NCBI GenBank assembly: GCA_964404215.1
Contig: CAYOJF010000055.1
Location: forward strand, 1 to 26,416
DNA from: an uncultured Aureispira sp.
GTDB lineage: Bacteria; Bacteroidota; Bacteroidia; Chitinophagales; Saprospiraceae
DNA length: 26,416 bases
Reading direction: 5' to 3'
Shown here: piece by piece, positions 1-26,416 of the stretch
How positions within the stretch are numbered: the first letter of the stretch is position 1
Layout: each line of letters starts with the position of its first letter
Notes under the pieces: model-generated
Databases searched by the model: none
Seen by the model: only the letters and a program-made list of their open reading frames with translations
Told to the model about the DNA's origin: nothing
Program-made: the position numbers and the translations under genes

Positions 1-138
1 CTAATGTAACTTATCCATGATCCTCACGGACGTGACGGAGGGGGCAATGGAAAGAAGAAATTAAACAAATTTGTTCCACTCTTAGATTGTGAAATACAGA
101 TTTGAAACAAATCATTTAGGAGACCACTGTATCTAAGA

Positions 139-3100
139 TCAGATGACAGTAGCCTCTTCAATCAAAGGTAACTCTACAATAAAGTCGGTTCCTTTTCCAA
201 CTTCTGATTCAAAATAAATACGTCCTTTAGCCATTTCTACAATTTTTTGTGACATGGCTAAACCAATGCCAGTACCAGATGATTTAGTGGTAAAGTTAGG
301 GACAAAAATATCGTCAGCTTGTTCTTCAGGTATCCCGGTGCCGTTATCCTTGACGGTGATAATCGCAGTGGTACTAGTGGCTACTAATTGAATTTGTATA
401 ATACCAGGTTGTTCTTCAGGGATAGCTTGTACGGCATTTTTGAGTAGATTATTGAGTACACGCATTATCTGCGTTTTATCTGCGAACACAAAACACTCCT
501 TTTCGGACATATCCAATGATATTTGCATATTTTCCTCTTCTCTAAATAATTCATAAGCATTACTTACTAGCGTATTGAGATGCAACTTTTCGTTGTTGGC
601 AGTAGGCATTTTTGCGAAATTAGAGAACTCAGAAGCAATATGTGCTAAGCTATCAATCTGTTCGATCAAGGCAGAAGCTACTCGATTAACCATTTTTTGA
701 GCTTTCTCAGGCTTGGTATTAACTACTCGTTGGAGTAGTTGGATGTTGAGTTTCATGGGGGTGAGCGGGTTTTTGATCTCATGGGCGACTTGTTTCGCCA
801 TTTCTCGCCAAGCAGATTCCCGTTGCGAGCGGGTGAGTTTTTTTGTATTTTCTTCTAGCTCCTTAATCATGTGATTGTATCGCTCGACCAATTCACCGAT
901 TTCATCTTTATTTTTCCATTCGATAGGTTCATTTTTTTGTCCCAGTTGTACTTTATCCAATTTTTCGCCAATAACAGATAGTGGATTGGTGACAGAACCA
1001 GCTATAATAAAGGCTGCCACCCCTGCTAATAAAAGGAATAGAACATAGACATTAAGCAAGGCTCCTAAGAACTTGATAACATCCTGTGAGCCTAGGTTGG
1101 TATTACTAGCCAAATCATAGGGTAGATTCAAAAAAGCAATCGTATTACCTTCCTTATCTTTGAGCGGAACATAGGCGGAGAGGTATTCAAACTCATTAAT
1201 AATTTCGGACTGAATAACCTTACTTTGTTGTTCTTGTTTTAGCTTAATGAAGGCAGAGGGATTCATTTTTTTGCTAATCAGATGCCGCTCAAAAATAACC
1301 TTTTCAGAAGAAGAAATCAAATCACCATTGAGAGCATAGATGTTGACATCTATTTTATGAATATCAGCTAATTCTTTAGCATCAGGTAGTTTGATAATAG
1401 AATCTTGACTTTGGTTGAGTTGCCAGCTAGCTGTTTTAGCAGTTGTAGTCACTTTACGGAGTAGTCTTGATTTGTGATAATCCATATAATCATAGCGATA
1501 GTATAGAATGGTAATCAATGCTATCGCAATAAAAGAGGATAGCGTTACGAGCAAGATTCCTTTTTGAATTTGTTCTCTCAGGGAGTTTTCAAACTTAATT
1601 TGAAGCAATTCCTTTTTAGTTAGTTGACGGAATAGTACATCAACTAATTGAACACTTAGGAGTAGGAATAGTCCAAAACAGAATAAATACGCAAAAACTG
1701 AAATACTTTGATAGAAATTAAAACGAGGCAATTGGATAATACTAATATTGTTGGGCTGTTCTTTATCTCTATAGAGGAGGTAGTTAAATTGTCCATCATT
1801 GGTAGCTTTTATAATCAAAAAACTTCCAGCTTTTGGTTTAGGAAAGTTGTAAGGTAGTTCTGCTTTGAATATAGAACCATTGGTAGCCACACGACTATCA
1901 AATTTATATAAAGCATAGGTGTAATCAGCAAAGATGTTTTCTAGACGATCTTTGTTTCGACTGAGTAACTCTACGTAAATATTAGATTTTTGGAAACTCT
2001 TTTTAGGAGTCAATTCTATAACAATATAACCTAATAAGGATTCTCCTTGATAAAGAGGAATCTTAGCGATATAGGAAAAATTTCCACTCGGGTTGGAGTA
2101 AAAGCTTAGAAATTCACTATTAGTCTTGTAACTATAACGCAACAGTGTCGCAATTTCATCATAGGGTCTTTCTTCTCCTCTATATTCTTTGTTTTCATTG
2201 GTGTAAATGTGGGCACTGTAATCATATTTTCCGAAAAAATAGTTGTCCAAATAGCGATAGGTAAGCAGGTTGACAGCTTGGCGACGAGGAGATGGTGATA
2301 GTGGGTTGTTGAGAGATATTTTGAGTGACCCATCTGTCATGATTTGAGGGGCCAAAACATTGAAAATATTCTCTGTGTTAAGATCTCGTTCAAAAGCTAA
2401 TGCTTTTGCATAATCTTTTCGGAGATTTATCTTTTTATCAGCATTGGCATTTTCAATGACTAAGGTCAATAGAGCAGCGAAAAACAGAATCCAAATACTG
2501 ACCCAAGCTAAAGAGGTAGCTTTGTTTTGAGTATATCGGTAGAGTAATAGTAATTGGACCGCTCCAAAAAAACAAATTAATAGGATATCTATAGGAGGGA
2601 ATTCAAAATATGTAATTGCTACTACCGTTAGTAGTAATACCCCACCAAAACTCATGATTCGCTCTGCTGGCGATACCTTAAATGTATTGGTAGCAACAGT
2701 GGTGTAATAGGCAATAAAAAATTGAGAAATTGTCAACATACCAATCCCCAATAAAGCCCAGAAAGTAAATGTTTCTATTTGAGCAAAATTATCAAAGTTA
2801 AATGATAAATAAGAAGAAGAAATGATGTCTCGAACCGCAAATTGGAGAAATGAAATGCCACCGAAAATAGCACCAAAGTTAAGGGCTACCAACGTCAAAC
2901 GTTGTTTTTTTTCTTTAGGAATAAGATAGTTTTTCTGTAACTCTCGTCCAATGAAAATAGCGGTAATCGTCAGTAAGGTCATGTCGATTAAGAAATCACC
3001 CAAAGAGTATAACCAAGTATTGTTGGTGTCAGAGACTCTATAGTTGAAAATACGGTAATCATAAGCTAACCTAGGAAAGTCGTAGAATATACTGAGTAGT

Positions 3101-3894
3101 CTCAGAAAACTAACTCCCAGTACAAATGTACCTAGTGCTGTAAACAGATACCTACGTTTAGCGATCTGGGCACTGATGGTGTACAGGAATAGGATAAGTC
3201 CTATACTACCCAATAAATACAATAAACCTGCGAATAGAATATACCATGCATGAGGACTATTTTCCTGAGCTTTTACGTATAGAAGCGTATTGCCTGCTTT
3301 ATCTTTGATACTATAATTATTTTTTTTCTTGCTAATCGCCGTTTGTTTTGAAAAATCAATAGGCATCAGAGGAAAGTAATCTTGTAAATAATTATTGGTG
3401 ATAGAATAGTGTTTATATGTGGGAATAAGGGCAACTAGGTTGTAGTAATAGATTTTACCATCTATTTTGAACTCATAAGGACGTGTTTTTTTTAGATAAA
3501 TGGATTCCGCAAGTTCATATTTTTCATCACTAGCTTTGTCGGTGTATTGAATATGGGATTTGAAAGGCAGTGTTTTGTTATTGTTCCAGTAAATAATAGA
3601 ATCGTTATCATTATAAATAATAACAGTGTAGGGTTTGTCAATATATTTTTGGATGGTATCATTAAGAATATATCCTTCAATGGCGTTGACTAAAAATGTA
3701 CTATTGCTAAATAATTCTGAAATTTCTTCTTCTGTCCGATGTAACTCTGCTTCTAAATCAATTTGATTTTGAATAATATCCAAGTCACTTTTAGCGACTT
3801 GTTCGATCATACTTCCTAGACCAAAACACACTAGTGAAAGCAGTAGAAATAGACTGATTTTAGATTTAGTTAGTTGGAGGAAGGTGTTTTTCAT
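139..3894 (-). CDS. Multi-pass membrane sensor histidine kinase. N-terminal signal anchor, then a ~190-aa extracytoplasmic domain. About 8 TM helices follow in a 7TM-receptor-like block, then two more membrane-bracketed segments. The C-terminus has HisKA and HATPase_c domains. There is no receiver domain.
   Basis: ATG start at 3892-3894 (revcomp atgaaaaacacc = MKNT). H-box 'AHEIKNPLTPM'. N-box 'NLLKNAVQAI'. G1 'VKDNGTGIP'. G2 'GTGIGLAMSQKIVE'. HAMP-like 'GELVERYNHMIKELEE'. Many hydrophobic 20-aa segments between residues ~215 and 480, plus three more around residues 760-960. The 7TMR-DISM-like assignment is by architecture only. Confidence 0.88.
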   Translation of the reverse strand: MKNTFLQLTKSKISLFLLLSLVCFGLGSMIEQVAKSDLDIIQNQIDLEAELHRTEEEISELFSNSTFLVNAIEGYILNDTIQKYIDKPYTVIIYNDNDSIIYWNNNKTLPFKSHIQYTDKASDEKYELAESIYLKKTRPYEFKIDGKIYYYNLVALIPTYKHYSITNNYLQDYFPLMPIDFSKQTAISKKKNNYSIKDKAGNTLLYVKAQENSPHAWYILFAGLLYLLGSIGLILFLYTISAQIAKRRYLFTALGTFVLGVSFLRLLSIFYDFPRLAYDYRIFNYRVSDTNNTWLYSLGDFLIDMTLLTITAIFIGRELQKNYLIPKEKKQRLTLVALNFGAIFGGISFLQFAVRDIISSSYLSFNFDNFAQIETFTFWALLGIGMLTISQFFIAYYTTVATNTFKVSPAERIMSFGGVLLLTVVAITYFEFPPIDILLICFFGAVQLLLLYRYTQNKATSLAWVSIWILFFAALLTLVIENANADKKINLRKDYAKALAFERDLNTENIFNVLAPQIMTDGSLKISLNNPLSPSPRRQAVNLLTYRYLDNYFFGKYDYSAHIYTNENKEYRGEERPYDEIATLLRYSYKTNSEFLSFYSNPSGNFSYIAKIPLYQGESLLGYIVIELTPKKSFQKSNIYVELLSRNKDRLENIFADYTYALYKFDSRVATNGSIFKAELPYNFPKPKAGSFLIIKATNDGQFNYLLYRDKEQPNNISIIQLPRFNFYQSISVFAYLFCFGLFLLLSVQLVDVLFRQLTKKELLQIKFENSLREQIQKGILLVTLSSFIAIALITILYYRYDYMDYHKSRLLRKVTTTAKTASWQLNQSQDSIIKLPDAKELADIHKIDVNIYALNGDLISSSEKVIFERHLISKKMNPSAFIKLKQEQQSKVIQSEIINEFEYLSAYVPLKDKEGNTIAFLNLPYDLASNTNLGSQDVIKFLGALLNVYVLFLLLAGVAAFIIAGSVTNPLSVIGEKLDKVQLGQKNEPIEWKNKDEIGELVERYNHMIKELEENTKKLTRSQRESAWREMAKQVAHEIKNPLTPMKLNIQLLQRVVNTKPEKAQKMVNRVASALIEQIDSLAHIASEFSNFAKMPTANNEKLHLNTLVSNAYELFREEENMQISLDMSEKECFVFADKTQIMRVLNNLLKNAVQAIPEEQPGIIQIQLVATSTTAIITVKDNGTGIPEEQADDIFVPNFTTKSSGTGIGLAMSQKIVEMAKGRIYFESEVGKGTDFIVELPLIEEATVI

Positions 3895-3953
3895 AAGACA
3901 AGGTAGTGTGAAAATTAGTAGGCAATAAATACTATATGATATACTTAATTTCC

Positions 3954-5183
3954 TTATTTAGAGCCAGTATTATTACTGTTTTTAAAATAAAAATCATCTT
4001 CTACAGAAGAGCTTTCCCACGGTATTTGTTGTCCTTTGGATGATTTTCGAACGTTTTTACGTACTTGCTTAAATACATCTTCTAGGCCTAGGCTTTTTGT
4101 TCCTAGTGCTTTGAGTAGTTCTTGCGTGTAAAGTCCATTGGTTCCTTCTCCATCTAAGGCCGCAAAGCCAGGTGCGGTAGAAAAGGCAATAAATGTGTTG
4201 TAAGGGGCAGAGCCTACGGCAGCTAATCCATTGTAACTACTATATTTAGATTTTTCAAACTCTTCTTTATAAGGGTTGTCTCTACAGGCATCTAGAATAA
4301 GGATGTTCATATCATTTTCAGCATATTCAAGTTCTACCAACACCCGCCCTAAGTCAACAGATTCGAATTCTATATCTTGTGCCTTTTTGATATCAGCATT
4401 GACAGGAACTAAATAGTTGTGTCCCTCACATTGGAGCCCATGACCAGCATAATAGAATAGTCCAACACCTCCTCTTTCTTTGAGTTTTTGACCAAATTCT
4501 CTAATAGCTTTTTTAGTTGTTTTTTGATCCAAATCTGTGTAAACATAAGCATCAAAACCTGATCGTTGCAATTCTTCTGCTACAGCAATAGCGTCATTGA
4601 CGGGGTTTTTGAGTGGAGCTTGTGCATAAGCACTATTACCAATGATTAGAGCTGTCCTTTTTTGCTCTTGATCAATATTGGCAAGTGCTTTAAAATACTG
4701 CCCTACATATTTTTTGTTTGGGGGTGTTTTTTCTTTGAAAGGATCGTTACTGTCTGTATTGTCTACTGTTACTATTGTAGTAGTTTTTTCTTTTAACTTG
4801 CGTTTTAGTTTACCTTCTTTCCAGATACCTTTTTGTTCGGTTCCGTTAGCAAAGACGTAGGTTCCTTCTCCATTTTTTTTATGATTCTCATATTCACCAA
4901 TGTAAGTGTCTCCATTTGCCCACTTAAAGGTCCCATAACCATGCCTTTTGGATTTCAGCCATAGACCATTGTAAATATCTCCATTTTTATAGTGATAAAC
5001 ACCACGACCATCTGGTAGACCATTTTTAAATTCGCCAATATACTTATCGCCATTAGAATAAATATAACGTCCCTTACCATTTTTGCAGTCACCAGTGGTA
5101 CATCCATCCTGGGCTAAAACGATATTAGTACCGAGTATCATACTGAAGAGAAAAATAAAGAGTGAATGGTTGAGATGTTGCAT
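3954..5183 (-). CDS. Secreted MORN-repeat protein with a C-terminal peptidase C14 (caspase-like) domain.
   Basis: Signal peptide 'MQHLNHSLFIFLFSMILGTNIVLAQD' from the internal ATG at 5181-5183. The track ORF extends to an ATG at 5270, but that N-terminus lacks a signal-peptide n-region. At least 4 MORN repeats: 'YIYSNGDKYIGEFKNGLPDGRGVYHYKNGDIYNGLWLKSKRHGYGTFKWANGDTYIGEYENHKKNGEGTYVFANGT'. Caspase dyad: His in 'LFYYAGHGLQ' and Cys in 'ILILDACRDNP', about 50 aa apart. The preceding 'ALIIGNSAY' strand is typical of C14. Confidence 0.8.
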   Translation of the reverse strand: MQHLNHSLFIFLFSMILGTNIVLAQDGCTTGDCKNGKGRYIYSNGDKYIGEFKNGLPDGRGVYHYKNGDIYNGLWLKSKRHGYGTFKWANGDTYIGEYENHKKNGEGTYVFANGTEQKGIWKEGKLKRKLKEKTTTIVTVDNTDSNDPFKEKTPPNKKYVGQYFKALANIDQEQKRTALIIGNSAYAQAPLKNPVNDAIAVAEELQRSGFDAYVYTDLDQKTTKKAIREFGQKLKERGGVGLFYYAGHGLQCEGHNYLVPVNADIKKAQDIEFESVDLGRVLVELEYAENDMNILILDACRDNPYKEEFEKSKYSSYNGLAAVGSAPYNTFIAFSTAPGFAALDGEGTNGLYTQELLKALGTKSLGLEDVFKQVRKNVRKSSKGQQIPWESSSVEDDFYFKNSNNTGSK

Positions 5184-5290
5184 GATTAAGAGCTTATTAG
5201 ATATTATAAAATATAGAGAGAACATAGGATTTTGTATGGAAATAGTTGAAGCTAAAAATACAATTATCATTCCATTTCATTTAGTGTATT

Positions 5291-6457
5291 TTAGTCTTTT
5301 GTTTCGCTAGGAGGTCGTTCTTGTTGGATGGTGTCTTTTATTATTTTTTCAATAGGTTCGTCTATTGGAGTGAGGACATCAATTGGAGATGGATTTTCTT
5401 CCTCTTCATCTTCTAGAGTAGTTGGCTCAAGTACGGCTGTATTATTAGTAGCAGATGTACTACGTACGGCAAATGCTTTGGGCATAATCGTATATCCTCT
5501 ATAACTAGTGAGAGCCCGAATAAATTCAGCTCCTAAGAATATAATTTGAGCGGAATAGTAAACCCATACCAATACAACTATCAAAGACCCAGCAGCCCCA
5601 TAAGCAGAGATAACGGTGGCTTGTTTGAGGTATAATCCAATCAGTAACTCTCCGACCCAAAATAGGGCTGAAGTAAATAATGCACCACTCAATACATATC
5701 GCCAAGGTATTTTGACAGCAGGTAAAATACGATACAATAGTATGAAAAATAGCATGATTAAGACAATGGATAAAACAAAATTGAGTGCAACTAGAAAATA
5801 GTCAGTAAAATATTCAATGTATTTAATTAAGAACGAAAATGTAGCGGGTATTTTGCTAATAACAAACTCTTCGTTAGCACCGATGTAGTTGCTTAGTTCT
5901 AGCAAAACAGCATTCATGATAATAGAAACAATCAGTAATCCTCCCATGCTAAAAATCATTCCTAAAGATAGAAGTCGATTGATGATTGTTTGTAAAATAC
6001 TATCCCCTGTATTTTCAATTTCCCGTACCTGAAAAATCATATTGAGTGCTTCTTGCAGGGCATAAAAAAGCCCTGTTGCCACAAACATCAATAGAGAAAT
6101 ACCTAGTACCGTAGCCCACCAGTTGGTTTCTATTGTACCTGTGTTTTTGACAGCCGCTTCTATTTGGAGGGCAGCATCTTGACCTACAAAATCAACGATA
6201 GAGCCATAAATTTCTCCTTTGACAGCCGCATCTCCCAGTAAAAAACCAACTAGACCAACAATAATAATAATGATAGCTGGTAGCGAAAAAATGGTATAGT
6301 AAGCTAATGCTGCTCCTAGTCGAGATACTCGTCGTTTATTGTAGTTGTTTATGGTATCTGCTAGGACAGTATAGATTGGGTGAAACCAAAAATAGACCAA
6401 TTGATGATGGTATATTTTTGATATAAAATTCTTTATATGTTGTATCAATCTATTCAT
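5291..6457 (-). CDS. YihY/BrkB family inner-membrane protein with a C-terminal acidic extension.
   Basis: Family signature 'RLGAALAYYTIFSLPAIIII' followed by about 6 TM segments. ATG start at 6455-6457. Overlaps the upstream thiolase-like gene by 8 nt, suggesting translational coupling. Has an acidic C-terminal tail 'EDEEEENPSPIDVL'. Confidence 0.72.
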   Translation of the reverse strand: MNRLIQHIKNFISKIYHHQLVYFWFHPIYTVLADTINNYNKRRVSRLGAALAYYTIFSLPAIIIIIVGLVGFLLGDAAVKGEIYGSIVDFVGQDAALQIEAAVKNTGTIETNWWATVLGISLLMFVATGLFYALQEALNMIFQVREIENTGDSILQTIINRLLSLGMIFSMGGLLIVSIIMNAVLLELSNYIGANEEFVISKIPATFSFLIKYIEYFTDYFLVALNFVLSIVLIMLFFILLYRILPAVKIPWRYVLSGALFTSALFWVGELLIGLYLKQATVISAYGAAGSLIVVLVWVYYSAQIIFLGAEFIRALTSYRGYTIMPKAFAVRSTSATNNTAVLEPTTLEDEEEENPSPIDVLTPIDEPIEKIIKDTIQQERPPSETKD

Positions 6458-7661
6458 AACATGATTCTAACAGGATTGCTCCTCCCATTCCTAGTCCAGC
6501 CCCTGTGGCAGCAATGCCTCGTTTGATAGCAGGATCTCTTTTGATTTGATGAGCAAGAGAAACTACAAGTCTAGCAGCTCCCATACCTATAGGATTACCC
6601 ATTGAAATACAGCCTCCATTTCTATTCAGTTTTTGAGGCGAAATATTGATTTTTTTTAAAAAAAGTAAAGGTTGCAAAGCAAATGATTCATTGATTTCAA
6701 AACTATCAATACTTTTTGCATCTAAATCTATTTTTTCTAAAAGCTTTTGAGTGGCAATACTCGCACCAAAACTCATTTCGGAAGGATCACAAGCAGCAAT
6801 AGCCCAATTACTAATGATGGCTATTGGTTTTAGTTGATATTGCTGTACTATTTTTTCAGAAGCTAACAATACCATAGCAGCACCATCTCCTACTCTTGCT
6901 GCGTTTCCTGCTGTAATGTAATTCCCATCAGGGACTAATTTAGGCAATTTTGATAATAAATTTAAAGATAAGAGGCGATGTTGTTCGTCTCTTTGCCAAA
7001 CTTTATTTTTTAGATCCTGTGTGGGAATAATCTCAGTCGCCCAAGTTTGTTCTGTTAGTGCTTTTTCGTAGCGTAATCGACTATCGTGAGCGTATTGATC
7101 TTGTTGTTGTTTATCAATGTTATATTTCTGAGCGACCAATTCAGCTGTTTGAGGCATAGATAAAGGTGGACAAGTAGCATCAATAGCTGGATTAATAAAT
7201 CTCCACCCAATCATACTGTCTACTTGCTCTCCAGTTATTTTGTTTTTTACTAGAGGACTGCGGCTCATACTTTCTACCCCTCCAGCGAGTACACATTCGT
7301 TTTCGCCTGTCCAGATAGTTCTCGCACCACTTACAATAGCTTCTAAGCCAGAGGAGCAAAGAGAGTTGAGGGTAACAGCAGTAGTAGAAAACGGGAGTTT
7401 TGCTAACAGACTCGCCATACGAGCAATATTCCTATTGTCTTCTCCTGCTTGATTAGCACACCCTAACAATACCTGATCAATTATGGTACTGGGGAGCTTA
7501 TTGGTTTGCAAAATTGAGGTGATAACAGACGCCGCCATATCATCAGGACGTTGATTGGAGAGGATGCCATTGAGTTTCCCAATAGGAGTACGTAGAGCAT
7601 CTATTAAGTATATTTTACTGTTTTTATTGTTCAATTCTACTAAAATATTAATTTTGCACAA
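6450..7661 (-). CDS. Thiolase-fold protein (thiolase-like) that appears to lack two canonical catalytic residues.
   Basis: Thiolase N-terminal 'IDALRTPIGKLNG'. Nucleophile loop 'NSLCSSGLEAI'. 'INESFALQ' matches the NEAF Asn motif. Where thiolases have 'GHP(I/L)GA(S/T)G' this protein has 'GNPIGMGAAR' (His to Asn). Where they have 'CIGGG(M/Q)G' it has 'TGAGLGMGGA' (no Cys). The start is TTG at 7659-7661. An alternative in-frame TTG lies at 7634. No ATG occurs near the conserved N-terminus. Confidence 0.75.
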   Translation of the reverse strand: MCKINILVELNNKNSKIYLIDALRTPIGKLNGILSNQRPDDMAASVITSILQTNKLPSTIIDQVLLGCANQAGEDNRNIARMASLLAKLPFSTTAVTLNSLCSSGLEAIVSGARTIWTGENECVLAGGVESMSRSPLVKNKITGEQVDSMIGWRFINPAIDATCPPLSMPQTAELVAQKYNIDKQQQDQYAHDSRLRYEKALTEQTWATEIIPTQDLKNKVWQRDEQHRLLSLNLLSKLPKLVPDGNYITAGNAARVGDGAAMVLLASEKIVQQYQLKPIAIISNWAIAACDPSEMSFGASIATQKLLEKIDLDAKSIDSFEINESFALQPLLFLKKINISPQKLNRNGGCISMGNPIGMGAARLVVSLAHQIKRDPAIKRGIAATGAGLGMGGAILLESCYE

Positions 7662-7896
7662 AGGAATGAAAATAATAGAGACTTTCTAAGCATCGGAACA
7701 CAAAGATGCAGGATTTGTTAAGAAAGAGAAAAAAACTTAAGTAATAGGACAAAAATAGACTTGTTTTGATGCGAGAACATTTGTTATTTTACTTAAATAT
7801 TTTAGGAAGAACCTCTACTAAGAAAGAGGTAGTTTAGAGGATAATAAAAAAAGATATTTTATTTAGACAGGAAGATAGATTTTAAATACTTCTATA

Positions 7897-7975
7897 GACG
7901 TTATTAGGAATAGTTTCGTATAGCAAGAAAAAGATGTTTTCTTACCTTTAGAGAACTTTATTCGTAATAACGTCT
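7897..7975. promoter_or_regulatory. 11-bp perfect inverted repeat pair in a 333-bp AT-rich divergent intergenic region.
   Basis: AGACGTTATTA (7897-7907) and TAATAACGTCT (7965-7975), 57 nt apart, 20 nt upstream of the DUF4293-like start. Confidence 0.25.
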
Positions 7976-7994
7976 TACATAAAAAACAAAAAAA

Positions 7995-8414
7995 ATGATA
8001 CAACGGATTCAGACAATTTATTTATTTTTTGCCTCTTTGTGTGGTTGGGCGTTATTCGGATTGCCTTTTGCTACGGCGACCCCTACTACATCAGGTATTC
8101 TACAAGATGGTGCCTTCAATATATATGACAATATCGGTCTCCTTGTTTTAGCAGGGGCGATGGCAGTTATTGCTTTGTTGAGTATATTTTTGTTCAATAA
8201 TCGAAAACTACAGATGAATGTAGGCAAGCTGAACCTAATAATTGGTTTTGCCCTGATGGCTTGGGCAGGGTATTGGTTTTTTGAAGTAACTGAAATAGCA
8301 AGTTTCGGAATAGGATTAGTATTTCCTGTATTATCTTTATTGCTGACCTTGATTGCCAATAAAAACATATTGAAAGATGAAAAGCTAGTCCGTTCGGCAG
8401 ATCGACTCCGATAA
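7995..8414 (+). CDS. Small 4-TM membrane protein, DUF4293-like.
   Basis: ATG at 7995. N-terminus 'MIQRIQTIYLFFASL' is characteristic of the Bacteroidetes DUF4293 family as I recall it. Four hydrophobic helices. Confidence 0.55.
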   Translation: MIQRIQTIYLFFASLCGWALFGLPFATATPTTSGILQDGAFNIYDNIGLLVLAGAMAVIALLSIFLFNNRKLQMNVGKLNLIIGFALMAWAGYWFFEVTEIASFGIGLVFPVLSLLLTLIANKNILKDEKLVRSADRLR

Positions 8415-8444
8415 AGGCAAGAACATTTCTAGAGCTCAACCTTG

Positions 8445-8491
8445 AAAAAAGCTGCAAGAGAAAATTAATTATTTTCTTCTGCAGCTTTTTT
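8445..8491. terminator. Bidirectional intrinsic terminator between convergent genes.
   Basis: Arms AAAAAAGCTGCA (8445-8456) and TGCAGCTTTTTT (8480-8491), with a partially self-complementary interior (AGAGAAAAT / ATTTTCTTCT). An A-tract lies on one side and a T-tract on the other. It overlaps the stop codon of the minus-strand gene at 8465. Confidence 0.5.
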
Positions 8492-8914
8492 ATTTCTATA
8501 ATCAACATTGGCTCCCAATAGTAATAGAATGATATTAGGGATGGCAATTCGCCAAAAATCACCTACCATTTCATTTTTATTTTCTTTCAGATCTCTCTCA
8601 GGGTTTTCATCAATACGGATTTTTTTCTCATCAGGCAGGGCAAGTTTATCTTTTTTGAAATCTTCAAACTTAAACATGATAATGGCAGCACCTAATATAC
8701 CAATTATAGTCGTTAGGTAGAGCCATCTAGTGGGGAAATTAGGACGCATGAGTTTATGCATGAATAGCCCCATAGAGATGAGCGTAATCACATAGAAAGG
8801 CATGATGTAAGGCAGCATTTCAGACATATTGATCAGCTGAACATTAGGGGTTCCTTGAGCAAAGGTAATCGTTGTGGTACTGATAAATAAAAATACTGTA
8901 AGGATATATTTCAT
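8465..8914 (-). CDS. Hypothetical membrane protein with a signal peptide.
   Basis: ATG at 8912-8914. 'MKYILTVFLFISTTTITFAQ' signal peptide, then 3 hydrophobic helices and a charged C-terminal tail. Confidence 0.5.
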   Translation of the reverse strand: MKYILTVFLFISTTTITFAQGTPNVQLINMSEMLPYIMPFYVITLISMGLFMHKLMRPNFPTRWLYLTTIIGILGAAIIMFKFEDFKKDKLALPDEKKIRIDENPERDLKENKNEMVGDFWRIAIPNIILLLLGANVDYRNKKAAEENN

Positions 8915-9092
8915 AAGTGTTTTTTAGAATTTGAAGGCACAAGATAATTAAAATCAGATGCTAATATACTGGTCATTAAACATCAATTGAGAGAGTAGGG
9001 TTTATTTTTTGAATTTTGTTTCTTTCTTTGATAGAATATTGGTATTTTGTATGTGAATTAGAATTTTAAAACTAACTACTTAGTGCAATATT

Positions 9093-12000
9093 ATGGCTGA
9101 TCCAATTAATATCAAGGAAAAAATCAAAGAAGGTAAAGTTTGGGGGAAACTGAAAGATGGTTTTGGCGAGGTGAAGTTGAGAGCGATTAATGGAGCAAAA
9201 GAATTCAGTGAGGCAGTTAACGATGTTCCAGTAAGCATTAATAACACACTCAAGGGGCTGTCTAATGCGGGAAATACACCAGAGTCAAAACAAAACGCTT
9301 CAGAAGAAGAACAGCCAAACCAAGAGGTAGAAGTAAAGAAACCAGAGAGTAAGGTAGAACCTATTGGTGGCCCAGAAGGTAGTAGTTTTGATTCAGAGGG
9401 TAAAGCACCACCTGCTTCAGTGACAGTAAAAGGAACACAGGAAGAAAAAGGGATAGTCGCAACAGAGAATCCTGTCGAAGAAGAGCAAAAAAAGGAAGCA
9501 GTTCCTGTTAGTGAAAAAGTGGAAGGAGAAAAAGAAGAGGCAGTCGTAGAAGCTGATACAGGGATAGAGGGGAGTAAACTAAATATGGAGGAAGAGAAAG
9601 ATGAAGAAAGTAATGAAGGTAGTGACCAAAAAGGAGAATTGGAAGATATCAAAAAAATGGTTTCGGAATCAACAGAGAGTAATGCTGAAACGAAAGGTAT
9701 CATGCCTGATAAAGAAAATTCACATGGTACGCCAATAGGTGCTTCCAATAATGAGGATGTTGTCAAAAAAGAAGAAGATAGAATACTAGATGAGATTACT
9801 TTTGGAGAAGAAGATGTGGAACCCGAGAAAGAAGAGTCAGTGATTTCAGATAACAAAGGTCCAGGTATGGGAGCTCAGCTTCAGAGTGAAGAGTCAGCTG
9901 AAGAAGAGGCGGAGGATGAAGTGGAAGAAGAAATTGATGAATATGAAGTTAATATTGCTGCTGGTGTTCGCGAAGGTAAAAATGTAGGACGTAGTAGTGG
10001 TTTCGGTGCAATTATTCTTTTTGATAAAATGAATGGAGAAGAAACAGGGGATGATGAAACAGGAGCTCAGAATGAAGCAGAGGAGAATAAAATGACGAAA
10101 CCATTTCCTGCTGAGGATTCAGATGGAGCTAATTGGAAAATGGCTAAATTTGAAGAGGCTAAGAAGATAGACCAAGATGCAGAAGGATATTATGATGGAT
10201 TTGTAACTGGGTACAACCAAGGATACAATGAAGGGGTTGCTCTAAAGCAATCTATGGCAGCACAGGAGGCTAACAAAGCCCAAGAAGCTAAGTTGGCAGA
10301 TCCTAATTACAAGGCTGGTTCAGAGTTGGGGCAAATGACAGGAGCTTTAGCAGCCCAAAACAAAACAGATTTAGAGTATACCTCTGCTAGTGGTGAAAAT
10401 TATAAGACACAGGTAGCAGACGCTAGAACCAAAGCTTTTCAGGGACAAGATCCTAATGGGAATGTAATGGGCGAAGAAGAACAAGGGGTTAAGTTTAAGA
10501 GCGGTTTTGTAGAAGAGTATAATAAAACTTATAAAGTAGCAGAAGAAAAACAACGAAAAGGACCTAGTCATGAAGAGAGGTTAGCAGACCCTGATTTCCG
10601 AAAGGGATACGAGCAAGGCAATCAACTAGGAAGAGGAGAAGGTGATACAGAAGCTCTGCAAAAAGTAAAAGAGTCTCACTTTACACCAGCTGCAGCCCAA
10701 AAAGAAAAATCAGATGAAATCTACAAGAAGGAGAGAGGTGGTTTTATCTATGGTTTTAACGCAGCTAATTATCAACTTAAAGCCGAAAAAGAAGCTGCAG
10801 AAGCAGCAGAACATAAGAAAAAGATTGCTGATCCATTTTTTAAGCTAGGATATGCTGCGGGGAATATGAAAGGTGTTTTATTAGCTGTATTTCCTGGGGA
10901 AGATATTTTATCAAAGTCAGATGCTGAGCTTGAGGAAGCAGGGGTGGGTTTTAAATTACCAAAGCATATCAGAGATGCTATAGCAGTAGATGGAATACCA
11001 GAGGATACCACTGCTGTCGCTACCAGAGCAGAAGAGGGGACTGAGGAATATGACAAGCAGAAAGAATATTTTGCAGAAGCTTATTACTCAGGTCAACGCA
11101 AGGGATATACTACAGGGAATCAACAAAAAGCTCATTATAAAGCTAATGCTTACAGATTGAATCCAGACTATGTTAATTTCATGAAAAACACAGTTCCTGT
11201 GAACGTTTCAGAAATGGAGGAGGGGAAAACTGAACAGCATCTTAACGTAGGGCAAGTGATTGCTTATGGTAAGTATGAAATTAATAAACTAGATGCTGAT
11301 GATCCTAGTAAGGCAGAGCTACAGGGGCTACTAAGTACAGCTGAAAACCAAGTAAGTGCCAATGATTCAGAGCATTATCAGGCGGCTTATAGAGATTCGT
11401 ATAATGATTTGACTAAGCAAATTACGACTGGAAGTGGAAAATTTGGAAAAGCGTTGAAATCTGGAGAGAGATTTCAGCAATATATGGGGAAATCGACCGA
11501 GGAGAAACATGCTTATGAACTTGGATATGGAATAGCACAAAAACAACTAGAGAAAGAAGCGACTATTAATAAATTAAAACGTAAGTCAAGAGAAGAACGT
11601 CAAGAATTGAAAGCAGCCCTAATGGGATCCATTCATACAGCTTTAGAGAAGGCCGAAGCTCAATTAATCAGCTCTTATGGATACGATAAAGAGACAGATG
11701 CCAAGGCGATTAAAAAGACTCATCAGTTTTTGATTAATGGGTATAATGCTACCATTTATAATAGAGATAAGGAATCAGAGGAGACTAAAATGGGCAATAA
11801 TGAACGAGAGTTGCAGGAAAAACTCGCAGATGAACTTAGTGACGCTAAACTTGATCAGCAAGGGGCAAAAGAGGCAGAAAGAATTTTCAAACAAGGGGCA
11901 GCTGATGGATATAACCATGCTTTTAGCTTCTACAAAGAATGTCTTGATAAGAAGGTGGAAGATTTACCTAGATATTATGATGATACAAAGAAATTTGAAA

Positions 12001-15000
12001 ATGCAAAAGAAAATGTTGGAAAACAACTATTAGCCATAAAAAAGGAATCAGGGGGAGATTATCTGAGAGGAAAGAATGATATTAAATACGGTAGAATACT
12101 TGGATTTTACACGCAAGGGTATAATTTCTCTTCTGAAGTGAGTCTTGATCAAGGAATGAGTGCCCCAATTGAGAACAGTAAAAGTACGACTAGTGATAAA
12201 AACTTTGGAGCAAAGAAAGGTGATTTAGATGGTCGGTCTTATGCATTAGGATATATTTGTGGCAAAAAAATAGCTCAAAATAGAGATAAGAAAGATTTTG
12301 ATGAAGTTAGGTTTAAGAAAAATTTTGAAAAGAAAGCTGCTCAAGAAGAAGCCTTTAAAAAAGGTTTTATAGATAGTGAATACCAGGCAAGCTATGATAA
12401 TTTTGCTGATACAATGATCGCTAAGGATAGTAGTGTTGCAGAAGTTTTTGCGGAATCTTCGGATACTAGTGGCGTATCAGGTACAAAGGCATCTAATGAT
12501 GCAGATACTGCAGCTAAAATATGGGAAGTAATTTCTGCTTATAATGCAGGAACAGTTGCCAAGGATGCTGAAATACAACAATTTAGTTATTTTGATGGTA
12601 AATCAGATTTTGATGTAGATATTAATGCTCGTACTGCTGAAGATTTGATTCATAATAAGGACACTTACATAGAACAAGCAATAGATCGGAAAAGACGAGA
12701 TTCAACTCAGAGTTATAGACGTGATCTAGCAAGTGAAAAGGGACTAGATTATTATAGGTTGGGAAGTAGTGAAAAGGCTAAAATTAATAAAGAGGCAGAT
12801 ACTTTACTAGATACTTACATGAAGGAGTTTGGAACCGCTTATCGTTCCAAAGTAGCTATTGTTATGCAGGTTTCAGCAGGTATTTCTTTGGAAAACTGGT
12901 ACAAGGCTGTAGGTTGTAGGGATGGATTTGTGCGAATTGTAGGGAGTAATGAAAAATTACCTTCTGAACTCAAAGATATAGTAGTGGAAGATGAAGCAAA
13001 TTTGGATAAGCAAAACCCACACTATATTCAAGGAAATGAAGAAGGAGCAGCTCTTGGTATCAAGTTTAAAACAGGATTGATTACAGAAGATGAATTGAAT
13101 GAAAATTTGGATGACTCTTCGTATGTAGACACAGGATACAAGGAAGCCAAGACACAGGGGGCTCAAGCAGGTAAGTTTGCAGCTTTGCAAGAGAATTATT
13201 ATGAACAAATTCCAACACCATATGAAGACGTTTCTGCTGAAACAGGAGATATTCCTCAAGAGATTAAAGATGTTTACTATGAGAGTTATTGGAAAACAAG
13301 AGATAGTAAAGCAGGGGAAATAGAAGGTCTGAAAGCTGCAGCATCAGAAGGACAAGAGGATGATTATGCAATCAAAGATCTGTATGTAGTATTAGAAGAT
13401 AATACTTCTAAAACAGAAAAAGGTAAGAGAGGAGTACGTTATGCGGATATATTTGAAAATTCTTTTGTCAACGCAAGAGAGGCAGGAAAGATTAACGGGA
13501 ATGCGGAAGAATTACTCCAAGAAAAACAAGGGGAAGAAGTAGAAAATATCCAAACAAGAGATCAAAAAATAGAGCAAAAGGCAATAGAGGTGGCAATTAA
13601 AGATGCTCAAGATAAAAGTCAGCCTAAAGAACCTAGCCAAGATTATAGAGCGGCAATGGGATTGAAAGCTTCTATGACTCATGAAAATACGGTTTCAAAA
13701 GAATTAGAACTTTCATATATAGATCACTATTGGGCGGCTAGAGATGAAAAAGCAGGCGAGATACAGGGAATACAAATGGTACTTGATGCACAAAAAGGAC
13801 GTCATGCAAAAGCAGAAGATTATGCAGATCCATTAGATACACTTGTAGTGAAGGAAGCAGAAAATGAGGGTAGTAATGGTGGAAGTATGATGACTGATAA
13901 ATTAACGGATGTCAGTAGTGCCGATAGTCGAACTATTGGTGGGAAGAGAAAAGGTATTGGTGCTGATTCTTCTGCTAGTAAAACTATTGGAGGTGGAAAA
14001 GGAGGCAGCTTAGATAGCCCTATTAGTGACAGAGTAGACACAGACAACCCTATGTCAATTCATTATGTCTACAAGCCGACAAAAAAGGGGTATCATAATA
14101 AAGAGTGGTTTGACATTGCATTTGAAGAAGGGAGGAAAAAGGCAGAGAAAATCCAAGAAGACAAAAATGCATTACAACATTTGGCATGGGAGGCTAAAAC
14201 TGCTAATGCTGCAGATGCTGCCGAGCATATTCAAAAGAAAAAAGGAGAGGAGATTGATGTTATTTATAAAAAGGCTTTTGAAGAGGCTGAACGACAGGCT
14301 AGTAAGGCGGCATTAGAGGGAGCTTATTTTATAGCAGCAGAAGAAATGGGCGTGAAAGAAAAGTTGGAGGAATTGAAAAATTCAGGACAACTAGAGCAAA
14401 AGCACCCTAGATTATATGAATTGATGGGACTTAAGGGAAAAGATAATGGAGATACTAATATCAATGCAAAAGGAATTGGTGGAGGTGTGCAGGAAAAAGA
14501 AGAGGAGGGAGGCTTTTTTGGTTTTTCCATGTCTTCTATTGTGGATACGATTAAAGATTTTCTTTCTCCTGATAAGATACACGAACGAATTCGGCAGGCA
14601 CTAGAAGGTGTGGAGCTAGAGGGGGAATATGAAGGAGATGAGGAAAGAGGAATGATAGGTGAAGATGATTTTCGGTTTAGGGGGGAAGTATCTTACAAAG
14701 TAGGATATAATGATATGGGAATGATGCAAAAAGCGATTATTTCTACTAACTATAATAAAATTTTTGAACAACAAAAAAATGCGGCTAAAATGCAAGCAAC
14801 CACTGACTTGACAGAGGTTTTTATGTTTAATGATACAGGGGATTTATCAACGTCGAATACAGTAGGAGAAGGTAGCTCAGATAGTGAACAAGAAGAAGGG
14901 GCTAATGATGCAGTACAGGATTTGGCAGATGCTCTCAATAAGGAAGAAGAAAAAAATACAGATGTTAGAGATGTTCGATTCAATACTTTACCTATTATTA

Positions 15001-15866
15001 AGGTATTTCAGGAACAAGAACAGTTAATAGAAACAACACAGGGGAAAGTGGCTAGTATTCGAAATCGAGTATGGGATTTGGATGATGAGCTATTCCGTAT
15101 AGAAGATACGTTACTGACAGGAGATAACCGATTGGCGGAGGTGAATAAGGAAATTGATACTTTGAATGCTCAAAAACCATTGAAAGTAGCTCAGCAGAAA
15201 GAGTTGAGAAGTCTGAAATTAGAAAAGAAAGCTCTAGAAAAGGATAAGAAAAAGGGTGATACTAATGTTAGTCGATTAACAGAAGAACTCAACAGAGAAA
15301 AAGGTTATATTAGTGATACAGCACTTGATATAGATAATTTCCTTAAGAATCGACTCAAGTTTAGAACTAGAGCTGGTGCTGATACAACGAATGAAATTTT
15401 AGATTACTTAGATGTATTTATTGAACGATTGCAGGTAACAGGGCAGTTTGGTTATAATGAAACTGGTGTCAAATTGAATGGTGGAGGTGTTTTGATTGTA
15501 GAAAAAAATGCTGAAGATGTTTATACGGGAACTAGTGTCATAGTTAGCAAAGGAGATTTTACTTTCAAAGCAAGTGGACTAGAGTATAACGAAGATAAAA
15601 ATCGTCTGATTTTGTCAGGAGGTAGTGCTGTGATCCCGAAACTAGAAGGTGCAAAAAATAGTCGTGATAAAGCTAATTATGATTTTGATGGACTTAGTTT
15701 TGATTTAAACCAAGGGGTTTTCTTACAGTTGAAATTACAACAAGGGAAGTTGCGAGCAGGAGCGGTACCAATGAGTACGGGAACACGTTCTGCGGCACCA
15801 CAGCAAGAGAAGCTCAATCCTTCTGTTCCACAGAATACACCTACTAAAACAGATACAACGACATAG
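9093..15866 (+). CDS. Giant (2257 aa) highly acidic, repeat-rich low-complexity protein. No signal peptide. Putative partner or cargo of the downstream MVP-like protein.
   Basis: ATG at 9093. Uninterrupted 6774-nt ORF. Residues ~1-330 are E/K/P/V/S-rich and look disordered ('EVEVKKPESKVEP', PEVK-like). Residues ~360-1100 carry about 12 copies of an aromatic-Gly motif: 'GYYDGFVTGYNQGYNEG', 'FRKGYEQGNQLGRG', 'GFIYGFNAANYQ', 'FFKLGYAAGNMKG', 'AYYSGQRKGYTTGNQQ', 'YELGYGIAQKQ', 'LINGYNATIYN', 'ADGYNHAF', 'ILGFYTQGYNF', 'YALGYICGKK'. Three of these are preceded by '(L/I)ADPx(F/Y)'. Internal duplication: 'YYESYWKTRDSKAGEIEGL' vs 'YIDHYWAARDEKAGEIQGI'. Gly-rich linker 'TIGGKRKGIGADSSASKTIGGGKGGS'. 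Coiled coil near the C-terminus: 'LEKKALEKDKKKGDTNVSRLTEELNREKG'. Final beta-rich ~150-aa domain. Confidence 0.85.
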   Translation: MADPINIKEKIKEGKVWGKLKDGFGEVKLRAINGAKEFSEAVNDVPVSINNTLKGLSNAGNTPESKQNASEEEQPNQEVEVKKPESKVEPIGGPEGSSFDSEGKAPPASVTVKGTQEEKGIVATENPVEEEQKKEAVPVSEKVEGEKEEAVVEADTGIEGSKLNMEEEKDEESNEGSDQKGELEDIKKMVSESTESNAETKGIMPDKENSHGTPIGASNNEDVVKKEEDRILDEITFGEEDVEPEKEESVISDNKGPGMGAQLQSEESAEEEAEDEVEEEIDEYEVNIAAGVREGKNVGRSSGFGAIILFDKMNGEETGDDETGAQNEAEENKMTKPFPAEDSDGANWKMAKFEEAKKIDQDAEGYYDGFVTGYNQGYNEGVALKQSMAAQEANKAQEAKLADPNYKAGSELGQMTGALAAQNKTDLEYTSASGENYKTQVADARTKAFQGQDPNGNVMGEEEQGVKFKSGFVEEYNKTYKVAEEKQRKGPSHEERLADPDFRKGYEQGNQLGRGEGDTEALQKVKESHFTPAAAQKEKSDEIYKKERGGFIYGFNAANYQLKAEKEAAEAAEHKKKIADPFFKLGYAAGNMKGVLLAVFPGEDILSKSDAELEEAGVGFKLPKHIRDAIAVDGIPEDTTAVATRAEEGTEEYDKQKEYFAEAYYSGQRKGYTTGNQQKAHYKANAYRLNPDYVNFMKNTVPVNVSEMEEGKTEQHLNVGQVIAYGKYEINKLDADDPSKAELQGLLSTAENQVSANDSEHYQAAYRDSYNDLTKQITTGSGKFGKALKSGERFQQYMGKSTEEKHAYELGYGIAQKQLEKEATINKLKRKSREERQELKAALMGSIHTALEKAEAQLISSYGYDKETDAKAIKKTHQFLINGYNATIYNRDKESEETKMGNNERELQEKLADELSDAKLDQQGAKEAERIFKQGAADGYNHAFSFYKECLDKKVEDLPRYYDDTKKFENAKENVGKQLLAIKKESGGDYLRGKNDIKYGRILGFYTQGYNFSSEVSLDQGMSAPIENSKSTTSDKNFGAKKGDLDGRSYALGYICGKKIAQNRDKKDFDEVRFKKNFEKKAAQEEAFKKGFIDSEYQASYDNFADTMIAKDSSVAEVFAESSDTSGVSGTKASNDADTAAKIWEVISAYNAGTVAKDAEIQQFSYFDGKSDFDVDINARTAEDLIHNKDTYIEQAIDRKRRDSTQSYRRDLASEKGLDYYRLGSSEKAKINKEADTLLDTYMKEFGTAYRSKVAIVMQVSAGISLENWYKAVGCRDGFVRIVGSNEKLPSELKDIVVEDEANLDKQNPHYIQGNEEGAALGIKFKTGLITEDELNENLDDSSYVDTGYKEAKTQGAQAGKFAALQENYYEQIPTPYEDVSAETGDIPQEIKDVYYESYWKTRDSKAGEIEGLKAAASEGQEDDYAIKDLYVVLEDNTSKTEKGKRGVRYADIFENSFVNAREAGKINGNAEELLQEKQGEEVENIQTRDQKIEQKAIEVAIKDAQDKSQPKEPSQDYRAAMGLKASMTHENTVSKELELSYIDHYWAARDEKAGEIQGIQMVLDAQKGRHAKAEDYADPLDTLVVKEAENEGSNGGSMMTDKLTDVSSADSRTIGGKRKGIGADSSASKTIGGGKGGSLDSPISDRVDTDNPMSIHYVYKPTKKGYHNKEWFDIAFEEGRKKAEKIQEDKNALQHLAWEAKTANAADAAEHIQKKKGEEIDVIYKKAFEEAERQASKAALEGAYFIAAEEMGVKEKLEELKNSGQLEQKHPRLYELMGLKGKDNGDTNINAKGIGGGVQEKEEEGGFFGFSMSSIVDTIKDFLSPDKIHERIRQALEGVELEGEYEGDEERGMIGEDDFRFRGEVSYKVGYNDMGMMQKAIISTNYNKIFEQQKNAAKMQATTDLTEVFMFNDTGDLSTSNTVGEGSSDSEQEEGANDAVQDLADALNKEEEKNTDVRDVRFNTLPIIKVFQEQEQLIETTQGKVASIRNRVWDLDDELFRIEDTLLTGDNRLAEVNKEIDTLNAQKPLKVAQQKELRSLKLEKKALEKDKKKGDTNVSRLTEELNREKGYISDTALDIDNFLKNRLKFRTRAGADTTNEILDYLDVFIERLQVTGQFGYNETGVKLNGGGVLIVEKNAEDVYTGTSVIVSKGDFTFKASGLEYNEDKNRLILSGGSAVIPKLEGAKNSRDKANYDFDGLSFDLNQGVFLQLKLQQGKLRAGAVPMSTGTRSAAPQQEKLNPSVPQNTPTKTDTTT
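10180..11200 (+). repeat. Four degenerate ~85-aa tandem protein repeats within the giant gene.
   Basis: Each unit has the form [G(F/Y)xxG(F/Y)xxxY], about 20 aa, then [(L/I)(A/N)DPx(F/Y)xxGYxxG]. Units begin at 'GYYDGFVTGYNQGY', 'GVKFKSGFVEEYNKTY', 'GGFIYGFNAANYQ' and 'YFAEAYYSGQRKGY'. The repeat is degenerate at the nucleotide level. Confidence 0.5.
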
Positions 15867-15896
15867 AATATATTTATCTGCTATGGTTGATGAAAT

Positions 15897-15931
15897 GTAG
15901 TTAGTACGAAAGTGCTAGCTACTTTTTTTTT
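15897..15931 (+). terminator. Rho-independent terminator directly after the giant gene.
   Basis: GUAGUUAGUA (15897-15906), CGAAAG loop, UGCUAGCUAC (15913-15922). The stem is 10 bp with two G-U wobbles. It is followed by T9 (15923-15931), 31 nt after the TAG stop. Confidence 0.6.
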
Positions 15932-15966
15932 GAAAAATATTTTGGACGGGAACTAATAGATGTTAT

Positions 15967-15991
15967 ACTTAGTTTAAATAATAAACTAAGT
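15967..15991. promoter_or_regulatory. Perfect 10-bp inverted repeat (candidate operator, possibly a 5'UTR hairpin) in the promoter region of the MVP-like gene.
   Basis: ACTTAGTTTA (15967-15976), spacer aataa, TAAACTAAGT (15982-15991). It lies 41 nt upstream of the ATG at 16032. A Bacteroidetes -7-like 'TAGATTTA' sits at 16003-16010. Confidence 0.3.
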
Positions 15992-16031
15992 TATTGTTAG
16001 TATAGATTTATAACCCAAAAAATAACAAAAT

Positions 16032-24025: not shown

Positions 24026-25036
24026 ATGAAAGAAAAAATAATAGATAAATCCATTTTATTAAGTTGGATTCAATTATCTAAAAGACTAGGTATAAATTCA
24101 GACAAGATTGTATCAAGGCTTCATTTAGAAACGAATGAAACCTATGTGCCTTTTGATGATTTTGCGTTATTGGTAGAATGGCTAGTAAAGCAAACAAAAA
24201 ACAGCAACTTGGGGCTACTATTGGGCAAACAATCTAATATAGCAGCACTAGGAGTGGTAGGACAAGTCATAAAATCGTCTAATACTATAGGTGAGGGCTT
24301 AGAAAAAGCTAGGCAGTTTTTTAATCTTTTTAGCAATGTCCTTAGTTTGAAAATAGATTATAATGGAAATATTGCTAAGCTGATTTTTGAGATAGACGCT
24401 TCGGTCTATAAACAATATGGGGTTGCTTGTCAGCAGTTGATATTAACCTCAATGATGTTCTCTCTAAATGAAATTTACTACTTGACCTTACAGGAATTCA
24501 AACCACTTAGTTTAAATCTATCTTTTGACCCTATCAATAAGGAAGAGGTAGAGCATTTTTTTCAATGTCAATGGGAAGCAAATACTTGTGGAAATATATT
24601 ATGTTTTGATAGAAAAATTCTCCAACAACCTATTGTTTATTCTGATTATGAGTTGATGCTCGTGTTAGAGAAATTGGCTTGTGAGCGTTTGAAGAAACAA
24701 AATGAAGCTTTGAATAGTTTGTCAAATATAGTTCAAGCTCTAATCTACACTTTAATGGATCCTTATCTTCCTACTTTGAAGACTATTTCAGCTCATTTGA
24801 ATATGTCGGAGAGGAGTTTGCAACGAAAATTAAATGCAGAAAAAACCTCTTACACTCTATTGGTTACAGATATTAAAAAAAAATTAGCACAAGATTTTTT
24901 AGCAAAAAAACTTAGCGTAAAAGAAACCTCTTATATGTTAGGCTATTCTGAGCCTAGTGCTTTTATTAAAGCTTTTCAAGGGTGGTTTGGTCAAACGCCC
25001 CAAAAATTCAAGAATGAAGTAGCGAATAACAAATAA
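24026..25036 (+). CDS. AraC/XylS family transcriptional regulator with an N-terminal AraC-type ligand-binding domain.
   Basis: C-terminal HTH_AraC: 'ISAHLNMSERSLQRKLNAEKTSYTLLVTDIKKKLAQDFL...ETSYMLGYSEPSAFIKAFQGWFGQTPQKFK'. The first ATG is at 24026 ('MKEKIIDKS'). The track ORF begins at an upstream GTG at 23987. Confidence 0.85.
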   Translation: MKEKIIDKSILLSWIQLSKRLGINSDKIVSRLHLETNETYVPFDDFALLVEWLVKQTKNSNLGLLLGKQSNIAALGVVGQVIKSSNTIGEGLEKARQFFNLFSNVLSLKIDYNGNIAKLIFEIDASVYKQYGVACQQLILTSMMFSLNEIYYLTLQEFKPLSLNLSFDPINKEEVEHFFQCQWEANTCGNILCFDRKILQQPIVYSDYELMLVLEKLACERLKKQNEALNSLSNIVQALIYTLMDPYLPTLKTISAHLNMSERSLQRKLNAEKTSYTLLVTDIKKKLAQDFLAKKLSVKETSYMLGYSEPSAFIKAFQGWFGQTPQKFKNEVANNK

Positions 25037-25040
25037 AAAA

Positions 25041-25063
25041 CAGCAAAGCTAAAAGCTCTGCTG
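25041..25063 (-). terminator. Intrinsic terminator for thiolase II (minus strand), possibly bidirectional with araC-family gene.
   Basis: In the minus-strand RNA: CAGCAGAGCU, uuu loop, AGCUUUGCUG (one G-U), then UUUUUUAUUU. Located between convergent genes (25036 and 25114). Confidence 0.45.
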
Positions 25064-25113
25064 CTATCTATATTTAATTCCTTTGTCAAAAGGCTTATAT
25101 TGTTTGTAATCGT

Positions 25114-26301
25114 CTAAACTAACTCTAATGCTAGGGCAGAAGCACCACCACCACCATTACAGATACCTGCTAGACCACGTTTGCCACCTTTGTGCTTTAG
25201 AGCAGATAGCAAAGTGATGATGATACGACATCCAGATACACCAATAGGGTGTCCCATAGATACGGCACCGCCAAGTACATTCACTTGGTCATGAGATAGA
25301 CCTAGTTTTCTCATATTAGCGACAGCTACTACAGAGAAAGCTTCATTGATTTCATACAAATCAAAATCTTCTACTTTTAATCCAGCTTTTTGAGCAGCTT
25401 TTGGCATGGCAAGAGCAGGAGTAGTAGTAAACCAAATTGGTTCTTGAGCAGCATCAGCGAAACTCAATAATTTAGCGATAGGCTTTAGTCCTAATTCTTC
25501 TACTTTTTCTTTGCTCATCAATACCATAGCGGCAGCACCATCATTGATTTTAGAAGCATTGATAGCAGAAACAGTACCATCTTTTTTGAAGACAGCACGT
25601 CCTTTAGCTACAGAAGCATAATCGCTAATACGACCATTAGTTACTTCTTCATCTTTTGTGATGATGATAGGATCTTTACGACGCTGAGGTACACTTACTG
25701 GTACAATCTCATCATCAAACCAACCATTTTCATAAGCAGCTCTAGCACGCTCATAAGAAGCGAGAGCATATTTATCTTGATCTTCTTTAGTAATGTTTTC
25801 TCCTTCTGCACAAACTTCTCCACAAACACCCATCATATCACCAGTATAAGGATCTTGTAGACCATCTCTAGAAATAGCATCTAGGATTTGACCATTACCA
25901 TAACGAATACCTGTACGTCCAGACGGAATATAGTGTGGTGCTTGAGACATGCTCTCCATACCACCTACTACTACTACATCATTGTCTCCCAACATAATAG
26001 ACTGAGCACCTAACATAGTTGCTTTCATACCAGAAGAGCATACTTTATTGATAGTGGTACAAGGGGTTTTTGTAGAAATACCAGAGGCTAAAGCTACTTG
26101 CTTAGCTGGTGCTTGCCCTGTATTTGCTGTCAAAACACAACCCAAATAAACTTCTTCTACTTGATCGCCAGAAATACCAGCACGTTCGATAGCTGCTGAT
26201 ACTGCCGTTTTACCCAAGTCAATAACATTGACAGAGGATAAAACTCCTCCAAGGTTTCCGATAGGTGTTCTGGCAACAGATACTACATATACTTCTTTCA
26301 T
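25114..26301 (-). CDS. Acetyl-CoA C-acetyltransferase (thiolase II), canonical.
   Basis: ATG at 26299-26301. 'MKEVYVVSVARTPIGN'. Cys nucleophile 'NKVCSSGMKA'. 'NEAFSVVA'. His 'MGHPIGVSGCRI'. Second Cys 'GICNGGGGASALALELV'. Confidence 0.92.
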   Translation of the reverse strand: MKEVYVVSVARTPIGNLGGVLSSVNVIDLGKTAVSAAIERAGISGDQVEEVYLGCVLTANTGQAPAKQVALASGISTKTPCTTINKVCSSGMKATMLGAQSIMLGDNDVVVVGGMESMSQAPHYIPSGRTGIRYGNGQILDAISRDGLQDPYTGDMMGVCGEVCAEGENITKEDQDKYALASYERARAAYENGWFDDEIVPVSVPQRRKDPIIITKDEEVTNGRISDYASVAKGRAVFKKDGTVSAINASKINDGAAAMVLMSKEKVEELGLKPIAKLLSFADAAQEPIWFTTTPALAMPKAAQKAGLKVEDFDLYEINEAFSVVAVANMRKLGLSHDQVNVLGGAVSMGHPIGVSGCRIIITLLSALKHKGGKRGLAGICNGGGGASALALELV

Positions 26302-26416
26302 ACTATTTTTCTTCTATATTTGACTTTGTCAAGGTTATCTAAGACGATATGCTCTCTAAAGTCTATTGAGTGAATAAAATTAATTGTTGGGCACAAATGT
26401 ACGGAATTTTTAAGAT

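Follow-up and report, generated by a model that had tools for sequence, protein, structure and literature searches.

The window, the whole stretch of DNA analysed here, covers 26,416 nucleotides of a contig from an uncultured Aureispira species. On its minus strand, at 3954..5183, lies a gene for a predicted exported protease of 409 amino acids, a MORN-repeat member of family C14 of the paracaspase/metacaspase-like kind, delimited using the list of open reading frames, Pfam and the public gene call P0001, which is the identical 409-residue protein. From N to C terminus it comprises a signal peptide, approximately four MORN repeats, a linker of approximately 45 residues and a full-length Peptidase_C14 domain. 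A longer reading frame, starting at 5270, was rejected since its 29 extra residues are absent from all orthologues and the public call has 409 residues; it would also overlap a conserved upstream motif described below.

Upstream lie genes for a YihY/BrkB-family inner-membrane protein (5291..6457, minus strand; Pfam Virul_fac_BrkB, 8e-43) and a thiolase (6450-7661; Pfam). Downstream, a 59-bp spacer (3895..3953, minus strand) runs from the caspase stop codon to the start codon, at 3894, of a co-directional gene (139..3894, minus strand) for a multi-pass sensor histidine kinase of 1251 amino acids, with approximately 12 hydrophobic segments followed by HAMP, HisKA and HATPase_c domains (Pfam). 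From its domains and context we class this kinase as an orphan and do not judge it part of the protease system. The first-pass annotation, made by reading the sequence, had placed all of these genes and the gap correctly; it had also reported that the window lacks a response regulator, and we find none among the 14 large open reading frames. The whole window gave no match to an Rfam RNA family.

The signal peptide covers residues 1-24 (MQHLNHSLFIFLFSMILGTNIVLA; 5112..5183, minus strand). It was judged by inspection, from sequence features and conservation: residues 4-18 form the hydrophobic core, and at least 90% of the 36 orthologues compared keep the Ala24|Gln25 junction. With Gln at +1, this junction fits the Q-rule that Bacteroidetes follow in signal peptidase I cleavage (PMC5837995), and cleavage is predicted there. 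The N-terminal hydrophobic segment of prokaryotic metacaspase-like proteins has also been read as a signal peptide (PMC3501461). Two other export classes were considered and rejected. The protein is no lipoprotein, having no lipobox ([LVI][ASTVI][GAS]C); the residues before Cys28 are Q-D-G, as against A-Q-C in some orthologues. Nor does it look like cargo of the type IX secretion system (T9SS), as it stops 10 residues past the C14 domain; no C-terminal sorting domain (Por_Secre_tail, approximately 70-100 residues) was found in Pfam or NCBIfam searches, and the NCBIfam search of the protease returned one weak match only. The protein is thus most likely Sec-exported and periplasmic, retention being favoured over release because both the T9SS C-terminal domain and the lipobox are missing.

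The MORN module spans residues 26-129 (4797..5108, minus strand), as delimited by phmmer, Foldseek and the hairpins of the AF2 model. The MORN profile PF02493, which describes tandem 23-residue repeats of the form YxGxW..GxG, matches in three stretches (E = 9.8e-20; 69.6 bits, cutoff 22.5). Canonical repeats, three in all, begin at Y48, Y71 and Y94, with one half-repeat on the N-terminal and another on the C-terminal side, and the model has five beta-hairpins with pLDDT above 90; the 'four or more' repeats counted at first pass are roughly right, with approximately four a fair figure. A pair of cysteines, Cys28 and Cys33 (GCTxGDC), opens the module and is invariant among the 36 orthologues. 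The module matches MORN1 crystal structures with E = 8e-43 in phmmer, and MORN1 6t4d with 2e-11 and an rmsd of 1.4 in Foldseek. It is followed by a variable linker at residues 130-174 (4662..4796, minus strand), which differs in length and sequence between orthologues and is modelled at low confidence (pLDDT 44-61 across residues 131-160).

The catalytic domain, residues 175-399 (3987..4661, minus strand), is supported by Pfam, by a profile search against the PDB and by Foldseek. Its Peptidase_C14 match covers the entire profile, positions 1-233 of 233, at E = 1.3e-39 (136.8 bits, cutoff 21.4), so that the domain search proposed by the first-pass annotation recovers both families it had named. 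The catalytic histidine, His248 (CAT, 4440..4442, minus strand), lies in YYAGHG, and the catalytic cysteine, Cys300 (TGT, 4284..4286, minus strand), in ILDACRDNP. They align to the dyad of the paracaspase MALT1, H415 and C464 (the latter in LLDMCR), and are invariant among the 36 orthologues; YYAGHG and LDACRDNP match the YYAGHG and LDMCR of MALT1 residue for residue, which bears out the complete dyad claimed at first pass. D197, D298 and D344 fall in the alignment columns of D365, D462 and E500 of MALT1, which we take to be the acidic S1 residues of the published structures; the same 36 orthologues all have D197 and D298, and at least 90% of them have D344. Given this acidic S1 pocket, cleavage after Arg or Lys is predicted. 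The whole-protein AF2 model has a pLDDT of 85.4. In Foldseek it matches MALT1 at 1.3e-16, with TM 0.79 to the caspase-only chain 3v4o_A, and caspases 3, 6, 7 and 11 at approximately 1e-10; the profile search against the PDB places MALT1 at 7e-20. By sequence and model, the protein is a predicted cysteine endopeptidase of family C14, clan CD, with the alpha-beta fold of caspases and hemoglobinases, nearest to the paracaspases, metacaspases and orthocaspases.

MALT1 of human and mouse (PDB 3v4o, 3uo8, 8v4x) is the best match for the catalytic domain in both sequence and structure, sharing YYAGHG, a near-identical L-D-x-C-R and counterparts of all three acidic S1 residues. The identity is approximately 23% over the fold, and the two proteins differ in setting: MALT1 is a cytoplasmic protein with death, Ig and Ig3 domains whose activation takes place in the CBM complex, whereas the protease here would be exported, carries MORN repeats and has no Ig3. 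The N-terminal module is 36-42% identical to eukaryotic MORN1 of Plasmodium, Toxoplasma and Trypanosoma (6t4d, 6t6q, 6t4r), with rmsd values mostly of 1.1-1.7 Å over approximately 95 residues. MORN1 proteins are cytoskeletal scaffolds consisting of MORN repeats only; in contrast, the bacterial protein has some four repeats fused to a protease, is predicted to be exported and has a Cys-Cys cap that MORN1 lacks. The gingipains of Porphyromonas are likewise cysteine proteases of clan CD that Bacteroidota export and that cut after Arg or Lys, a likeness that is functional only: they belong to family C25 and are surface-anchored through a T9SS C-terminal domain, for which the present protein has no equivalent, and they appear among the matches of none of our searches.

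Homologues are abundant. A search gave 7377 matches at E <= 1e-5; among the best 120 of these, C14 was present in all 120 and MORN also in all but one. The protein is a single conserved orthologue across the Saprospiraceae within this very large MORN-C14 family of Bacteroidota, and its orthologues in Aureispira and Saprospira are labelled 'caspase family protein' at NCBI. As early as 2016, Table 1 of PMC4933709 listed the architecture 'MORN x N | metacaspase' for bacteria of the Baltic Sea, and from those proteins ours does not differ in any essential way. With the prokaryotic metacaspase-like/orthocaspase proteins it shares the order of parts (N-terminal MORN repeats, then C14), an intact His-Cys dyad, an N-terminal hydrophobic segment and an origin in Bacteroidota. 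The 'uncommon arrangement' of the first-pass annotation is therefore overstated as regards the protein, since MORN-C14 proteins number in the thousands, and a further member of this catalogued, exported class is of little weight as a discovery. What is new here is the analysis of the S1 pocket, the Cys pair, the Q-rule site, the upstream element and the synteny; the Arg/Lys specificity, the Q-rule site, the Cys28-Cys33 cap and the flexible linker offer starting points for experiments. We found nothing relevant in the literature on Aureispira and caspases.

Could such a protease be released from the cell for feeding or predation, with its MORN repeats binding prey or cell-surface material? Both Aureispira and Saprospira move by gliding and attack other microbes. 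The protein is predicted to be exported, and its distant paralogues adjoin other exported peptidases (M43, M23, and C1 with DUF4384). Metacaspases of Bacteroidetes have also been speculated to help degrade phytoplankton polymers (PMC4933709). We nevertheless think this role unlikely: with neither a T9SS sorting domain nor a lipobox the protein lacks any recognised means of crossing the outer membrane, and very strong conservation (a mean column identity of 72% for the catalytic domain among orthologues), single-copy orthology and a housekeeping-like locus better fit a specific endogenous substrate.

The sequence upstream of the gene points to control of its own. Approximately 77-91 nt before the ATG, and 17 nt past the YihY stop codon, lies a conserved element, TGGAATGATAATTGT (5260..5274, minus strand), a candidate sigma-54-type -24/-12 promoter. 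It is the sole intergenic match within the window. In 12 loci the exact 13-mer is present a single time each, immediately ahead of the caspase orthologue in every case, and relaxed forms precede the caspase gene in L003-L005, L007, L012-L014, L016 and L088; the sequence around the element is not conserved, and the element stands 30 to approximately 350 nt before the ATG, depending on the locus. The sigma-54 consensus has GG at -24 and GC at -12 with 10 bases between (TGGCAC-N5-TTGC). The conserved upstream element, TGGAAYGAWARTTG, resembles it in keeping TGG, the G at position 7 of the consensus, the spacing and TTG; at -12 the likeness is weak, with T, A or G in the clade in place of the C, and the canonical form is found in L016 (TGGAATAAAATTTGCA) and in the paralogue L020.2 (TGGTAATAGAATTGCA). 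A primary-sigma reading of the motif was rejected, as no conserved TAnnTTTG -7 box was seen by eye at the right spacing after TTG; a scan for sigma-70 promoters and terminators gave counts at shuffle level, with a consensus that does not apply to Bacteroidota. The element is retained in orthologues that lack both the kinase and YihY as neighbours, and the caspase gene thus appears to be its own regulatory unit. Since the sigma-54-like element accompanies the gene independently of its neighbours, it points to an envelope protease whose expression is activator-dependent and condition-specific, and these proteases may perhaps be switched on by a dedicated activator. In another species of Bacteroidota, sigma-54 promoters drive genes for envelope stress, protein quality control and exported proteins (PMC9723704).

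The first-pass annotation had paired the protease with the membrane sensor. Such a functional unit, in which the protease would process the periplasmic domain or ligand of the kinase, or the kinase would control the protease, is suggested by the arrangement in the window, where the genes share a strand and no terminator-like hairpin is found in the 59-bp spacer; given so short a gap and no terminator detected, the two genes may be co-transcribed in this genome. The large predicted extracytoplasmic loops of the kinase could be reached by a periplasmic protease. The nearest NCBIfam models for the kinase are of the LIC_11548, AtoS and ZraS type (all below cutoff), and one orthologue is named NtrY at JGI; because kinases with this type of core partner sigma-54 activators, and the caspase gene has a sigma-54-like element, a regulatory link may exist. 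The adjacency is direct in four of 12 informative close-clade loci (the window/L081, L001, L009 and L010), and in L009 and L010 it is kept although the kinases are only 46-57% identical. In another four (L002, L003, L004 and L012) the kinase follows within 3 kb, with one to three unrelated genes inserted at the junction (a dioxygenase, a BlaI/BlaR-like gene and one other). In the remaining four (L006, L007, L011 and the complete Aureispira anguillae genome) there is no kinase within 5-10 kb downstream, and at nine of nine more distant orthologous loci (L013-L019, L088, L089) no kinase homologue neighbours the caspase gene. Since some relatives do show the adjacency, the pairing is not contradicted in the strict sense of an adjacency conserved nowhere; the overall pattern speaks against functional coupling.

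Other evidence also weighs against the two genes being partners, and we hold a functional unit to be improbable. No caspase gene neighbours any of three kinase homologues elsewhere, at 38% and about 25% identity; the search on the kinase side, with a word index, covered 28 proteins, a thin sampling. In L002-L004 a conserved motif of its own lies upstream of the kinase gene, whichever gene precedes it, and the element upstream of the caspase gene stays with that gene where the kinase is absent. No response regulator was found near the kinase at any related locus, its neighbours there being judged by eye from their sequences. Among the neighbours of the caspase gene YihY is conserved most widely, lying next to that gene in L001, L003-L012, L015, L082 and L088, and conservation of the DUF4293-thiolase-YihY block upstream equals or exceeds that of the kinase; the adjacency is therefore no stronger than background synteny, and the pairing as such does not stand. 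It looks like local inheritance of gene order, not a working partnership: on these comparisons the kinase accompanies the caspase gene by synteny in part of the Aureispira-like clade and is no obligate partner of it. Seen by eye, the neighbours of the kinase in related loci include PorP/SprF-like, enoyl-CoA hydratase-like, OmpA-like and TPR-CHAT-like genes.

We favour the reading, with a probability of roughly 0.7, that the gene encodes a Sec-exported MORN-C14 protease forming its own regulatory unit, with the kinase merely a syntenic neighbour. Signal peptidase I would cut the precursor between Ala24 and Gln25, leaving a mature protein that opens with a small Cys28-Cys33 loop, presumably closed by a disulfide. 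The beta-sheet of the MORN repeats probably serves as a module for protein-protein contact, dimerisation or targeting to the envelope, and the flexible linker of some 45 residues would join it to the catalytic domain. There the His248/Cys300 dyad, assigned from alignment and fold, would cleave substrates after Arg or Lys, as dictated by the acidic S1 pocket.

A more elaborate circuit would have the NtrY/AtoS-like orphan kinase act on an unlinked NtrC-type activator, which would fire the sigma-54-like promoter of the caspase gene and so produce a periplasmic Arg/Lys protease that remodels or processes envelope proteins. We regard it as a long shot. If true, the protease may also process the periplasmic domains of the kinase itself, and the whole would be a 'paracaspase' module for signalling in the bacterial envelope.

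A role as an effector of programmed cell death or anti-phage defence, like the gasdermin-associated proteases or the CHAT/EACC-linked caspases, is highly improbable and was rejected: the match to the generic PADLOC 'caspase' model is weak and partial (42.8 bits), that to caspase_w_EACC1 (54.8 bits) is far below the NCBIfam NF047832 cutoff of 140, the protein is predicted to be exported whereas caspases of conflict systems work inside the cytoplasm, none of the loci has a partner of the NTPase, gasdermin, EACC or CRISPR kind, the locus is stable, its neighbours being conserved, of housekeeping type and unlike a defence island, and the Gabija-like gene pair found a few kb downstream in A. anguillae accompanies a transposase in that one genome only.

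The caspase gene lies at 3954..5183 on the minus strand of the window and most probably (probability about 0.7) encodes a conditionally expressed periplasmic protease, Arg/Lys-specific, processing or degradative, and independent of the adjoining kinase. Starting at the ATG at 5183 it specifies 409 aa, as does the public call for the identical protein (P0001). The maximal ORF (3954..5270) was rejected as the gene: its 29 additional N-terminal residues are present in none of 35 aligned orthologues, and the extension would also cross a conserved non-coding element, so we take 5183 as the start. On the same strand, 59 bp downstream, is the 1251-aa sensor kinase (139..3894; HAMP, HisKA and HATPase_c by Pfam). 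Upstream on this strand are a YihY/BrkB membrane protein (5291..6457) and a thiolase (6450..7661; both by Pfam), whose genes overlap by 8 nt, suggesting translational coupling. ORF listing, Pfam and the sequence bear out the first-pass description of the gene and its neighbours. A second thiolase paralogue, with ~30% identity to the first, is at 25114-26301 (-).

Pfam matches Peptidase_C14 over aa 175-399 (E = 1.3e-39, profile covered completely) and MORN (E = 9.8e-20), the two domains expected from the first-pass annotation; NCBIfam gives a single weak match only. Protein anatomy was read from an alignment of 36 orthologues (50-87% identity). The N-terminus is hydrophobic at aa 4-18 and continues to a conserved Ala-Gln25 junction, which fits the Bacteroidetes ‘Q-rule’ whereby signal peptidase I leaves an N-terminal Gln exposed (PMC5837995). 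Cleavage would fall between A24 and Q25, with pyroglutamate formation to follow. Cys28 and Cys33 are invariant in the motif GCTxGDC. Such a pair at the mature N-terminus is expected of extracytoplasmic proteins, and a Cys28-Cys33 disulfide is predicted in the mature protein. The MORN module has three full repeats, from Y48, Y71 and Y94, plus half-repeats on either side, and aligns with crystal structures of the eukaryotic protein MORN1 (E = 8e-43). It is joined by a linker of variable length to the strongly conserved catalytic domain (mean column identity 72%). The N-terminus has no lipobox, and the protein stops 10 residues past the C14 domain with no type IX secretion C-terminal domain, so the periplasm is the default destination and the probable residence of the protease. 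Release from the cell for feeding or predation is unlikely.

Among solved structures the paracaspase MALT1 is the best match for the catalytic domain (1.5e-12 searching with one sequence, 7e-20 with a profile of 12 sequences). YYAGH248G aligns onto YYAGHG of MALT1 and LD298AC300R onto LLDMCR. His248 and Cys300, named as the dyad in the first pass, thereby coincide clearly with the known MALT1 dyad, H415 and C464, our reference for counting MALT1 positions. In MALT1 the S1 pocket has three acidic residues, D365, D462 and E500; their counterparts are, in order, D197 and D298, both invariant, and D344, at least 90% conserved. With all three present, cleavage after Arg/Lys is predicted, as for paracaspases, metacaspases and orthocaspases. 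A non-catalytic pseudo-protease was also considered and, judged from sequence, appears excluded by the invariance of the dyad. An AlphaFold2 model built on the orthologue alignment has a mean pLDDT of 85.4, falling below 50 only in the linker (aa 139-152) and at the extreme C-terminus. The top Foldseek matches in the PDB are MALT1 chains (1.3e-16; TM 0.79 normalised to the caspase-only chain 3v4o_A), then MORN1 (2e-11, rmsd 1.4 A), then caspases 11, 7 and 6 and CED-3. What computation shows is an exported protein of two modules, whose active site is intact and paracaspase-like and whose S1 pocket is acidic. Dimerisation activates caspase-fold enzymes such as MALT1, and the MORN repeats may be a dimerisation or targeting module; autoprocessing could occur in the less confidently modelled 305-330 loop, which has conserved basic residues.

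The protein type is ordinary, and its family is large and already known. At least 7377 homologues were found at E <= 1e-5, under the names ‘caspase family protein’ or ‘peptidase C14’. In the top 120, Peptidase_C14 is present throughout and MORN in all but one; the proteins are ~400 aa long, like the window protein, or have more repeats and 500-690 aa. For Baltic Sea bacteria, a survey of 2016 lists architectures from MORN-metacaspase through MORN x 4-metacaspase (PMC4933709), and a 2012 census judged the N-terminal helices of prokaryotic metacaspases to be probable signal peptides and counted 28 metacaspase genes in Haliscomenobacter, of the Saprospiraceae (PMC3501461). The searchable literature holds no experimentally defined role for any MORN-C14 member; the only additions made here are the residue-level predictions and a sigma-54-like upstream element. 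Three tandem paralogues (857, 654 and 775 aa) in one Bacteroidota MAG (L020, 4895-12100) point to local family expansion. Distant paralogues at L090 3330-9215 and L091 5001-7924 have other exported peptidases as neighbours (M43 with DUF4384, M23, C1 with DUF4384), a hint of envelope or extracellular protease clusters.

With one genome scanned per species, 20 loci were found at orthologue level, none outside Saprospiraceae and its close relatives; every window protein was mapped onto them and all neighbouring ORFs were clustered. The Aureispira-like clade keeps the block small ORF, DUF4293, thiolase, YihY, caspase almost everywhere, and the kinase is less constant. Of 12 informative loci in this clade, the kinase is immediately 3′ of the caspase gene in four (window/L081, L001, L009, L010), split from it by one to three unrelated genes in four (L002, L003, L004, L012), and absent within 5-10 kb downstream in four (L006, L007, L011, L082). 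The intervening genes encode a Dioxygenase_C protein, a BlaI-like repressor with a BlaR/M56-TonB_C protein, and one other. The junction is an insertion hot spot (L002 1592-2539; L003 9404-11648; L012 ~9300-11100; L082 11398-20462), which in the complete genome of Aureispira anguillae (L082) has a dioxygenase, BlaI/BlaR, an IS transposase and a Gabija-like OLD-TOPRIM/UvrD pair.

None of nine more distant orthologous loci (L013-L019, including Saprospira grandis, L088 and L089) has a kinase of the 1251-aa type. Judged from sequence, their neighbours are unrelated and housekeeping-like (e.g. SecDF, P-type ATPase, XRE regulator, heptosyltransferase), with an M15 peptidase among them (Pfam); L089 has only a small, different kinase of 338 aa, three genes upstream. 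The 960-aa sensor region of the window kinase has few homologues (28 detected), no caspase neighbour was found beside kinase homologues at 38% and ~25% identity, and at none of the loci examined does a response regulator lie beside the kinase.

The first-pass annotation had proposed that protease and kinase form one unit, in protease-linked signalling or under kinase control. In its favour, L009 and L010 keep direct adjacency despite kinase identities to the window protein of only 57% and 46%, and co-transcription is possible in the window genome, given the short gap in which a scan found no terminator-like hairpin. However, the adjacency, though kept in some relatives, is kept no better than gene order nearby; the junction is open to insertions, and the pair is confined to one clade, so conservation fails as an indication of function. 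Such a unit is improbable; the observation was accurate, its interpretation only partly supported, and the kinase is best explained as a syntenic neighbour through inherited gene order. YihY/BrkB-caspase adjacency is the best conserved neighbourhood feature, reaching orthologues at 54-58% identity (L011, L015, L088), further than caspase-kinase. Directly 3′ of the L009 kinase orthologue is a 1309-aa protein (13165-17094), which by eye seems rich in TPRs and CHAT-like at its C-terminus (HIATHG ... LSACNSG) and would then be one more protein of the caspase fold.

Comparison of upstream regions revealed a conserved element (5260-5274) containing the 13-mer GGAATGAnAATTG at 5261-5273 (-), ~78-90 nt before the caspase ATG and 17 nt past the YihY stop. 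Twelve loci each have a single exact copy of the 13-mer, in every case a short way 5′ of the caspase orthologue. A relaxed form, TGGAAYGAWARTTG, precedes most other orthologues, including those preceded by a gene other than YihY (L013, L014, L016) and the 57%-identical one in L088 (~192 nt upstream). Positions in relatives include L001 7703-7715, L009 7910-7922, L010 3060-3072, L015 7896-7908 and L082 9952-9964. Flanking intergenic sequence is not conserved, and the element is the sole intergenic match to the relaxed pattern in the whole window. Set against the sigma-54 consensus, TGGCACG-N4-TTGC, it agrees in spacing, in the TGG and TTG, and in the G at position 7. L016 (TGGAATAAAATTTGCA) and the L020.2 paralogue (TGGTAATAGAATTGCA) have the canonical GC at -12; the Aureispira clade has another base in place of this C, so assignment as a candidate -24/-12 promoter is tentative, with the odds about even. 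Protease expression would then be activator-dependent. In Flavobacterium psychrophilum sigma-54 promoters drive genes for protein quality control, envelope stress, gliding and exported proteins (PMC9723704), a type of regulon that an exported protease would fit. The element accompanies the caspase gene even without YihY or the kinase nearby, which supports a self-contained transcription unit. A separate sequence, TATGGTACAAATTATGTG, is conserved 15-20 nt upstream of the kinase start whatever gene precedes it (L002 ~3040-3066; L003 ~11795-11822; L004 ~11830-11857), suggesting a control element proper to the kinase in that sub-clade; it is not obvious upstream of the kinase in the window.

The catalytic core of the kinase resembles the AtoS and ZraS (NCBIfam) and NtrY (JGI annotation) types, whose partners are sigma-54 activators, leaving small room for a regulatory link: the orphan kinase might act through an unlinked NtrC-type activator on the sigma-54-like promoter, and the protease might remodel the envelope, possibly including periplasmic domains of the kinase. 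We consider this chain quite improbable, and a cell-death or defence effector, for a protein predicted to be periplasmic, very improbable. An independent periplasmic protease is preferred to both.

Elsewhere in the window, an 830-aa protein (16032-18524, +) matches MVP_shoulder (2e-30) and Vault_3, making it a bacterial homologue of the major vault protein known from eukaryotes. Directly upstream, a 2257-aa highly acidic protein (9093-15866, +) has no Pfam match, is syntenic in several Aureispira-like loci, and its gene is the source of the strong purine skew at 9-16 kb.
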